Source: Okamejei kenojei (lineage: Eukaryota). From it: 64,000 nt of DNA. Positions 1 to 64,000 of this stretch are shown here, one piece after another (position 1 is the first letter of the stretch; each line of letters starts with the position of its first letter). The stretch is from positions 94,860,001-94,924,000 of the forward strand of contig CM069134.1 in NCBI GenBank assembly GCA_035221665.1, in the 5' to 3' direction. Under the pieces are notes generated by a model, which saw only the letters and a program-made list of their open reading frames with translations, searched no databases and had not been told where the DNA came from. The position numbers and the translations under genes were made by a program.

Positions 1-1804
1 GAGAAGCACTTTGCTCATATGCGTTATTGAATGAGAACTCATCATGTAAAAAATTATTGATACAGGCTAAAATCACATCACATGACTTCTCATAATGTGA
101 TGGTAGATTATGTGCTACATCACTCTGCTACTGACTATGAATATTTTGTTCTAATTAAGAGATCACAAAGTGGGGAACAATATGAAAGCATCACCTGGCC
201 TGTTTCAAACAACTCCTGGTAACTGGGAAGTTTACAAGAATCTGGAACTAGGCCACCTGTCCAAACCAATCCGATACCCCACAGTAAATTGGTTTATGGT
301 GCAGTTGGACTAAAACTTTTAAAATATATATACATTTGGACTGAGCAACATACTGAGATCATACCCTGTCCATTAGCTCTGGTTGAGAATCCTGACAGGT
401 AAAAACTTGAGGTAATTCTTTCAGTGAAAGTAATGACAATCTTAAACTATATCCGACTTGTGCAACATTTAATATATTGGAAATGTTTTCTCAACACTGT
501 ATAAATGCCAAACATAATTTCAACATTAATTGACTATCGGTTGTCCTTTGGGAATAGTTCAGATATTTGTCTGGAAATTAAGTGTGTAAGTGTTCTGTTT
601 TTGTGTACTGTACAACATAATTTCAATGACAACTAAAATGTGAATGACAATAGGAATTACGGTATGGATTGCAAAATCTACACTTTTTGTTCTTGTATCT
701 TTATCCATCTGTCATAGAATGTAAAAGATCCTAAATTCTGAAATTAATTTACTAACCTTTCCATCTCTCTATCTCTGCTTCTTTAAGATGCTCATTATAG
801 TTACAGTACTTCTTTGATTAAGCTGTTCATCTTCTCTAATATTCACCATGGTGCATGGTATTCAATTTTATTCAATAGTGTTTACGTGAAGTATCATGTG
901 ATAATTAACTGAGATATTCCTTTTGTTGGGCATTGACCTATATTGAAGGACCTTCAGGCAGGCAGAATGAATGATTTAAAAAACAATGAATCTTCGATTC
1001 ATTCTTCCAATGGAGCCAGAACAAGTAACCTGGGGTTCCTTTGGATTTACAGCAGCCCATACCTAATGTCTAATGTCTAATGTCCCATTTTGGACATTGG
1101 AGGAGGTTCTTAATTGTAGTGCCTCCTGCCTGTTGTGCAATGTCTGAATCCAAAAGCAGGTCTAAAGGAGTGGATGTCTCTGATGTACCTGTATCCATTT
1201 TGCTCAGAGGGTGACACAGGATCTTGTAGAACCACTTGGCACCTTGTCAATGTTGATTTCCCTGTGGAATTAAGTAGAGAATTCCAGGATTTTTCCCGGC
1301 TGACCCCTGATTATATAAGGCATTAAAAAGTACTTTGCAAACTTATCAAAGATTAAAGGCATTTTTTGCCGTCATTTATACCTAGATAATTAACTATCGA
1401 GGTAGATCTATTAAAAAATCACGAATATACTCAGCATTTGTACCAGCTGCTTCCTTTTGGCAAACCTTCTATCTAATTAGTTAATTGTTCTTGTGTTAAT
1501 CTCTATGAACCCTTTATGTGGAACATCCTCAAATGACTTTTCAAAATCTAGACAGATTATATCAATCTCAGAAAAAGGACATAATGGGGAAATGTCATTG
1601 TGTATTCCAGGTCAATCATCTGGGGGCCAGATAAGCATGAAAATAGGTTATTTTTGAAAATAGGTTATTTTTTAACATTTGGGCCAGCTTCTGTTTCATC
1701 CATCTGCTTGACCAAAATACCTCTTCCATTTTGGATGGAGTTTTGGGTAAAACACTAAATGGGCAAAGTTAACAAAATTCTGTTCAATCCTCAAACTATA
1801 TCCC

Positions 1805-2095
1805 ACACTGCCTCCCGGTGCTTCAGATTGGTCTAGGGTCTAGCAACTATTCTTTTTTGCTCCTGACCTTTGGTGTTGTCGGTACAGAGCTTGCATGTTC
1901 TCCTTGTCACCGTATGTGTTTTTTCTGGGTGCTTCTGTTTTCTCCCATATCCCAAAGTCATGCGAGTTTGTAGGTTAATTGGCTTCTGTAAAATTTCCCT
2001 TAATGTGTTAGGTGTGGATGAGAAAGTGGGATAACATGGAACTAGTGTGAACGGATGCTTAATGTTGGTTTGGACTCTGTGTGCTGAAGGACTAT
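1805..2095 (+). mobile_element. Decayed HE1-like SINE
   Basis: Body ggtgttgtcggtacagagcttgcatgttctcc...gtttgtaggttaattggc is similar to the copy at 63558. Confidence 0.65.
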
Positions 2096-2099
2096 TGAA

Positions 2100-2445
2100 A
2101 AACTGTTTTTATGTCTGGCTGTGGCAGCTTTGACAATCCGGAGTCACCTTACAGAGGGAAGTGAGTTTGTGGCCAGGTTGAGAGGGGTCAGAGATGATCT
2201 TGCCCGCTCGCTTCCTGGCCCTTGCAGTGTAGTTTTATCAATGGAGGGAAGGTTGCAGCCAATAATCTTCTCTGCTGATCGGACGATTTGCGGCAGCCTC
2301 CAGGTGTCGAACAGAATGTGAGAACAGACTCTACGATGGCCGTGTAGAATTGGACCATCATTGCCTGTGGCAGATTGTGCTTCCTCAGCTGCCGCAGGAA
2401 GTACATCTTCTGTTGTGCCTTTTTGACAGAAGGCAAAACACTCCA
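2100..2445 (-). mobile_element. Rex1/Babar LINE fragment
   Basis: KKAQQKMYFLRQLRKHNLPQ, and high similarity to 16840-17190. Confidence 0.85.
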
Positions 2446-3165
2446 TTTACAATAAGATTCTAAAGTCCAGACACAACGTGCTGGTGGAATTCAGCGGGTC
2501 AGGTAGCACTTCTGGAGGGTAATAGACAGATTATATTATGGGGCACAATCTTTCTTCAGATCCATCCTCGGGATCCTTCTATAGTCTGTCCACTTCCCTC
2601 TACAGATACTATCTGATCTGCTGAGTTACACCAGCAAAAAAAATCCTTGCTCTTTACTTGAATTGATTTACCATGTGTTTCTCTAACATTTTTTAAATGC
2701 ATATATTTAAATCTTGTTTATCATTTTGCAATTCAGTTGGTATGTAAATGCAAATACAGGTTGTAACGCTATCACTAGGCTGAAGGAATTTTTTTGTGTG
2801 GGCTCACAGAAACCACTGATGGATTATAAAGAAAATTATGGATATTGAACACAATCTGTGATGTTATTTTTGTTGTTGAAATATCAAGGTAATGCTCATT
2901 TGGACCTTTGGGATGAAATCAACTCTGGGAAATTAACACTGTATGTTATTTCCAGCTGAATTGATAGATGTTATTTATTTTTTATTATCACAGCAAACGT
3001 CTGCTTAGTTTTGTTGCTGAGTAATGGTATCTTCAAGAAGCACTGAATTTAACATGATTATTGCAAATGTGCCAAATGATTGTCCCCATTTGACAACTAG
3101 AAAATCGCACAGTCAGTGTACTATTATTTTAGGATCATTGCAGAATCACATGCTTGCCAGTAACT

Positions 3166-3397
3166 GGTGCCAAATCCTTTCAGCCATAAATTCAATGTTG
3201 TAAGAAATCTCTGCATTTGAGCAGAGGGCAAATTAAGGGAATAGAAAATTGATCAGCCATTGAAAGTACTGCTTTATGGTATTTTTCAAAAATATGTCTA
3301 TGTTTTTAAGAACCTTGTAAAGAGGTTAAGTACTTAATCAGGTTTCAACAACCACAGATTGTGGACGAGTAATCCACATCCATCATGTAGCCATATG
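3166..3397 (+). repeat. Direct repeat, copy 1 of a ~230 bp unclassified sequence
   Basis: Aligns by eye to 7796-8035 at roughly 90% identity. Confidence 0.85.
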
Positions 3398-4119
3398 GGT
3401 TGGTACGGGGTACACAGCCAGATCCGCATGCCTGTTTCATATTGCCCGCGTGCCTGTTTTATATTGCTTGGGAGGACTCATGCTAAGCTGTAATTGCATT
3501 CAGAGCTGGCACACCTGCAAATAGCTGACATTTCATTCTCAAATGAATCAGTTGCAATGCAGCCATAGAGCAGGAATATGAAGCTTGCAATGTGGAATGT
3601 ACTCTCCAACAACATTGTCGAATAATATTTATATGGTAGATTATGTTTATTCTAAGATTAACTGCGATACTGCCTAAACCGATGTTGGTAAATGAAGATA
3701 GTCAAATCTAATGGAATATATTCTAAATAATTTATTAATTCCAATTGTTTAATATTTCAAATTTAACATGTCCTTAAAAATCCTTGGAATAATATTTATT
3801 TTTGGGTTGTGGGGTTTTTTGGTTCTCACAAAGCTCCCATAATGCTCCCACAAAATCCCTTCTTACTATATGTTTAGGTACTGTATAAATGCAGTGTTAG
3901 CTGGCATGACTCCACTTTTCTGGGATTTGAAGATTAATGCTCTCAATTATAGTCTGCCACAAAACAAACCATGATCCTGCTTGGGCAAACACCAAAAGTG
4001 CTACACAAAGAATTTTATGAAAAATCCACTGGAATGCAAACATCAGATATTTTCAGTTTCACTAGTTGTGTCTTCATTGTCTTGCCTCCAGTCCAACCTT
4101 TCAAAATCTTCTGGGGGGT

Positions 4120-4720
4120 TACACAAAAAGCTGGAGAAACTCAGCGGGTGCAGCAGCATCTAAGGAGCGAAGGAGATAGGCGACGTTTCGGGTCGAGACC
4201 CTTCTTCAGACTGGTCAAGGATCAGGGAAACGAGAGATATAGACGGTGATGTGGAGAGATAAAGAACAATGAATGAAAGATATGCAAAAAAGTATCGATG
4301 ATAAAGGGAACAAGCCATTGTAAGCTGTTTGTGGTGTGAAAATGAGAAGCTAGTGCGACTAGGGTGGGGGAGGGAGATAGAGATAGAGGGAATGCCAGGG
4401 CTCGAGGGCTGAGGGAGAGGTGGGAAGGGGAGGAGACAGCAAGGGTTAACAGAATTGAGAAAATTCAATGTTCAAGCCCAAAGGATGCAGACTCCCCAAG
4501 CGGAATATGAGGTGCTGTTCCTCCAACTTGCGGTGTTGCTCACTCTGGCCGTGGAGGAGGCCCAGGACCGAGAGGTCAGATACGGAATGGGAGGGGGAGG
4601 GATTTCAAAATCTTCTTCTCTGTAATCTGAAAAGACCACTGATAGATGCTGCCTCACCCACTGAGTTTCTCCAGCTTTCTTATCTGCCTTCGATTTTTCC
4701 TGCATCTGCAGTTCTTTCTT
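4120..4720 (-). mobile_element. Penelope-like element 3' fragment with an inverted terminal-repeat segment
   Basis: ORF2 tail (EQHRKLEEQHLIFRLG on the minus strand). The repeat gctggagaaactcagcgggtgcagcagcatc has an inverted copy at about 4645-4680. Confidence 0.75.
4182..4209 (-). ncRNA. Minimal hammerhead ribozyme core in a Penelope terminal repeat
   Basis: Minus strand reads CUGAAGA-A-GGGUC-UC-GACCC-GAAA-CGUC: the CUGANGA box, a stem-II hairpin, the GAAA box and a GUC cleavage triplet. Confidence 0.6.
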
Positions 4721-7280
4721 GGTGGGTGTTGTGACAGGCCACCTAACAGTCAGAGAAGTTGGGGATGGTATCAAACAGGAAATTAGAAATGCGTGCGACA
4801 AAGGCAAAACAGTTATAATGGGTGACTTCAATCTACATATAGATTGGGTTAATCAAATTGGCAGGGGTGCTGAGGAAGAGGATTTTTTGGAATGTATGCG
4901 GGATAGTTATCTAAATCAACATGTAGAGGAACCAACGAGAGAGCAGGCTATTTTAGACTGGGTTTTGAGTAATGAGGAAGGGGTAGTTAGCCGTCTTGTT
5001 GTACGTGCCCCCTTGGGCAAGAGTGACCATAATATGATTGAGTTCTTCATTAGGATGGAGAGTGACATTGTTAATTCAGAAACAATGGTTCTGAACTTAA
5101 AGAAAGGTAACTTTGAGGGTATGAGACGTGAATTGCCAAGATTGACTGGCAATTAATTCTAAAAGGGTTGACGGTGGATATACAATGGAAGACATTTAAA
5201 GACTGCAAGGATGAACTACAAAAATTGTTCATCCCAGTTTGGCAAAAGAATAAATCGTGCATCCGTGGATAACAAGGGAAATCAGGGATAGTATCAAAGC
5301 AAAGGATGATGCGTACAAAGTAGCCAGAAAAAGCAGCATACCAGAGGACTGGGAGAAATTCAGAGACCAGCAGAGGAGGACAAAGGGCTTAATTAGGAAA
5401 GGAAAAATAGATTATGAAAGAAAACTGGCAGGGAACATAAAAACTGACTGCAAAAGTTTTTATAGATATGTGAAGAGAAAGAGGTTAGTTAAAACAAATG
5501 TAGGTCCCTTGCAGTCAGAAACAGGTGAGTTGAATGGGGAACAAGGATATGCGGACCAATTGAATAACTACTTTGGTTCCGTCTTCACTAAGGAAGACAT
5601 AAATAATCTGCCGGAAATAGCAGGGGACTGTGGGTCAAAGGAGGAATTGAGTGAAATCCAGGTCAGTCGGGAAGTGGTGTTGGGTAAATTGAATAGATTA
5701 AAGGCCGATAAATCCCAGGGCCAGATAGGCTGCATCCCAGAGTACTTAAGGAAGTAGCTCAGGAAATAGTGGATGCATTAGTGATAATCTTTCAAAACTC
5801 TTTAGATTCTGGAGTAGTTCCTGAGGATTGGCGGGTAGCAAATGTAACCCCTCTTTTTAAGAAGGGAGGGAGAGAGAAAACGGGGAATTACAGACCAGTT
5901 AGTCTAACATCGGTAGTGGGGAAACTGCTAGAGTCAGTTATTAAAGATGGGATAGCAGCACATTTGGAAAGTGGTGAAATCATTGGACAAAGTCAGCATG
6001 GATTCACGAAAGGTAAATCATGTCTGACGAATCTTGTGGAATTTTTCGAGGATGTAACTAGTAGCGTGGATAAGGGAGAACCAGTGGATGTGGTATATCT
6101 GGACTTCCAGAAGGCTTTCGACAAGGTCCCACATAAGAGATTAGTATACAAACTTAAAGCATACGGTATTAGGGTTCAGTATTGATGTGGATAGAGAACT
6201 GGCTGGCAAACAGGAAGCAAAGAGTAGGAGTAAACGGGTCCTTTTCACAATGGCAGGCAGTGACTAGTGGGGTACCGCAGGCTCAGTGCTGGGACCCCAG
6301 CTATTTACAATATATATTAATGATCTGGATGAGGGAATTGAAGGCAATATCTCCAAGTTTGCGGATGACACTAAGCTGGGGGCAGTGTTTAGCTGTGAGG
6401 AGGATGCTAGGAGACTGCAAGGTGACTTGGATAGGCTGGGTGAGTGGCAAATGTTTGGCAGATGCAGTATAATGTGGATAAATGTGAGGTTATCCACTTT
6501 GGTGGCAAAAACAGGAAAGCAGACTATTATTTAAATGGTGGCCGATTAGGAAAAGGGGAGATGCAGCGAGACCTGGGTGTCATGGTACACCAGTCATTGA
6601 AAGTAGGCATGCAGGTGCAGCAGGCAGTGAAAAAAGCGAATGGTATGTTAGCTTTCATAGCAAAAGGATTTGAGTACAGGAGCAGGGAGGTTCTACTTCA
6701 GTTGTACAGGGTCTTGGTGAGACCACACTTGGAGTATTGCGTACAGTTTTGGTCTCCAAATCTGAGGAAGGACATTATTGCCATAGAGGGAGTGCAGAGA
6801 AGGTTCACCAGACTGATTCCTGGGATGTCAGGACTGTCTTATGAAGAAAGACTGGATAGACTCGGTTTATACTCTCTGGAATTTAGGAGATTGAGAGGGG
6901 ATCTTATAGAAACTTACAAAATTCTTAAGGGTTGGACAGGCTAGATGCAGGAAGATTGTTCCCGATGTTGGGGAAGTCCAGGACAAGGGGTCACAGCTTA
7001 AGGATAAGGGGGAAATCCTTTAAGACCGAGATGAGAAAGACTTTTTTCACACAGAGAGTGGTGAGTCTCTGGAACTCTCTGCCACAGAGGGTAGTTGAGG
7101 CCAGTTCATTGGCTATATTTAAGAGTGAGTTGGATGTGGCCCTTGTGGCTAAGGGGATCAGAGGGTATGGAGAGAAGGCAGTACGGGATACTGAGTTGGA
7201 TGATCAGCCATGATCATATTGAATGGCGGTGCAGGCTCGAAGGGCTGAATGGCCTACTCCTGCACCTAATTTCTATGTTT
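4721..7280 (+). mobile_element. CR1-clade LINE, ORF2 (partial APE endonuclease and RT), 5'-truncated, young
   Basis: Motifs [41 protein letters not shown] and RPHLEYC across consecutive frameshifted ORFs, ending in a ttctatgt tail. Confidence 0.95.
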
Positions 7281-7795
7281 CCTGCATATGTTTCTTAAAC
7301 TGATTTTTGCTTTGCACTGCCAAATCATGCAGTGTGCATTGTAGGATTTAGGACATATCCAGAAATCAGCCACTGTTTACACCTGACATTCTCAATTGCG
7401 TAGCAGTCCTGAAGTTCCATCTGCTGAATCAAACTTTCACACTGGTCAGGGTCTCCCCTATGCACCGAGCCAGACGCTGACATCTCCCTAGGGACAATTC
7501 CTCACTGTCTATTTGATGCCTAGTTTCTGCCATTTTATTGCCTGGGGATAGTTCTAGCTAGTAATAGTGTGTAATTATTGATTCCATGGAGGGCTGAAAG
7601 CTGTTCCTCAGTGAAATTAGATGGTCAACTGCCTGATGCTCATAGAGTGCATGTTAGCTGTCTGACTTTTCTAAATGTTTGTCATTGTCATTGGATCTTA
7701 CAGGCATTTTGCCAGATAGTGCATATGGATAGAGAGCAGGGATAGCTTTTATTTGGCCTGCTATGACTGCATGTAACATCTGTAGCAATATCAAT

Positions 7796-8035
7796 GGTGC
7801 CAAATGCTGTCAGCCATAAATTCCATTTTGTAGGAAATCTCTGCATTTGAGCAGAGGGCCAATTAAGGGAATAGAAAATTGATCAACCATTGAACGTACT
7901 GCTTTATGGTATTTTTGAAAAATACGTCAATGTTCTTAAGAACTGTTGTACCTTATAAAGAGGTTAAGTACTTAATCAGGTTTCAACAACCACAGATTGT
8001 GGATGAGTAATCCACATCAATCATGTAGCCATATG
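7796..8035 (+). repeat. Direct repeat, copy 2
   Basis: ggtgccaaat...tgtagccatatg is colinear with 3166-3397 apart from small indels. Confidence 0.85.
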
Positions 8036-10641
8036 ATATGACTTGAGTATCCCCAGGTAGAGCAGGCAAACCTGGATGAACATAGGGCTAAAGCTGTAGT
8101 GTTTAACTGGGTGTGTGTCTATCTTTACATTTGTGAGCTTTGATGTTTTGGTGTTTATTTTGGCAATCCTAATTAGTAGGTTCCTCGGAAATAGAATATA
8201 TGATACATATTTACTAAGTAGAACCTAACTGAGAGTCAACGGTCATTTGATATCTAATTTGCCAGTCAAAAGGCACAAATTTAGATTTTTCTTGGGTTGG
8301 GTTCAAGATGATCTGACATTAAGTTAAACTCTTGTTATCAAAGTCCTGCATGGATCAAATGCAGACATTAAACAGGTAGTCACTGATTCTAGGTGTCAAT
8401 GTTGACTGTGTAAAAGTTCAATTTACTGTTTTGATCACATTTGTTCAACATTTGTTCTTTAAGAGAATAAGTGTAGCTAAGATCTAATCATCAGTCATGA
8501 CACATGACATAGCTCTTAGAAGCAGTATCATGCACATCATCAAGCATCATCATGCACAGCAGACAAGCCCACTAAAGCAACATCAAATGATCAATGACAA
8601 CAATGTTGGATTCCATCTTCAACGTGCAGAATTAATTGCCACTAATATTTAAAGGCAGGAGTAATATACAAATTTCCACTTCCAGATCATTGCCAGGGAA
8701 TGATTTGGGAATTTGAGTAGGTTGTGTTAAAAAAAAAGTCCACCACTTAAATAAATGGACAAACAATTACAGTGGAAATACCTGGAGTATGTTACTTAGA
8801 TAAAGTTTTTATCAGGAGTAAACATTTATTATGCCTCCCCACTTGACATTTGAAATGTGCATTTCACTACAAGTCAAGTATGCACAAGTACATTGATGAA
8901 GATAAAATGAAAATCTTGCTTACAGCACCATCGCAGGCGCATTAGCTCAGACAATAAGAAAAATATCAATTATACACAAATTACCCAAAACAATAAAATA
9001 AGAAAAGATAATGCTGAGAAACAAGATATTAGCCCAAAGGCAAATTGATAACAGGTCCATGTTAGTGCAATAGGTGAAAATTACATTTTCTTGGTCCCAG
9101 AAGCATGGAAGGCATCAATGCTTATCAAATATTTGATTGTCTGACCATATTTAGATAATAACAATAGATGATTATGACCCAGTATTTTCAATTTCATTCT
9201 CCTCCAAAATACTTATTTAGCTCTTGGTTTTTGAAGGAGGTAATTGGATTTATCTCCTGTGTCTATTATAACTTGCACAAACTCTCCACTCTTATGGGAA
9301 TACAGATCTCATCTCATGTCTAACATGGTTTGAGACTTGCTAAATCGGTACCTGTACCCTACTTTTGTTCTCTTAGACCAAGTTAAATAGCTTTCTTATG
9401 CCTCCAATTTTCAAAATCTTTTAACCTTTTAAACACAGTGTTCACTTTCAATATTCTTTCCTCCAATTAAAGTGATGAACAATGGAGAATTAAGATAAAT
9501 AGCAGCCAGTCTAAAAATGCTGATAGGCAAACAAGTGTAAACACCAGATCTATAATCATGAAAGTTGAGAGAATAACATATTGAGTCATGGAGTGATGAT
9601 GCAGTGTGGAAACAGGCCCTGTGGCCTAAATTGCCCACACCGGCCAACAATGTCCCAGCTACACTAGTTCCACTTGCCTGCGCTTGATCCATATCCCTCC
9701 AAACCTGTCCTATCCATGTACCTGTCTAACTGTCTCTTAAACAATGGAATAGTCCCAGCCTCAACTACCTCCTCTGGCAGCTTGTTTCATACACCCACCA
9801 CCCTTTGTGTGAAAAAGTTACCCCTCGGATTCCTATTAAATTTTTCCCCCTTCACCTTGAACCTATGTCCTCTGGTCCTCGATTCCACTACTCCACTGTG
9901 CAAGAGACAGTGCATCTACACATCTATTCCTCTCATGATTTTGTACACCTCTATAAGATTCCCCCTCATCCTCCAGTGCTCCATGGAATAGAGACCCAAC
10001 CTACTTAACCTCTTCCTATAGCTCACAACCTCTAGACCTAGCAACATCCTCATAAATCTTTTCTGAACCCTTTTAAGCTTGACAATATCTTTCCTATAAC
10101 ATGGTGCCCAGAACTGAACACAGTATTCTAAATGCGGCCTCATCGACATCTTATACAACTGCAACATGACCTTCCAACCTCTATACTCAATATTCCGACT
10201 GATGAAGGCCAAAATGCCAAAAGCCTTTTTGATCACCTTATCTACCTGCGACTCGACCTTCAAGGAACCATGCTCCTGTACTCCTAGATCCCTCTGCTCT
10301 ACAACACTACCCAGAGCCCTACCATTTACTGTGTAGGTCCTGCCTTTGTTCGAGGTCCCGAAATGCAACACATCACATTTCTCTGTATTAAATTCCATCA
10401 ACCATTCCTCCGCCCACCTGGCCAATCGATCCATATCCTGCTGCAATCTTTCACAACCATTTTCATTGTTTGCAAAACCACTCACTTTTGTATCATCAGC
10501 AAACTTGCTGATCTTGCCCTATATGTTCCCATCCAAATCATTGATGTAGATGACAAACAGTAACGGGCCAGCACCTGAGGCACACCACTAGTCACAGGCC
10601 TCCAGTCCGAGAAGCAATCTTCCACCATCACCCTCTGCTTC

Positions 10642-12517
10642 AATAGACAATAGGTGCAGGAGTAGGCCATTCGGCACTTCGTGCCAGCACCGGCATTCAA
10701 TATGATCATGGCTGATCATCCCCAATCAGTACCCCGTTCCTGCCTTCTCCCCATATGCCCTGACTCCGCTATTAAGAGCCCTATCTAGCTCTCTCTTAAA
10801 AGCATCCAGAGAACCTGCCTCCACCGCCCTCTGAGGCAGAGAATTCCACAGACTTACCACTCTCTGTGAGAAAAAGTGTTTCCTCGTATCCGTTCTAAAT
10901 GGCTTACTCCTTATTCTTAAACTGTAGCCCCTGGTTCTGGACTCCCCCAACATCAGGAACATGTTTCCTGCCTCTAGCATGTCCAAACCCTTAACAATCT
11001 TATATGTTTCAATGAGATCCCCTCTCATCCTTCTAAACTCCAGAGTGTACAAGCTGCTCCATTCTCTCAGCATATGATAGTCCCGCCATCCCGGGAATTA
11101 ACCTTGTAAACCTACGCTGCATTCCCTCAATAGCAAGAATGTCCTTCCTCAAATTAGGGGACCAAAACTGCACACAATACTCCAGGTGTGGTCTCACTGG
11201 GGCTCTGTACAACTGCAGAAGGTCCTCTTTGCTCCTATATTCGATTCCTCTTGTTATAAAGGCCAACATGCCATTTGCTTTCTTCACTACCTGCTGTACC
11301 TGCATGCTTACTTTCATAGACTGATGAACAATGACCCCCAGTTTCCGTTGTACTTCCCCTTTTCCCAACTTGACGCCATTTGGATAGTAATCTGCCTTCC
11401 TATTTTTGCTACCAAAGTGGATAACCTCACATTTATCCGCATTAAACGTCATCTGCCAGGCATCTGCCCACCCCCCCAACCTCCAAATCACTATGCATTC
11501 TCATAGCATCCTCCTCACAGTTCACACTGCCACCCAGCTTTGTGTCATCTGCAAATTTGCTAATGTTACTTTGGATCCCTTCATCCAAATCATTGATGTA
11601 TATTGTAAATAGCTGCGGTCCCAGCACCGAGCCTTGCGGTACCCCATTAGTCACTGCCTGCCATTCTGAAAGGGACCCATTAATCCCTGCTCTTTGTTTC
11701 CTGTCTGCTAACCACTTCTCTATCCATGTCAGTACTCTACCCCCAATACCATATGCCCTAATTTTGCCCACTAATCTCCTATGTGGGACCTTATCAAATG
11801 CTTTCTGAAAGTCCAGGTACACTACATCCGCTGGCTCTCCCTTGTCCATTTTCCTAATTACATCTTCAAAAAATTCCAGAAGATTAGTCAAGCATGATTT
11901 CCCCTTCATAAATCCATGCTGACACGGACCAATCCTGTTACTGCTATCCAAATGTTCGTCTATTTCATCTTTTATAATTGATTCCAGCATCTTCCCCACC
12001 ACCGATGTCAGGCTAACTAGTCTATAATTCCCTGTTTTCCCTCTCCCGCCTTTCTTAAAAAGCTACCCTCCAATCCACAGGAACTGATCCCAAGTCTATA
12101 GAACATAGGAAAATTATCACCAATGCATCCACGATTTCTAGAGCCACTAAGTACCCTGGGATGCAGACCATCAGGCCCTGAGGTTTTATCAGCCTTCAGT
12201 CCCATCGGTCTCTCCAACACCATTTCCTGCCTAATGTGTATTTCCTTCAGTTCCTCCGTCACCCCAGATCCTCTGGCCACTACTATATCAGGAAGATTGT
12301 TTATGGCCTCCTTAGTGAAGAAAGATCCAAAGTACCTGTTCAACTCATCTGCCATTTCCTTGTTCCCCATAATAAATTAACCTTTTTTGGTCTTCAAGGG
12401 TCCAACTTTGGTCTTAACTAATTTTTTCCCCTTCACATACCTAAAGAAGCTTTTACTATCCTGCTTTATATTCTTGGCTAGCTTCCCTTCGTACCTCATC
12501 TTTCCTCCCCGTATTGT
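10642..12517 (-). mobile_element. Second CR1 family nested in the host CR1
   Basis: RT ORFs at 10726-12370 and a (ctattgt)n tail at about 10642. The host sequence accctctgcttc resumes as cttccatgg after the insert. Confidence 0.88.
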
Positions 12518-12633
12518 CCTTCCATGGAGACAATTTGCCGTCCATTCAGCTATCACTGCTTTGATCCCATGCGATCTAACCTTCCAGAGCAGCCTACCAT
12601 GCAGAACCTTGTTGAATGCTTTACTGAAATCCA

Positions 12634-13172
12634 AGTTGCATTTGGAGAGAATTAGGTTTGTCCTAATGGACAAATATGAACTTTTTGAACAAATATGGTC
12701 TCCATTCATTGATTATTTAACGGGGTAGCTGAGCTCAGCGCTGTAACTCAATAAGTACCCTGGTGTAGGATTAGATGAAAAGATGTATTGGGATCTGTAT
12801 ACACGTCTCAATAGATATTGTTATATGAAACTGTTCCATTCAATGTTAAGATGTATTCCTTATTTTTATTTATTATTTTTTATCATATAATAATTGTTTT
12901 TATTTTTTTATTTTGTTTATCTTTATTCTTTTTTATTTTTTCTTATATAATCATTATTATTTAATCACAATGTCTTGATTATTGATTTATACTTTACTTT
13001 TTTTACACTCCCTTACCTTCCCAAAAAAACAGTAGCATATATAAATTACCCCGTAACATCCGTACAACGTTTGTGATAAGTCTAATTTGTATTTGGAGTA
13101 CTGTTGTACCTTAGATAATATGCAATGCTTCTAATAAAAATATATATATTTTTTTAATTTAAAAAAAAGAAA
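12634..13172 (+). mobile_element. 5'-truncated L1-clade LINE (ORF2 C-terminus, AT-rich 3' UTR, A tail)
   Basis: LERIRFVLMDKYELFEQIWSPFIDYL resembles fish L1 ORF2 ends. AATAAA and an A-rich tail are present. TSD GAAATCCA at 12626-12633 and 13173-13180. Confidence 0.75.
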
Positions 13173-13327
13173 GAAATCCATGTACACAACATTTACAGCT
13201 CTGCCCTCATCGATCTTTTTGGTCATGTCTTCAAAAAAATTAATCAGATTTGTGAGACACAACCTCCCACGTACAAAAGCATGCTGACTATCCCTAATCA
13301 GCCCTTGCCCATCCAAATGCCTATATA

Positions 13328-14371
13328 TGGGTATGTTACAAAACTTACCTCTAGCTGTGCTGCAGTTCTGCCACTGGCCGTGTGCGCGACTTTGGCGCCT
13401 TTAAGGGTGGGGGCTGGGTTAAAATGCGGTTTTCCCCTTGCCATCCGGAATAATATTTTGTCGGAGTGCGATCTATTTCTGGAGATTTGTTCCGACTGCC
13501 GGTAAGTTAATTTTTTCTTTTAATCGCCCGACTATTTCTGCGCTGCAGTAAAATAAAAATTAGCTCCTAATGCCGTGAACGCCGACGACGGGGACCGACT
13601 TTACGTAGGGGACAGGTAAGTGAAAGCTGTTTATTTTTACATATACACTTGCTTGTTTAGGTGACTTTAATCAATATTTCATGTTGCGAAACGGTGATTT
13701 AGTCCCCATACGAACCGGCAGAGTTTTTCCTGCCGATATTGGGTTTAAATTCATCGCAACCGGAACGTTCCAATCCATCGCGTTCCAGAAAATCCCACTC
13801 GCAAGCTGTTTAAAATGCCCATTAATTTCAGGCATTAAACACAAAATTCCTTCAATTTGGCCTATAAATTAATGACAATTAAATTTAAAAATCATGTTAT
13901 ATTGTGAATTCTTGTGTGAATGTTATTTGGACACTTAGGCTTTTAAAAAAAAGTTAATATTTTCTTGAGAAATGGATAGATGTTTAGATCTAGTAATTGA
14001 ATTTTGTAATTAGCTATAATTGGGTAACTAACTAATTATATGCTTTAATTTCAGGGCATCCAAGTAAGATTGTTTCATATTAGTTTCAGAATGCTTCAAT
14101 CTATAATAACTGAAAATTTCTTTCAGTTCTCTTAATTTTTAAGAAAATTATGGCCTTTTGACTGTCCTCGATCACAACTTTTGTGTTAAGTCAATGGAAA
14201 GGCAATGGGGAACAAGATGCTAATTTCCGAGTATGAAAATGGCCAAAACTTTTTTAATACTGAAGATATGAAAGTGAATTAGGTGTCAAATTAAACTTCT
14301 TTGTATGCTTTATCTGATGGGATAAATTGCAGACTTGATTTTTAAAATCTCAAAATGTTGTAACATTGCTA
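13328..14371. mobile_element. Putative non-autonomous DNA transposon nested in CR1
   Basis: Cleanly interrupts CR1 RT sequence. Imperfect terminal inverted repeats TGGGTATGTTACA / TGTAACATTGCTA with flanks ctatata / ctgtata. No coding capacity. Confidence 0.55.
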
Positions 14372-16599
14372 CTGTATAACCTATCCCTCGGAATACTCTC
14401 TAGTAACTTTCCAACTACAGATGTTGAGCTCACCGGCCTATAGTTCCCAGCATTTTCCCTGCAGCCCTTTGTGAAAAGAGGCACAACATTTGCCACCCTC
14501 CAGTCTTCCGGCATCTCTCCTGTATTTAAGGACGACTCGTAAATTTCAACCAGGGCTCCCGCAATTTCCTGTCTAGTTACCTGTAATGTCCTCGGACCCT
14601 GGAGATTTGTCTACACATGACAGTACCTTCAGTACTTCTTCGAAGGTAACACTGACTGCTCTCATGACACTTCCATTGACTGCCCCAAGTTCCTCCGTCC
14701 TATTGTCTTTGGGGAGAAATAGTCATTGAGGACCTTGCCCATCTCCTATGGCTCCACACAGAGGTGACCACTTTGATTCCTGAGAGGTCCCACTCTCTCT
14801 AGTTAATTTTCTCCCCCTTATGTATTTATAAAATCATTTGGGATTGTCCTTAATGCTACCCGCCAGAGCTATCTCCTGGCTCCTTTTTGCCCTTCTGAAA
14901 AGTCTTTTTCAGTTTACTCCTTAGTTCCCGGAACTCCTCCGGGGATGCACTTGATCCCAGCTGCCTATACCTGTCCCATGCATCCTTCTTGTTTTTGACC
15001 AACGCCGCAATTTCCCTCGTTAGCCAAGCTTCCTAACTTTTGCCTGGTTTGTCCTTCACTCTAACGTAGATATCCTGACCTTTCGTCAGCACATTTTTAA
15101 AAGCATCCCACTTGGCCGATGTTTCTTTCCCCTCAAATAACCTGCTCCTGTTAACCTGAGCGAGACCTTCTCTCAAACCCTCAAAGTTGGTCTTTCCCCA
15201 GTTGAGCATTTTAACACGTGGACCCTCTCTGTCCCTATCCATAACTATCTTAAATCTAATCGAACTGTAGTCACTGGTCCCTAAAGGCTCCTCCACAAAC
15301 ACTTCATTAAATTGCCCTTCCCAATTTCCAGTGTTGCCCTCTCACATGTGTGTGGGGGCATCCACATACTGTTTAAGAACACTCTCCTGAACGCTTTTGA
15401 GGAATTGCACCCAGTCTAAACCCTTCACGCTATGATTTTTCCCAGTCTATATTGGGAAAGTTAAAATCCACTACTACAACAGCATTATTTGACCTGCAGC
15501 TGCCTGCAATCTCCTGGCATATTTGTCCTTCTAATTTCCGTTGACTATTCGGGGGTCTGCAGTACACCCCCAGCAAGGTAACCATCCCTTTCTTGTTCCT
15601 CAGCTCCACCCATATAGCCTCAATAGACGAACCAACCATAATGTCACCTGTGATCATTGCCGTGACATCCTTCTTAACCAACAATGCAACCCCCCCCCCC
15701 CCCCTCTTTTTTTTTCCTTCACCCGCTCTCCTGAAGCTCCTGGACATTCTGCCAGTCCTGCCCCTCCCTTAACCAGGTTTCAGTCATTGCTATAACGTCC
15801 CAGTCGCTCGTACCTATCCCATGCCCTAAGCTCATCTGCCTTACCTCTCAGGCCCCGTGCATTAAAATACGTGCAGTTTAAAACAACCCTCCTTCCTCAC
15901 TCTCCGCCTTTCACCTGCCTATTCTATCCACTAACCTTTCCCACACCACCCTCCGTACCAACTTCTAGCCTCTCACGTGCCTCTGGCCTGTACGAGATCC
16001 CACCCCCCTGCCAATCCAGTTTAAACCCTCCCGTGTGGCATTAGCAAACCTTTCCCTTCTGGAATGCAACCAATCCCTTTTGTACAGGTCACCCGTGCCC
16101 CAGAAGAGATCCCAATGTTCTAGAAATCTAAATCCATGCCCCCTGCACCAACTTCTCAGCCACACATTCATTTCCCCAATCTTCCTGTTCTTATCTTCAC
16201 TAGCACGAGGTTCTGGAAGCAATCCTGAGATCACTACCTGCAGGTCCTGCTTTTACCCAATTCCGTAACCTCGTGTTGCAGAATCTCCTTCCTCTTCCTA
16301 CCTATATAATTTGTGCCAACTTGCACAACAACCTCTGGCTGCTCCCCCTCACTCTTGAGGATGCCGTGCTGCCACTCCGAGACATCCTGGACCCTGGCAC
16401 TAGGGAGGCAACGCACCTTCCTGGAGCCTCGCCTGTTTCCACAGAATCTCCTGTCCGCACCTCTGACTATTGAGTCCCCCAGCACTACGGCTCTGCCTGG
16501 CGTCACTCTTCCTCGTTGAGCCTCAGCACCAGGGTTGGAATCACAGCCATGGCTGCCACTCAATCTTGTCATGTAATCCACTCCGAAAGCTCCCCAGAG

Positions 16600-17815
16600 G
16601 ATGAATGAATGAATGAATGAATAAGTTTATTGGCCAAGTATTCACATACAAGGAATTTGCCTTGGTGCTCCGACTGCAAGTGACAACATAACATATAGTG
16701 ACAGTTAGGAATGACACATAAAACATTAAACATTAATAATAAAACTTTATTGATTAAACATGTGAATTAAATAAAATACCAGAGCAAAAGAAGGCTACAG
16801 ATATTTGGTTATTGAGTAGAGCTACTACTCGTGGAAAAAAGCTTTTTTTATGTCTGGCTGTGGCAGCTTGAACAGTCTGGAGTTGCCTTTCAGAGGGAAG
16901 TGATTCAAAGAGTTTGTGGCCAGGGTGAGAGGGGTCAGAGATTATTTTACCCGCTCGCTTCCTGGCCCTTGCAGTGTACAGTTCGTCAATGGAGGGAATG
17001 TTGCAGCCAATAACCTTCTCAGCTGATCGGACGATGCGCTGCAGCCTCCGGATGTCGTGCTTGGTGGCTGAGCCAAACCAGACCATGATGAAGAAGGTGA
17101 CAATAGACGTATAGAACTGGACCGTCATTGCCTGTGGCAGATTGTGCTTCCTCAGCTGCAGCAGTAAGTACATCCTCTGTTGTGCCTTTTTGACTGAAGA
17201 GTCGATGGTGGTCCCCCATTTAATGTCCTTGGAGATGATGGTCCCAGGAACTTAAAAGACTCCACAGATGTGACTGTGGCGTTGTTGATGGTGAGTGGGG
17301 TGAGGGGAGAGGAAGCTCTCCTAAAGTCGACAATCAATTCCACTGTCTTTAGAGCATTGAGTTCCAGCTGTATCACTTCCTGTCTGTAGGTAGATCCTGC
17401 CTGCACTTCCTGTCTGTAGGTAGACTGCCCATCCTGGATCTGTCCAATTAGGGTTGTGTCATCCGCAAACTTGAGAAGCTTGACAGAGGAGTCAGTGGAG
17501 GTGCAGTCATTGGTGTAGAGAGAGTAGAGGAGAGGGGAGAGTACGCAACCTTGCGCTGCTCCTATGCTGAGGGTTTGCGGGTCCAAGATGTGCTTTCCCA
17601 GTCGCACATACTGCTTCCTGTATGTCAGGAAGCTGGTGATCCACAGACAGAGGGGTTCAGGCACAGTCAACTTGAAAAGTTTGGAGTGTAGTAGCTCTGG
17701 CACAATGGTGTTGAATGCAGAGCTAAAATCAACAAACAAAATCCTTGCATAGGTCCCTTGGCTGTCTAGGTGCTGGAGGATGAAGTGCAGGCCCAGGTTG
17801 ACTGTGTCATCCACA
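16600..17815 (-). mobile_element. Rex1/Babar LINE, 5'-truncated, nested in CR1 ORF1
   Basis: Motifs FVDFSSAFNTI, QGCVLSPLLYSLYT and KFADDTT, with an (ATTC)n tail at about 16600-16622. Confidence 0.9.
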
Positions 17816-17897
17816 GATCTGTTTTCAATAGGTACAGCCACTGGGGGCTCCTGCACTCCATGTTTACTTCTCTTCCTCGTTGTAACCCACCTTTGCT

Positions 17898-18889
17898 ATT
17901 TACAATATATATTAATGATCTGGATGAGGGAATTGAAGGCAATATCTCCAAGTTTGCGGATGACACTAAGCTGGGGGGCAGTGTTCGCTGTGAGGAGGAT
18001 GCTAGGAGACTGCAAGGTGACTTGGATAGGCTGGGTGAGTGGGCAAATGTTTGGCAGATGCAGTATAATGTGGATAAATGTGAGGTTATCCACTTTGGTG
18101 GCAAAAACAGGAAAGCAGAATATTATTTAAATGGTGGCCGATTAGGAAAAGGGGAGATGCAGCGAGACCTGGGTGTCATGGTACACCAGTCATTGAAAGT
18201 AGGCATGCAGGTGCAGCAGGCAGTGAAAAAAGCGAATGGTATGTTAGCTTTCATAGCAAAAGGATTTGAGTACAGGAGCAGGGAGGTTCTACTTCAGTTG
18301 TACAGGGTCTTGGTGAGACCACACCTGGAGTATTGCGTGCAGTTTTGGTCTCCAAATCTGAGGAAGGACATTATTGCCATAGAGGGAGTGCAGAGAAGGT
18401 TCACCAGACTGATTCCTGGGATGTCAGGACTGTCTTATGAAGAAAGACTGGATAGACTTGGTTTATACTCTCTGGAATTTAGGAGATTAAGAGGGGATCT
18501 TATAGAAACTTACAAAATTCTTAAGGGGTTGGACAGGCTAGATGCAGGAAGATTGTTCCCGATGTTGGGGAAGTCCAGGACAAGGGGTCACAGCTTAAGG
18601 ATAAGGGGGAAATCCTTTAAGACCGAGATGAGAAAGACTTTCTTCACACAGAGAGTGGTGAGTCTCTGGAACTCTCTGCCACAGAGGGTAGTTGAGGCCA
18701 GTTCATTGGCTATATTTAAGAGTGAGTTGGATGTGGCCCTTGTGGCTAAGGGGATCAGAGGGTATGGAGAGAAGGCAGGTACGGGATACTGAGTTGGATG
18801 ATCAGCCATGATCATATTGAATGGCGGTGCAGGCTCGAAGGGCTGAATGGCCTACTCCTGCACCTAATTTCTATGTTTCTATGTTTCTA
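17898..18889 (+). mobile_element. Young 5'-truncated CR1 copy (same family as 4721-7280)
   Basis: Uninterrupted RT C-terminal frame to 18792, a (ttctatgt)n tail, and a perfect 17-bp TSD TGTAACCCACCTTTGCT at 17881-17897 and 18890-18906. Confidence 0.95.
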
Positions 18890-19424
18890 TGTAACCCACC
18901 TTTGCTCTTTCTGTATCCTCGGAGTGACAACCTCACTGTAGGTCTTGTCCAGGAAACTCTCGGTTTGCTGGATGATCCAGAGGTCATCCAGCTGCTGCTC
19001 CAGTTTCCTAACACAGTCCTTCAGCAGCTGCACCTGGACATAATTTCAGCTGATGTAGTTGTTAGAGGCACCAGCAGTGTCCCTGACTTCCGACATCCTG
19101 TGAGAGAGACACTATGAAAACTTGCCTGCCATTACTTCAGTGGACAAAATCACAAATTACGAATGAGACACACCCAGATTTGAGTGAAACCTATTCCCTG
19201 CTCTGCTGCCAATAGCTTCTTCTGCACTGCTAATTGTGAATGATTTTATCTAATTTTAATATAATACACATTACTGATAAATGTTTCTATGACGATTTCT
19301 TAGCAGGTTTTTAATATTTTCCATACATTACTGATAAGTATTTCTAAGCTGATTTCTTCGCAGGTTTTTACTTCAATGATTTTCCATTCAATGTGAAGAA
19401 AATGTATAATTCATGGCGACACGA

Positions 19425-19830
19425 AGAACAGCAGATGTTGTTTTACAAGAAAAAGTTGCAAGGTGCTGGAGTAAATAAGTGGGTCAGGCAGCATCACCTG
19501 AGAACATGGACAGGGCACGTTTTGGGTTGGGGCCCTTCTTCAGACTGGTTGTAGTAGGGAATGGGGGAAAGTTGGAAGACAGGTGGGGGCAGGACAAAGT
19601 CTGCCGAGTGATAGGTGGATATGGTTGAGGGAGTGGTTTATTGGCAATTGGTTGGACAAAGGCCAGAGATGAACAGACAAAAAGTGAGATAAGGATAGAA
19701 GAGGTGCAGCATGTGAGGCCAGAGGGAGAGGAAAGGAAGATGTTGGTGCACATCCAGGTGGGGCACTGGATAGAGATGTGGGAAGGGGGTTGGGTTTTGT
19801 AGCTTGGTTACCTATCATTGGAGATTTCAA
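19425..19830 (-). mobile_element. Decayed Penelope-like terminal repeat and 3' fragment
   Basis: Similar to 4120-4500 and 55100-55400, with a degenerate ctgaagaagggccccaacccaaaacg core. Confidence 0.6.
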
Positions 19831-22141
19831 TGTTCTCTAATTTATATGTTACACTATTGTCACACATACTGTACTTCTTCTTGCTTATGGTGTGCACAGC
19901 CTAAAGTTGTAAGTCAACTTATTCTATTTGATCTTTTGTTTGTGCACGTCGGGTTGATTGCATTAGTTGAAACAGGGTGGACCACGTGAAGGTTGCAATC
20001 TCCCACCCCACGTACTGTACTGTATATGTGAATATTTCACATTTTTCTCATACAGATGGGACATTTGAAAATTGGGATATATGAGCAAATCAGCAAACCA
20101 ACAACATTCAAAATTCTTTGATTGTGTTTGATCAGGTTATGCTGAAGAAGGTGGTATCCTGTGAGAGAAATCTCAACTTTCACTTCCAGTAGAGAAATTA
20201 AAATTTCAGGTAATATTTGGTATGGGTTCATTGATTACCGTTTCTCTAGCTTTCTATCGCTGGTACATTGTACTGCCTGCCTATTGATGTTTTCATTTTT
20301 CTCAGCTGCTAGACTTAGAAATTTAATTGCCCACTTTTCCTATTTTAAATAGGTAGGTCTTTGCCCTTTTTTGAGTTTTGTTGTTTTATGTAATTCTGAT
20401 TTTTGTTTACCTTTCCTTCAGACATTGTATGGCTAAGAGAACAAACAGGTTGAGGGTTCATTCAACCATGTCATTTCTTGATGGAGAAGGCTCAATGAAG
20501 AAGACGGGGTAATGAAAAGTGCCCATTTTGGGAAAAAAGTAAATCTAATGTTCTTTATAGGTTTACTGTGGGATTGCAAGTAAAGGAGAAGATAATTATT
20601 GAGGAATGTGATGTTGATGACTATAATACATACAAAAGGATCAGTAAGTCTTTTCAATTTAAATTCAGGAGGCCCCCTAAAAATCAGAGTGAGTTAAATG
20701 TTTCATTGTGGGACCTTGGGTGGGGTATGATGCAAGAATAAATTTTACTTCTAGATAATTTTCCTTGTTGTCATAGTTTCTTTATTCTGATAGCCAAATC
20801 AAACAAGTAACTCTGGACCCTAAGTATCAACTAAAGTAAAATGAAGCACAATATGGAAGGACGCTGCCTCTCATTTGCTGTTGGGGTCTGAATTCAGTTC
20901 TGACCTCTAAGACAATTCAAATACATCATGCACTACATGATAGAAAACTCATGACAATAGCTAAATGACCTGGCTTTGCATCACACAGATCAAGCTTTTC
21001 TCCACACAAAAGTAAGTCAGAATAACACACCGTCAAGAGTCAAGACTCCAGAGTGTTCAGTTGTCAAATGTACTGGTATCAGAACTAATAAATTCTTACT
21101 TGTTGCAGCTTTTCAGGCACATTAGTCCAATTACACATGTATAAATATACAATAATAAATAATACACAAAATTAATTATGAATAATACAGGGAAACCCAG
21201 TCATACTAGTGCAAAATCAAAATATGTATCTGACGGTTGCTGGGAAGAAGCTGTTCTTGAACCTGCTGGTCTTAGTTTACAGGCTCCCATACCTTCTCCC
21301 CAGTGGTAGCAAGATGACTGCAGGCAGGCTGGTGTGAGTCTTTAATGATATCATAGCTTAATTGATGTTGGTTTTGTACCTAGACTGACAAAGAGATCTG
21401 TCCATTTTTAGAAAGGAAGGACAAAGGGAAGAGAAAGCATCAACACCAGAGAATTTTTTTATCTTTCAAAATAATTATTTTCCCCTGTTGCTCAATGCAC
21501 ACATGTACTTCAGAATAATCTTTAAGGGAAGTAAAAGGACACATTTTTAAACAGGATATTTTAAGGTTGGGAGGCGTACTAAAAACTTTTAAGACCAACA
21601 AATAAGGTGCTGAAAATGCACAAATAAGTTATGATAAAGAACTCATGTTTTTGGTATCGCAAAAAGTTCATCCCATTGTAGGGGTTTTAGTTCCCTTTAC
21701 CAGCTGCCCGAGTGATTCTCCCCCTTGTCGGTGGGTCAAACGGCCACCACTCCACTCGAGCGGTTCCCAAGAGAGAATACAAATAAAAAGGGGTTCCCCT
21801 GGGTTCTAGACCTCGGAATTATGATGGGATATGATAAAAAGGTTGACTTGTCCAGAGCATGCTGATGAGAGAAAACAGAAACCAAGACGGACTCTAAGCA
21901 AGTCTAAAATTTACAGGCTTTATTAAACAATGAGAAATCGAATCTCACCAACACTACATAATATGTGGCTAAACTTATGCTTTAAACTAAGACTATGGAA
22001 AGAAAATTATCGGGCATGTCGTAAAAACGTACTTTACACAATTTTAATTACAGATGCACCCCCCCTTTCCCCTTCTCTCAACCTCTATCCTATTTCGGGA
22101 ACTTCTCCAAGTCGTCTGGGGGTACTTACAGCTAGATAGTT

Positions 22142-22338
22142 TTTTGTTTTTTTTAATTTCAAAATAGAACTTTATTCAGGTAATAAATATATACAATACA
22201 TGAACCGACATTTTCGGAGGCAATACAAATTATTCGATGCAGTTTATATACATTTCTCAATTCAGTCCCCCACCCGTGCCACTTATGTGGCCCACTGGCG
22301 TGGGATCCCTTCCCTTATTTTGAGGGGCGTCTCCACCA
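22142..22338 (-). mobile_element. Tx1/L1-clade element 3' UTR, insertion 1
   Basis: A-rich tail and AATAAA on the minus strand. Flanked by TTACAGCTAGATAGTT at 22126-22141 and 22339-22354. Diverged homolog of the 3' UTR of insertion 2. Confidence 0.8.
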
Positions 22339-22354
22339 TTACAGCTAGATAGTT

Positions 22355-23051
22355 TTTTTTTATTTTTTTATTTCAAAATATACTTTATTCGAATGATAAA
22401 TATATAAAATACATTAACCTTGCGGAAAATCCATCCGACATTTTCGGAGGCTGTACAATAGATCAATACAGTTTAGACATTTCTTTCCCCCAAATTTCCA
22501 CAAATCAGTCCCCCACTCGTGCCACAGTGGCGTGGGATACCTTCCCTTATATTGAGGGGCATCTCCACCATACCGTACCCCCCATGTCCAGCAGCGGAAG
22601 GGCGTTAGACTGTGGCCCTCCCCCACCGAGCCTTGGCGTTGGCTGCACCGAGCTTCAGTGCGTCCCTCAGCACGTACTCCTGCAGTCTGCAGCGGGCCAG
22701 TCGGCAACATTCCCTGACGGCCATCTCGCTCTGCTGGGTGGTGAACAATGCTCGGGCAGACCAAACAGCGTCTTTTACCGAGTTGATGACCTTCCAGCAG
22801 CACTCGATGTCAGCCTCTGAATGTGTCCCTGGGAACAGTCCGTAAATCACCGAGTCCTCTGTGACGGAGCTGTTCGGGATAAAGCGTACCAGGGACCCTT
22901 GCATTTTTCTCCAGACTCTTTTAGCAAACCCACACTCTGTAAAGAGGTGGGCAACCGTCTCCTCGCCATAGCAGCCGTCCCGAGGGCAGCGTGCGCTGGC
23001 AGTGAGGTTCCGACGGTGCAGGAAGGATCTGACTGGGAGGGCTCCCCTCAC
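22355..23051 (-). mobile_element. 5'-truncated Tx1/L1-clade retrotransposon (ORF2 C-terminal zinc knuckle and 3' UTR), insertion 2
   Basis: ORF 22605-23051 has LPVRSFLHRR...CPRDGCYGEETVAHLFTEC (CCHC, zf-RVT-like). Poly(A) tail present. Flanked by CAGCTAGATAGTT. Confidence 0.88.
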
Positions 23052-23067
23052 CAGCTAGATAGTTGCA

Positions 23068-23113
23068 AATCAAAATATACTTTATTCGAATGATAAATAT
23101 ATACAATAGATAG
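23068..23113 (-). mobile_element. Very short 3'-end fragment of the same Tx1 family, insertion 3
   Basis: tcaaaatatactttattcgaatgataaatatata is identical to the 3' end of insertion 2. Flanked by CAGCTAGATAGTTGCA at 23052-23067 and 23114-23129. Confidence 0.65.
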
Positions 23114-24679
23114 CAGCTAGATAGTTGCAGGGTCAAAAGCCGTCCAACAGAGCAGTAAAGAGAGCGAGTTCTGGCTTGCTTGTCCCTTTTATACCCGAGT
23201 TTCTCCCTTGAAACCTCCCAGGTGGTCCTCTGGACAAAAGGGTCTTTCGATGATTCCCAGTTTCGATCTGGCATGAACAATAGGCTTCCAAGGATAATGG
23301 GTTTGCTGATGACACAATACCTCAGCCTGATCGTTATCCCATCACCTGGATGGGCTCCCATTGTCCCGATGGATGGGCCATTTACGATGATGATTGTCTT
23401 GCTGCTGGGCTGTTTACCCCCGTCTACTGAGGCTCGGTTCCTTCCTTTGTCTTTCCAAGATAATCTTGTTATCTCCATCCCGGCCTTTCCTGGTCACACC
23501 ATTCGCATAGTCATGTAATGCCCAGGCCCACAGACAGGTTTTAAACTGGTTCTTCCTTTGTGGATTGGAGGTTATTCCTTTGCAGCCAGCAAGTCCGTTT
23601 TAAAAATGTCCATGTCCTTATCCCAGAGTTCTTCCATAATTTTGGAGGATTTGCCCCAATAACTTACACCATTTAAAAATAGCAAGGGAACTAGTTGGTG
23701 TGGTAGACTATATATGGTTCACATACTTAGCTCAGTTCCAGGATTTGTTGCCCATATATTATAACCACAAAGTTGTTCATTTACATACGATATATTCCTT
23801 TCCATGTTTTGCCTTTATTGGATATTTATTCATACAGTAGTAAGGAAAACTAGATTATAAGCAGATCAGAAGCAATTGGAAGAGTTGCAAAGATAAGGAA
23901 TGGGAAGTGAGGTGGGAGAGCTTCAAGGAAATGTAGATATCTTAAAGATGAAAGGTAATATAACAGCACAGAGAATGGAAAGTAGGGTCTACAGGTTTAC
24001 CTCGGATTATCCAAGACGCCACAAATTTGAAATTCGTTTAGAAACTTGAAAATGGCCACCAGGAGCAAAAGTATGGAGGCATATTTTTTAAAGTATTTTA
24101 CAGTTTCCTCAAATATGTTTATAAAGTATTAAGTTATTAGAGATGGGAGGGAATAGAGTATAACTGTATTGGGCAGGTGGAGGGAAAAGCTCCATTATTT
24201 TGGTTTTTGTTTGCTATAGCAGACTATAGCTGCAGCATACTCATTTTGGGGAGTGCATATTTAGAGGGATGGTCAATGGTACTTTATTGTCATGTTTACC
24301 AATGTACCTTGGGGTGTCAGGTGGTAGATCTCTGCAGGATACCCATTCTCTACTAGCCATTGTATTTGTGGCAAGTCAAATTAAGTTTATGGACAATGCT
24401 TGTCTCTCCCACTCATCAAACTTCAGAATATTTGTGGTTTTGATGATGGCAATGCCATTTAGGGTGTTTGGGTGATGAATAAAATTCTCATTACTGCAGC
24501 TAATCAATATCGACCATTCTGAACGATAAACATTCCATAACACTACAGCAGGTGCTGGAGGAACTTAGCGACTCAAGCAACATCTGTGGAGGGAATTGAC
24601 AGGGGATTTTTCAGGTCAGGAACTGTCTTCAGGCATAATACATCAGTGCAAAGTTGATATCATTTGGACCTTCAGTTTC

Positions 24680-25165
24680 AATTTAGTTTAGTTCATTGTC
24701 ACTTATACCAAGGTGCAGTGAAAAGCTTTTGTTGCATGCTATCCAGTCAGCAGAAAGGCAATAGATGATTGCAACTGAGCCATTTACAGAGTATCGATAC
24801 ATGATAAAGTAATATCATTTACTGCAAGGTAAAGCCAGCAAAAGTCCGATCAAGCATATCTGAGGGTCACCAATGAGGTATAGTAGTTCAGCATTGCTCT
24901 TTGATTGTGGTAGGATGATTCAGTTGCCTAATAACAGCTGCGAAGAAACTGTCCATGAATCTGTAGATGTGCGTTTTCACACTTCTATACCTTTTGCCTG
25001 ATGGGAGAGGGGAGGTGTGGAAGTGGCCAGGGTGCGACTCGTCCGTGATTATGCTGCTGGCCTTGCCAAGGCAGCGTGAGGTATAAATTGTATCAATAGA
25101 AGGGAAGTTTGTGTGATGGTCTGAGCTGCATTCACAAATCGCTGCAATTTCTGTATACATTGCTT
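24680..25165 (-). mobile_element. Rex1/Babar LINE 3' fragment
   Basis: SHPGHFHTSPLPSGKRYRSVK...DSFF, with an (aacta)n-type tail. Confidence 0.8.
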
Positions 25166-27289
25166 GGTCTCAATATCTAAGGCTTTGCAAACGGAACTAA
25201 ACACAGTCATCATCCATCTGGATCTTACCATGGAGAATCAATCTTTAATGAGCCAGTTGAAGATGGCTGGGTCTTGGACTAAAATTATTCAATATTTCAG
25301 CAACAGTCAGCTGCGTTCACCCAGCCAGTGAATAGCTTTACCTCTTGATTCCAAATGCCAATTTTGCTTAAGATCCTTGATACCACACTCATTCAAATAC
25401 TTTCTTGATGTCAAAGGCAGTTTCTCTGACCTCAATGCGGAAAATCAACAACTCGTTTGTGTGAGGCTATAATGAGGACTGGAGAGACTGTCAGAACCCA
25501 ACTGCAGAGTGAACAGATTATTAGTGAGGAAATCCACCAAATGTCATTGTGCATGAAATGTATTATTACTTCACTGATTCTCATGAGTGGGTGTAATTGG
25601 TGATAATTGAAGCTTTTTGAGGATAGGGTGTACTGTAACACAATTCCACTTTGTCAGATAGTATTGAATGTTGCAGCTATACTGGAACAGTTTAGTTAGG
25701 TGCAGAGATAGTTATGCAGTGCAGATCTTCAGCAATATATCATTATGACAAATTGTATGGTAAATTAGTTCAAACAAGGGTTAAAGGGAAACCAATTACA
25801 ACCCAGTAAAGGTTCCGGTGGCTTCTTTTACTTTAAGCGTGGAACATGTACCAATTATGGTGCTTCCATTTCCATTGTTGACGGATATCTATCACCATTG
25901 GAATAAGCTGCGAGCTGGGAATTCTCTTCAAGGCATGTAAATGTCTTTGACTTTGGTTGATAAAAATAATATCCAGGTAATCCCAGTATGCTCATTCTCT
26001 TGCCACCTTGTTATAAAACCTGCTGCTGCTCCTTTGGAGACGGAATTGAAGGCTGGCGTTAGAGAATTACCAAACACCCACTGCATGCTACTTATAAACA
26101 CAGCTTTATTTGTGCAGCAATATGCAAAAAGACAGACACTTTATGTGGTACATTTATCAGAAGCAGCAAGTTTGATGAAACAACAATATTTAGACATTTT
26201 GGTTTAAGCATTTTTTCCAGCCGATTTATCAAATATATAAGACCGTGAATGACAGGAATCCTATTCTGAAACACAGCCATTAGACTGCTGGGTAGAAGCA
26301 ATTAGCTAAGCTGTATTTTCATTGAATTGCAGTGATACCAAGATAACAGCTAAAGTATTTTCTCCTCTAACTGAGATTGCACTTGCTTTGCAGAAACATG
26401 GAAGAGAATTCCCTATTGATCTGAAGGCACATTTCCATTTTAAACCCAACTCAGCAGTGTTTTAGCATTAAAGATGCATTGGTGGCTTTGTATCTTTGAA
26501 AATCTATTACAAAATACAAAGTGCTGGAGAAATTCAGAGGGTTAGGATGCATCTGTAGAGGGAATAGATAGACAACGTTTCGGGTCAGGACCCTATTTTA
26601 GATTCAAGAATCCAACATCCTTATGTCTCTATTTGAAAATCTATAGTTTAATTTAAATTTGTAAGGAATTCCAATTATACATATCTTGACACAAATGATT
26701 ATAAAGATTGCACAAGGTAACTCATGAGCCAACTATTATCACCTGCTCTATTCTTTTAAATGAAGTTATGCCAAACTCTTTCAAAGCTGCAATTCCATTG
26801 CAAAAATGTAACTAATTCATTTGATGCCTTTGAGAACAAAGCCCTATTGTTTAATCTAAAGATGTTTATAAACGTGACACGGTAACAGTATACGATAAAA
26901 GTACAGGTACTCCACCAATTTTCCAGCACCCTTGGTTTCAGAGCCTTTCCGGATTTTCCGTTGTGCCGGACCAACAGAAGTCACATAATGTTCTCCCTCT
27001 CTCTTTTTTTTCTCTGCTCTCGGCCGTTCCCCCAGCTTCAGAAACTCGCCACGAAACTAATGGCGGAGAACGTGACAGCGGTACAGAATGCACATTGAAA
27101 GGAGCAAGAGTGACAAGGGTTTTTGCAGGATAGATTTGTAATCCTTTATCCTGTCACGAGAAAACCAAGGAAAGAGAGATTGGAGATCTCCAGCTCCTGA
27201 AAATAATTAACCTCAGCCCTTTTAGTTTGTGTCTTATTTAACGTTTAATTGTTTTTCCTGCGACCACCATTCTAAAAGCTCTCCGCATA

Positions 27290-27393
27290 TGTTTAATAGG
27301 GTATAAGGTAAAAGAAGCAAAAAGGATCAACGTAGAGATTGAGAGACAAGCAGGATGCGCGCAGAGAGCTCAAACTGCTGCTACTTGGTGAGT
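27290..27393 (+). pseudogene. Frameshifted exon 1 fragment of a Gq-class G-alpha gene (GNAQ/GNA11-like) with its splice donor
   Basis: 27308-27349 reads VKEAKRINVEIERQ. In the shifted frame 27342-27387 reads RDKQDARRELKLLLL(G), followed by G|GTGAGT. This matches the GNAQ/GNA11 N-terminus and its phase-1 exon-1 boundary. No intact start codon was found. Confidence 0.88.
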
Positions 27394-27580
27394 TGGAGAT
27401 GAAGCAAAGAGAGTGAAGTTGATGCACTTTTGAGATACTGAGAATTGCTGTGATGCCTATTTGGAAATATTGTTTTTATTTCTAATTTTATTACCCATAA
27501 AGGGTATATGTGGCGGTTTGGATTACTTAGTCTTTGATAATTAAAATGTCTTGCCTGCAGTCATCATAACAGACAATTTG

Positions 27581-27858
27581 CTTTAGACTTTGGACAGGGC
27601 CACCGAGTCCGATCTGTGATCACCCGCACACTAACATTATTCTACACACAACGGCCAAATTTCAATTTTTACCAAAGCCTGTAAACCTACAACCTGTATG
27701 TCTTTGGAATGTGGGAGGAAACCGGAGAACTCGGCGAAAACCCACGCGGTCACAGGGAGAACATACAAACTCCGTACAGACAGCACCCGTAGTCAGGGCA
27801 GAACCCGGTCACTGGCGCTGTGAGGCAGCAACTCTAACGCTACACCAATGTGCTGCCC
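27581..27858 (-). mobile_element. tRNA-derived SINE (HE1-like) nested in the TIR element
   Basis: Reverse complement of the gggcagcac...gttgctgcctcacagcgccagtgacccgggttc head, and a body shared with the copy at 63558. Confidence 0.85.
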
Positions 27859-29994
27859 TGTGATATCTTCCTGTACAGCCCTTATCGGAATCTTTTCAAT
27901 AAACTCAATTTGTATTGGCAAAGCACTGTAAACGCATTGGGCAATTTTAGCAATCAGGACATAGTCCTTCGCGATACTCATCTCAGTAAACCCAGTAGTT
28001 ACTTTTCATATAAATGCAAGTGCTCTTTCATAATTTTGTCCAGATTAAAGGAAGTGCTGGACCATCAGTTGCTGGAAAATCGGTGGTATACCTGTATTAA
28101 GTTATGATTGTGTAGTTAGTATATTTTTTATCTTCAATTTTTGACAACAATATCCACATTTTCAGCCATTCTTTAACTTGAATGCCTGCTGTGAAATATT
28201 AGTATAAAATTAATTGATGTTGGCATTTCTTCTGCAGTCAACTTTTGATCAACATTCTCGCTTGGTTTGCACTTTGAATAGAAAGCCACAGTCCCCACTT
28301 CATGTCATCTTGAGTAATTAATTACTTACTTGCTGAAGAATCTCTAGGGAAAAGAAGAAAATGCAATCAGTCATACAAAATGGACAGGTACCCCAGGTCA
28401 AATATTGACCTATGCACACAGTTGAGCATTAATAAAAATCAAATGCAAATTGTAATTAGATTGCTTTAAAAAGGATGTAAAACAGATAATAAATCAAATA
28501 ATCCCTCTTATAGCACACTGTAATTTTTGCCACATTATGTGCATCAGTATTAATATTTCCATTTTGTGCCTTATCTAGCATTAAAGTCACATGTCTCTGT
28601 GGTCAAGTGAACCCACGGAAAGCAATGTTTTGAGGTACCTGCTATAAGTAGAGCAGGTCCCTGAAGCAAATAATAGGCCAGGAGATGCTGCTAATACCCT
28701 TTTTGTCTTTTCGTCAACCCACCATAGGCTGTGCGGGTGCATTGAATACAGTGGTGAATTTCATCTTAATGGTCTGCCTTCACCAAGAGGTGGCTTCTAA
28801 AATATGCTTAAAGGTTCACATTTTCCAGAGTCTTGTTGTGAACCTTTATTGAGAGCACAGTGTGATGCAGCAGTGGTAGCTTGATAGAAGGCCTTTGTGG
28901 AGAAATGTGTATAATCACAAGTATCATTTGCAACTGGCTTACTGAGGTTTGGTTGGCCATGGCTATAAAATGTAGTCACAACAGATTGAACAGTTTCCCA
29001 TGAGCTTAGAATTTTGTTGAGGGTGGGATGCAACATTGTGGAAGGACACTTTCCTCAATGACATAGTCTTTCTAAACTCCACTGAAATTGCTTCTGTTAA
29101 TAGCACACAGGTTAGTTTCATGGTTTGCATACCATCATGGAGGAAGCTGAAACTGAATCTTTGTAGGCAGCCAAATGCAGGAGTGTATTCCACATTTCCT
29201 ACTGATTGATGGAGTCAAAAGCTTTGGCAAGTCAAAACAGACCACATATGATGGATGGTGCTGGTCTGTACATTTGTCTTTGTGTTTGTGTGGTAAACAT
29301 CATGTCCATTATGTTTCCAGATAGACAGAGTCCACATTGTGATTTGGAGAGCAGTGCATCAGCCACCGGGAGAAGAGCCAGGTAATACAGTCCCTAGAAG
29401 GAGCTTTCCCAGCAGGAGTCTTAACTATCATTCCCACAGTTGGACTCCTGGAGATCCCATCCACACCCTCCTCTTCCTAGACAATGAGATTGTAGATTTG
29501 CAACTGAAATCCTTCACTACTGATGTTTAGGAATTCAACATGCAGGGTATCTGCCCCAAGGCTGTTGTTATCTTCTAGTTGGAATATGGTATTTCAACTT
29601 ATTGCTGGTTAAATATGATGGCAATTCTGCCCAAATACGTTGCTGAGAAAGGAAGTCAAGAACTAGTCGCAGGAGGTCTTTGAAATGTTCCTTCCAGAGG
29701 GCTTAGATTGCCTCTATGCCTTGAGTGTGCTGCATCCTTGGATCTCATTGAGGTGGGGTCTTGAGTGTTTGGGCCATCGATGGTTATTTTTGTATCCCCA
29801 ACAGAACCCATGCTTGTCATGGCAGTCACTTGGTGTGGCCCATCGTAGCCGACGATAGCATGGTTGTACAGTGTCATGTCTTGTGGGTTTGAATGTGGCT
29901 CACGGGTCCGATGCACGAGCCACACACACAGGAGCAGCTTGGGCACATGAAGGCCACAGTGGGAGGATTTAGGGTTGCAGCCTCTCTGACACTA

Positions 29995-31450
29995 ACGTAT
30001 CAGCTTTGGCGCTTATCTTTAGGACTGCTGGCCACCTTCCTAGTGTTTGTATGCCAGCCAGTCCTGTCACTGGCACGTGTTTCCAGTTCCTTTGGGGCTA
30101 GGGTTGCGTGCTGGTGGTGTTCCTTGACACAGACTTTGAACCATTTCTTATGGTGGCCTTGGTTCCTTTGACCCTGTGACAGAACTCCATGCAGGAGTTG
30201 ACGAGGCATGCGAGATTCATCCATCCGGACCACATGGCCTGCCCATCAAAGCTGGGCCTTTATGATCATTGCTTCAATGCTTGTGAAGCCAGCACTTCCA
30301 CATTGGTCACCCTGTCTTGCCAGCGAATGCCCATGATGGACCGCAGAGAGCGCATGTGGAATTTCTTAAGCTGGTGGATGTGTCTCCTGTATAAGGTTCA
30401 TGTTTCACATCCATACAGCAAGCTGGAGAGTACCACAGCATTGTACACTTTCCGCCTAATTGGCAGCTTGATGTTGTGATGGTTTAACACTCGTGCTCGG
30501 AGTCGACCAAGTCCTTAACTGGCCTTGCTGATTCTGGTCTATATTTCCTTGTCTAGCGAGCCATCGGAAGATATCACGCTGCCTAAGCATCAACTGTTTT
30601 CAGCTGTGTGTTGTCAATGTGTACGTTTGGTGGCGGTGCTGAAGAGCCTGGGACTGGTTGGTGGAGGACTTCTGTATTCCAGAGACTGATATTAAGACCA
30701 AACAGCTGTGTCGTTTCTGCAAATCTGGACACGATAAATTTGTGGTCAGATTCCTTGTGTGACATGAGGGTGCAATCATCCACAAACAGCGCTTTGGTGA
30801 TGAGGCGTTCAATAGTTTTGGTCTTGACGTTCAGTTGACTTAGATCAAAAAGAGAGCAGTCGAGTCGGTACTTGATGAAGACCCTGCAATTGAGATCTCG
30901 GAGGTCATGATGCAGAACACAGCTGCAAAAGAGGTTGAATAGTACTGGGACGAGAATGCAGCCTTGTTTGACTCCATTGGAGATGTTGAAGGGTGCAGAG
31001 AGGTCGCCGTTTACCAGTGCTGATCCCGTCATGCCATCATGGAAAAGGCGGATTAAATAGATGAGTTCTCAAGGGCAACCGAGCTTGGCGAGTATGGTCC
31101 ACAGAGCCTCACGATTGTCCGTGTCAAAGGCATAGAGGTCCATCTTCTGCTCGATGCATTTTTCCTGCACTTGTTTTACCGTGAAGACCATGTTAACAGT
31201 GCTGCGACCAGGTCCAAAGCCACAATGTGCCCCAGGCAGGCTTTCTACTGAGACACTGCTCATCAGACTGTTGAGGATTACTCTGGCCTGTATCATCCCA
31301 GCAATGGACAGTAGGGAGATGCTTCGGTACTTGCCACAAGCTACTTTGTTGCCTATTTCTTTGAGCAATGAGACAATGGTAGCATCCCGAAATTCGATAG
31401 GCATAATTTCAGTCTCCCATACGCTGGTCAGGATGTCGTGAAAAGCATTC
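29995..31450 (-). mobile_element. Decayed RTE-clade LINE (RT and C-terminus)
   Basis: YRSISLLSIAG, GVKQGCILVPVLFNL, LFVDDC and RMDESRMPRQLLHG are typical RTE motifs. Confidence 0.88.
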
Positions 31451-32086
31451 AGAGTTACACATTTGGTATTCACACGGCAAAGAACATAGAGGTGCAACTG
31501 AGATTTTGAAGGTGTATTTGGACATAATGATGCTGAACAATTTCTTTGGCTTTGGCTTTTGGAAATGGGTTGTCATTTCCCAGACAGAATTTAATAATGT
31601 TATGTTTTTAAATAATTAAAATTTCAACTATAACTTAAGATGTGATTTTGTTTTTAGTTTGACCATAATCCCATGTACATGCCACAATCTTTAAATATGT
31701 TACAGCAAGGAAATAGATAAAGCTTTTAATTTAGTCTTAGTTAACTTGAATAATTTATTTGTCCAATTGAGTGCTTGGGTTGTTGGATGACATCTGTTAC
31801 TGGATGTTACTGTAAGAACCCTGACTGAGAGTTTCCAACTAAAACATGCATTAGGAAAGGGGAAGATTTATTCAAGATCAGCATTGGGCAGTTTTGTTCA
31901 AGATCAGCATTGTTGCTGACTGCAAAAAAACACAGGAAACGTAAGACAGGATGGCAAGAACTTGTGGTCTTATGCACGAGACTTATATTGGAATGGCGGT
32001 AGTAACCAATAGCTTTACATAGACCTAAATAGTACAAAAAACCAACTGAGCAAAATTTACCATCCATGACTGCTTTCCTGAACATC

Positions 32087-32124
32087 TTAAGTCGATTCAG
32101 GAGGTGATTGAGACCCACTACCAC
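32087..32124 (-). CDS. Candidate terminal coding exon of the TRP-like gene
   Basis: Acceptor cttaattttgtgctctcttttctgaatcacttttag. A phase-1 start matches the 39646 donor and gives GGSGSQSPPEST*. A minus-strand AATAAA lies near 31866-31871. No homology support. Confidence 0.35.
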
Positions 32125-33494
32125 CTAAAAGTGATTCAGAAAAGAGAGCACAAAATTAAGTTTTCAATAGTTGGTTACATTATTTTACAAACTATTATGC
32201 ACATCATTAAAATTGAATATTATTTGTAAAATAATCAATACTATTTTAATCACTTATTTCGTCTGCACGAAAAGCATTTAAATTTGTTTTTTTTTTACTG
32301 TGCCAACCAGCATAGATGTATTACGGTGCACTTTTAGTTGGATGATAATCTCTTCATTAAAGGTGCAAGTAGTTACATAACATCTGATGTGTTATGGACA
32401 TAATTGCTTATTTCTATATTTTCTACTGCAACTATAAAAAGCCCCAGCAAACAGCAGATATATCTGCTTCTACTCTTGCTCCTCGCCTACTGCCAGAGAT
32501 ATGATGGGAAACGGAAGAACTCCAGTGGCACTCGAAACGTCACCAATTCCTTCTCTCCGGAGGTGCTGCCTGTCCCGCTGAGTTACTCCAGAATTTTGTG
32601 TCTTCCCCCGAGTCTATGAGGTTCAAAGCTTATATGAAGGTTGTAGTGTTTAATAACCTGAAGGTTGTTGGGAAGACACTGCTGTGTTCATAGTGGTATC
32701 AATTAAACCCTTTTAAAAACAACCATTTCTAAAATTCTTGAAGGTTCTTTCAGTCACTGGTTGCAATATTGTGAATGTGGTTAGAGCACAGGAAAAGTGA
32801 AATAGCCACTTCGGGCTATTTATTCTATTCCTCCAAGTGGCTGCCAGTACCCTGTCAGAGGTTTCAAAGGACGTCTGGGCAGCCATTTGAATATGCAGCC
32901 AATCTATTTGTTAGCGATCAGCCAAACTGCAATGAAAATGTGTAATGAGGGCCGTTAGTCAATATGTTGAAAGTGATGTATATAGTAAAAACCTGTTTTT
33001 GAAAAGAAAACAAATAGTTTGTGCAATGAGAGCTACTCTTGAATAGACAGAAGTGTGTATGAGCTGTTACTCAGTGAGCAGAATGGGAACAAAGACCCAG
33101 GATTTCCTGTGGTGAGATAATTAGGGCTCATTGCATATGCTCGGTGGGTTCCAGACAGGATCTTGCCGAAAACATGGAACTCATCAGTGCCAAAGAAGAA
33201 ACCTTGATAGTGCTATAATAGCCGGAGCAGGAGGGGGTAGCGGTAAAAAGGGAAGATGATCCAAACCAATCAAATATCCAAACTGAGATCCATGGGAAGC
33301 CTCAAAGGACATCAGACACAGTTTTGGATAAGTCATTTGAAATATTTAAGGACAAAAGAATCTCGACAATATGCTTTTCTTCCGCTGGGGTACCTCAATT
33401 CCATGAAGCCCTGATAATGCAGGCAGAGACATGGAAAATTATGGACAGGAAAGAAGAGGTCAATAGAAATCCTTGCAGCTATTGTAGGAATGGA

Positions 33495-34612
33495 ATTACC
33501 ATGGTATTGACATGGATAGAGAATTGGTTGGCAGACAGGAAACAAAAAGTAGGAATAAACGGGTCCCTGTCAGAATGACAGGCAGTGGCGAGTGGAGTGC
33601 TGCAAGGCTTGGTGCTGGGGCCGCAACTATTTACAATATATATTCATAATTTAGATAATGGATTAAAAGTAACACTAGCAAATTTGCAGATGACACAAAT
33701 TTGGGTGGCAGTGTGAACTGCGAAGAGGATGCTAGGAAGTTGCAGGGTGACTTGGACAGGTTGAGTGAGTGGGCAGATGCATGGCAGATGCAGTGTAATG
33801 TAGATAAATGTGAGGTTATCCAAATTGTTGGCAAGAACAAGGAGGCAGATTATTATCTCAATGGTGTCAGATTAGGAAAAAGGGAAGTGCAACAAGACCC
33901 GGATGTCCTTGTACACCAGTCACTGAAAGTAAACATGCAGACACAGCAGGCAGTTAAGAAAGCTAATGGCATGTTGGCCTTCATAACAAGAGGATTTGAG
34001 TATACTGTAGGAGTAAAAAGTTCCTTCTGCAGTTGTATAGGGCTCTGGTGAGACCACATCTGGAGTATTGTGTACAGTTTTGGTCTCCTATTTTGAGGAA
34101 GGATATCCTTGCTATTGAGGCAGTGCAGCACAGGTTCACGAGGTTAATCCCTGGGATGGTGGGACTGTCATATGAGGAAAGATTGGAAAGACTAGGCTTG
34201 TATTCACTCGAATTTCGAAGGATGAGAGGGGATCTTATATAAACGTATAAAATTATTCAAGGACTGGACAAGCTAGATACAGGAAAAATGTTCCCATTGT
34301 TTGGGAAGTCCAGAACGAGGGGCCATAGTCTAAGAATAAAGGCGAGGCCATTTCAAACTGAGATGAGAAAAAAAATCACCCAGAGAGTTGTGAATTTGTG
34401 GAATTCTCTGCCACAGAATTCAGTAGAGGCCTATTCACTGGATTAATTTAGAAGAGGGTGAGATAGAGCTCTAGGGGCTAGCGGAATCAAGGGATATGAG
34501 GAGAAGGCAAGCACGGGTTGCTGACTGTGGATGATCAGCCATGATCACAATGAATGGTGGTGCTGGCTCGAAGGGCCAAATGGCCTCCTCCTGCATCTAT
34601 TTTCTGTTTCTA
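33495..34612 (+). mobile_element. Decayed CR1 LINE 3' fragment
   Basis: WIENWLADRKQ, KCEVI and RPHLEYCVQFWSP with frameshifts, followed by a CR1 3' UTR. Confidence 0.9.
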
Positions 34613-35204
34613 TCAAGGCTGCCAGTGGCGGCAACGATAGCATTTTTTAACATTTTGCTGCAGAACCACTTGAAGGTAGAATATAGCATATCCTCCTCCT
34701 TCCTCCTTCCTCCCCCACTCCACCACCTTTCCACGTTGACATTGCTCTGTTTATGTGAATACTGTTATCCTGGTGTTATGTTCTATACAGCTATTTCCCT
34801 GTGCCGTTACCTCAGCTAGTAATCTGCTGGAGGATTGCTTGCAGGACCACTGATACCTAGCAACCCATGAATGCTAATTTTGCGTCATAATAATAGCATC
34901 TTATGCTTCCACTGCAAATGAGCTCTGAAATAAAAACAGAGTGCTTCCTTGCATTTCCTCCAATTCTGATGAAATGTTAACTCTGTTACTTTCTCTACAG
35001 AACGCTGCCTAACCTGCTGAGTGCTTCCAGTATTTCCTATTTTTATTTGAACTTACACAACCTCAATCTCAACTTCTGCTGCAGCAGCTAATATTTTTGG
35101 GGAAGCTGATGCATTGCAGTGGAAACAAATTCATCAGCAAAAAATGTAGGAAACATTTAGTAGGTTAGTCAGCTTCTGTGGAAAGAGAAACAGTTAATAT
35201 TTCA

Positions 35205-35515
35205 GGTTTTAGTTTTAGTGATATAGCATGAAAACAGGACCTTTGAGCCACTGAGTCCACGTTGACCATTCACTCTAGTTCTATGTTATCCCACATCCAT
35301 CCACTCCCTACACGCTTGGAGCTATTTACAAAGGTCAATTAACTTACAAACGTTGGAATGGTCTTTGGAATATTGGAGGAAACTGGAGCATCCAGAGGAA
35401 ACTCACATATCACAGGGAAAACATGTAAACCCCACACAGACTGTACCCGAGATCAGAATCAAACCTGTGTCTCTGGCGCTGTGAGGCAGAAGCTCTACTA
35501 GCAGTGTCACTGTGC
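35205..35515 (-). mobile_element. Decayed HE1-like SINE
   Basis: ctggcgctgtgaggcagaagctctac head in reverse orientation, with a (ctaaaa)n tail. Confidence 0.7.
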
Positions 35516-37813
35516 CAAGTTCTTTGTCAGAAAGAAAGTTAACTAGTTTTCTGTAGTAGAGAAGGTGGGAGAGGGATAAGTAGAATAAAAGGAATGTTTC
35601 TTCGAGGGTGAAACCGAATGAATTGATGTAGCAGATAGAATCAGATTGTACTTATTTGTCTGTGTAAGTGATAGGACTGTGGGTTTTGCTCAGCAGGTCA
35701 AGCTAAACAAATGGAATGAGAAAAATTGACTCAAATATAAATGGTTGACTGGCAGAATGTGTGAGGAATCCAAACGCTCAGGGTCATTCCTTGCAGTGGA
35801 AGGAGTTCTGCCACTTAAATTTCCATCCCATTCCAACCTTTGTATTTGTGGTCTCCTTACACAAGGTTCTGTGCAAACCTGCGGAACAACGCCTCATCTT
35901 CTGTCAGCCTCTGGACTCAATATTGAATTCTCCAACTTCAGGTAACTCGGTCAATCTTTCTTTCTGTTTGTATCTGACCAGACCATTTATGGCTGTCATC
36001 CACCTTGATCTGGCTTAGTTTTTTTATTTTCCATTACTGCAGCCTGATCTGCTGGGCATGTCCCACAACCGTACCATTAACAACACATAACACAAAGAGG
36101 GAAGCATAACATATGTCATATTAACCGATCGGGTCTCATTCTATCAATCAAAATTATTTTTCCATCCATCTCAATTCAACTCCTTATCTGCAACTGAAAT
36201 CGAACTTGTCCCCTCTTTCCCAGTTCTGACAAAGTATCTCAGGACTGAAATATTAAATCTCTTTGTCTCTCCACAGAAGCTGCCTGGCCTGCTGAGGGTT
36301 TCTAGGATTTTTGTTTTATATTTCATTTACATAATTTGCAGTATTTTGACCTGATTCATCACAAATTGGTTGCTCTTTAATGGCATATTCTGCAAGTGTT
36401 TAGATGGAGTTCACAAAGTCATGTTAGGATGGCTTCTAGTTCTGTACAAAGCAAAATACTCAGCCGGTGCCAGACATTAAAAGCAGATTCTCATTCTCTT
36501 AATGGACCAAAGTACTGTATGTAACCAAAGCTGTTTCCATCAACTCTTCAGCAGAGTCCTCTGCAGCAGAATTTGGTTGCAATCTAGACTTCTGATATTC
36601 TGTTATCCTCACCCCATGTTTCCCCCTTTCTCTAGCTGCTACATACTTGCGTGCATTCTCTCACCCATGTGGATTTTACCTCCAGTTAAACCCTTAAGAT
36701 GTGCACAGTATCAGTATATGTGTCAGTGTCTGTGGGTGTGAAATAAAATGACACCTTGTCTTCATGGTGTCCCCCCATTGCCTGATTAGACTGAACTTCT
36801 TTAAGTGCCCAAAATTAAGAAGAAAGGAAATTAAGAGTTGATATTTTATGATGTGAAAAAAATATAATCTCTGATTCTGATTAAGAACATGAGAAATTGG
36901 CGAAAATAACTGAAGCATGTCACACAGTTCCCAAACCCACTTCCTTATTTAACAAGATCAAGGCAGATCTACGTCAAATCCACTTTTCCACCAGATCCCC
37001 TTTTTCCTTAATACTCCTGAACCCCAAAAATGTATTAAACTCCACCTTGAACAAACACAATAATTGATCATCCTCACCCTTCTGGGTGGTCAGAGACTTC
37101 CAAAAATTCCCAATTCTTGACGTGAAAAAATTTGCTCTGGAACAGTCCTGAATTCAGACCCCTGATCTAGCCCCAGGCCAGGTCTCTCCAGCCAGAGGAA
37201 ATTTCAACGTTGTCAATCCCCTCATAATCTTTTATGCTCCAATTAGATCATTGCTAATTTCTTCAAATACCAGAGAATATGGTTGACTTTTCTCAATCTT
37301 TCCTCACAGGACAACCCGCATCTCAGATACTCTCCGAAAAGATATCTGCTTGTTTGGCACTCTATTTTTCCAACCCAAACATTCCTTCCTCCATCACCAC
37401 GTGGCTGCAAAATGTTTCATTTACAAAGTGCGCAGCAGTCATTTCCCTGGATTACTTGCATAGGATCTCCCATACACATAGTTTCTACCAACAAAGGGAA
37501 CAAAAGAAGTCGGTGAATAGCAACACCACTATGCACAGGACACTTTCCGAGTCACAGATTTTTTAATTGTATAAATATAATCTCTGGCCCTTTCTCATCA
37601 TTGGTCCAAAATCCTAGAACTCTTTCCGCATTGCAGCCTTTCAAGGTGGTCACACTTCCCCATCTTCTCAAGAACCATTAAGAATGATCAATCATTGTTT
37701 GCCTTGTTGGCTTTGCCAAAATTCCATAAACGTGAAGATAGAAAGCACTTGCATGTTTACATTCTGCTGTTCATATACGAGGCTACCTAAATCTCTCTGA
37801 TGTGTAGCATTTA

Positions 37814-39413
37814 CAGTGCCCTCCATAATGTTTGGGACAAAGACTCATCATTTATTTATTTGCCTCTGTACTCCACAATTTGAGATTTGTGATAGAAAAG
37901 AATTACGTGGTTAAAGTGCACATTGTCAGATTTTAATGAGGGCCATTTTTATACGTTTTGGTTTCACCATGTAGAAATTACAGCAGTGTTTATACATAGT
38001 TCCCCCCATTTCAAGGGCACCATAATGTTTGGCACGCATGGCTTCACAAGTTTATGTAATTGCTCAGGTGTGTTTAAATTCCGCCTTAATATAGGTATAA
38101 GAGAGCTCTCAGCACCTGGTCTTTCCTCCAGTCTTTCCATCACCTTTGGAAACATTTTTGTTGTTTATCAACATGATGGCCAAAGGTATTCCAATGAAAG
38201 TTAAAGAAACAAGAATAAAACTGTTAAGACATCAACAAAACCTTAGGTTTACCAAAATCAACTGATTGGAACATCATTAAGAAGATAAAGAGCACCGATG
38301 AGTTTGCTAATCACAAAGGGACTGGCAGGCCAAAGAAGTCCTCCATAGCTGATGATTGAAGAATTCTCTCTATAAAAAGAAAAATCCCAAAACACCTGTC
38401 CGACAGATCAGAAACACTCTTCAGGAGTCAGGTGTGGATTTCTCAATGACCACTGTCTGCAAAAGACTTGCTGAAAAAAAATAAAGAGGCTACACTGCAA
38501 GATGCAAACCACTGGTTAGCTGCAAAAATAGGATGGCCAGGCTACAGTTTGCCAAGTACTTAAAAGAGCAACCACAGTTCCGGAAAAATATTTTGTGGAC
38601 AGATGAGATGAAGATTAACTTATGTCAGAGTGATGGCAAGAGCAAAGTATGGAGGAGAGAAGGAACTGCCCAAGATCCAAAGCATATCACCTTATCTGTG
38701 AAACACGGTGGCGGGGATGTTATGGCCTGGGCATGTATGGCTGCTGAAGGTACTGGCTCACTTACTTCATTGATGACACAACTGCTGATGATAGTAGCAT
38801 AATGAATTCTGAAGTGTATAGACGCATCCGATCTGCTCAAGTTCAAACAAATGCCTCAAAACTCATTGGCCGGCAGTTCATTCTACAGCAAGACATTGAT
38901 CCCAAACATACTGCTAAAGCAACAAGGGACTTTTTCAAAACAAAAAAATGGTAAATCACCCAATCTCCCAATCTGAACCCAATTGAGCATGCTTCTTATA
39001 TGCCGAAGAGAAAACTGAAGGGGACTACCCCCCAAAACAAGCATAAGCTAAAGATGGCTGCAATACAGGCCTGGCAGAGCATCACCAGAGAAGACACTCA
39101 GTAACTGGTAGTGTCCAGACTTCTGTCATTGCATGCAAAGGATATGCAACAAAATACTAAACACGACTACGTTCATTTTCATGACATTACTGTGTCCCAA
39201 ACATTATGGTGCCATGAAATCGGGGGCCTTTGTATAAACACTGCTGTAATTTCTACATGGTGAAAGCAAAATGTATAAAAATGGCCTTTATTAAAATCTG
39301 ACAATGTGCACTTCAACCACATGTGATTTTTTCTATTACAAATCACAATTTGTGGAGTGCAGAGGCAAATAAATAAATGATGGGTCTTTGTCTCAAACAT
39401 TATGGAGGCACTG
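37814..39413 (+). mobile_element. Full-length decayed Tc1 transposon of the IR/DR type
   Basis: TA|CAGTG...CACTG|TA ends. TIRs of about 220 bp, each with two ccataatgtttgg direct repeats. Broken transposase with ILWTDEMKINL and VKHGGGDVMAWACM. Confidence 0.95.
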
Positions 39414-39583
39414 TAAAACTCGCTCTCTATTTAAAAGATTTCTATTCTCTAGTTTTCTTTTCTCAGTTAAATGAATAACTTTACAATTGCTCACTTTATA
39501 CTTTTTTCCACATTCTTGCCTGCTCACTTAAATCATCTTTTGCAACCTCTTTGCAAGCTCCTTACACCTCACAATCCGAATTA

Positions 39584-39803
39584 TTAAATAAATAGCATAG
39601 CATGTTTGTTGCAAAACATTTTTCCTAATGGTGCCAACTTATTACCAGATCCGATATGCTTGAGGATTTCATTGATCAAATCTTGTGTTCTCCGCATCTC
39701 ACTGGTCAGTGTCAAAGTTGTACTTTCCTGCTGCTGATAAATATCTGAAACCTTCAACTGTAGCTTTTCAATCTCGTCGTGTAGTTCCATACTTGAAATG
39801 CTT
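39584..39803 (-). CDS. TRP-like cation channel, exon E (coiled coil); reads to the stop at 39584 or splices at 39646
   Basis: Strong acceptor tttttcttttcttttcag with a phase-2 start. Encodes SISSMELHDEIEKLQLKVSDIYQQQESTTLTLTSEMRRTQDLINEILKHIGS, with a heptad-like pattern. An internal donor TG|GTAATA follows position 39646. Confidence 0.78.
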
Positions 39804-40324
39804 CTGAAAAGAAAAGAAAAAAATGCTATGAGTTTCTTTAAATCCATGTGTTTTAAATAACAAACCTGATTTTCCAGAGTGCACAATAATTTAAATGAGA
39901 CGTTGTAAGCTAATGATATATTGTAAAGTTAGTGAAAGGTTGTAAAGTAAATAAGACCAGTCTCGCACGAAGTATAAAGTTAATGCGTGGGTAAATATAA
40001 GATTGTCTTAAAGTGTTGTAACCTAAAAGAGGTACTGAATTGTTAACAGGGAAGTGCCATGCAAATAGGATTGTGCAAATGTGTTTGAGTAGAAAATTAA
40101 AAATTTCACTGGAAAATTAATTGTAAATACAACTTGCATCCATTTTGCTGATTGTAGCTGAGGTGGAAACTCGGCTTTTTAAAAAAAAGTTGGGCCTAAT
40201 TATGCAGTCTTAGATCAGGAACCAGGAGATCACCTCCACCTTAGTACTGAAGGAAGTGCTTCATATAAATTTAATGTTTGAATGTGGGCACATTCAGTTA
40301 GAGCGTATTCATGATGTGTTGTAT

Positions 40325-41863
40325 AGAAATTGCTATCAAAACATGGGGGGGGGACACAATTTCTTGGCGGCCGCACGTGCATGTGCACACACGCGAGGGT
40401 TCGGCAGTGGGCCCTATGGCCGGTAACGTCTGCAACTGACCTGGTTGGTGACCCACTCCGAACTCTGTCAACAGCAGCTTCGGGGTAATGTAATCTGTGA
40501 CCAACAGCAATGTTGTCCTGAGATAACCTAGATAGCCATTCAGTTCAAGGCCAATGACAATGCACAGACCTGCCTGCGCAGTGCTGACAGAGGCTGCGCT
40601 TCACAATGACCGCATTGTTACATGTTTGAACACAATCTGGAGCCCATCGAGTCCACAGGCAGTACAGTACACATTCAAGGTCGTTAAGGACCATCGGCTC
40701 CATGAGAGCTCACAGTGGGACAGGCCTGGAATGGATAGGAAGTGGCAGCAAGAAGCGGCGGCGGCGCTTTGCCTCCAGCCGCCGGCATTCGCCCTGTTGC
40801 TGCCACTGGAGCAACATAGACCTTGCTTGTAGTAATAAACGGGAGCTGGCAGTTCACTACCCACCCCACCCCCTCCTGCCCAAAACGGACCGGTTAGTTA
40901 TTTAAGTTTGAACTTTAAATTTGCTGTTTGCTTTCAAGCTCTTCAGCTTCGTAACATTTGCTTGGTACGAAAACACTTAGAGCGAGATAGAAAATAATTG
41001 AGAATGTTCTGAATAATTCTTGATTAATCCACGTACCATCCCTAACCCTAATGTACGAATATGGATAGAAAGTTTCACAGAAGAAAGTTTAAAACAAACT
41101 ATGCACAAATGCAGCAGGGATGGCGAGAATTCAGATGGCATTGCTGAACATTTCCCTGAAAATAGAGGTTTTAAAAACAATCCTCAAGATACTTGGATAA
41201 AATTTGAGGTTATGAGTTACTGAGAGAGTGGAACTGTATTAAATTAAACCCTGTGCTGTGCTGTATTTGTGAGGAAAAGCATTTATTTGGAGAATGTCTC
41301 TGAGCCCCAGTCCAATTTAGACTGCAGACAAAATATTCATTACCTTTATCTGCCCCGAATCGTGGGGCTTCAATTGGCCCGTTCATGGGGCCTTTCATCG
41401 CCCGGCGGGGGCTTCAACATTGGGAGCCTCGATGCAGCAATTTGACCGCGGGGCGGTGGAAGATCCCGAGGTCAATTTTAAGCTGCGCCAGGCCGGGCGA
41501 TGAAAAGCCCCGCGAATGGGCCAATTCAAGCTCCGCTCTGATCTTTGCTCCACCAGGACGTCTCCTCCAATCACCGCGCTCTATCCTCAATCCCACCCCT
41601 CTACTTCTACCTCTGACCGACACCTCCCTCCTCCAATCATCGCGCTGAATCATCATGGTCCCCCCCCCCCCCCCCCACTGTCTGTAGACCGACGTCTCTC
41701 TTATCCAATCTCAGCCCTCGATTATCAGCGGAGATTTTTAATAGATTTTATTTTCACAGAGTTTTAAAATCCGGATTACAAAAAATGGGGGGGGTCGTCC
41801 CCCACCTCTCAAAACAGGGGGGGACGTGTCCACCTGCCCCCCCCGGGGAATTTCCAACCCCTG
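40325..41863. mobile_element. Probable non-autonomous hAT-like element (CpG-rich interior; left end uncertain)
   Basis: Right end ...gggggacgtgtcc...aacccctg and a related left motif caaaacatgggggggggacac. No convincing TSD found. Confidence 0.4.
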
Positions 41864-42024
41864 TAGTATGTGTATGAAGTGGGATAAGGTCTTATGTTGT
41901 GGTTGAATTTCAGGTGGAGGAAAAATGGGATGAATTGCAATATGTTTTAAGAATGTTCAAGAGGACCAAGATTTGCATGCTATTTCACTTGCTCACAGTT
42001 TTTAAAATTACAAAAGATAGACCT

Positions 42025-42172
42025 CTTAAAGATAGCGGAGTCAGGGGATATGGGGAGAAGGCAGGAACAGGGTACTGATTGTGGATGATCAGCCATGATC
42101 ACATTGAATGGTGGTGTTGGCTCGAAGGGCCGAATGGCCTACTCCAGCACATTTTGTCTATTGTCTATTGTC
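42025..42172 (+). mobile_element. CR1 3' tail fragment
   Basis: ggatatggggagaaggcaggaacagggtactga followed by (ctattgt)n; same family as 10642-12517. Confidence 0.8.
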
Positions 42173-42712
42173 CCAGGCTAATGTTATCAGACAATCACTA
42201 ATTTTACATAAATGCAGAAAATACTGGTGATATTTGGGTCAGAATAGAGGCAGACAAATTATTTACTTTTTTGGGTCAGTGACCTTTCATTAATTTTGAT
42301 GCTGCTTGACCTGGTGTATATTTTCCACATGCTCTGTTTTTATTTAAGATTTCCAGCATCTGCAATTTCTTGCTTTTTGTCAACCTTACATTATGCTTGG
42401 TGATGTATGTTCACAGAATCGCAATGGTGCACTGCAGCCATGATGATGTGATGTGATCTATTTCCCAAATGCAAAGGCATACTCATTTCCTCCCTTTTGC
42501 TCCCCACTTTGTTTTGCTGTTGTACCAATGAGGCTATTCTGCAGCTTACAAAAGAGAGACACCTACAACTCTAAAGTAATAAAATCAAACATTTAAAAGT
42601 CACAAATATTCAGCTGTTTATGGAATAATCAGTTTGAAGTGAAGGAAACAATACTCGTGCATTGTAGAACACTGTAAAACTTGGGAATGAGGGAAAATTT
42701 AAGTGAACCTAC

Positions 42713-42837
42713 TCTTCATCTTGATTTTCGATATGGCCTCTGCCAAAAAATATTTTGCCTCGTCTGGGTCCAGGACTCTGTTCAGACATTTCCCATTCTT
42801 CCTTTTGTAATAAACTTGCAAGATTATCAATATCTTC
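42713..42837 (-). CDS. TRP-like cation channel, exon D (C-terminal; absent from the ORF track)
   Basis: Acceptor tttctctctccag, then an open frame EDIDNLASLLQKEEWEMSEQSPGPRRGKIFFGRGHIENQDE(E), then donor GA|GTAGGT. Phase 0 in and phase 2 out exactly bridge exons C and E. Confidence 0.8.
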
Positions 42838-43099
42838 CTGGAGAGAGAAAGTTCAGAATTAGTTGCCATTGAGAATCATGATTCTGAAACTCGGGTTTAG
42901 TTTAGTTTTGAAAGAACCAAGATAGGTTAAATGGGCAGTGGAAGAAACATGTACTTTTACTTAAATCTGTGCTCTCGCAGCCCAGAGACCAGCCAAGTAA
43001 TTTAGAAAAAGAGTATCCTTCTCTCTTGTGAGATTAAAGACCAAAGATGGAACAGGATGAGGGGAAGAGGGATTGTGGAGGTGTGCGTTTACACAGTCC

Positions 43100-43415
43100 T
43101 TTCAGGCAAAAGGGATAGAAGTGTGAAAACTTTCAGATTCAGGGACAGTTTCTTCCAGCCTATTAACAGGCAACTGAATCATCCTACCACAAACAGAGGG
43201 CAATGCTGAACTACTCTCTGTTGTCCACCAGACTATCCTTGATCGGACTTTGCAGGCTTTACCTTGTACTATACGTTATTCCCTTATCATGTATCTACAC
43301 ACTGCAAATGGCACGATTGTAATCATGTATTGTCTTTCTGCTGTCTGGATAGCACACAGCAAAAACCTTTTCCCTGTATCTCGGAATACGTGACAAAAAA
43401 CTAAACTAACTAACT
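43100..43415 (+). mobile_element. Rex1/Babar 3' fragment
   Basis: Similar to the reverse complement of 24680-25000, with an (aacta)n tail. Confidence 0.7.
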
Positions 43416-44614
43416 TCACTCTCCATTAAATTATGGAACAATTGTATGAGCATTCATTGTAACTGAGAGCTACATACAAAATAATTAATTCCGGAGCATC
43501 AACATATCTCATGCAGCTGAACATACAAAGGGTAACATTTGAGCTTGGAAAGGAAAGGTTTCGAGGGATATGGGCCAAATACAGGCAAATGGGACTAGCT
43601 TAGATGGGGCATCTTGGTCGGCATGGATTAGTAGGGCTGAAGAGCCTGTTTCTGTGCTATATGACTCTATGACTTTGGTGGCAATACAAAATAGTTAGAA
43701 GCAGATGGATAGCTTTCTCTTAGCCTCTCCACTTTCCATCCTCACTAAAGGCAATGCAAAGGATTCTAGGGTAAAGTTTCTATCTTACTGTTTAATATCA
43801 GTACAATTTACTATAGATCATATACAGATCATATGTTTGTTCCTTCTGCATTGTACCAGTAAAGAATATTAAACCCAATATAAGAACAAGTCCAATTGGA
43901 CTAATATTATGTGTTACTGCCTACTCAAGCTGTTCTTTCAGTTTTTGGGTAAGATTGCCAACATAGTACCAAATATTAACAATATTGCACTGTGGCCCAC
44001 TGCTTAACATAAACTGGTTTAGCTTTAGCATAATAATTATTACCAACATAAACTAATAATCAATGGTTTCAGCAAGGATTTGTTTTTGTCACTGAACTCA
44101 GACATATTTAGCTACCTTCACATCATATTCCTGAAATATATCACTCTCCAAAAGCATGTTTAGTTGTTCAGGTTATAATCGGGGTAATTGTTTCTCAGAA
44201 ATGCCGGCACAACTGCATGCAGCTGCTAGCAATTCCAGTATCAGGAATCTCGGGACTTTTGCACAAGTGTTCATTCATGGTGAAGTATCAAACATTTTGA
44301 CAGCTGCTCTTTGGCCAATTCTCCAGTAATGTTCACAGTATTAATGATTGAGATGAGAATATGTGGCATTATTAATAAGTTTAGCACATTGGTCGTGCGG
44401 ACAGTGAAGAGGGTTGTCTCAGGTTGTAACAGATCAACTGGGAAATTGGGCAAAGGAACAGCAGATACAATGCAGTTTGGTAAGTTAAACCAGGGCAGGA
44501 CTAACATAGTATATGACAGCACCCTGGGACGTTTTTCAGAATAGAAAGATCGAGGGATACAAGTAGTGCTTTTTTTGTAGGCAAATAAGTGGTGGTGGAT
44601 ACAATTAATAAACA

Positions 44615-45628
44615 CTAAACCAAGTGGGTCCCGTTGGGCCCCGTTCCCCCAATGCAATATTCCACCGCCTACCCCTTCCCTCAACGCAACCCGTTTCCAC
44701 CACTCACCCGTTTCTCTAACATAACCCGTTCCCCCAACGCAATGTTCCACCACTCACCCATAGCCCCCAACTGCGCATACGCTGCTGATTTCCCCTCATC
44801 CCCCAACACTCCCACCCCCTCCCTTCACCCTCCCTCTTCTCTCTCCTCTCCTCCTCCACTCCCTCACCTCTCCCTCCCTCTCCTTTCCCCTACCCTCAAT
44901 CACTTCCTACCCTCAGTCACACCCTTACTCCCTACCTCCATAATCCCTCTACTGCCTCACCCCCGACCTGTTGGGTCCCATTCCCCCAACGCAATATTCC
45001 ACCATTCACCCGTTCCCTCAACACAACCCGTTCCCTCAATGCAATATTCCACCACTCACCCATAGCCCCCAACTGTGTAGGTGCAGCTCATTTCCCCTCA
45101 TCCCCAACACTCCCCCCCCCCTCCTCACCTTCCCTCTTCTCTCCCCTCTCCTCCTCCACTCCCTCCCTCCCTGTCCTTCAGTCACTCCCTACCCTCAGTC
45201 ACTCCCTCCCTCCCTCCATAACCTCTCTCCCCTCCCAATCCCCCTTGATGTCATTGTGAGGTGGAAGCTGATGTCTTTTTTAATGTAAATGTGATCCCAT
45301 TGTGATGTAATTGTGGGATTGATCGCTGCTGACAGGCAGTTTATGTAAATGAGACCCCGTTATGACATCATAGCTGCTAACTGCCACAGCAACTTGAATT
45401 GCTTTTTCTCAAAGTGGGGTTTTGTAAAGTTAAAAATGTGAATAACTTGTAAAATATAACATCAATCTGAACGAAACTTGATAAAAACACACGACAGGAC
45501 AATTGTGAGTAAGGTGGTCCAAAATGTGAGCACTATCATGTTCCGTTTTGGTGTAGTTCCGGGAGCACATGGCACTCAGACAGACACACACACAGAATCA
45601 CAAACAGGATGAGAGTTTTAGTAATATA
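44615..45628 (-). mobile_element. Non-autonomous Helitron-like element with internal repeats
   Basis: On the minus strand it starts TATATTACTAAAACTCTCATC and ends with a GC hairpin (ggggcccaacgggaccc) followed by acttggtTTAG|T. Internal repeats of cccccaacgcaatattccacc. Confidence 0.55.
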
Positions 45629-47163
45629 CTAGACCAAGTGCAGTGGGGGTGGGGGGCGGGGGCGGCATGCGGTGTCACACACACTATCCACCCACACACG
45701 CAGACTAACTAGCCCCCCGCACACACACTAACTACCCCCCTTGATATTATATTAATATTATTAATTTGCTCCTTGAGAGAGGGGGTGTGGGGAGGGGAGA
45801 GGTGGGGGAAGGGAGGGGGAGGAAATGGAGGGTGGGGAGGGGGTGGAGGGAATAGGATAGTGCAGGGTGGGAGGGGGAGGGGGAGGGGGAGGGGGAGGGG
45901 GAGGGGGAGAGAAAGGGGAGAGAGAGGAGTGGGGAGGAGAGGGGAGAAAGAGAGGGGGAGAGAGAGAGGGGGGGGGGGGAGGGGAGAGAGATAGAGGGGA
46001 GAGAGAGGGAGGAGAGCAAGAGGGGCAGAGAGAGGGGGGAGGGAGAGAGAGGGGGAGAGGGAGAGATGGGTAGAGAGAGATGGGGGAGAGAGAGAAGTGG
46101 GGGAGAGTGAGAGAGGGGAGAGAGAGAAGTGGGGGAGAGTGAGAGAGGGTGGGAGAGAGGGGGAAGAGAGAGATAGGGGCGAGAGAGAGAGAGGGGAGAG
46201 AGAGGAGGGGGGAGAGAGAGCGGGAGAGAGATGGGGAGAGAGAGATGGAGAGAGAGAGAGAGAGGTGGGGGGAGAGTGAGGAGGGGAGAGAGAGAGATAG
46301 GGAGAGAGATAGAGAGGTGGGGGAGAGAGAGAGGAGGGAGGGGGAGAGAGGGGGGGTCTGCAAGTTTTTTTTCAAAGCTCGTTTGCCCGCTCGCAAGATT
46401 TTTTTCAAAGGACTTGTGAGCAGCGCGACTGGCAGCGCGTTCGGTTTGCAGCGGGAGGGGGGGAGGGGCGCAAGGGGCAGGTTTCCCAGAGGGAGTAATG
46501 GCCGCGAGGGCCACCTTCTCATCGCGTGCCCTGCATGACGATAACGGCCACCGCCATGTTCTACCATTGGGCGGGGGAGACGGAGAAGATTCAGATGCAA
46601 GCCGGTGGCCTCCGGTGACCGGCTGTGACCTGCTGTGACCACTGGTGACCGGTAGTGTCCTCCGGATCTGCAGAACGCTCGTTCTTTCTGTGCATATTGA
46701 GAACCGGTGGGGGGGGGGGGGGTTGTAACGTACCTCATGGAAAACTGCGCATGCGCATTGACATTAATTCGGAGCGGCGGGCAGGCAGGGCCACAAGCGA
46801 GCTGAGCCACGAGCAAGGGCATTAATATTTTTAAAATATGTCAGTTTGGTTATAAATTTTAGTAAATATTTCGGGAAATAATTGACCAGATTTATAGAGG
46901 ATTGTATTTTTGAAATATAAGGCAAATTTCTACCAGAAAATGTAAAAATGTCACTGTTATTGTAACGTCAGCAGCTGGGCAGTGGTCAGATTTTAAAAAA
47001 AGGTCAGATTGGTCAACAATTTTAATTAAAAAGACAGGAAAATAATGTACCAAATGTACAGAGGCGTGGATTTCTAAAATCACAAGGAAAATCGCTACTG
47101 AAATATGTAAACATTTCCCTGTTTCAGCATCTGGAATTTCGAGGAGATACGTTTCAAAGGCAA
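45629..47163 (-). mobile_element. Second Helitron-like element abutting the first and running into the gap
   Basis: Same terminal motif acttggtCTAG at 45629, a CpG-rich interior and a long purine tract. The 5' end is not visible because of the gap. Confidence 0.45.
45775..46356 (+). repeat. Polypurine (G/A) low-complexity tract
   Basis: About 580 bp made almost entirely of G and A; source of the spurious Pro/Leu/Ser and Gly/Glu/Arg ORFs. Confidence 0.97.
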
Positions 47164-47327
47164 NNNNNNNNNNNNNNNNNNNNNNNNNNNNNNNNNNNNN
47201 NNNNNNNNNNNNNNNNNNNNNNNNNNNNNNNNNNNNNNNNNNNNNNNNNNNNNNNNNNNNNNNNNNNNNNNNNNNNNNNNNNNNNNNNNNNNNNNNNNNN
47301 NNNNNNNNNNNNNNNNNNNNNNNNNNN
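47164..47327. other. Assembly gap
   Basis: Run of N. Confidence 1.
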
Positions 47328-47449
47328 TATGATATGATTGATGCGTGTCATGTTGCCAGAAACCAAAATAATAATATTCAAGTTTTTAGAGGTGGCAGTA
47401 TGCCATACCAGTATGTACCATCACAAAATGAGCACTGGGAATAAGTACA

Positions 47450-48125
47450 AATTTGCTGGAGGTGGCAAGTTAGGCAAAGTAATGAAGGAGTGAAACATGT
47501 CTGCCTTCATTGGACAGGGCATTAATTGCAGGTACAAGAATGGAAACATCATTTTACAGCTGTATGGATGTTGCTGAGACCACTTGGAATATTGTTTATG
47601 GTTCTGGTTGCTATACTATGGAAAAGATGTAATTAAGATGGAGAGGGTGCAGAAAATATTCACAAGCATGTTGCCAGGTTGGAGGGTTTGGGTTAAGAGG
47701 AAAGAATGGATAAACTGTGACTGTTTTCCCAGGATCAAATGATGCTGAGGGGTGGTATAAGGTTTATAAAATTATGAGGGGCATAGATAAGGTAGATTGT
47801 CACAGTCGTTTTCCCAGGACAGTGGATTCTAAAACTAGAGGGTATAGTTTATACCCTGAGAGTGACGACAAGATGGTGGTTAAGAAGAGAGGGGAAAGAT
47901 TTAAAGAACTCAAGTGACAAGGGTGGTGCGTATATGGAATGAGCTGCCAAGGAAATTATAGAGGTGGGTCCAATTACAATGTTTAAAAGAGATTTGGAAA
48001 GGTACATTGAACTGAAGAGTGATACAGTCCAATGCTTTCAAATGGGACTAACACAACAAGGCACCTTGGTCAGCATGGACGTTGGGCCAAAGAGCCTGTT
48101 TTTGTGTCATATAATTCTATGACTC
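47450..48125 (+). mobile_element. Old CR1 3' fragment
   Basis: agaccacttggaatattg, VYKIMRGIDKV and a tatgactc tail. Confidence 0.7.
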
Positions 48126-48554
48126 CATGAGTTGCATCGTCTACTTGCTGAACCTGTACTTTGCTACATGTAGCCCATGTTCAGCAATCGTTCTTTTTCA
48201 ATGAAGAGAACAATTCTTTTGAACTAATTGAACTATCTTAAACAAAACTAAGCATATTTAAGTGTTTTCATTTTATTTTAACTACAATTTTAAAACAAAA
48301 TATTTGTATTAATCTGAAAGAGTTAGAATACATACAAGAACTATTTTGATTGCTGGCTAAGCCTGGGATCATGGCTTAGCTGAATGTCAACTTTTTTTTA
48401 GCAAACTCTGGGTGATATTGTTTACACCTCGAAGGCCTTGTACTGTACAATGCTTTGTCAATCATTTGTCACCAGCTTCATCAAGGAACATGCTGCTTTA
48501 CGAACTGTTCAGTTAAAGTATGGACTTAGCAGATAGTTAGATGGGCTGCAAGTC

Positions 48555-49900
48555 CAAACCAAAGAACTATGGGCTGGCGAGCTTAATATCGGTGGTAGGA
48601 AAGTTATTGAAGGGGATTCTGAGAGACAGGGTCTATCTGCATTTGGAAAGACATGGACAGAATAAGTATAAGACTAGTCAGCATGGCTTTGTACATGGGA
48701 AATTGTGTCATAAATTTGATTTAGGTTTTTGGAAACCAAAATGAGTGATGAGGGCAGGGTGGTAGATATCGCTTTCATGGGGTTTATCAAGGCTGTTGAC
48801 AAGGTTCATCTGGTGGGGTTGACAGAAGTTTAGATCACATGGGATCCAACATGATTTCGCCATTTGGATACAAATTAGCTCAGTGGTAGATCACAGAGAG
48901 TGGCAGTGATTGGTTGTTTTTAAGATTGAAGGCCTATAATCAGTGGTGTGGCATCGAGATCAGTGCTAGGTCCCCTGTTGTTTGTTATTATCTATAGTAA
49001 TGATTTGGATGATCATGCAGGTGGTATGATTAGTAAGTTTACAGATTAAAGCAAAATTGTTGGTAAAGTGGACATTAAAGAAAGTGGTCTAAGGTTATAA
49101 TACCATTTAGATCCTGGAATAGTGGACAAAGAAATGGCGGATGAAATTTAACTCAGACAATTGTGATGCATTGCATTTTGGGAAGTTAAGCCAACGCAGG
49201 GGATACACAGTAAAAGGCAGAGCCTTGGGTGGGTGTTGTGGAGAGGTGAGATTTGGGGTATCGTATATCATTCCCTGAAAGTGACAACAAGGTGATGAAG
49301 AAAGTGTATGGCCTGCATGTTTACATCTGTAGGGCACTGATTACAGAAGTTGGGACATAACGTTACAGCTATATAATAGTGAGAATGGACTAGGACTAGT
49401 AAGTGTAGTTCTGATTGACACGCTGCAAGAACAATATGTCTAAGTTAGAGACAGCAGAAAAAATTCACAAGGATGTTGCCAGAACCTGAGGACTTGAGTT
49501 ATATTAAGAGACATGATAGGCTGGGACTGTTTTCCCTGGAGTGAAGGAGGCTGAGGGGTGAACTCATCAATGTTTATAAAATCATGAGGAGCATAGATGG
49601 AATATATAATCACGATCTTTTTACAGGGTCTGAAAGTCTAAGACTAGATGGCACAGATTTAAAGTGAAAGGGCAAATTTTAAAGTGGACCTGATAGGCAC
49701 ACAGTGGTGGAGAAATGGAGCGAGCAGCCAGGAGAAGTAGTTGAAGCAGATACAATAAAAACATTTAAAAGATATTTAGACCAGTACACGGACAGGAACA
49801 ATTAGTGAGATTTATCAAACACAAATAACAGGACCAGCTTAACTGAAAACTTTAGTTGATATGAATGAGTTGAGCTGAAGGATCTGCCTCAATACTGTTA
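48555..49900 (+). mobile_element. Old, heavily decayed CR1 RT region
   Basis: SLISVVGKLLKGILRD and SQHGFV, then a degenerate RT continuing to the 3' UTR. Confidence 0.75.
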
Positions 49901-49919
49901 AACTAATCTGCTAAACTGT

Positions 49920-52900
49920 TAGAATTGAATCTTCGACTTCCTCATTCACAGACCACAGTCTGTCCTTGGTGAAAATGTGTCAGCATCGATAACAATCAGC
50001 ACAGGCGCACCTCAAGGCTGCGTGCACAGCCCCCTGCTGTACTCACTCTATACTCGTGAATGCGTAGCCGGTCATAGTGCAAACTCCATCATAAAGTTCG
50101 CTGATGACACCACTGTTGTGGGAATTATCAGTGATGGAGATGAGTCAGAGTATAGAAGTGAGATCAACCGTTTGACCAAATGGTGCCAGCACAATAACCT
50201 GGCTCTCAACTCCAGCAAAACCAAGGAATTGATTGTGGACTTTGGAAGGGGTAGGATGGGGACCCATAGTCCCATTTATATCAATGGGTCGATGGTGGAG
50301 AGGGTCAAGAGCTTCAAATTCCTGGGCGTGCATATCTCTGAAGTTCTCTGATCCGAGCACATCAGCGCCTCTACTTCCTGAGAAGATTATGGTATGTCAA
50401 GGAGGACTCTCTCAAACTTCTACAGGTGCACAGTAGAGAGCATGCTGACCGGTTGCATCGTGGCTTGGTTCGGCAACTTGAGCGCCCAGGAGTGGAAAAG
50501 ACTGCAAAAAGTCGTAAACACTGCCCAGTCCATCATCGGCTCTAACTTCCCTACCATCGAGGGGATCTATCGCAGTCACTGCTGAAAAAGGCTGCCAGCA
50601 TCATCAAGGATCCACACCATCCTGGTCACTCACTCATCTCAAGGCCGGCCTTAACCGATTGGACCGATTGCCCCCGATTGGGCCCCGTGCCTAAGGGGGG
50701 CCCCGCACTAATGTTCCGTATTTCGTACGGAAATACGAATTTGCTTTGTTAAATAAAGATTTTTTTTAAAAACATTCGCCATCCGGATTTTTGTTTTAAA
50801 CAAACATGGATAACAACCGCTGCATGGCCATCAGACACAAATGATTTGTTAACTACTACTGTTAGCACTTGTTAACAGCCAGTAGTTAACAAGTAGTTAT
50901 ACAATGTGTCAACGTATTAATTACGCCGCGTTCCTTTGAATAAAATTCACGCGGCGTCATTAATACTTGTTCAAAACACAATTACATTTACTGAGGAATG
51001 TAGATCGATGCATTGATGACACATTGAGAATTTCTTAAAACTCACCATCATGACTGAGGGCTCTGGACCGCGAGAAGGGTCTTCTTCTTGGTGTGTAGGA
51101 TAGTCATTCACCTACCGACCCACGTTGTGTTTCTCTGTTCTTTGCTCTCTCCCTCCCTCTCTCTCTCTCTCTCTCTCACGCTCTCTCTCTCCCGCTCCCC
51201 ATCTTGTCTCTCTCTAGCTCACTCACTCTCTCTCACCCTGTCGCCTCAGCATTCCTGAAATCATTGACGTTTTGCGGTAGACAAAAATGCTGGAGAAACT
51301 CAGCGGGTGTTTTTTGTTTGGCTCTGAAGTTGAAGGTGGCTCAGCGGGACGGGCATGGGCTCTGGGGAGAGGGTTGCGTTTCTAGTCGAGACCCTTCTTC
51401 AGACAATCACAAGTACTCTCACCCAAGAGAGTTCAGTTCGGTCTGAAGAAGGGTCTTCTCTCCAGAGTCGCTGCGCTGCCTGTCCTGCTGAGTTACTCCA
51501 GCTTTATGTCTATCTTCAATTTCAGAGAAATAAAATTTCTCACGGGGGGCTTATAGCGTCTATCCCCCCCCCCTTTCCTTCCCATCCGCCTCACGGACCT
51601 TAGCGTACCCCTAGTTCCTAAAACCCATTTCCATCACTGTTCATGTTGCACTTATAATGCAGAGACCGGGCCTTAAGTGATTCTGTGAAACAAAAAGATA
51701 AACAGCTGGTTTCAGTCCAACAGCTCTTGAAGAACAAGCACTTCAGCCTCTTTGCCCTGTGACCAGCTGTTTCAAGTTTTGTACTGCTGTTGGACTGAAA
51801 CCAGCTCTTTATCTTTTTGTTTCACCCCCTGTCCGTCCACATTCATTTCCTTCCTCCCCACCTTCCTCCCACGGTGCCTGCTGCTTTGGCGGCAGGCACA
51901 CCATCATGTTTATATTGCCAGTTAACCACTGATTTATTTTCAAGTGGTCAGTGCAAAGTCTGCCTTCTTAAAAACTGGTATCGGTGCCAAAAGTGACTTG
52001 CTCCGTGAAAATGGGCATTTGTAAAATAAATCCTCCGAGTATCCTCTGAGCTACATGTTACTGTATTGTTCAATATTCTTGCTAATTGTCGTATTAGCAT
52101 TTCACTATTGCGTGTGCTTCAGCATGGGCCATCCATTCGTTAGATCGCAGCGGAACATAGTATTAAATCGCAAGTGACTGCAGATGCTGCAGATCTTAAG
52201 CAAAAAAAACAACCATTTAGTGAAGCCACCTAACAAAGGGTTGCTCTTTGGAGGTGAATAGTCACTTCCTGACTAACTGCTGACTATTTTTAACTTGGCG
52301 CAGAGTGCAATGGTTACCCGTTTTCTATTGCATAAATGAAGAGTCGAGTCAAGAATGTATAATTGTCATGTGTACCCACAACAGAACAATGAAATTCTTA
52401 TTCGCAGCAGCATAACAGGCGTGTAAACACAATACTCATAGATTGTATGAGAACAAATGAGAAACAAATAAATTCAATAACTTAACCCTAATACTAATGC
52501 AAAAAAGCTCAGGGCGCCCCATCAAATATTATCAATCGCTTGCTAATCGCATGACTGCGTCCAACTGCTGTCTGGTTAGTTGATCGTATTGCTATATATG
52601 AACTGTTTTGGGAGAGAAAAATGCTCACGGCAGACCAAACGTGTTAAACAGAAATTGGTCAGATACTCAGCTTTTTCACAGTGAGAAATCATGTGAAATA
52701 ATCACTGAATTTTATTTTAAATGAATGTACCTGCATGTTATACTGTTTAGTTAGGAGATACAGCCAGATAGTCCACTGAGTTTGCTCTGACCAGTGATTT
52801 TTGTTTTCCGATTTGTCAATTATTTTGTGCCTGATTATTTGGCGGCCAATCAATCGCTGTCTCTAAAGGGGTTGCGTCCAATTACCAACCAGCTTGCCTT

Positions 52901-53516
52901 AAAATTCCTGTCCAATCAACAAATCGGTCTCCTCCCGTCCAATCAGCCGCTGTCTCCAAGGGCATTGTGTCCAATCACATAATGCATTTAATGGTAATTA
53001 GCTGCTACGGTAAAGGTTGGAAGCCAGTGGAGGTACTGACAGTCAAACGGGAGCAGGAGAGATTCAGACAGTGTAAAATCCATAGCACCTTAGTGTACAA
53101 TTTCATAATAAATACTAAATAACTGGGCTGACAGACCTTGGCTGGGAACCTGGGGCTCACCAAAATTGTTGCCAATTGGGCCCCACATCCCCTAAGGCCG
53201 CCCTGATTCATCTCCCCGCTGCCTTCAGGTAGAAGGTACAGGAGCCTGAAATCTGCAACATCCAGGTTCAGGAATAGCTACTTTCCCACAGCCATCAGGC
53301 TATTAAACTCAACTCAAACAAAACTCTGAACATTAATAGCCCATTGTATTTTATCTGATTATTTATGTGTATATATTCAATAGTATATGGTCACACTGAT
53401 CTGTTCTGTATTTATTTATGCCTACTATATTCTGTTGTGCTGAAGCAAAGCAAGAATTTCATTGTCCTATCTGGGACACATGACAATAAACTCTCTTGAA
53501 TCTTGAATCTTGAATC
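49920..53516 (+). mobile_element. Rex1/Babar LINE split by a hAT-like insertion
   Basis: TGAPQGCVHSPLLYSLYT and KFADDTT. The HPGHSLISPLPSGRRYRS region is split at 50640/53206. Ends in a (tcttgaa)n tail. Confidence 0.9.
50640..53205. mobile_element. Non-autonomous hAT-superfamily DNA transposon (2.57 kb)
   Basis: Ends CAAGGCCGGCCTTA / TAAGGCCGCCCTG, an 8-bp TSD ACTCATCT / ATTCATCT, subterminal attgggcccc motifs and no transposase. Confidence 0.82.
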
Positions 53517-54231
53517 TAAACTCTATAAATGAGTAGCGAGCACAGATAACGAGTTGCTTCCAGGAAAGACTGAATGATTGTTTGTTGAAATAAAGACAGC
53601 ATGAACAAGAGAGACATTATTTGTAATTCCACTGTAACATTGATAAACAGTTAGAATGCTTCCTTTTTATAGTGCTTAGTGATTTTATACAACCAAATTA
53701 TTTTCTGGCCACAATCTGGAACTCTTAAGCTTTGCCCCTTTGATGTAATGAGGATTAGAAGCAGACTGAACCATTCTCTCCCATATCACTCCATCACCTC
53801 CCCACCAATTCCCGTATCCCCTCAGCCCAGACTACATCCGTCCTATGAGCTTTCCATTGTATTTCTACAGGACAGTCATGATTTTAGAATACTTAGACCA
53901 CCTCAGAAGACAGTCAAGAACTACATAAATTGTTCTAGGTCTGGAGGACAACAGTAAACCAGTGAGATGTTTCCAACTCCTGATAGGCTCGTGGTTGCTT
54001 CATTAAAGCCTCCTTTCAATTTCAGGACTTAAAACACTGGATTCAAATGTTCATATATCATACTTCATACAAAATGTCTGAAAATAAACCCTCACCTCAC
54101 CAGTTTGGACTTGAGATTGTTGTTTGTTAACAGTACCCAAAAATACTCATTTTTTCTTATTGCATTTTATGGTTCAGGTTATGGTGCATTTGATTTGATA
54201 AAATACAGTTACATCAGAAGATTTTTATTAC

Positions 54232-54433
54232 CTTTATCTGAATGGTGACTTTTTTCAGATCATCTTCTTGATCAATTGTAATATCATCATCGAAGAATAT
54301 CTCTAATGGTGCACATGATGTCTGTATAAACTCTTGAAATGCATTAATTTTCTTCTTATTGAGATGGTCTTCAACATACAGTACAATACTAGCCTGTTGC
54401 ATGGCTGCATTAGCATTTGCGTTGTCATACACT
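54232..54433 (-). CDS. TRP-like cation channel, exon C (post-S6 helix, proximal C-terminus)
   Basis: Encodes VYDNANANAAMQQASIVLYVEDHLNKKKINAFQEFIQTSCAPLEIFFDDDITIDQEDDLKKVTIQIK. Acceptor ttcttatttcag, donor AG|GTAATA. The AG+A junction restores the Arg in SDTFQRVYD. Confidence 0.9.
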
Positions 54434-55099
54434 CTGAAATAAGAACCATGAACAATTCACAGATGCTCACCTAGAATATCCGTGACAAATACAAGAAAGC
54501 ATTAGACAAAAGTCCTCGTTCTCCCCCAAAGGAGAACCATGTCCTGAATTCTGCTCCCCTCACCTCACCATACCCATAGTTATTCATTAGAGGCAAAATT
54601 CTGCAATAATTCAAAATATCTATTCATGCTGCCACTTTTCAATCCTTCAAAGACTTGCATTTATAATGTCATCTTGTTGTAAAATCTCCCAAGGTAATTC
54701 ATAGGAGCATCAGAAAAAAAAACACCTCATAAGAACACACACAGGCATGCACAATATATGTCCCAATAATTTAACCATTTACCCTTTTAACCTTCAATCT
54801 ATTTAAATATAATTTTCCAGGTGTTTTTTTGAGAAAGTCAATTGACGCAAGGAATGCTTTCATTAAATGCATTGGCAGATATTTGGAAAAAAGTTGAGAG
54901 CTCTAATATTCCATGATAAATTTGAATCTGTTCCCTAAACTTCCCAATTATTGATGGAATTCAAATATCCATCTAAAATTTAGATTATATCTTCCCTACC
55001 ATTTTAAAGTTTTACATTTGTGCCTCCTCATTTTTTTCAGTCTACTGTAAAGAACTTCAACTCTGACAGAATTTACATAAATTGCCACATCATGATAAG

Positions 55100-56145
55100 T
55101 AGGAAGGAATGAGTGACGTTTTGGGTCGAGACCCTTCTTCTGACTGATGTCAGGGGAGTGGACGGTACATAGATGAGGAAATGTATAGATAAGGAAGTGT
55201 AAGGAGTGAAAATATGACAAGGGGAATGGAGATTGAAAAAAATGTAGAATAGATTATTGTTAGTTGGGAGATGATAACAACAAATCAAACTGAGATAAAA
55301 TGTAGTCGTAGACAGTAAGACTGGTCGGAGAACGGAAGGGGAGGGGATGGAGAGAGAGGGTAAGCAAAGGCTACTTGAAGTTAGAGAAGTCAATGTTCAT
55401 ACCGCTGGGGTGTAAGGTGCCCAAGTGAAATACGAGGTGCTGTCCTCCAATTTGCGCTGGGCCTCACTCTGGCCATGTAGGAGGTCCAGGACAGAAAGGT
55501 CAGTGTGGGAATGGGAGGGGGAATTAAAGTGCTGAGTAACCGGGAGATCAGGTAGGGTTTAGGCAGACTGAGCGGAGGTGTTCAACGAAACAATCGCCGA
55601 GCCTGTTCTTGGTCTTGCCAATGTACAGGAGTTCACACCTGGAACAGCGGATACAGTAGATGAGGTTGGACAAGGTGCAAGTGAACCTCTGCCTCACCTG
55701 AAAAGACTGCCTGGGTCCTTGGACGGAGTCGAGGGGGGAGGTATAGGGACAGGCGTTGCAGAGGAAAGTACCTGGGGAGGGGGTGGTTAGGGTGGGAAGG
55801 GATGAGTTGACCAGGGAGTTGTGGAGGGAACGGTCTCGGCAGAAAGCGGAAAGGGGTGGAGATGGGAAGATGTGGCTAGTGGTGGGATCCCGTTGGAGGT
55901 GGCAAAAATGTCGGAGGATTATGTACTGTATACGACGGCTGATGGGGTGGAAGGTGAGGACAAAGGGTACTGTCCCTGTTGTGAATGGGGGGAGGGGGAG
56001 CAAGAGTGGAGCTGCGGGATATCAAAGAGACCCTAGTGAGGGCCTCATCTATAATGGAAGAGGGGAACCCCCATTCCGTAAAGAATTAGGACATCTCCGA
56101 TGCCCTAGTATGGAACACCTCATCTTGGGCGCAGATGCGGCGTAG
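55100..56145 (-). mobile_element. Penelope-like element fragment with a GIY-YIG endonuclease domain and terminal repeat
   Basis: ORF 55548-56003 has NLIYCIRCSRCELLYIGKTKNRLGDCFVEH. A degenerate hammerhead core lies at about 55116-55143. Confidence 0.88.
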
Positions 56146-56774
56146 ATGGATAAAAAGAAGTTAACTTACTCCCTTCTTCATGGATAAAAAGAAGTTAACT
56201 TACTCCATTCACTCTAATGCATCAATGCTCTCTAAGCTACCACATCCAATCATTTTCCAAGGCTTCCCAACATGACACCACCATGCAGTCACTAGAACAG
56301 AATGGACTGCTCAATTTCGCAAGCCTGATTTGCTTGTAACAATTTTTCCAAGATAAGACGCCAGGACAACAATAGGCCAGCACCAGTAGTTGAGAAAGAT
56401 CTGCATCTGATGTGGTTAATTAATGCAAGAGCACACAATATTTATCCATTATCTGGTACTTCTTTAGTCCTTTAGGAAGCCTCATGGAAATGGGAGGATA
56501 TATCCTGAATGAAGATGCTATTCAATTCCATTCCTGCCATGCCTAAGGATACATTTTATGTAGGCCATCTTTCATAAGGCATTATCTCCAAACAGAATAC
56601 CTGACTGTAAAATCTGGCAGTAAATGGTTGTCGTGAATAGGTGCCCTAGATCAAAACGGCACCAGTCGTAACATTCAGGAGAAAAGTCTCTTGACACTAA
56701 CTCCCAACAGCTTTACCCCCTACCTGCCTGCCCTGCAAATAACTGTGGAAATGCAACTCAATTGAAGATGCCCT

Positions 56775-57335
56775 GTGTAGGAAGGAACTGCAGATGCTGG
56801 TTTATACCGAAGATAGACACAAAATGCTGGAGTAACTCAGCGGGACAGGCAGGATAGAAGGAATGGGTGACGTTTCGGGTCGAGGCACTTCTTGAGACCG
56901 AGAGTCACTGGAGAGGGAGACATAGAGATAAGGAAGGGTAAGGTGATAATGAGAGATCAAAAGGGACAAAGATCAAGGATAATGTAGAATTGATCATTGT
57001 TAGCTGAGGGGAAGGTGACAACGAGGCATACAATCAGTAAAATCTATTCAGGTGGACAGAAAAACTAGTCGGACAACTAGGATGGGTGAGGGAAATGTGA
57101 GGTACTGTTCCTTCAATTTGCGTTGGGGCTCACTCTGACAGTGGAGGGGCCCAGGACAGAAAGGTCACTGGAAGGATAAGGGGAAGGTAAAGTGTTTAGC
57201 AACCAGGTGATCATGTTGGTCTAGACGGACTGAGTGGAGGTGTTCAGCAAAACGATTGCCGAGCCTGCCCTTGGTCTCACCGATATATAGGAGTCCACAC
57301 CTTGAAAACGGATGCAGTAGATGAGGTTGGAAGAT
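56775..57335 (-). mobile_element. Penelope-like 3' fragment and terminal repeat
   Basis: LLYIGETKGRLGNRFAEH, with the terminal repeat tgtaggaaggaactgcagatgctgg...gacgtttcgggtcgag. Confidence 0.82.
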
Positions 57336-57924
57336 GAAGTTCCATAAGTCTCTCCAATTGGTGCTATGTAACTTTGGCAGTTCACAGTTCCATGATACAA
57401 CAGCCAATGAGTAAAGTCAAAGAATAAGGTCAGGCCCACCTATTGTACATAATTTTGACATACAGTTTAGAGGGATAGACGCAAAACACAGACAGGTGTG
57501 ACTAGCGAAGGGCATTTTAGTTAGCATGGGTAAATTGGGCTGAAGGGCTGTATGATTCTATGACTCTGGAAATGATATATAGCCAGGTTAATCAGATGTT
57601 TCTTATTCATTTTTGGTCAGTTCCATTGAGAGTTGTATGTCATCCACTACTTTTTCTCATTTTGCTGACTGAAGTTCCTGGAATTAACTGTAATGAACTG
57701 TATTGATGATAGTTTGCACACATGCGATGATCTGTTGTGATGTGCTATACCATAACAGGGCCAACTGCTAAGCTTGGTATCCAGAAAACATTCAACAGGA
57801 CACCATTGTTTTGATCAGGAAGACTACCTCTTCTACCCCAATAATTCAGAATCCTATCGTGCTGCTTCTATTGTACCTATGTTCCATATATCTAATAGTA
57901 TCTCAAGAGCATGCATTTACCACT

Positions 57925-59346
57925 CCACTTAAGAGCAAAACACTCCACTCTGGCGAGCCTCAACGACTTCCGCCCAGTTGCACTCACCCCTATCATCGCC
58001 AAGTGCTTTGAAAGGCTGGTCATGGCACACCTCAAATGCTGCCTACCTCCCACTCTGGACCCCTACCAGTTTGCATACCGCAAGAACAGGAGCACGGAGG
58101 ATGCCATCTCAACGGCATTCCACTCCGCCCTCTCCCACCTCGACAACAGAAACACTTATGTGAGAATGCTATTCATCGACTGCAGCTCAGCATTCAACAC
58201 CATTATCCCCTCTAAATTGATCGCCAAACTCGATGACCTGGGCATCAATCCCTCCCTCTGCAATTAGTTACTGGACTTTCTAACCAACAGACCACAGTCT
58301 GTTAGGTTGGATAACCACTCCTCTTCTACCCTCACCCTGAACACTGGCGTACCCCAGGGCTGCGTGCTGAGCCCCCTCCTCTACTACCTCTTCACGTATG
58401 ACTGCATACCTGTACATGGTACCAACACCATCATCAAGTATGCAGATGACGCGGCGGTGATTGGCCTCATCAGCGACAACGATGAGTCGGCCTACAGGGA
58501 GGAGGTTCAGCTCCTAACAGCATGGTGTGCCGACAATAACCTGGCCCTCAACTCCAAGAAGACCAAGGAGCTCATTGTGGACTTCAGAAGATCGAGAGGC
58601 TGCACGCACACCCCAATCCATATCAACGGGATGGAGGTGGAACGTGTCTCCAGCTTCAGGTTCCTGGGAGTCAACATCTTCGATGACCTCGCCTGGACCC
58701 ACAACACATCCTCGCTGATCAAGAAGGCTCACCAGCGTCTCTTCTTCCTGAGGAGACTTAAGAAGGTCCACCTGAAGGTGAACTTCTACCGCTGCACCAT
58801 CGAGAGCATCCTTACCAACTGCATCACAGTATGGTATGGTAACTGCTCTGTCGCCGACTGGAAAGCTCTGCAGAGGATGGTGAAGATCGCCCAACGCATC
58901 ACAGGCTCCTCACTCCCCTCCATTGAGTCTGTCCATAGTAAACGATGCCTGCGCAGGGGGCACAGCATCGCCAGCGACAGCTCACACCCCAACCATAGAC
59001 TGTTTACCCTCCTCCCATCCGGGAGACGCTACAAGTCCCTCCACTGCCATACCAGCAGGCTCAAGAACAGCTTCTTCCCTGCGGCTGTCACACTTCTCAA
59101 CGCTGCACCTCAATGACTGCCTGTCTCCACCACTCCCCTCCCCCCCCCCCCCCCCCCCCCCCCCCCCCGACTATCCAATCACCAGCAAATTGCACGGATA
59201 CCACTGTATATGTATAGATGTATATACTCATAGTACTGCACAATGATTTGTTTATTCGTAAGTTCGCCCTTCGGAGATAACTGCATTTCGTTGTCTCTGT
59301 ATTGTACACTGCACAATGACAATTAAAGATTTGAATTGAATTGAAT
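57925..59346 (+). mobile_element. Rex1/Babar LINE, 5'-truncated, intronic and antisense to the TRP-like gene
   Basis: [24 protein letters not shown] and KYADD. The (ttgaa)n tail ends about 45 bp from the exon B donor. Confidence 0.93.
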
Positions 59347-59390
59347 TACCCTGTAAATTAACAAGAAATGTCAGAATATTTGTTATATAC

Positions 59391-59589
59391 CTTTGGAACG
59401 TGTCTGAAAGCAATGCGATGAGAAGATTGATACACAGAATGCTCGACACCCCAAGAAATGTTCCACAGAGCAAATATGCCATTACTGGATCTATGATATA
59501 CATCTCATCAAATCCATAATCATCAACCAGTGTTATCCGAAATACAGTAAAAAGCATCTGGGGTATAGTTGCCATATTTGGTACAAGGC
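59391..59589 (-). CDS. TRP-like cation channel, exon B (pore helix, filter, S6)
   Basis: Encodes LVPNMATIPQMLFTVFRITLVDDYGFDEMYIIDPVMAYLLCGTFLGVSSILCINLLIALLSDTFQ(R). NLLIALLSDTF is a TRP-type S6 signature. Acceptor ttttcttgcatacag, donor AG|GTATAT; phase 1 in, phase 2 out. Confidence 0.93.
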
Positions 59590-60456
59590 CTGTATGCAAG
59601 AAAATGTCAGGGAAAAAGATTATGTATCAGAAAATGCTGTCAACAATTATTTATGTCATCTGTGGCTATCCACTTATGGGCTTAGGTTCTCTGGTCCCAT
59701 CACACTACGTTGTTTTCAATTCCAAAGTAGAAGCTGCCGACACTGCTACAATTTCTGGTGGGTGGGTCATTGGTATTATTTGAGAAACGTTCTGTTCCAA
59801 CAAAAGGAACTGAGGTCTGAAGCCTTATTGGAACAGAGCTCCAAAGTTCTGAAGGCCCAAAAATACCTGCAACCCACGATGCAGCCCTAGGATTGGTAGC
59901 TGCTCCCCACAGTATATATGCAAGACACATACTCGACCCACTCCTATTCCAAGGGGCAAGTACGAAGGCAAACTGTGATAACTTAGGAACTCATGAGCCA
60001 TGTCCCTTTAATTCAGTAGAGACCAGAAATACATAGAACCATTATTTCCCTCCACATCATTCCTCTTCCACTTCTCACACCCACTTCATCCCCCTCCCCA
60101 CTTCAGATAAATTCATTGACATCTCTCTTATATTTCTACATTTTGAAATAAGCATAGCTTGCAGGTGAGTCATGATTCTATAATGCTTAACAAACGTAGT
60201 TTTCAGTGTACAAGTGACAGGGTTGAAATCCCCCTTTAACGTGCAATGAAGAATACATGTTAATAATCCTCTAGTGAACCATATTCACAGGGAATGTTTG
60301 TTTTGAGCCTACACCCTTCTGTAACTTCATCTGTACCTCAAAAAATATTCAGAAATATATATGGTTTGTTAGAAGAGACTCTATTCCTCCCAGGTTCTAA
60401 TCAAATTATAAAATTCAATATTCATATAATAATCTGCAGGCAAACAAAATACTTAC

Positions 60457-60575
60457 CTCCAAAGATTATCCAAAACGCACATGCGAAAGGAATGTAAAAC
60501 TCTCCATAAAGAAAAAGGAATTTGAGGAGATCCACAATTATTTTTCCGAGCATCACTATAAAAGGTCCTAGGGCT
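60457..60575 (-). CDS. TRP-like cation channel, exon A (S4-S5 linker and S5)
   Basis: Encodes (R)ALGPFIVMLGKIIVDLLKFLFLYGEFYIPFACAFWIIFG(G). Acceptor ttttctggcgcag and donor G|GTAAGT. The phase-1 end matches the next exon. Confidence 0.92.
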
Positions 60576-63557
60576 CTGCGCCAGAAAAGTAATAATGTTA
60601 CAGGATACATAAGTATAAATATGTCATCGTTTTGTAGGCCACAAACTACAAATAACGTTGAAGAAGAGTAAAGAGATCCAATTTATATATATAATAAACA
60701 CACACACCATTCAAAGTAGCAGCACTGGTGACCAGAGCGTAAGGAAATATTTTTACTAAGGATTGAACAGCGGAGTAACATTAAATACATTCATTTTATT
60801 TGGAACTCACTCATGCCAGAACTGTCCTAGTATCCAAATATAAGTAGGAATATAAAGGCACTGAGAATGGAAGGAACCAAGGGACTGACAAGGATTACAT
60901 GAAACCTGAAAGGATATAATGCACGGAGAAAGCGGTTCTGTTCTGAATTCATTCAATAGAGATTGATAGTCTTTTGCACATCAAGGGAATCAAAGGGTAT
61001 GGGGATAATGCAGAAACAATTATGTTGATCCATAATCAGACATGAACCGGATGAATAATGGAGCAGATGAACTTTATATTTTTTGCCCCAGAATCTGAGA
61101 GAAGCTTTCGAGAAAGTTGTTTCAAAATGAGGGAAAGAGAGGAAAAGTTACAAATATTAATGTTACACAATTCTTTGTACCCATTGCACAACATTTGTCT
61201 AAATTTTGCTCCATTTCATAAAAAATACTTAAATGACTTGGGTGCTGGTTCACCTGTGATGAAAGCGGCCTTGTTCACCTTGCTTTCTTCCTCATGCCCT
61301 TTCTTCTGACTCAGCCCACCTAGTATTGTGTACATTGGTATAATATCTTTAAATGCCATATTTTAAAATAAATTTTGATTGCATAGAAGCAAATGTGAAC
61401 GTGTGCCTACATGTGCAGCTGACAGTTGCATAGCAACCTTAGTGCTTGACGGTTCAAAGATTTGCTTGGAAAATATTTTGCATTAACAAATGTGCTTCAT
61501 GCATTTTGATTGACTTGTCAGCAATGACCAGTGCTATTTTGTGTCATTATTGACAAGTACAGTGAACTGGCACCTCTAAAAAGTTAAAAACAATTTTTTT
61601 ACATTTTTAAAAATAACATTTAGCTGCGGCTTGATACTTGGCTAAGATTTTAATAAGATAAATGGATGCAATAGAAACCATGGTGAAAATTCCCCACATT
61701 ACCTTTTGCATCTTGGAATGAGTGTTGCAAAGTGAGGGGAAGGGAGGAAAAGTCACAGATTTTGGTGTTACGTCTTTCAAATGAAAATAAGTAACAAGGG
61801 AATTCCCTACCTGATCGCTCGTACATGTTTCATGACTCGTAACCAAAGGAATATGGTTGTTACTGCGCAAAGTCGAATATGGGTTGTATGAATAGTATCA
61901 CTAGACAATGACAGATCAGCTGCATAAGTTCCAATCAAAGCAAAGAGCAACAGATAGACCAACCAATCAAACAAATTCCTGTGAAAAACAGATAACAGTC
62001 ATGTCAGTGATGTAAATCATTGTAGATGAACTATAGTCATATTTTGTTTAGATTTAAATTTAAGTTTTGCCAAGCGTCAACTGTGTTTGATTACCAAACT
62101 TGCTGCAGTTTTACAGGCCCATTAATGTAATAACAGAACAATAAATATACAATAATCAATAATACAGTGGTGGATTTGCAGCCTTATAGTGCTAGAGACC
62201 CGAGTTTGATCCCAACTACAGCTGCTGTCTTACAGAGTTTGTACGGTCTCCTTGTGACAGTGCGGGACCTTATCAAAGGCTTTCTGAAAGTCTAGATTCA
62301 AATAATAGTGTCTCAACATCTGAATCATTGGGGCAGATTGTATCCTTAACACCAGCACTTATATAGGGTAGATAGGAGACACACAGGTTGATGAGACCAT
62401 TCTGTGAGTGCTGCCCACTGCCTGCACTAACACTGCCCCTGTGCCACATGGAGCCATGCTGTAGTGCAGGAGACTGGGCTTCCATTGGAAGTCTTCCAAA
62501 GTGGCTCCTGATACAAAGCATACCAACAGATGGGCACCCAATGATTTAGGGCAATGGAAGATCTGGTCACTTCTAATAGCATGAATTGGAGCACTTACCC
62601 AAGTTGGCACAAAAGTTAGGGGTCGTGCATTCAGGTGTTTATGAATCTTTAACAATGTGATCACTTGTAATTAATTATTTCAATCAATTGTCTGAGCATG
62701 TGGAATCTCATTCTTTCCGAATTTAGTGCTGGAGATTTTTAAGAGCATTTAAACTGTTTTAATATAACACCTTTATTGCTCTCATAATCCATTTCCCTTT
62801 CCACCCCATTACTTCACTGAGTAAATGATCTCAATCCAACATATTTCCTGGTTGTCTCAGTGAGGATTCTGGATTCAGAAGAGCTAGTCTGTTGTCTTTT
62901 CCACTCAGGGAAGCCATGTAAAGTGAACTATACTAGATTAGATCAAATCTGTTTTAAATCCTGCACCACTCAACAGCAACTGTTTGTCATAGTAACCAGA
63001 AGGCCCTGTTTCTCCTCCACCAACCTCAAACTATCCGTTCTGAGGAAACGTGCTCGAAACAATTCTAGGTACTAGGTACATCCTTCGCAAATGCCAAGGT
63101 CAATAGGTACAATATGTTCTTGCAATTGGACATTCAAAAACCTTCAATAACAATAAATGCACCTAATAATGCTACAGGAGCAGCATCAACATCATCCCAG
63201 GAATATATTTAAAAAAATAATAGCCACCTTTGCCATTTTCTGGTTACTTTTTCACAATTACAACAGGAGTGGGCCCTTACTTTCAGCCCACAAATAAATA
63301 GCAACTGAAGACAATATTTAATGACAAACTCATGCATATTGTACAACTAGAAGAAAACTTTGGTCGATATCCTTACCAAAAATCATTGAAATAATGGGGA
63401 TGCAAGTCATCTAGTGCACTCAGTTGCTTCTTAAGATATGACTCCTCCTGCCAATAGAGTTTAGTTTAGTTTATTATTGCCACGTGTACCGAGTACAGAA
63501 AAACATTTTTTGTTGCATGCTGTATCAATAAACAGTTCCATCCCATTCTAGAATTTA

Positions 63558-63870
63558 GGGCGGCACGCTGGCGCAGCAGTAGAACTGCTGCCTTACAGCG
63601 CTTTCAGTGCCAGAGACCCGAGTTCGATTCCGACTACGGGTGCTGTCTGTACGGAGATTGTATGTTCTCCTCGTTACCGTGTGAGTTTTATCCAAGATCT
63701 TCGGTTTTGAACCACACTCCAAAGACGTACAGGTTTGTAGGTAAATTGGCTTGGTATAAATGTCAAATTGTCCCTGGTGTGTGTAGGGTAGTGTTAATGT
63801 GCAGGGATCGCAGGTCGGCATGAACTCAGTGGGCCGAAGGTCCTGTTTCCGTGCTGCAAACTAAACTAAA
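63558..63870 (+). mobile_element. tRNA-derived SINE (HE1-like), near full length
   Basis: A-box tggcgcagcagt, B-box gagttcgattcc, a CR1-like 3' part and an (aacta)n tail. Confidence 0.88.
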
Positions 63871-64000
63871 TTAATTAAGGATGAAATTATTAACATATGA
63901 TGTATTGAAGGTGAACATAAAATTATGAGCAGAAAATAAAAAAATGAAAATAATAATTCTGAAGATAAAATATCCGATGACATGCCAGTTAAATGATTTA

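Follow-up and report, generated by a model that had tools for sequence, protein, structure and literature searches.

Why should three pieces of one LINE group lie stacked at a single site inside a solo LTR, and what does this LINE recognise there? The locus lies in the window analysed here, a stretch of 64,000 nucleotides from Okamejei kenojei (contig CM069134.1, positions 94,860,001 to 94,924,000). The LTR begins with TG, ends with CA and has CCAT on either side (Table 1); in natural empty copies its two halves are joined without any insert. It harbours three 5'-truncated Tx1 pieces, all on the minus strand in the same orientation. Four occurrences of the sequence CAGCTAGATAGTT, at 22129, 22342, 23052 and 23114, are the only ones on either strand of the window; the chance of three extra copies within 1 kb is ~1e-15. 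The duplications of the stack measure 16, 13 and 16 bp, and the nick for insert 3 is displaced by 3 nt from the main nick. A sequence-only reading had described the repeats, the three pieces and the duplication lengths, and all of these proved exact; its proposal that the family targets a site in an LTR family is considered below.

Table 1. Features of the filled solo LTR (positions in the window)
Feature	Position	Strand	Remarks
CCAT	21673-21676 and 23669-23672		4-bp duplication flanking the LTR
Solo LTR	21677..23668	-	of a ~10-kb retrovirus-like element; ~1.0 kb minus inserts
AATAAA	21919..21924	-	predicted poly(A) signal of the LTR
GTAAGT	22124..22129	-	putative, splice-donor-like; immediately downstream of target
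Target copy 1	22126..22141	.	16 bp; runs on into downstream LTR half
Insert 1	22142..22338	-	197 bp; 3' UTR and A tail; older subfamily
Target copy 2	22339..22354	.	16 bp
Insert 2	22355..23051	-	697 bp; young copy: ORF2 C-terminus, 3' UTR, A tail
ORF2 C-terminus	22605-23051		in insert 2
Target copy 3	23052..23067	.	
Insert 3	23068..23113	-	46-bp 3' end; young subfamily; without A tail
Target copy 4	23114..23129	.	16 bp; runs on into upstream LTR half
Main nick	between 23126 and 23127		
TATA box	23187..23193	-	of the LTR; promoter role presumed

Inserts 1 and 2 differ by 21 substitutions over 165 aligned bases, with 6 gaps in addition, and insert 3 has a single difference from insert 2 over 39 bases. 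A tandem duplication of one insert, already discounted on the letters alone, is ruled out, as the inserts differ in both subfamily and length. Insert 2, which contains the C-terminus of ORF2 (zf-RVT match, E 6e-8), has 39 other genomic copies at 98% identity. The stack would have little bearing on re-targeting if it had arisen in one event, by repeated priming at a single nick, or partly from a ready-made read-through (3'-transduced) RNA. There is a composite insertion of just this kind on another contig (L148), where a near-identical twin of insert 1 (3 differences in 182), an LTR-derived spacer and a young copy form one unit, inserted at a Penelope site and bounded by a single 17-bp duplication. 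Since insert 1 and its spacer are present as passengers at this non-LTR locus, target-like spacers are not always local duplications. Moreover, when 100 3' ends of the family were taken without selection, 10 adjoined another family copy. Nevertheless, inserts 1 and 2 belong to different subfamilies, none of the 8 minority variants of insert 2 is common to the young part of L148, the spacer has the local A variant, which is present in only 5 of the 55 copies of LTR subfamily A, and 22 other LTR copies have been filled independently. A single-event or read-through origin of the stack thus seems improbable.

A census in which copies were counted by coordinates found the site filled in 23 of 86 LTR copies: 19 of 55 in subfamily A (35%) and 4 of 31 in subfamily B. 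Truncation and duplication edge are specific to each filled copy, all the insertions are in sense orientation, and none of the 86 copies carries an insertion elsewhere within the LTR. The LTR site is a real hot spot that has been filled repeatedly and independently. An LTR element spreading a pre-filled LTR is ruled out by the copy-specific truncations and duplication edges. In 13 of 16 stacked pairs the younger piece is the upstream one, and later insertions lie at the upstream junction even where the earlier insert supplies the cut letters (L047, L095, L096). Filling differs between subfamilies, whose target letters differ (without the ascertained copies, 17/53 in A versus 3/30 in B; p 0.03), and between contexts, with 2 of 21 LTRs joined to internal sequence filled versus 17 of 34 that are solo or incomplete (Fisher p 0.003); the 5' LTRs of subfamily A are filled in 0 of 8. 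The age of the LTRs was rejected as the reason for filled versus empty copies: their divergence is alike (p 0.58), the mean of the empty set being pulled by outliers.

To this extent the sequence-only reading, with its LTR-specialised parasite of a parasite, was right: the site is used again and again. Such specialisation would suit a family that has filled 35% of subfamily A at one base, and among the crocodilian Tx1 elements Tx1-8_Crp and Tx1-4_AMi are described as preferring LTR elements (PMC4494074). The 3' flanks of other copies, on which that reading had staked its claim, tell another story: they are non-LTR in 29 of the 29 best-matching copies, and among 100 unselected 3' ends only 3 adjoin the LTR site directly, or 4 counting one stacked behind another. 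Among 29 other copies of insert 1's subfamily, none lies in the LTR, and the family carries a U2-derived head and fills U2 and U1 genes. The flanks thus refute LTR specialisation at the level of the family, and an LTR specialist is highly improbable.

What, then, is this LINE? Its ORF1 has RNA-binding and CCHC domains, its ORF2 an APE endonuclease, reverse transcriptase (RT) and zinc finger, and it has an A tail and target-site duplications, as Tx1 elements do. The endonuclease is of the APE type (PF03372, E 1e-13; best structure match, human L1 ORF2p) and not restriction-like, the feature that separates Keno from Utopia; the 822 homologues come without family names. A head derived from U2 (nt 1-47) is found on 5 of 6 full-length copies examined, and also on L272. 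The 5' junction of L027 carries a U2 piece that might suggest captured RNA; this reading was rejected, the piece being the element's own head, inverted. Spacers from U1 and from the LTR accompany some copies (L292, L148).

Of 30 true U2 loci, 19 are filled, in sense. The nick falls after +37 in 9, where the 3' flank starts from U2 nt 38, or 39 if an A is counted to the tail; it falls at +35/36 in 7, at +32 in 2 and further in in 1. Genome-wide there are ~28 filled U2-type places, those listed being without exception either full-length U2 copies or element heads; as the search pattern needs five unbroken T and recovered only 8 places for the LTR, it misses perhaps half. For U1, two stretches of one cluster hold 19 copies, of which 9 are filled, and there are also copies on four other contigs; 7 of the nicks are at +39/40 and 2 at +31/32. 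These fill rates are inflated, because several filled U1 and U2 copies are duplicates of one event. In its U2 head and its U2 targets the LINE is of the Keno type; it uses U1 as well, and the LTR is its third strong target. For other snRNA or tRNA-like targets, Rfam was applied to 15 cluster stretches and to 80 of the 90 flanks from single loci; U1 and U2 alone were recovered, in a sample too small to speak against U4, U5, U11 or U12.

The family's 3' end has 868 exact matches in the genome, and most copies are dispersed at weakly chosen sites; its targeting is leaky. Approximately 71 of the 100 unselected copies are at unclassified sites, and weaker recurrent sites lie in coding regions of Penelope-like (8/100), Rex-like (5/100) and RTE-like (2/100) elements, with no evident start there. 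None of the 100 is in U2, contigs 1-3 having been sampled and the U2 cluster being on another contig. The 42 dispersed sites with a readable duplication have a core of two to three bases only, and in just 1 of them does a TATA box stand at the corresponding distance; the CpG excess around dispersed sites falls short of significance when the hot spots are left out (p 0.19).

For Tx1-clade elements, the choice of target is commonly ascribed to an endonuclease that reads sequence. Aligned on the nick, the U1, U2 and LTR sites agree at 7, 11 and 13 of 40 positions, and the idea that the LTR mimics U2 is ruled out by this alignment (13/40, 5/20). On the weak core RAT|GC, the used site in one empty LTR is equalled by 11 other places there; among 2020 places the LTR site is in the top 12 and the U1 site in the top 3, so sequence does contribute. 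The U2 site is poor by this measure, 132 places in one LTR scoring as well. The uninterrupted U2 site has 329 exact matches in the genome; outside the U2 cluster, 22 of 22 sampled proved to be fragments lying within other repeats, 18 of them in a single DIRS-like repeat, and the ~300 repeat-embedded fragments with a perfect site are without insertion. Being promoter-less, these decoys act as a natural control.

From the first T of the TATA box to the main nick the distance is 67 nt in 17 of the 22 empty A copies that could be measured and in 14 of 20 B copies, and is thus common to two subfamilies with different target letters. TATA boxes lie 28-31 nt from the start of transcription, which would put the LTR start at 23162-23165 and the nick at a predicted +36 to +39. 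A fixed offset from the start is seen across U1 and U2; that of the LTR uses the predicted start.

We consider it probable, with some reserve, that this Keno-type LINE, in filling U2 and U1 genes and the LTR, is placed by the position of its nick behind an active RNA polymerase II start and not by a long recognition sequence. The ribonucleoprotein would be brought to, or admitted at, the DNA just beyond the promoter-bound polymerase, and its apurinic-type endonuclease would nick the template strand ~31-43 nt downstream of the start, at the nearest pyrimidine|purine step of the weak core. Reverse transcription would be primed at this nick and the second strand cut 5-25 nt off. With the upstream promoter left intact, the same offset could be used again, and newer copies would pile up upstream of older ones. 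An insert lying in sense behind the start could be transcribed from the host promoter, and the U2-derived head of the full-length copies is the expected trace of such transcription. On this positional account the scarcity of filled proviral LTRs must be put down to their being silenced, a further assumption. The many unclassified sites of unselected copies, the near-absence of a matching TATA box at dispersed sites and the recurrent sites in coding regions also speak against it.

Alternatively, the endonuclease may read DNA sequence or shape alone, U1, U2 and the LTR being its best substrates, silenced chromatin shielding the U2 decoys and the common offset being coincidental. The core rankings of the LTR and U1 sites, the heavier filling of A than of B and the recurrent sites in coding regions of other elements all fit this proposal, and it has been argued that the endonuclease mainly determines target choice (PMC4494074). 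It is nonetheless unlikely, though to be taken seriously: the three targets have no extended sequence in common, the U2 site itself ranks low on the core, three independent targets are all nicked at ~+31 to +43 (the LTR start being predicted), and re-insertion occurs where a previous insert provides the letters. Guidance by RNA, with the U2-derived head or pairing to nascent RNA leading the particle to its sites, might be suspected from U2 1-47 on full-length copies and from the spacers carried along; however, near the nick neither U1 nor the LTR shows an evident match to the head, and perfect U2 decoys are left unfilled, which makes such guidance decidedly improbable.

A bolder extension of placement by position is that this vertebrate LINE aims at the promoter-proximal region, ~+37, of active polymerase II genes generally, so that "U2 specificity" is merely what selection spares: only multicopy targets (U1, U2 and solo LTRs) would tolerate insertion. 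We put this forward tentatively, as somewhat less than an even prospect. Were it true, one tethering mechanism would unite Keno with those Tx1 families that target snRNA genes and LTRs, and their insertions would be a fossil map of germ-line promoter activity.

As for the host of the stack, paired-LTR copies carry gag, protease, RT, tether, RNase H, integrase and a third ORF. This element resembles the lokiretroviruses and foamy-like endogenous retroviruses (PMC7947760) in having gag, pol and a third ORF between LTRs and in the tether and RNase H of its pol; the nearest solved structure to its RT is that of foamy virus. A possible difference is that four broken-frame open pieces of the third ORF, which has homologues in a sawshark only, gave no match to the fusion glycoprotein PF00523.

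How does the LINE compare with known systems? Keno is described as a Tx1-clade, APE-type LINE specific for U2 snRNA genes (PMC4494074, PMC4640811); the 3' flank is given as U2 nt 39 for Utopia, and that of Keno is stated to be identical. Our family is like Keno in its two ORFs, apurinic-type endonuclease, RT, zinc finger and sense insertion in U2, with the 3' flank at U2 nt 38/39 in 9 of the 19 filled loci. It is unlike Keno, as far as the published descriptions go, in being mostly dispersed, in a nick that shifts by several bases and in U1 and LTR fill rates of the same order as that of U2. By the published rule, which calls a family target-specific when >20% of its flanks are at the target (PMC4494074), it is specific neither for the LTR (3-4/100; 0/29 best-matching) nor for U2 (0/100 on contigs 1-3; ~28 places versus 868 3'-end matches). 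The crocodilian Tx1-Mar group, in which Tx1-11_Crp has a U2 head, is similar in several respects: it is related to Keno, prefers other transposons in a relaxed manner, has heads derived from snRNA and tandem insertions, and uses two hot spots whose sequences are not recognisably alike; in the descriptions of PMC4494074, however, targets are not linked to distance from a transcription start. A single family in U1, U2 and an LTR was not found in the portions of the literature consulted, although Figs S3-S6 of that paper may bear on it.

Three unrelated sequences at a matching offset, together with ~300 empty perfect decoys, make the choice between sequence and position testable, with controls built in. 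If position is what counts, it would explain target switching in Tx1 (U2, U1, U5, transposons, LTRs) and the snRNA heads, and would point to a means of inserting DNA directly behind a promoter of choice. There is a precedent for an APE LINE with position-defined targeting: TRE5-A of Dictyostelium inserts 44-54 bp upstream of tRNA genes, its ORF1 protein binding TFIIIB (PMC5911963). On the positional account both would be non-LTR elements integrating at a defined position beside a promoter complex, but TRE5-A works with polymerase III, upstream and in the opposite orientation, whereas our LINE would work with polymerase II, downstream and in sense. If placed by position, it would be the polymerase II counterpart of TRE5-A.

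The stack of LINE pieces read from the sequence alone is borne out on closer measurement. The 13-mer target has four copies and no further one in the window, and the three pieces of one LINE group that lie between them (197, 697 and 46 bp) are bounded by unequal duplications of 16, 13 and 16 bp. The divergence claimed for inserts 1 and 2 amounts to 21 substitutions in 165 bases plus 6 gaps; inserts 2 and 3 have one difference in 39 bases. The host is, as proposed, a solo LTR, with CCAT on both flanks. Contigs from a separate study of this organism, and from a related one, span both LTR-flank junctions and show that the LTR insertion was not created by the assembly, an argument that applies to the outer junctions and not to the inner stack. 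The three-insert feature is real. Elsewhere in the window there are degenerate tandem repeats and two 1-kb copies, 98.3% identical and probably a young LINE 3' end, with relatives at 77-79%.

Positions of the features in the window
Feature	Position	Strand	Basis
13-mer target copies	22129; 22342; 23052; 23114
Insert 1	22142-22338	minus
Insert 2	22355-23051	minus
Insert 3	23068-23113	minus
Solo LTR	21677-23668	minus
TATA box of LTR	23193-23187	minus	sequence
AATAAA of LTR	21924-21919	minus	sequence
1-kb pair	6300-7295; 17895-18888
Relatives of 1-kb pair	10643-12454; 33504-34613
Degenerate tandem repeats	44672-46356

Paired host LTRs are separated by 9-10 kb, and between them lie a broken gag (zinc knuckle), protease, RT, tether, RNase H, integrase and a third ORF. 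Among solved structures the RT is closest to that of foamy virus (149 bits; MLV 122, Ty3 97). The third ORF (loci L136-L141) is broken by stops and frameshifts in all three copies read; it has no match in a Pfam search, and a homologue search returned sawshark sequences only, which makes a shark or ray the likely source of the genome. The host element is retrovirus-like and may be a candidate lokiretrovirus, as far as that group is described in the accessible part of PMC7947760.

The sequence-only reading was half right: the LTR site has been used repeatedly, but the LINE family is not specific to it. All 29 other best insert-2 copies examined (of 39 scored) have non-LTR flanks, as do 29 of 29 insert-1 relatives. 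An exact 34-mer from the LINE 3' end has 868 genomic matches, and in the first 100 of these, on contigs 1-3, the flank adjoins the LTR site in 3, another LINE copy in 10 (one of them within an LTR stack), a Penelope-like site in 8, a Rex-like site in 5, an RTE-like site in 2 and a U1 gene in 1, with 71 unclassified; the three repeat labels are presumptive, being assigned from motifs in the encoded sequence. Where the duplication is readable (42 sites; 10-30 bp, mode 16), only a weak core is in common, RAT|GC, and a TATA box lies at the matching distance in just one of these dispersed sites. The CpG excess around insertion sites (p 0.03) drops to p 0.19 once hot spots are removed.

Occupied and empty LTR sites were counted in 86 distinct copies, the best matches of three similarity searches and one motif search, from about 285 candidates. 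In this sample the site is filled in 19 of the 55 subfamily A copies and in 4 of the 31 of subfamily B; these counts take in the window copy, two LINE-found copies and four empty entries with a faulty anchor or a break at the site. With ascertained copies left out, A is filled more often than B (17 of 53 versus 3 of 30, p 0.03). The 29 LINE 3' ends all have the sense orientation and lie within a few bases of one position, and every filled copy has its own truncation point and duplication edges. Random insertion would yield about 0.0004 hits among the 868 LINE copies. No insertion was seen elsewhere inside the LTR in the 86 copies, which the searches biased towards those intact beside the site. 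The LTR site is a hot spot for this LINE. LTRs with internal sequence attached are filled in 2 of 21 cases versus 17 of 34 for solo or incomplete ones (p 0.003, the solo labels being approximate), and 5' LTRs in none of 8. Four copies of the host LTR within the U1 gene cluster (L269-L271, G000:C33:11568000-11616000) are all empty.

The full-length LINE is about 5.4 kb long, with an ORF1 of ZCCHC3-type RNA-binding domains plus CCHC and an ORF2 of APE, RT and zinc finger; none of 8 long copies has an intact ORF2. A U2-derived head stands at the 5' end of 5 of 6 full-length copies and of locus L272 (Rfam U2, 44-62 bits). There are at least 48 true U2 copies, 42 in one cluster, and the LINE occupies 19 of the first 30 such loci in sense orientation, about five of the 19 looking like duplicates of a single event; the nick follows nt 37 in 9. 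The same U2 flank is given for Keno in the available text of PMC4640811. The LINE thus behaves like Keno at U2 genes, yet it falls short of the published rule for target specificity, 20% of flanks (PMC4494074, as far as accessible). It is a leaky Keno-type element, with the LTR as its third strong target. In one U2 gene (L292, G000:C15:1801480-1804503) two LINE pieces are stacked around a spacer that derives from U1 and was likely carried over from a U1 locus by 3' transduction. At L290 and L291 the same U2 site is occupied by another element, whose tail is T-rich.

What the targets have in common may be a distance. From the first TATA T to the LTR nick we count 67 nt in 17 of the 22 empty A copies that could be measured and in 14 of 20 from B, a subfamily with other target letters. 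TATA-to-start spacing is usually 28-31 nt, and the LTR nick is accordingly predicted at +36 to +39, similar to the U2 nick. A position reading predicts insertions in U1 genes as well, and these are present. Two stretches of a U1 cluster hold 19 copies, of which 9 carry an insertion, at +39/40 in 7 and at +31/32 in 2, and further cases lie on other contigs; several filled copies have a common 5' junction and so were amplified, and the differing nicks and loci still require at least five events. In a U1 array of 5.2-kb units (L433-L436, G000:C33:11780000-11810000), an intact U1 is followed by 860 bp of downstream flanking sequence, then by 1.9 kb of LINE and by U1 from nt 40 or 33; each insertion is preceded by an intact U1 gene, and nicks differ among copies with one 5' junction. 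Aligned on the nick, the U1, U2 and LTR sites have 7, 11 and 13 of 40 positions in common, which is chance level. Sequence letters contribute too, since occupancy is higher in A than in B and the weak core score places the LTR and U1 sites high. The dispersed majority, the near absence of TATA boxes there, the few filled attached LTRs and the non-significant CpG excess weigh against a position reading. We nevertheless consider it rather probable that the nick is set by position behind an active start, the LTR start being a predicted one.

Decoys, U2 fragments with a perfect site outside true U2 genes, serve as a control provided by the genome itself. Exact matches to the uninterrupted U2 site number 329; outside the cluster all 22 sampled are U2 fragments, 18 of them in one repeat that we take, from its motifs, to be DIRS-like, with copies 86-94% alike and about as old as the LTRs. 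A U2 site followed by a T run occurs at about 28 distinct places, of which 16 were read and are full-length U2 copies or element heads; the remainder coincide with true-U2 coordinates. By this pattern, which misses broken tails and finds 8 places for the LTR, no filled decoy was seen among about 300, versus 19 of 30 true U2 loci. This shows that sequence alone is insufficient for targeting; the control cannot show a tether, because silenced decoys would look alike. Hundreds of copies of the DIRS-like family (L307-L311, L406-L419) contain U2 from nt 3 to about nt 92, and a similar U2 piece occurs in a second repeat (L411, L414, L420).

In 13 of 16 adjacent pairs (including two from the window and one transduced pair) the upstream piece is nearer the young reference, and at three stacked loci (L047, L095, L096) letters of the earlier insert lie in the later duplication, a pattern compatible with a promoter-side upstream anchor that survives each insertion. 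The composite locus L148 (G000:C30:13717500-13718700) is made up of an insert-1 twin, a spacer derived from the LTR, 820 bp of a young LINE copy and a U6 piece in inverted orientation (85 bits). A single 17-bp duplication surrounds all the parts, and the Penelope-like site that holds them has no LTR in its vicinity. The structure of L148 suggests read-through transduction, or template jumping, plus second-strand priming on U6 RNA; LTR-site stacks have thus been transcribed and moved. For the window itself three local events are favoured, because insert 2 and the young part of L148 have no minority variants in common and the window spacer has a rare local variant.

In the literature covered (without Repbase, Dfam and most subscription papers), we found no report of a single family using U1, U2 and an LTR, nor of Tx1 elements that choose their sites by distance from a polymerase II start. 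TRE5-A, an APE LINE, is described as targeting tRNA genes by position (PMC5911963, in the part available). Published crocodilian Tx1 elements already include LTR-preferring families, and snRNA heads as well as tandem insertion are on record for them (PMC4494074, accessible text); the LINE described here has the snRNA head and the tandem insertions in common with them. With Keno it has in common the U2-gene flank; unlike Keno it is leaky, filling U1 genes and the LTR as well.

Follow-up and report, generated by a model that had tools for sequence, protein, structure and literature searches.

A multicopy Tigger-type element in the skate Okamejei kenojei that appears to have captured the 5' end of gnaq

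The window, a 64,000-nucleotide stretch of the Okamejei kenojei genome, contains an old Tigger-type transposon with DNA of the signalling gene gnaq between its ends. The same chimeric structure is found at separate sites in the genome, as in a multicopy Pack-TIR. From the observed anatomy, the parent locus, the common junction, the unrelated flanks, the autonomous partner, the loss of the ATG and a divergence equal to that of the flanks, we infer a single origin by excision-gap repair from the gnaq CpG island, cut-and-paste spread in trans and the absence of function today, a combined reading that we consider probable.

The two ends form a 25-bp inverted repeat that matches at 22 positions and has TA at both sides (Table 1), as described in the original prediction, and no comparable pair occurs in five shuffles of the window. 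The continuation of the left-end 88 bp resembles the 3' end of autonomous relics on chromosomes C7 and C10, and the right-end 79 bp is 84.6% identical to a transposase relic on C23. Both ends belong to one element type: they occur together on a whole autonomous copy, and a cargo copy on C11 has both with TA on either side. They enclose 1,025 bp, which lies within the 100-5000 bp range set for Pack-TIRs. The SINE, which is HE1-like, had been listed with the enclosed DNA; it is present, but it is not an original part, being inserted after capture and found in the window copy only.

Table 1. Parts of the gnaq-carrying element, in window coordinates
Feature	Position	Strand	Match or remark
TA target-site duplication, left	26902..26903	n/a	
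Tigger 3' end, 88 bp, TIR 26904-26928	26904..26991	-	profile match 1-85, E 8e-26
Captured gnaq DNA upstream of ATG (presumed 5' UTR)	26992..27305	+	parent L078:4940-5288
gnaq coding exon 1 remnant, codons 15-46	27306..27387	+	parent exon: best PDB match Gq
Predicted splice donor (27388-27393, GTGAGT) and gnaq intron 1	27388..27584	+	27426-27584 = parent 5847-6002
tRNA-type SINE	27585..27857	-	parent continuous across insertion point
gnaq intron 1, second part	27858..28017	+	parent 6002-6158; 82% identity, E 2e-37
Tigger 5' end (transposase-upstream end), 79 bp, TIR 28070-28094	28016..28094	-	profile match E 2e-23
TA target-site duplication, right	28095..28096	n/a	

The cargo derives from L078:4940-6158, a 1.2-kb interval of the gnaq locus on another chromosome, C3 (L078:4940-5288 is G000:C3 ~117,467,939-117,468,287), and contains the presumed 5' UTR, exon 1 and 0.56 kb of intron 1. 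The earlier GNAQ/GNA11-like identity stands as to the Gq type and is narrowed, by sequence match, to gnaq, with gna11 dropped. The CpG-containing 5'-UTR-like stretch corresponds to the gnaq region upstream of the ATG, from which it differs in 52 of 287 aligned columns. In the parent the captured DNA is part of a CpG island (o/e 0.75, against 0.14 in the adjoining 1.2 kb), and the left breakpoint is ~520 bp upstream of the gnaq ATG, in a CT-rich tract.

The predicted exon 1 does end at a donor, but it is incomplete and frameshifted. About 210 bp of the parent are deleted in the window copy, taking the ATG and codons 1-14, a loss common to the C4 (window) and C11 copies; a 14-bp deletion inside the exon remnant causes the frameshift, and ~230 bp of intron right behind the donor are gone. 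In all, 17% of aligned columns differ from the parent, ~37% of the parental interval is deleted and 9 of 30 aligned parental CpGs are kept. The C11 copy has lost the donor. Exon differences by codon position (0/4/7 in C4, 2/2/3 in C11) are too few to be read and include the parent's own selection. The exon remnant is non-coding.

A tblastn search of the window with four parent exons matches exon 1 only (E 2.6e-5; the others E>=0.18), in agreement with the earlier statement that other G-alpha exons are absent. Homology to the parent, a unique non-TE locus not flanked by the element, spans the presumed 5' UTR and intron 1 and ends at the transposon ends, which excludes a segmental duplication. 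Because the copy still has the exon-intron junction and intron 1 as far as parent 6158, it cannot be a processed pseudogene or other retrocopy, as had been argued from the donor. The abundance of the family, with 1130 and 1280 first-look candidates for its two ends, would make it easier for a duplicate or pseudogene of gnaq to come to lie between two chance MITE fragments. This is highly improbable, and a second complete copy, on C11, refutes it by having the same ends and junctions. Unspliced gnaq DNA confined between the two ends supports the suggestion that a Tigger-type TIR element captured the 5' end of a signalling gene at the DNA level.

There are at least five cargo copies, on chromosomes C4, C11, C5, C28 and C2. 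In all five, the parental sequence gives way at 6150-6158 to the same end of the transposon. The right TIR is followed by TA in four, and both TIRs with TA on either side are found in two (C4 and C11), which also have a common left junction. No left end is found for C28 (~15 kb) or C5 (~20 kb) and C2 has only a faint remnant (E 0.003), so for these three copies transposition is read from the right end. Between copies, flank similarity is limited to short patches of common repeats at a distance from the junctions, and the parent flanks do not match the copy flanks. A 2-bp TA duplication does not distinguish insertions by sequence. The distances are star-like (parent-copy 14-19%, copy-copy 13-20%). 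Because five copies share the right junction in unrelated flanks, they suggest one capture followed by transposition, and amplification to at least five copies places the element with the transposition-dependent, multicopy kind. No sixth copy emerged from five more DNA searches and a pattern search, but every one of them overlooked one or more of the known copies, and the number five is therefore a minimum. A search of the genome with the whole element was swamped by the SINE.

The carrier is assigned to a Tigger (pogo, DD32D) family by its domains, TA, TIRs, best match and broken relics, which bears out the original Tigger/pogo label. Decayed autonomous copies with the same ends are present, one of them whole at 2.2 kb. 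The relics on C7 and C10 match DDE_1 and both have DD32D spacing, inside the DD29-36D range of Tigger, and a transposase relic matches HTH_Tnp_Tc5 (E 9.5e-9). The TIRs of 25-27 bp are within the Tigger limit of <=40 bp, and TA is found on both sides in 12 of the 16 listed paired family members. A JRK-like gene has the top score among the nine intact pogo-type genes of the genome, which is best-hit evidence for Tigger. The TA duplication, TIRs below 40 bp, HTH_Tnp_Tc5 and DDE_1 domains, DD32D and a JRK-like (Tigger-derived) nearest intact gene are as in known Tigger/pogo elements (Gao et al. 2020, PMC7386202); in contrast, every family copy found here is decayed. The autonomous partner was found only via HTH_Tnp_Tc5 loci, at one of 23, and no family end lies near any of the 30 top DDE_1 loci, nor in 20 loci with widened boundaries. 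Divergence is 20% and 22% within MITE subfamilies and 20-26% among autonomous relics. Since the cargo-copy distances are near this spread, capture and amplification appear to fall within the family's active period.

Gap repair after excision is the likely capture route. A Tigger element would have excised and left a break, whose repair would have copied 80-90 bp of each Tigger end and filled the interior with 1.2 kb of unspliced DNA from the gnaq CpG island. The product, formed once, would then have been spread by the family transposase acting in trans, and its copies would now be decaying without function. The sequences at both inner junctions, together with a T six bases from the tip, indicate that the autonomous element supplied both ends. 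This T is present in 4/4 cargo copies and in 4/5 autonomous ends (one unreadable), and in 0/24, 7/26 and 0/5 members of MITE subfamilies A, B and C. We had considered the T as proof of one origin (p ~0.001 against 7/51) and rejected it, because it is the autonomous element's own state and marks the donor type only. With the autonomous element as donor, ~2.0 of 2.2 kb would have been replaced, and with a 470-bp derivative 64%; the median gap of transposition-independent cases is 4.6% (Tan et al. 2021, PMC8277862). This extent favours a transposition-linked origin. Microhomology at the junctions is weak, ~1 nt at the left and a 6-nt common word a few bases off the junction at the right, and the terminal position of the breakpoints could reflect selection for ends that were still mobile.

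The same product as by excision repair may have arisen from another trigger, which we regard as somewhat doubtful. Multiple copies, every one off the parent chromosome, and GC-rich cargo are the known multicopy pattern, whose origin has been deduced from one case in the fly (Tan et al. 2021, PMC8277862), and a few bases at the right junction are assigned to neither side. However, no family end or interior is found 45 kb upstream or 44 kb downstream of gnaq exon 1 (C3:117.423-117.512 Mb), a scan of ~89 kb compared with the 600 kb spanned by the fly case, and the only transposase-relic matches on C3 are >60 Mb away; a donor may, though, have excised. In the Pack-CACTA model (Catoni et al.), two family insertions astride exon 1 would have lost their inner ends and moved jointly. 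As expected of such a hybrid, the junctions resemble different MITE subfamilies, B on the left and A on the right, but the cargo copies' combination of ends is already present in the autonomous element and in subfamily C, so that a hybrid is unnecessary. Inner TIR remnants are in no copy, and the model needs two near-complete deletions and a conserved gene whose promoter carried two insertions on one allele; we consider it unlikely. Copying from unspliced nascent gnaq RNA, by RNA-templated repair, would agree with a left breakpoint in a pyrimidine tract that may hold the transcription start and with a cargo that equals the presumed transcript's first 1.2 kb. Neither poly(A) nor splicing is seen, and DNA in open chromatin accounts for the same interval, which makes an RNA template quite improbable.

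The window copy with its cargo is present in at least two related organisms, and no empty TA site is found among the organisms compared. Cargo and flank diverge equally, 13/681 and 12/648 in the first (1.9 vs 1.9%) and 24/679 and 10/279 in the second (3.5 vs 3.6%), in a comparison that covers 680 bp of the left half of the element, ahead of the SINE, in two organisms and would miss weak constraint. The copy is therefore likely inert. Its persistence in other organisms and its intact predicted donor could suggest that it is kept as a regulatory element, an exon trap or a source of antisense RNA against gnaq. We find this very improbable given the flank-like divergence, the decay of the CpGs, the lost ATG and the missing donor on C11; the nearest gene found is also on the opposite strand, its last exon found ~11.5 kb off. 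A neighbouring channel gene has weak Pfam and PDB matches only.

A survey of animal Pack-TIRs lists 281 cases, four of them multicopy, in frog and alligator, and none in the elephant shark, its sole shark-like genome (Tan et al. 2021, PMC8277862). The multicopy cases include Pack-hAT-N8_XT, which carries 291 bp of the CAPSL 5' UTR and has three copies in Xenopus tropicalis, a further two from frog and one from alligator; Ssk-FB4 in Drosophila is also described (PMC8277862). The gnaq element is like the multicopy cases in having non-TE host DNA between both ends of one TIR element, an element-free parent, copies on other chromosomes and 5', GC-rich cargo. It differs in its Tigger/pogo carrier, identified autonomous partner, five copies, skate lineage and 1.2-kb cargo with an exon-intron junction (survey median 224 bp, PMC8277862), and, unlike Ssk-FB4, it has no coding capacity. 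It is also old: at 14-19% divergence and with deletions, it falls below the survey filters of >=90% identity and 80-120% length relative to the parent (PMC8277862), which the window copy does not pass and which serve to detect young cases rather than forming part of the Pack-TIR concept.

Single-copy Pack-Tigger and Pack-MER elements occur in primates, and a human GNAQ exon piece lies in a MER5A inside TAX1BP1 (PMC8277862, Supplementary Data 4). Tigger-type carriers thus exist, and GNAQ was once a donor in the human lineage, where the 192-bp piece has a hAT carrier and is an independent event. The primate cases are single copies, mostly captured in cis in small internal gaps of an already dead element, whereas here nearly the whole interior was replaced and the unit moved afterwards. 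Plant Pack-MULE and Pack-TYPE elements are likewise non-autonomous TIR elements moving gene fragments with introns (PMC8903248, PMC6379663), and Pack-Mariner elements with TA duplications are known from rice and maize (Gisby and Catoni 2022, PMC8903248; Catoni et al., PMC6379663). The gnaq element differs from plant Pack-TYPE in its single donor gene, its vertebrate host and the lack of any sign of the neighbouring-insertion route.

This is a rare animal case of a known process with a known parent, five copies, an autonomous partner and three sister MITE subfamilies, and this set determines what share of the transposon was exchanged. It shows that CpG-island DNA from near the promoter of a conserved signalling gene was carried to new sites in a vertebrate genome; no new gene resulted, and the value lies in the record of the mechanism. 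It also shows that there are older elements which fall short of the 90% identity filter and whose history can still be followed. Subfamily A, with 772 first-look candidates of ~420 bp, has the same ends as the gnaq element (84/82 bp), which enclose a 250-bp interior with GC 54-64% and CpG o/e 0.64-0.92. This interior matches none of the autonomous relics and has no Rfam match at three loci, and all of its 30 best loci carry a family end, with no end-free match among the loci fetched. Tentatively, the Tigger family may have replaced its interior by foreign GC-rich DNA repeatedly, at near-identical points, with subfamily A as one product that became a mass repeat. If the subfamily A interior is a host CpG-island fragment, skates would bear a Pack-TIR in hundreds of copies, two orders beyond any animal case in the 2021 survey, and the gnaq element would be the traceable member of a vertebrate family resembling the Pack-TYPE elements of plants.

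The element at window 26904-28094 (C4:94.86-94.92 Mb of the 2.76-Gb O. kenojei assembly) is bounded by terminal inverted repeat (TIR) arms at 26904-26928 and 28070-28094, with 22/25 bases complementary and TA outside both arms, as the original prediction described. When the window was shuffled five times, no TA-flanked pair of comparable quality arose within 3 kb, and the real window has two further TA-flanked inverted-repeat structures of that quality. The predicted Gq exon 1 stands in part: its splice donor is present, but only the 3' part of the exon remains, the ATG and 14 codons being gone. The SINE is where it was expected, inside the element, and among four parent exons compared with the window exon 1 alone matches, in keeping with the claim that no other G-alpha exon lies there.

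The one intact locus matched by the interior, repeats aside, is gnaq on C3 (L078), where the ATG starts a 46-codon exon with the same donor at its end and more G-alpha exons lie downstream from 117.548 Mb. Gq is the best match of parent exon 1 (70.6 bits, versus 68.3 for G11) and also of a later exon (102-103 versus 99.6). Another Gq-family gene lies behind it in tandem, which fits a gnaq-gna14 order. A paralogue on C28 matches the interior in the coding exon only. The captured interval (L078:4940-6158; 1,219 bp) runs from ~520 bp 5' of the ATG through the exon and ~560 bp into intron 1, and sits within a CpG island (CpG o/e 0.69 upstream, 0.75 within the interval and 0.14 over the next 1.2 kb). 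The parent flanks match the flanks of no cargo copy, so the homology does not extend past the TIRs, and neither ends nor interior of the Tigger family were found around gnaq in C3:117.423-117.512 Mb.

The cargo is found on C4 (the window), C11, C5, C28 and C2. All five copies depart from the parent at 6150-6158 into the same transposon end. The right TIR followed by TA is kept in the C4, C11, C28 and C2 copies, and its tip is lost in C5; both TIRs with TA..TA are kept in C4 and C11. The C11 copy (2,615 bp including later insertions) has the same left junction as C4 and the same ~210-bp deletion removing the ATG and 14 codons, with a 3-base word shared at the deletion ends; all other deletions differ copy by copy. 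The SINE, presumably HE1, occurs in the C4 copy alone and interrupts the cargo at parent 6002. HE1 is found in zebrafish and elasmobranchs (PMC2911107). No left transposon end was detected within ~15 kb in C28 or ~20 kb in C5, and that of C2 is faint. A 4.9-kb insertion (L079:3163-8099) interrupts the C5 copy; only 19% of it matches repeats at other loci compared. Five further DNA searches and a pattern search (0 control matches) gave no sixth copy; since each further search missed at least one known copy, five is a minimum.

Features of the element, its copies, its carrier family and the window (parent positions are in L078)
Feature	Location	Strand	Remark
gnaq upstream stretch, 5' of Gq-type exon 1	between TIRs		
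Gq-type exon 1, 3' part	ends 27387		
Splice donor	starts 27388		
Intron-like DNA	between TIRs, after donor		
SINE	27585-27857	minus	
C4 private deletions	parent 5614-5846		also 14 bp of exon
C11 private deletion	parent 5581-5758		donor included
C28 private deletion	parent 5218-6046		
C5 cargo start	parent 5645		
C2 cargo start	parent 6073		
Candidate TRP/PKD-like ion channel exons	~61811-61978, 60457-60575, 59378-59554, 54232-54433, 42713-42837, 39580-39803	minus	weak family matches only
C7 autonomous relic	L286:3898-6100 = G000:C7 ~89,751,400-89,753,600		
Further decayed autonomous family copies	L289, L290, L249, L287, L288		DD32D
Intact JRK-like gene	L144:850-2592 (G000:C14)		580 aa

The two family ends gave 1130 and 1280 first-look candidates, 40 of which were scored for each end. 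An HTH_Tnp_Tc5 search returned 23 loci, one with a family end 500 bp 5' of a decayed transposase. A 2.2-kb sister copy on C7 has both ends and transposase remnants across most of the protein, and C10 has two sister copies with both ends each. The decayed autonomous copies are 30-48% identical to unnamed pogo-type and JRK/TIGD2-like proteins, and in the two relics that could be read the spacing of the last two catalytic positions is 32 residues. This spacing, the TA duplication and the short TIRs all fit the Tigger range (DD29-36D) and the pogo traits (TA duplication, TIRs <40 bp) given by Gao 2020 (PMC7386202), bearing out the Tigger/pogo assignment. The window's right end is the transposon 5' end, so the cargo is antisense to the former transposase direction. 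Gao 2020 lists JRK as Tigger-derived, and in cartilaginous fish only as a pseudogene. An intronless JRK-like gene has the top score among nine intact pogo-type genes of O. kenojei (95% identity to a little skate protein, next matches at most 58%). Three intact pogo-derived genes are clustered at C1:187.53-187.97 Mb.

Two non-autonomous subfamilies, C (~470 bp) and B (~325 bp; 561 candidates), are the autonomous element with internal deletions. Subfamily A (~420 bp; 772 first-look candidates, e.g. loci L292-L321) has the family ends, and between them lies a 250-bp interior, rich in GC and CpG, with no match to any of seven relic loci; a search for its source found none. It is possible, if somewhat doubtful, that this foreign interior was captured in a second event, whose product then multiplied to hundreds of copies.

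Intron-bearing host DNA sits between both ends of one element, with one breakpoint set at five sites. We infer that the cargo was captured once, at DNA level, and that the family transposase afterwards mobilized the unit by cut-and-paste; capture through an RNA template is very improbable. The element's ends looked like a B/A hybrid, as neighbouring insertions (Catoni, PMC6379663; Gisby and Catoni, PMC8903248) might give, but the same end combination is already on the autonomous element, and this route appears improbable. A T six bases from the tip is present in 4/4 cargo copies and 4/5 relic ends, compared with 0/24 in A, 7/26 in B and 0/5 in C, and together with the inner junction bases it fits the autonomous element better than any subfamily. 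With such ends, ~92% of the element would have been replaced (at least 64% if subfamily C was the donor). Large gaps with terminal breakpoints are expected after excision, and transposition-independent Pack-TIRs have a median gap of 4.6% (Tan 2021, PMC8277862). Repair of an excision gap is the somewhat favoured route: excision of a Tigger copy would leave a gap, the broken ends would be extended on a sister copy by 88 and 79 bp, repair would switch template to the open gnaq CpG island, and the family transposase would then move the finished unit by cut-and-paste. Counting against excision repair, junction microhomology is weak, and the terminal breakpoints may be an outcome of selection for mobility. 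Fork switching would give an identical product, and is considered unlikely.

Substitution distances are star-like (parent-copy 14.4-19.0%, copy-copy 13.4-19.5%), and family distances are 20.1% for subfamily B and 22.1% for A, both from best-match samples, and 20-26% for four relics. Comparison of these distances suggests that capture and spread were close in time, inside the family's active period. Part of the stretch is present in sequencing runs of four other organisms. In one (B) a contig crosses from flank into TIR, indicating the same insertion site; in another (D) flank and element are on separate contigs. Cargo and flank diverge alike (B, 13/681 versus 12/648; D, 24/679 versus 10/279; Fisher p = 1.0), and of 30 aligned parental CpGs the C4 copy keeps 9 and has 14 as TG or CA. 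Nothing in these sequences points to constraint, and the element is very likely a fossil.

Elsewhere in the window, a channel-like gene on the minus strand has weak PKD_channel/Ion_trans matches, and the last of its six candidate exons ends near 39,580, ~11.5 kb from the element. A 1.6-kb Tc1-like element (37813-39418; TIRs ~215 bp, 92-93% complementary) has a broken transposase with an HTH_Tnp_Tc3_2 match. A single TIR-like end at 23992-24016 has 6/25 mismatches to the element's TIR, and no partner was found for it. The TA-flanked 113-bp hairpin at 51699-51811 (25-bp arms, 23/25) is possibly a very small MITE.

The animal survey of Tan 2021 (PMC8277862) reports 370 Pack-TIRs in 100 animals, 281 of them unique, with a median cargo of 224 bp; four of the unique ones are multicopy (three frog, one alligator), and none is given for elephant shark. 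Its filters (90% identity, 80-120% length) would miss the gnaq element. Its Supplementary Data 4 includes a 192-bp human GNAQ exon piece captured by MER5A inside a TAX1BP1 intron, an independent event; the shared donor gene is probably a coincidence. Open-literature searches found no paper joining gnaq, transposon, capture and skate, and none on a skate genome with captured gene fragments. The gnaq element is a genuine multicopy Pack-Tigger, without precedent among cartilaginous fishes in the open literature searched, and an unusually well resolved case of its kind.
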